Shown here: positions 1-17,802 of the stretch, in pieces | Layout: the number at the start of each line of letters is the position of its first letter | How positions within the stretch are numbered: position 1 is the first letter of the stretch | DNA from: Myxococcales bacterium | GTDB lineage: Bacteria; Myxococcota; Myxococcia; Myxococcales; Myxococcaceae | Assembly: GCA_020846875.1 (NCBI GenBank) | Contig: JADLDB010000121.1 | Span: 1-17,802, forward strand | DNA length: 17,802 nucleotides | Reading direction: 5' to 3' | Notes under the pieces: generated by a model | The model's database searches: none | The model's input: only the letters and a program-made list of their open reading frames with translations | What the model was told of the DNA's origin: nothing | Made by a program: the position numbers and the translations under genes

Positions 1-460
1 GCGCTCCCGTGCGCGCGGGGACGGCTCCTGGCCGTCCGGAGCGCCGTGCGCCTCGCCGTGGCGCCCTCGTGGATTGCGCGCTCCCGTGCGCGCGGGGACG
101 GCTCTCGGCCGTCCGGAGCGGCGTGCGCCTCGCCGTGGCGCCCTCGTGGATTGCGCGCTCCCGTGCGCGCGGGGACGGCTCCGGGCCGTCCGGAGCGGCG
201 TGCGCCTCGCCGTGGCGCTCTCGTGGATTGCGCGCTCCCGTGCGCGCGGGGACGGCTCTCGGCGTCCGGAGCGTCGTGCGCCTCGCCGTGGCGCCCTCGT
301 GGATTGTGCGCTCCCGTGCGCGCGGGGACGGCTCCTGGCCGTCCGGAGCGCCGTGCGCCTCGCCGTGGCGCCCTCGTGGATTGCGCGCTCCCGTGCGCGC
401 GGAGGCGGCTCTCGGCCGTCCGGGACGTCGTGCGCCTCGCCCGGGCCGTGGGGTGTGGCT
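1..460. repeat. Tandem array of a 77-bp direct repeat, at least 6 copies, truncated by the window start. The last copy is degenerate.
   Basis: The motif gcgctcccgtgcgcgcggggacggct recurs at 1, 78, 155, 232, 308 and 385. The period is 77 nt (76 in one copy with a 1-nt deletion). Each unit has an internal 7-bp inverted repeat, ggacggc-N5-gccgtcc. The period is not a multiple of 3. Confidence 0.9.
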
Positions 461-579
461 CGTCGCTGGCCGTAGCGGCTTCACGAGCGGCGCAGGAGCT
501 GTGACACCAGCCGGGCCCTGCGCAGGACATCTTCGTCGGGACGCGCCTGCCGGCGCAGCCGCGGACTCGCGGGAGCGAG

Positions 580-1134
580 TCAGTTCGCGCTGGCGGGCTT
601 GAGCGGCCCGCGCAGGTGCCCGCGGGTCGGGGCAGCCGAGGGAGTCGTCGCCGCACCACCCGTCGTCGCGGGTTCCGCGGCGACCTCCGTACACGCGTCA
701 GGCATGTCCAGCGAGGCCGCCCGCGCGCGAACGAGCGCGGCCCGCCTCGCCAGCAGCGCTTCACGTTCCTCCTGCAGCGCGCGCACCTCGTCCTCGGATG
801 GGCCCGACGCCACCGCGCCGCCGATGATCAACGTGGTGCCCAGGAGCGTGGCGAGGGCCGGCATCAACACCACCAGCGGCACGAACAGGTGCCACTCGCC
901 GCCGTTGAACAACACGATCCCCACCGCCGCCGAGGCCATCCCCACCAGCAGCGACGCCACGCCCAGCCCGATCGCCCCTGTGCCTCCCGAGCTGCGGCTC
1001 AGCTCGAGCAGCTGGCCGTCTACCCGCGCCACGTCGGCCAGCAAGGCTTCTTCGGGCAGCAGCCGCGCCTCGGCCACCGCGGACACCGCGCTCAGCACCA
1101 CCACCAGCATGAGCATCCTCTGGAGTCGTCGCAT
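580..1134 (-). CDS. Small exported or membrane protein (184 aa). It has an N-terminal signal-like sequence MRRLQRMLMLVVVLSAVSAVAEA, two or three hydrophobic helices and an Ala/Arg-rich C-terminal tail. Hypothetical.
   Basis: ORF in the 580..1248 minus frame. The internal ATG at 1132-1134 gives a canonical signal peptide. TM segments are AIGLGVASLLVGMASAAVGIVLF and FVPLVVLMPALATLLGTTLIIGGAVA. The antisense plus-strand ORF is low-complexity Ser/Arg/Ala junk. Confidence 0.6.
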   Translation of the reverse strand: MRRLQRMLMLVVVLSAVSAVAEARLLPEEALLADVARVDGQLLELSRSSGGTGAIGLGVASLLVGMASAAVGIVLFNGGEWHLFVPLVVLMPALATLLGTTLIIGGAVASGPSEDEVRALQEEREALLARRAALVRARAASLDMPDACTEVAAEPATTGGAATTPSAAPTRGHLRGPLKPASAN

Positions 1135-1270
1135 GCCCTGCCAGAGAGCAAGGCCAGGGCCAGGCTCAACCGCGCGGATCGCCTCTGGGCAGGAGGCGCG
1201 AGGTGCGCACCGAGGTGCACAGCGGGTGCGCGTGGCCCACGCTGTCACCCGGGCGACTCAGTCTCCGTGG

Positions 1271-2239
1271 TCAGGGCGCGAGCGACTTGAGCTGCTCCGC
1301 GCGCGACTGCTCCACGTTGCTCTCGTCGCGGTCGCGCTCGCGCTGCCGACGGAGGTGCAGCGCCAGCTCCAGGTCCGACTTGCCAGTCTCGCTGAGGTGC
1401 TCGCGGACCTTGCCCATGAAGTCGTTCACCGACTCCATCACCGTGCTGTAGGACTTGAGGGAGAAGGTGAGGTCGAAGAAGGACACGATCTTGTCCCACA
1501 GCGACTTGCCGGAGCCCGGGGGCGGGGCGTTCTTGTCCAGCACCTGCTCCGCGTTGGCCAGGCGATCCACCTTGAGGCCCGCCTCGTCGATGACGGCGGT
1601 GGCGGCGGCCACGGCGCTGGAGTGCTCCGCGCGCGCCTTGCGCAGCTCCGACGCCAGCTTCTTGCGCGCCTCCAGCTGGACCGGGTCCTTCTTGCTCTCG
1701 GGAGCGAAGGCCTGCGCCTTCTCCGCCAGCGCCTTCACCTTCTGGTCGGCGGACTCGGCGCTGCGCAGGGCGGCCTCGAAGCGCTGCTGCTGCTCAGCCG
1801 TCAGCTCCGGCTTCTTGGCCTGCAGGTCGCGCAGCGAGGCGGTCCGGGTGCGCAGGTGCGAGTACTTCCACTTCCGGTCGAGCTGGTTGACGCGGTCCTG
1901 AATCTCGCCCTTGAGCTGCTCGCGCTGGGCCCTCATCGCCTCGAACTTCGCCTTGCGCTCCTCAGGCGGGAGGCGCCGGAACTCGGTGAGGTCCAGGTGC
2001 CGGTTGCGGCGGGGCGCGTCGGTGCCCCAGAGCGCGCCGGGGTCGGCGGAGCGGGACACATGCGCAGCGGGAGGGAGCGCTCCGGGACGGGACTCGGCCT
2101 GCGCCACGAAGCCGGGCGCGGGCGGGGCGGCGGACAGCCGGGCCTCCACCTCGGCGGCGGGCGAGAGCTGGGTGCGGGAGACCGGCTGCGCCTTCGGAGT
2201 GCTGGTCAGCGAGGGGGAGCGGTCGATCTTCGTCGTCAT
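1271..2239 (-). CDS. Hypothetical coiled-coil protein (322 aa). It has a Pro/Ser-rich N-terminus and a long Lys/Glu/Gln/Ala-rich helical region.
   Basis: It lies in the minus ORF 1271..2623. Start chosen at the ATG at 2237-2239 (MTTKIDRSPS...). Residue composition is protein-like (KAKFEAMRAQREQLKGEIQDRVNQLDRKWKY...SLWDKIVSFFDLTFSLKSY), against low-complexity antisense. I recognise no family. Confidence 0.6.
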   Translation of the reverse strand: MTTKIDRSPSLTSTPKAQPVSRTQLSPAAEVEARLSAAPPAPGFVAQAESRPGALPPAAHVSRSADPGALWGTDAPRRNRHLDLTEFRRLPPEERKAKFEAMRAQREQLKGEIQDRVNQLDRKWKYSHLRTRTASLRDLQAKKPELTAEQQQRFEAALRSAESADQKVKALAEKAQAFAPESKKDPVQLEARKKLASELRKARAEHSSAVAAATAVIDEAGLKVDRLANAEQVLDKNAPPPGSGKSLWDKIVSFFDLTFSLKSYSTVMESVNDFMGKVREHLSETGKSDLELALHLRRQRERDRDESNVEQSRAEQLKSLAP

Positions 2240-2319
2240 GACGGTCGAATCTACGGCACCTGGGGGCCCGCGGTGAAGCTGGGAGCGGACTTCCTGCGAG
2301 CCAGAGAGGTGACGGCTGA

Positions 2320-3033
2320 TCAGCGCAGCACGCCCAAGACCCGCCCGTCCCCGCCCACCGCCACGGCGAGCGGCACCAGCGTCACCCCGTACCGGCGGGC
2401 CAGGTCCTTGCGCTGGGACACGTCCACCGTCACCACCCGCCGCCCGGCGCTGGTCAGCCGGGGGCCGACCACCTGGCACTCGCTGCAGAGGGGATGGGTG
2501 AAGAGCACTACCGTCTCGTCGGCCGGCAGCACGCCCAGCTGCTCCAGGTCGATGCGGTCCAGCACGCCGCCCTTCACCCCGCGCAGCCGCGCCAGCACCC
2601 GGTACACCTCGCAGCCCACGCACAGCCCGGTGGAGACGGCCAGCGTCGCCAGCGCCGCCACCATCAGCCCCAGCACCTGCCCCGCCAGCGCGAAGCCCAG
2701 CCCCCAGAGGAGCGCGGCCGAGAGGAGGAAGACGGCCCCGAGGATGTTGGCGAAGCGCGGAGCGCGGGAGTCCTCCAGCGGGCCTTCCCCCCAGCGGGGC
2801 TGCACCACGCGGAAGTAGAAGACGCAGGCCAGGCAGTACTGGCGGCCGAAGAGCAGGGTGATGGCCAGCTGCGCCCCGAGCAGGCCGAGCAGCGGCCAGA
2901 AGCCGGTCACCACGGCGATGAGCGAGCCCGTCGCCACCACCGCCTGGTTGAAGCGGGGAGCGCGGGCGTCGATGACCAGCAGGTCCTGGTACGGATCAGC
3001 GCGGCGGGTGAAGGGCTGGGGGGCGGTCGTCAT
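2320..3033 (-). CDS. DUF4395-family membrane protein fused to a C-terminal thioredoxin/glutaredoxin-like domain with CxxC motif CSEC (237 aa).
   Basis: The N-terminal ~150 aa match the DUF4395 pattern (RFNQAVVATGSLIAVVTGFWPLLGLLGAQLAITLLFGRQYCLACVFYF...EDSRAPRFANILGAVFLL...TGLCVGCEVYRVLARL). The C-terminus, VVLFTHPLCSECQVVGP...DLARRYGVTLVPLAV, is thioredoxin-fold-like. Start is ATG at 3031-3033. Confidence 0.7.
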   Translation of the reverse strand: MTTAPQPFTRRADPYQDLLVIDARAPRFNQAVVATGSLIAVVTGFWPLLGLLGAQLAITLLFGRQYCLACVFYFRVVQPRWGEGPLEDSRAPRFANILGAVFLLSAALLWGLGFALAGQVLGLMVAALATLAVSTGLCVGCEVYRVLARLRGVKGGVLDRIDLEQLGVLPADETVVLFTHPLCSECQVVGPRLTSAGRRVVTVDVSQRKDLARRYGVTLVPLAVAVGGDGRVLGVLR

Positions 3034-3075
3034 GGCGTCCACCCTAGCGGACGAACTTCCGTTAAACAAGACATT

Positions 3076-3091
3076 ATCCGCTCGAGCGGAT
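3076..3091. promoter_or_regulatory. Perfect 16-bp palindrome ATCCGCTCGAGCGGAT, about 43 bp upstream of the DUF4395-Trx gene start, inside a locally AT-richer stretch. Candidate operator or dimeric transcription-factor site.
   Basis: 3076..3091 is exactly self-complementary. The flanking cgttaaacaagacattat is unusually AT-rich for this genome, which fits a promoter region for the minus-strand gene. Confidence 0.4.
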
Positions 3092-3386
3092 GAGGTGGGG
3101 TCGTCACGGCCCTTCGTCGAGGAGAGGCTCCGGGGGATCGGCTCCGGACGATGGGAGCGGGTAGGCAAACCGATAGAGAACTCCGGCGCTGGTGCCTGCG
3201 TCTGCGACTTCCAGTTGCTGCTCGAAGGCCGGCTCGAAGCAGCCCGGGAGTTGGAACCAAGTCCCGCGTCGTCAGGTGGCCTCGGCGCCGACGCGCACCA
3301 CGGCGTGCGCCACGCCCACTTCCTCGAGAAGTCGCGGCGCTGACCCCCGACGGCGGCGACCTGGGGGGCAGGCGCTGCTGCCGGGC

Positions 3387-3570
3387 ATGCCCGAGGTGAA
3401 GGCGTACCTCGACGCGGTGGCCTTCGCGGAGGCGCGCTCCCGGGAGCGCGAGAGCATCGTCAACGCCAGCCTCGCCTCGGCCGTGGAAGCCCATTTCGGG
3501 GACTCCCACCGCACCCGGCGCACGCGGGGCGACGCGCTGTTCCATCAACCCGCTGATGAGCCTCCTGTAG
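3387..3570 (+). other. Candidate small ORF or gene remnant with an apparent frameshift. 52 codons from ATG 3387 have 50 of 52 G/C third positions. The coding-like signal then moves to the +1 frame at ~3540 and runs to TAG 3568-3570.
   Basis: Manual codon-position GC count. Frame 0 (MPEVKAYLDAVAFAEARSRERESIVNASLASAVEAHFGDSHRTRRTRGDAL) is strongly coding-like. Its continuation to the stop at 3668 loses the GC3 bias. The +1 frame tcc atc aac ccg ctg atg agc ctc ctg tag regains it. No obvious Shine-Dalgarno. Confidence 0.25.
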
Positions 3571-3720
3571 GCGTTTCGGTTGGGCGCGGTGGCGAAGCGG
3601 CGGCGGCCCGCATCGAGGCCTTTCGCGACGCCACGACTCCCCGGCCGAGGGCGAGCATTCCTCACTGAGAGGCGCACTTCCGGTTGCGGGGCGTGAGCGC
3701 CGCGCATACGCAAGCAGCCT

Positions 3721-4317
3721 ATGACTCGACACCTGCTCCTGGTGGTGAGCGTGGCCGCGGCCACCGCCGGTGCCGCCGAACTGGGCGCCCCCGCGCCGGA
3801 CTTCGCCTTGGGGGACCTCGACGGCAAGGAGGTGAAGCTGTCCTCCTTCAAGGGCAAGACGGTGGTGCTGGAGTGGTTCAACTCCGAGTGCCCCTACGTG
3901 AAGGCTTCGCACACCAGAGGCTCCCTGGTGGACACTGCGAAGCGCGCCACGAAGAAGGGCGTGGTGTGGTTGGCCGTCAACTCCGGGGCCCCGGGCAAGC
4001 AGGGCGCGAGCGCGGAGAGGAGCCGCGCAGGGGTGAAGGCCTTCGGCCTCGAGCACCCGGTGCTGCTGGACGAGTCCGGCCAGGTGGGCAAGGCGTACGG
4101 CGCCACCAACACCCCGCACCTCTTCGTCATCGACGCCAAGGGCACCCTCGTCTACCGCGGCGCCATCGACAACTCGCCCGACGGCGAAGGGCAGTCGCCG
4201 AAGGGCGGGAAGCTGGTCAACCACGTCGACGCCGCGCTGGAAGACGTCGCCGCCGGGCGCCCGGTGAAGGTCAACGACACGAAGGCCTACGGATGCGGCG
4301 TCAAGTACGGCTCCTGA
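3721..4317 (+). CDS. Secreted thioredoxin-fold (TlpA/redoxin-like) protein (198 aa) with an N-terminal signal peptide. The active-site region reads WFNSECPYV, i.e. CPYV, a single-cysteine variant of a CxxC motif.
   Basis: The signal peptide is MTRHLLLVVSVAAATAGAAELGAP. The thioredoxin-like pattern is GKTVVLEWFNSECPYVKA...VVWLAVNS...HPVLLDESGQVGKAYGATNTPHLFVIDAKGTLVY. The ORF is clean, with high GC3. Confidence 0.7.
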   Translation: MTRHLLLVVSVAAATAGAAELGAPAPDFALGDLDGKEVKLSSFKGKTVVLEWFNSECPYVKASHTRGSLVDTAKRATKKGVVWLAVNSGAPGKQGASAERSRAGVKAFGLEHPVLLDESGQVGKAYGATNTPHLFVIDAKGTLVYRGAIDNSPDGEGQSPKGGKLVNHVDAALEDVAAGRPVKVNDTKAYGCGVKYGS

Positions 4318-4763
4318 TGTTGGCGGCGCTGGCCGCGTCCGCGTGCGCGAAGAAAGAGAAGCCGCCGGCGACGGCGAAGCCTTTCGCCAGCCGCGAAGAG
4401 CGCCCGGAGTACGTGGTGGAGCTGCTGCCGGGTGAAGCCACCGCCGCGGGCGCGGAGGGCCACGTGGTGGTGCACGTCTCCGGTAAGGGGCACTACCACG
4501 TCAACGCCGACTACCCGCTGGCCTTCACTCCCGAGCCGGTGGACGGCCTGCGCTTCAAGGACAAGCGCATCGCGCTCTCCGAGGCCGCCGAGAAGACGCC
4601 CTGCCCACAGTCGGACAAGGACGTGTGCGAGGTGCGCGCGAAGGTGCCCTTCGCCGCGGACAAGGCGGCCACGCTGTCCGGACTGTTGGCCTTCAGCATC
4701 TGCGAGCCAGAGCGCTGCCTCATCGAGAAGGTGCGCCTGGCGGTGGCCGTGCCGGTGAAGTGA
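4293..4763 (+). CDS. Probable lipoprotein (~156 aa) resembling the DsbD N-terminal (alpha) domain. It overlaps the upstream gene by 25 nt. An alternative start is ATG 4317, overlapping the stop as TGATG.
   Basis: Lipoprotein-type signal MRRQVRLLMLAALAASAC. The mature part carries HVVVHVSGKGHYHVNADYPLAF, reminiscent of DsbD-alpha GYYLY, and a C-terminal CEPERC cysteine pair. It is immediately coupled to a thioredoxin-fold gene. Confidence 0.5.
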   Translation: MRRQVRLLMLAALAASACAKKEKPPATAKPFASREERPEYVVELLPGEATAAGAEGHVVVHVSGKGHYHVNADYPLAFTPEPVDGLRFKDKRIALSEAAEKTPCPQSDKDVCEVRAKVPFAADKAATLSGLLAFSICEPERCLIEKVRLAVAVPVK

Positions 4764-4767
4764 CGGC

Positions 4768-5730
4768 TCAGCCCGGCTGCGCGAGGGCGCGAAGCGTGAG
4801 CAATAGCTCCTGGAGCAGCTCGTCCGGCCGCTCGTGGAGGGCCGACCAGGTCCAGTGCAGGACGCGGAAGCCGTGCGCGGTGAGCGCGTTGTTGCGCGCC
4901 CGGTCCTTCTCGAAGCTGCCCAGAGAGGCATGCACCGCGTAGCCGTCGGCTTCGATGACGATGGGCGTGCCGGGGACGAGGAAGTCCAGACGGCGCAGGC
5001 GGCCGCCTACCCTGACAACGCGCTGGCGCTCCGCGCGGGGAAGGCCGGCGGTGTCGAGCAGCTCCATGACCCGCGCCTCCAGCTCGCTCTCGGTGGGCCC
5101 GTCGCCGCCGAGGTACTCGTGGACCAGCCTGCGCAGAAAAGCCGTCCCGTGCCGGCGGGGTGCACCGCCCAGCGCCGCCTCCATCCGTTCCAGCGTCACC
5201 CACCGTCGGCGCAGGGCTTCGTCGAAGCAGGCCTGGACGTCGGGCTCGGGCTCCGAGGCGCCGAGGTCGAGCAGGGTGCGCGCGGCGGAGGTCACCCGAA
5301 AGCCGTCGATGCTGACGAGCTCGCGGTGCGAGAGCGGGTCGACGCGATGGAGGATGACGGGCGCGTGCAGCCGAGCGCTTCGGACGAGGGAGAGTTCCAG
5401 CGCTCCCTCGGGGAAGCGGGCGAAGCCCCACAGCGCCGCCGCGGACCGGTGCGACACCGCGAAGTCCCGTTCGGCCCACAGCGACGCAGCCTTGAGCTGC
5501 TGACGCCACGTCTGCGGCGCCCCTTCGACGCGGTAGACCCGCGGAAGGACCCGGACCAACTGTCCGGATTCCACCCGCCGCTCGATCTGCCGGCCGCTGA
5601 GTCCGTGCGCCTCGGCCTGATCTCTCCGAATGACCCCGTACTGCCGTGCCGCGACCCGAAGCGTCGCGGTTTCTGCCCCGTCGACCATCACCGTCCTCCG
5701 GTTCGGGCCCATAGCAGACGGGTCTGACAT
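4768..5730 (-). CDS. DUF559 (Vsr/restriction-endonuclease-like fold) protein with an N-terminal AbiEi_4-like winged-helix region (320 aa).
   Basis: The N-terminus (TATLRVAARQYGVIRRDQAEAHGLSGRQIERRVESGQLVRVLPRVYRV) resembles the AbiEi_4 domain. The C-terminus (RLDFLVPGTPIVIEADGYAVHASLGSFEKDRARNNALTAHGFRVLHWTW) is DUF559-like. Start is ATG at 5728-5730; alternative in-frame Met codons lie 6 and 14 codons downstream. Confidence 0.65.
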   Translation of the reverse strand: MSDPSAMGPNRRTVMVDGAETATLRVAARQYGVIRRDQAEAHGLSGRQIERRVESGQLVRVLPRVYRVEGAPQTWRQQLKAASLWAERDFAVSHRSAAALWGFARFPEGALELSLVRSARLHAPVILHRVDPLSHRELVSIDGFRVTSAARTLLDLGASEPEPDVQACFDEALRRRWVTLERMEAALGGAPRRHGTAFLRRLVHEYLGGDGPTESELEARVMELLDTAGLPRAERQRVVRVGGRLRRLDFLVPGTPIVIEADGYAVHASLGSFEKDRARNNALTAHGFRVLHWTWSALHERPDELLQELLLTLRALAQPG

Positions 5731-5747
5731 CCACTGGCTCTACGCCA

Positions 5748-5764
5748 GCCACCGCCACGGTGGC
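5748..5764. promoter_or_regulatory. 7-bp inverted repeat GCCACCG-CCA-CGGTGGC in the divergent DUF559/MVP intergenic region. Two GTGCAC palindromes at 5778-5783 and 5820-5825 lie downstream in the same region.
   Basis: Sequence self-complementarity read directly. It lies between the divergent start codons at 5730 (minus) and 5922 (plus). Confidence 0.25.
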
Positions 5765-5921
5765 CCATGTAGAAGTGGTGCACTGAAAGCTTCCGGGCTG
5801 CTCCTCGCCAGGGCGGGCGGTGCACCAGAATGGAGCGGCCCTGACCGAGGTCCGGCCCGTTCGCCATGGCCTGCGGCTCGCATTGTCCCCCCTCGGACCC
5901 GCAGCACCCCTGAGGAGAGCC

Positions 5922-13900: not shown

Positions 13901-14747
13901 GGCGGTGGAGGCCTACCGCCAGTGCCTGACGCTCTTCGCCCAGCACGCGATGGGCAGCGGGCCGGTGGCCGACGCTACCGCGCAGCACCTCCTCGACATC
14001 GTCGCGCTGGCCGCGTCCGCGCAGCTGATGATTGGCCCGGCCGAGGTGGTGGGCATGGTGGACTCGGCGCTGGCCCGCGTGCCCGACTCCAAGGCGCCCC
14101 AGGGCCGGGCCGAGGTGCTGCGCCAACGAGCGCTGGCGCTGCAGCGCCTCACCCGCCTCCCCGAGGCCGAAGCCGACCTGCAGAAGGCGGTGTCGCTGGT
14201 GCCGGCCGCGTCCGCGCCCCAGCTGGCCGCCTCGCTGCGCGCCGACCTCGCCAGCGTGCTGGAGGCCAGGGGCGACTTGAACACCGCCGCCAAGCTGCTG
14301 GTGGAAGGCCTGTCCTGGCTGTCCAACCGGAAGCTCGAGGACAAGCACCTGCTCTGGCAGTACTTGAACCAACTGGGGCGCATCCACGTGCGCCTGGGCA
14401 AGCTGGTGGAGGCCGGCGAGTTCTTCGACTCCGCGCGCAACCAGGCGAAGGTGGTGCACTCGGTGCTGGGCGAGTCGCGCGTGGTGTCCAACCTCGCGGT
14501 GCTGGCCGCCAGCAGGAAGGACGTGGGCCAGGCGATGACGATGTTCGACGAGGCGCGCCAGTTGGCGGAGGAGGCGGGCGATCGCCTGGGCGTCTTGCGG
14601 GCCCGCTACAACCGCGCGCGCATGCAGCTCACCGTCCGGCCCGAGGAGGCGAAGGTCGAGCTCAAGGCGGTGGCCGACGAGGCGCGCGCCCTCGGGTGGC
14701 GCGAGGGCGAGGCGCTGGCCGTGCAGGCGATGACGCCCGCGCGCTGA
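10929..14747 (+). CDS. Multidomain Hanks-type Ser/Thr protein kinase (1272 aa). Domains in order: N-terminal zinc ribbon, kinase domain, Pro/Ser-rich linker, degenerate class III nucleotidyl-cyclase homology domain, AAA+/STAND-type ATPase and C-terminal TPR-like repeats.
   Basis: Zinc ribbon: CPSCGTTAPADARFCQRCG. Kinase motifs: GAGGMGKVYRA, HRDLKPSNVLM, DFGIAK, GTPGYMAPE. Cyclase-like region ~12078..12540 (ERRQLTVAYGEV...GNALALAFGLGD...LRVGLHSGAAEDAV) with the metal-binding Asp positions substituted. P-loop GGPGAGKS and Walker-B-like LLILVDDAHLAD. An Ala/Leu-rich helical repeat C-terminus. Confidence 0.9.
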   Translation: MSACPSCGTTAPADARFCQRCGAALPSVEGATDPYIGRVVQNYRIMSVIGAGGMGKVYRAEQVKLKRPVCLKTLLPHLANDPTLVQRFELEGVATAAIRHPNIVQVMDFGQLDDRTLYIAMEYVEGKTLREVLRQESPVTLSRALTIVQQMLSGLAEAHANNIVHRDLKPSNVLMSRLRDGTDLVKLVDFGIAKILGQESEGKQLTRTGMMVGTPGYMAPEQMLGEAVAPTTDLYSVGVIFWELLTGQKLFGRVEEAELARRHLTMPAPSPSSVSRVPLPPEVDEIILRALEKRPERRYQTAMEFARALDALEAGTRLRSSVSGLTPMPSPALSPPQGHPVHAPATGHGTHQSTGFGTLGSLTHLRGAVPEKLLTYTASLATMVGERRQLTVAYGEVATPKGPDVDAAAMRAATSTMLQELQDLGLKLGGVTMRLPGNALALAFGLGDEEDSGVGAAMRFALEGTQRVGEASARLPRPMTLRVGLHSGAAEDAVLAERAFESQGVEELLAVARRLASLAQPGRPLATRTVQKRTAERITWAERPSLAGDDLGPLYEASELRERKVTLEPMVGRAVELDYVNKLLDQLVESRPGGFLFVGGPGAGKSRLLEAAAQRALERRVTVARARGGRFGGASAFDVVRQLVHSLSAPSVADESADSTRTTLAGLQKLHVPQADIERLETLLGSQAQRASSGATAEENQNLDRAVLLELFRTVSKRHRLLILVDDAHLADAPSLELLTDVISRAGGLGVGIVAAARAGSSDVLGQLKRFELGALTRSEVQQLVAGRLPGGPPSAQLVDLVFERSDGNPLFAREIALTLVESGAARQVGTEWQLQGKLDELPDSLAALMSSRLDRLSAQARLLLRFGAIAGRTFPVPLVTAAVDAPLDVHAAISECVHRGILSPAPNQRDAYHFNQALMQDAMVARITPVDRKAVHLRLAEAIERGTTAGAENALEAMARHFQGADQPRKAVKYLKLAADDMRERRAWAAAVEAYRQCLTLFAQHAMGSGPVADATAQHLLDIVALAASAQLMIGPAEVVGMVDSALARVPDSKAPQGRAEVLRQRALALQRLTRLPEAEADLQKAVSLVPAASAPQLAASLRADLASVLEARGDLNTAAKLLVEGLSWLSNRKLEDKHLLWQYLNQLGRIHVRLGKLVEAGEFFDSARNQAKVVHSVLGESRVVSNLAVLAASRKDVGQAMTMFDEARQLAEEAGDRLGVLRARYNRARMQLTVRPEEAKVELKAVADEARALGWREGEALAVQAMTPAR

Positions 14748-14749
14748 CG

Positions 14750-16054
14750 TCAGGCGAGGAGGAAGTGCGGCGGGTTGACGTTGGCCTCTTCCGCGCTCAC
14801 CGAGCCCTCGATGGCGTTGCCGGGCTCCCTGGAGAGGTCCAGCACGTAGTCCACCGGCGCGTCGTTCTCCCGCACCACCTTCACCACCGGGCGGGTGAAG
14901 GCCGCCGCGTCCGCCGGCACCTCCAAAACCACCGCCAGCTGTCCGCCCGTCAGCCGCACCGTGGTGCCCACCGGGTAGAGGCCCACGGTGGCGGTGAAGA
15001 GGTCCACCACGAAGGGGTCGAAGCGCGTCCCCGCCTGCTCGCGCAGCACGCGCAGGGCCTGGTCGGGCGCCATCGGCTTGTGGGGCGGCGAGGGACAGGT
15101 GAGGAGGTCGAAGGCGCACGGCACGGCCAGCAACCTCGCCGCCGCGCCGGGCGTCCACACGCCCCGCTGGTTGGCGGACAGGCCCAGCTCGAAGGCCAGC
15201 GCCGCCTGGAAGAGGGCCTCGTCGGAGATGGGCGGCGCGGACAACCGCATCAGCGTGCGCCGGGCCACCGAGGTGGCGTCGTGCGCGCCGGGCTCCGCGC
15301 GGCCGATGTCGTGCACCAGCGCCGCCACCGCGAGGTCCAGCGTCACCGCGCGGGTCAGCCTCAGCTTCCGCGCCATCAGCAGCGTCAGCGCCGCCACCGT
15401 GGAGAGGTGGAAGTGCAGCGCGCCCTGGAAGTTGGGGAAGCGCGTCAGGCCGGAGAGGAGCGACTCGTAGCCCAGGGACGCGTCGGCCATGCCCTGCACC
15501 GCCTTGCGCAGGTTGGGGCCGCGGAAGCGGGCGCCCTTGTGCGCGCGGTCCAGCGACTGGTGCGCCACCACCGTCACCCGGGCGAAGGCGCGCAGCACGT
15601 TCTGCCGGGCGTCGATGGTGAACCCCGCGGCGCCGTCCAGCACGCCCTCCAGCGCTCGCAGCCGCACCCGCCCGTTGCTGCTCTTCACCGTGCCCTGCGG
15701 CGTCTGGGTGCGCCACGCGGCCTGGAAGGCGGAAAGGAAGTCGCGCAGCTCCTCTTCGTGCAGGTCCTGCGGCCAGGTCAGCTCGTGCAGGCCCAGCTTG
15801 CCGAAGGCCTTCCGCAGCGCCTCTGCCGCGTCGTACACGTGCTGGGCCAGCTTCACCGCGGTGTTGTTGACGAAGACGGTTTCGGCGAACACCACCACCG
15901 CCACGTCCGTCTCCTGCTGCTTGAGCAGCTCCATCAAGGCCCCCACCGGCTGGGTGAAGATGGCGTTGTTGATGGGGTGCTGCTGCGCGAGGCGCAGGAT
16001 GCGCGCGGTCGCCACCAGGAGGTCCGCCTGGGTGTTGGTGGTGGGGGTGCTCAT
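14750..16054 (-). CDS. HD-domain protein (HD-GYP-like metal-dependent phosphohydrolase superfamily), 434 aa. The HHE/GYP motifs are not evident.
   Basis: An H...HD metal-binding dyad is present (ALHFHLSTVAA...LVHDIGRAE). Overall length and layout resemble myxobacterial HD-GYP-type proteins, but I cannot find a GYP motif. Clean ORF. Start ATG overlaps the upstream gene in ATGA. Confidence 0.6.
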   Translation of the reverse strand: MSTPTTNTQADLLVATARILRLAQQHPINNAIFTQPVGALMELLKQQETDVAVVVFAETVFVNNTAVKLAQHVYDAAEALRKAFGKLGLHELTWPQDLHEEELRDFLSAFQAAWRTQTPQGTVKSSNGRVRLRALEGVLDGAAGFTIDARQNVLRAFARVTVVAHQSLDRAHKGARFRGPNLRKAVQGMADASLGYESLLSGLTRFPNFQGALHFHLSTVAALTLLMARKLRLTRAVTLDLAVAALVHDIGRAEPGAHDATSVARRTLMRLSAPPISDEALFQAALAFELGLSANQRGVWTPGAAARLLAVPCAFDLLTCPSPPHKPMAPDQALRVLREQAGTRFDPFVVDLFTATVGLYPVGTTVRLTGGQLAVVLEVPADAAAFTRPVVKVVRENDAPVDYVLDLSREPGNAIEGSVSAEEANVNPPHFLLA

Positions 16055-17775
16055 CCCTTGCCCACCCGGGAGAGCGCGGCGCGCGCGGCGGCCTTCACCC
16101 GCGGCGTGGCCAGCAGCTTGTGTGACAGCGACTCGAGGGGCTTGTGGGCAGCCGGGTCACCCAACACCGCCAGCGCGCCGATGCAGGCCACCGTCACGTC
16201 CGGGTCCTGGCGCTTGTCCAGCTCGGCGAGGAGCGCGGTGGTGGCTGCGCGCCCGCCCAGCTTGCCCAGCGCCGAGTACACCCGCACGCGCTCGTCCTCG
16301 GCGACGTCGGTGCGCGCGAGCAGCTTGCCCAGGGCCGGCGCGGCCGAAGGGTCCTCCAGCTCCACCACCAGCTTGAGGAGGCGGCTGCGCACGTCGAGGT
16401 CGTCCTCGGTGAGGTGGGCGGCCAGCACGCCGCGCGGCAGGCGCACCGCCAGGGTGGCATTCAGAGCGCCGGCCGCCAGCCGCCGCACCTCCACGTCCTT
16501 GTGCTCCAGGCCCTGGCGGAGCAACTGCGTGGCCTCGGCGGGGTGCATGCCGTCCAGGCGCTTCACGAACTCCCCGAAGGACGCGGCGTTCAAGTCGGCG
16601 ACGTTGATGTTCTTCGTCGCGCCCGCGGGCGCCACCTCGGCCATCAGTCCGGACGCGGCCGCGCGCGCGTTGGGGTGCGTCAGCTTGGCCACCTGCTCGC
16701 GGAAGCCGGCCCCGAGGGCGGGGGCGAGCAGCTTGAGGGCGTCCAGCGCCTCGGGGGCGTTGCCCTCGGCGGCGTCGAGCGCGCGCAGCAGCGGGTCGAG
16801 GAAGGCGGCTGAGATGAAGAGGGGCCGCAAGGTCTGGAGCAGCTTGGCGCGCGCGGCGCCAGAGTCCTGGTCCACGCGGGCGTCGGCCACCAGCGCCTGG
16901 TAGGCGTCCAGCGCGGCGCGGAAGGAGCCGCGCTCGGCCAGCCCGGTGAAGACGTCGGACAGGCGGCGGGTGTAGGCGAGGGACTCCGCTTCTTCGACGC
17001 TGAGCGCGGCGTTGATGAGGGCCCTGGCGGCGCGGGGAATCGCGTCCTCCCGCGGGGTCAGCGCGACGACGAGGTTCTCCATGTCGCTGCTGGACAGGTG
17101 CAGCTTGGCCACCTTGGCGTCCTGCTGCGCCAACTTCTCCCCGGTGACCCCGCGCACCAGCTCGGAGCGCAGCAGCGACACGTCGTCGGAGGACACGCGC
17201 AAGAGCGCCGGTCCGGCGACCCCGGCGCTGCCGCTCGACTCGCTGGCCATGGCGGAGATGAGCGCGTCCAGCTCCTGGCGGGCGCCCGCCTCCTTCGCCG
17301 CATCGGCGCCCTCGTCGTCGTCGGACAGTGAGAAGGTGTCCAGCACCACCAGGCGGATGCTCTCCAGCTCCAATTCCCAGCAGCGGGTGGAGAGCGCCTC
17401 GGAGGACTGCGGGTTGAGCACCACGTTCATCCACGCGTCGATGAAGGCGTCGCGCTCGTTGGCCGGCGGGTTGGGGGAGAAGGTGATGCGGCGGATGCCC
17501 TCGTTGAAGAGGGGCATGGTGAGGGGATCGCGCTGGCCCACGCGGCTGCCCACCTGCTCGCCGTCGAGCGCCAGGCCCTGGAGCGTGATTTCGAGGGGGA
17601 GTTCCTCGTCCTTCGTCACGTTGACGAAGTGCTCGCGGAAGCGCTCCAGCGCAGCGCTGGCCAGCGGGTGGTTGCGGCCGTAGGAGCGCCCCGAGTCGAT
17701 GGCGCGGCGCAGGAGCTGGAGCAGCAGGACGATGGCCTGCTTGCGGACGTTGCTGACCTTCTCCCCCTGGGCCAT
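16051..17775 (-). CDS. HEAT/PBS-lyase-type repeat protein (574 aa), translationally coupled to the downstream HD-domain gene.
   Basis: C-terminal repeated helical hairpins with HEAT-like spacing (LGKLLARTDVAEDERVRVYSALGKLGGRAATTALLAELDKRQDPDVTVACIGALAVLGDPAAHKPL). A 4-nt ATGA overlap with the HD gene at 16051-16054. Start is ATG at 17773-17775. Confidence 0.7.
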   Translation of the reverse strand: MAQGEKVSNVRKQAIVLLLQLLRRAIDSGRSYGRNHPLASAALERFREHFVNVTKDEELPLEITLQGLALDGEQVGSRVGQRDPLTMPLFNEGIRRITFSPNPPANERDAFIDAWMNVVLNPQSSEALSTRCWELELESIRLVVLDTFSLSDDDEGADAAKEAGARQELDALISAMASESSGSAGVAGPALLRVSSDDVSLLRSELVRGVTGEKLAQQDAKVAKLHLSSSDMENLVVALTPREDAIPRAARALINAALSVEEAESLAYTRRLSDVFTGLAERGSFRAALDAYQALVADARVDQDSGAARAKLLQTLRPLFISAAFLDPLLRALDAAEGNAPEALDALKLLAPALGAGFREQVAKLTHPNARAAASGLMAEVAPAGATKNINVADLNAASFGEFVKRLDGMHPAEATQLLRQGLEHKDVEVRRLAAGALNATLAVRLPRGVLAAHLTEDDLDVRSRLLKLVVELEDPSAAPALGKLLARTDVAEDERVRVYSALGKLGGRAATTALLAELDKRQDPDVTVACIGALAVLGDPAAHKPLESLSHKLLATPRVKAAARAALSRVGKG

Positions 17776-17802
17776 GGCGAGGGCCCACCATAGACGAATT
17801 CC

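Follow-up and report, generated by a model that had tools for sequence, protein, structure and literature searches.

What is a tandem array of 77-bp units, most of them carrying the outline of a hairpin, doing at the end of a myxobacterial contig? The DNA analysed here, hereafter the window, is the whole 17,802-nt contig JADLDB010000121.1 of a Myxococcales bacterium (GenBank assembly GCA_020846875.1), and its first few hundred nucleotides consist of such an array. An initial annotation had described the repeats from the letters alone and had offered a structured RNA, a terminator or insulator array and a satellite family as explanations. We have followed the array through its units, its gene neighbourhood, other assemblies and large sequence collections, and ask what it is, how it may have arisen and whether its hairpin serves a purpose.

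RESULTS

Structure of the array

Analysis of the window with TRF gave a period of 77, a span of 1–441, 5.7 copies, 93% matches and a score of 763, without indels at this level of analysis, and nhmmer with a unit profile returned six matches in the 17.8-kb window, all of them array units (E-values from 1e-21 to 5e-13). Together with slicing of the units, these results bear out the head-to-tail 77-bp arrangement with one 76-bp unit that had been described, and such an array cannot be a product of chance. Its extent, originally given as 1–460, has to be shortened, as both TRF and slicing end the array at 441; of the six or more copies announced, five are full units in the window, while the sixth stays in register for only 57 nt (Table 1). 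With 17 A residues in 441 nt, the GC content of the array is 80%, the overall value being 72%.

Alignment of the units in the window distinguishes five variants, arranged in a defined order. The interior units are 95–100% alike, and the edge units are decayed both at the edge near 441 and at the far edge described below. Units 1 and 5 are identical, and positions 1–95 of the window recur as 308–402; the assembled copy number and unit order are therefore minimum estimates. Unit 4 measures only 76 bp because one C has been deleted from its 3′ stem arm. Two places have three alleles each: the 5-nt loop (TCCTG, TCTCG and TCCGG) and unit position 44 (C, G or T). Both are as first described, and the alignment confirms them. 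The further claim that differences are confined to these two places holds only in part, since there are also changes in the stem as well as the singletons C65T in unit 3 and C77T in unit 4. The occurrence of three alleles at both the loop and position 44, with the remainder of the unit nearly invariant, is not what simple neutral decay would predict.

Table 1. Array units, hairpins and neighbouring features in the window
Feature	Position	Strand	Basis or remarks
77-bp tandem array	1–441	.	Five full units and a 57-nt degenerate edge unit; reaches the contig end
Unit 1	1–77		Slicing and alignment
Unit 2	78–154		Slicing and alignment
Unit 3	155–231		Slicing and alignment
Unit 4 (76 bp)	232–307		Slicing and alignment
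Unit 5	308–384		Slicing and alignment
Unit 6 (edge unit, 57 nt, degenerate)	385–441		In register only up to 441
Intact inverted repeat, unit 1	19–37	.	Pattern search; centroid hairpin of single-unit folds
Intact inverted repeats, units 2, 3 and 5	96–114, 173–191, 326–344	.	Pattern search
Defective hairpin, unit 4	250–267	.	GGACGGC-TCTCG-GCGTCC, C deleted in 3′ arm
Defective hairpin, edge unit 6	403–421	.	5′ arm AGGCGGC: one mismatch and one G-T, uncompensated
Proximal 12-mer CCCGGGCCGTGG	440–451	.	Edge comparison; distal copy in L057; array equals whole units plus a 3-nt overlap GCC
Unique non-coding spacer, g176 stop codon to array	442–579	-	No significant similarity to unit; sister-lineage homology ends at 573
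g176, 176-aa predicted membrane protein	580–1110	-	Gene calls in independent contigs; upstream neighbour of the array, same direction
g322, 322-aa hypothetical protein, MCC6336718.1 (IT380_22345)	1271–2239	-	With g176 a two-gene block inverted versus outgroup relatives

The far edge and the gene context

The minus-strand gene beside the array had been recognised, although its limits and distance need correction: instead of 580–1134, some 120 bp away, it is called at 580–1110 (176 aa) in independent assemblies, and with the array ending at 441 the gap to its stop codon is 138 nt. Neither Pfam nor NCBIfam contains a family matching g176. More generally, family searches for g176, g322, the gene g401 introduced below and the 299-aa ORF of the sister lineage gave nothing above cut-offs, and no tRNA or tmRNA genes were found.

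The other end of the array was recovered on L057, a Logan contig from run SRR24928190; that run also carries the genes of the window, and L057 is assigned to the organism of the window for this reason. L057 encodes the kinase P0019 (MCC6336494.1) and was reached through it, as the ortholog of a kinase from the relative L012. The NCBI name and source labels of MCC6336494.1 are of the same kind as those of the g322 entry of the window, and the protein is probably from the same MAG. The first 64 nt of L057 are unit sequence in the minus orientation of the window: part of a variant unit (41 nt) is joined head to tail to a partial unit of 23 nt. They are followed by 45 unique nucleotides and then by the ATG of a conserved 401-aa gene, g401. 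In L012, g322 has a 405-aa neighbour to which g401 is 66% identical from end to end, and the two begin alike (MFLEVTAVPD in g401, MYLEVTAVPD in L012).

Synteny and the consistent orientation of the units suggest that the edge seen in the window at 441 and the L057 edge belong to one array. The start of the window can thus be joined to the contig carrying MCC6336494.1, and the order along the minus strand becomes g322, g176, 138 nt, array, 45 nt, g401 start codon, with the units in the orientation of both flanking genes. The total length would be at least 541 nt (23 + 77 + 441), about seven units; 541 nt corresponds to seven units plus a 3-nt overlap GCC, minus one deleted base. The same 12-mer, CCCGGGCCGTGG, stands at both edges of the array (12/12 exact, 21/24 when extended). 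Beyond this 12-mer, the flanks show no significant similarity to the unit such as decayed copies might have left.

Comparison of gene orders places the array at a rearrangement. In L012 the order is g401(-), 119 nt, g322(+), g176 homologue(+), DUF4395(-), whereas in the window it is g176(-), g322(-), DUF4395(-). About 20 nt upstream of the g322 start are conserved and still attached to g322, and a −10-like hexamer together with the ATG is still found with g401. Gene order and these retained upstream stubs indicate that the two-gene block g322–g176 has been inverted in this lineage. The array occupies precisely the g176/g401 junction that the inversion created, and a search for long inverted repeats by which the block could have been turned round found none.

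The hexamer that stayed with g401 reads TA(C/G)AC(T/G) and precedes the ATG by 10–11 nt in three lineages (L057, L012 and L010). It may be the −10 element of a nearly leaderless g401 mRNA, in which case the array would end about 6 nt upstream of the presumed −35 position of the g401 promoter. Given this proximity and the conserved −10-like hexamer, a cis-regulatory effect of the array on g401 is quite possible. A promoter scan of window positions 1–1400 reported no promoter-like sites.

A single known locus in one lineage

The satellite family proposed in the initial annotation would require further loci, and no second one came to light in the window, in 63 fetched loci, in GTDB representatives, in JGI metagenomes or in IMG/VR. 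A 23-mer common to all six units had one match in 185,579 GTDB representative genomes and none in either JGI metagenomes or IMG/VR; the single match, in Jiangella, lies inside a coding region and was set aside as due to chance. For an 18-mer bridging two adjacent units, JGI metagenomes contained 41 matches (40 loci with one, one locus with two), which were rejected as further loci, all flanks being unrelated. The 19-bp palindrome of the unit does not occur in the remaining 17.3 kb of the window with up to two mismatches, and its only exact match among the 63 fetched loci is the far edge of the array itself, the other 62 having none. No unit match was detected in the distant relatives L009, L010/L011, L012, L013 and L014/L015, and a search for an ancestor of the unit in the homologous intergenic regions of L010 and L012 gave nothing above shuffles. 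A literature search for myxobacterial minisatellites found none. The array is thus a single known locus within the window, the fetched loci and the scanned collections, the rest of the MAG lying outside the scan.

The closest comparison is offered by a sister lineage represented by contig BTUN01000020.1 of MAG GCA_045863355.1 and by Logan contigs, one of them from SRR24928202 (24 contigs were read, the protein being listed in 51 index blocks). Its identity to the window lineage is 97.6–97.8% over window positions 573–3155 and 95.7% over L057 positions 1303–5926, and it also carries the g322–g176 inversion. Where spacer, array and g401 stand in the window lineage, however, the sister has 1.14 kb of unrelated DNA with an ORF of 273–299 aa on the opposite strand and with neither a tandem repeat nor a unit match. 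Homology stops 7 nt past the g176 stop codon (position 573) and sets in again 13 nt short of the g401 stop codon. As the whole segment from spacer to g401 is missing, the sister lineage is uninformative on copy-number dynamics.

A likely origin

Taken together, these observations make it likely, though well short of certain, that the array is a young, single-locus, lineage-specific non-coding minisatellite, produced by slippage or unequal recombination, devoid of a dedicated function and probably neutral. The inversion of the g322–g176 block would have split the ancestral 119-nt divergent region between g401 and g322 and put the 3′ end of g176 beside the g401 core promoter. At this junction, a segment of about 77–83 bp between direct repeats of CCCGGGCCGTGG may have been duplicated by replication slippage or unequal recombination. 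Amplification and homogenisation by the same process would then have produced the near-identical interior and the decayed edge units, a combination that can be read as the usual signature of homogenisation by slippage or unequal exchange.

According to this scenario, the hairpin would be a by-product of 80% GC sequence, which may favour slippage, and not a selected structure. The array would probably lack a dedicated function, its demonstrable effect being broken short-read assemblies, and a plausible side effect would be a change in the DNA that precedes the −35 position of the g401 promoter. Both the slippage origin and the neutrality are what we infer from the arrangement just described, and neutrality is a property that cannot be shown from sequence.

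The hairpin and its possible functions

It had been stated that each unit carries the stem GGACGGC-N5-GCCGTCC. A pattern search finds it intact in units 1, 2, 3 and 5, whereas units 4 and 6 have damaged versions. In the unit alignment, five of the seven stem pairs are invariant, there is not a single compensatory pair and such changes as occur in the stem make it weaker, so that the idea of structure-preserving variation finds no support. Consensus folding with covariation analysis of the six units yielded no informative pairs, in a test that has little power with six near-identical copies. Two of the six variable columns fall inside the 5-nt loop (p ~0.046, for a hypothesis formed post hoc), too little to support a concentration of changes in the loop. 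Among dinucleotide-shuffled units, 14.8% contain a perfect stem of 7 bp or more with a loop of 3–8 nt. Fold energies compared with dinucleotide shuffles gave z-scores from −0.38 to +1.43 for single units and for the whole 600-nt region, on both strands. The GGACGGC/GCCGUCC hairpin itself is worth about −13 to −15 kcal/mol. There is, in short, no evidence that the hairpin is a conserved functional structure; such a role is unsupported, though not refuted.

Among functional explanations, the one that fares best, although we hold it to be unlikely, is that of a cis-regulatory operator array, in which the 19-bp palindrome (7-N5-7) of each unit binds a dimeric protein and sets the activity of the g401 promoter, possibly tuned by copy number. 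A 7-N5-7 layout is typical of operators of dimeric proteins, and the window contains five palindrome matches as against 0.67 expected. The position of the array edge, about 6 nt upstream of the presumed −35 and close to the conserved −10-like hexamer, would suit such a role as well. Direct repeats that carry inverted-repeat sites are, moreover, an established design: in sopC of the F plasmid, a 43-bp unit is repeated directly 12 times, and SopB binds a 16-bp inverted repeat present in every unit (PMC3177203). The array shares with sopC the tandem direct repeats with one short inverted repeat each; it differs in its chromosomal context, syntenic with other Myxococcota MAGs, and in the lack of neighbouring partition genes, neither the 17.8-kb window nor the 6.2 kb beyond the array containing any of the parA/parB type.

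Several further observations speak against operators. The palindrome matches are confined to the array, with none in the other 17.3 kb or in the 62 other loci, and no gene for a DNA-binding protein was recognised beside it. Two of the six palindromes in the window are damaged without compensation, and a 7-bp stem arises in about 15% of shuffled units anyway. The outgroups keep g401 without the element, which implies that the gene is expressed elsewhere in its absence. Finally, a spacing of 77 bp amounts to 7.3 helical turns and would place successive sites out of phase.

Alternatively, the array might act at the RNA level, transcribed by read-through from g322–g176 or as a leader of g401, with its hairpins serving as terminators, insulators or RNase barriers in the manner of REP/BIME or BOX elements. 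The units are oriented with both flanking genes, so read-through would indeed transcribe them, and the GGACGGC/GCCGUCC hairpin is the sole element retained in the centroid folds. Terminators without a U-tract have, furthermore, been proposed in high-GC bacteria. We nevertheless consider an RNA-level role quite unlikely. An intrinsic terminator combines a stem with a U-tract, and here only the stem is present: no T-run follows it on either strand, and positions 1–1400 contain no terminator-like site, which leaves the terminator array suggested at the outset without support. The suggestion of a structured RNA fares no better, as RNA folding does not exceed that of shuffled sequence, covariation is absent, with two broken stems and no compensatory changes, and Rfam, searched over positions 1–1400 at E up to 10, has no match in the array (two chance matches lie outside it).

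The comparison with dispersed elements points in the same direction. REP/BIME, BOX and ERIC elements form families at tens to hundreds of loci, conserved within species, and boxB modules of BOX elements can repeat in tandem. The array resembles them as a set of GC-rich imperfect palindromes between genes; its unit, by contrast, is known from one locus among the sequences scanned, not from a dispersed family, and does not occur in a sister lineage that shares about 97.7% identity across this region.

A more speculative proposal, and in our view a rather improbable one, combines regulation with recent origin. The array would be a newly evolved cassette of variable copy number, whose palindromes bind a regulator or form non-B DNA (cruciforms, or Z-DNA at GTGCGCGCG runs) directly upstream of the nearly leaderless g401 promoter. 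Were this true, gain and loss of units by slippage would switch or tune g401 in this lineage, and the array would represent a myxobacterial contingency locus made of repeats with a long unit.

Assembly, coding and CRISPR explanations

The window is a complete MAG contig and the array therefore lies at a contig end; the truncation noted at the window edge is real, but that edge is the end of the MAG contig. In runs SRR24928190 and SRR24928191, Logan contigs have their first nucleotide exactly at window position 412, and that of a contig from SRR24928211 is at position 521. Unique DNA takes over from the array at 441/442, and position 412 precedes this boundary by 30 nt. Logan assemblies use k = 31; provided that the array contains a second copy of the 31-mer that ends at 441, a unitig of the unique flank would have to start at 412. 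Independent short-read contigs of the same organism thus also end at the array, as expected from the suggestion that the repeats caused the contig break, and the array accounts for the end of the MAG contig as well as for the ends of at least four independent short-read contigs.

These data also bear on the concern that the array is a misassembly, in which a short repeat or strain variation was unrolled into a false multi-copy array at the contig end. Suspicion is raised by the location at the end of a MAG contig, by the identity of units 1 and 5 and of 1–95 and 308–402, which resembles a loop in a de Bruijn graph, and by the start of the contig directly behind the variable unit position 77. 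Nonetheless, assemblies of other runs end 30 nt (k − 1) before 441/442, as they do at true repeats, L057 provides independent evidence in the form of a head-to-tail join between units and an additional unit variant, and five unit variants follow one another in a defined order within the window. An artefact is accordingly very unlikely, and the doubt is limited to the exact copy number and order of the units.

A coding function was dismissed at the outset on account of the period of 77, which is not divisible by 3, and this judgement stands. A protein-coding repeat would have to run through three frames with a super-period of 231 nt (77 aa), and all six frames are indeed open through the array; open frames are, however, expected at 80% GC with so few A residues. 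The GC3/GC2 signature that is strong in the neighbouring genes is missing from the array and its 138-nt flank, and both array flanks are non-coding. Neither translation resembles any protein in the collections searched, which held 5.8 billion proteins for the plus strand and 1.84 billion representative sequences for the minus strand. We regard a coding repeat as extremely improbable.

Hardly more credible is a CRISPR-derived relic, formed by tandem duplication of a single repeat together with its spacer: CGTGGATTG, which follows the small stem, resembles the 3′ portion of type I-C CRISPR repeats, and a regular period with a small stem-loop in each is CRISPR-like, but the resemblance is short and post hoc (equalled by 24/300 and 3/300 shuffles for two consensus sequences), the entire 77-bp period is repeated at 93–100% identity and leaves no unique spacers, neither the window nor L057 has a recognised cas gene and no CRISPR-DR model of Rfam matches at E up to 10. 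The type I-C resemblance was hence abandoned as weak, and the original view that the array is not a CRISPR is upheld.

DISCUSSION

The array is best filed with the bacterial intergenic minisatellites, or VNTR loci, whose units measure roughly 10–100 bp: it consists of head-to-tail 77-bp units and is non-coding, situated between the stop codon of g176 and the start codon of g401. The best-studied cases, and the nearest precedents that we found, are intergenic minisatellites of mycobacteria with units of 40–100 bp, one of which has a 77-bp unit present in 1–7 copies that vary among close strains (PMC5056196, PMC2453075). The likeness to the MIRU/ETR loci, and to ETR-D with its 77-bp unit in particular, extends to direct intergenic repeats in a high-GC genome, a small number of copies, the same unit length, one orientation relative to adjacent transcription and a difference between close lineages, which here concerns the presence of the whole segment from spacer to g401.

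In MIRUs, small ORFs extend across the stop and start codons of the genes on either side. MIRUs have been described as direct tandem repeats of 40–100 bp, mainly intergenic and in one orientation relative to adjacent transcription, which make up a dispersed family (41 loci in H37Rv), have no obvious palindromes and contain small ORFs (PMC5056196). Measured against these descriptions, the array is not a MIRU. Each of its intact units has a 7-bp inverted repeat, it stands clear of the neighbouring genes by 138 and 45 nt without overlapping a stop or start codon, it is known at one locus only in the scanned collections and its host is a myxobacterium.

If the likely reading as a young minisatellite holds, the locus is a small and clean case of a minisatellite at an inversion junction, bracketed by a short direct repeat and adjoining a promoter that was severed from its ancestral upstream region. 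It could serve as a presence/absence marker, and probably also as a marker of variable copy number, for tracking this uncultured Myxococcota lineage across samples. Should the array modulate the g401 promoter, it would be of modest interest in its own right; otherwise it would be an ordinary feature of the genome.

Sequence features of the repeat units

Among five otherwise near-identical units of the 77-bp array, three alleles are found at each of two sites, unit positions 28-29 and 44. Such a pattern looks like the product of mutational hot spots, or of strain variation that has been collapsed. Several other elements recur at the same place in every unit, such as a Z-DNA-prone stretch of alternating purines and pyrimidines, GTGCGCGCG, at window 9-17 in the first copy, and CGTGGATTG (window 67-75), which is preceded by a small stem, GCGCC-N7-GGCGC. 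Together with this stem, the latter element is similar to type I-C CRISPR repeats at their 3' end, the match being statistically weak; besides this likeness, the array units carry no CRISPR feature. The second self-complementary element of the unit, GCGCGC-N6-GCGCGC, spans the unit junction.

The Logan contigs begin (at window 412 and at position 1 of L057, the contig holding the far array edge) exactly 30 nt ahead of the first repeat-distinct base, namely the flank boundary at 442 for the window and, at the far edge, a unit-variant base at L057:31. It follows that, in the samples from which those contigs derive, the edge-type unit sequence (GGGACGTCGTG...) is present at other places in the array as well.

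Genomic context of the array

The two-gene block g322-g176 (window 580-2239), which neighbours the array, is oriented opposite to its counterpart in outgroup relatives (compare 6277-7903 of the relative's locus L012), where g322 is transcribed in the direction of DUF4395, with the 401/405-aa gene behind it. The position of the array coincides exactly with one of the two inversion junctions.

A common sister lineage shares no more of this region than window 573-3155 (DUF4395-g322-g176), at about 97.7% identity. On one side, the place of the spacer, the array and g401, the conserved 401-aa gene past the far edge, is taken in the sister lineage by 1.14 kb of lower-GC, unrelated DNA (L058 6935-8078) carrying an ORF of 273-299 aa; on the other, TPR and beta-eliminating-lyase genes replace the g93-peroxiredoxin-MVP genes. 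With a rearrangement point at either end, the 2.6-kb block forms an island.

Downstream of the array lies g401 (L057 110-1315). Residues 118-145 of its product match the 'repeat-companion' domain TIGR02996 weakly, below the cut-off, and the ends of the protein look FHA-like by eye. The g401 ortholog in the more distant relative L010 (9074-9867), and also in L011, appears broken into ORFs of 51 and 166 aa, with tblastn pieces that overlap in differing frames. The gene is probably a frameshifted pseudogene in the L010 lineage.

Coordinates of unit sites, further genes and comparison points
Feature	Position	Strand
Three-allele unit sites (examples)	window 28-29, 44, 105-106, 121	
716-aa protein, Major Vault Protein shoulder domain and Vault_3 repeat	window 5922-8072	+
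Gene with AbiEi_4 antitoxin-like N-terminal and DUF559/REase_MTES_1575 endonuclease-like C-terminal domains	window 4768-5688	-
Sister-lineage comparison points	window 573 and 3155; L058 6935-8078; L061, L062, L063	

Other genes of the window

A 2507-aa open frame (window 8193-15716, minus strand), which runs opposite the genes for GH1 and the Ser/Thr kinase, was rejected as a gene, being a high-GC artefact; on the plus strand, codon-position GC backs the genes at 9339-10850 and 10929-14747. The AbiEi_4/DUF559 gene is kept at the same place in L010. The 716-aa protein is 85-90% identical in relatives whose g322 identity is only 56-63%. Judged by this comparison of sequences, the predicted bacterial vault-like protein is therefore one of unusually high conservation.
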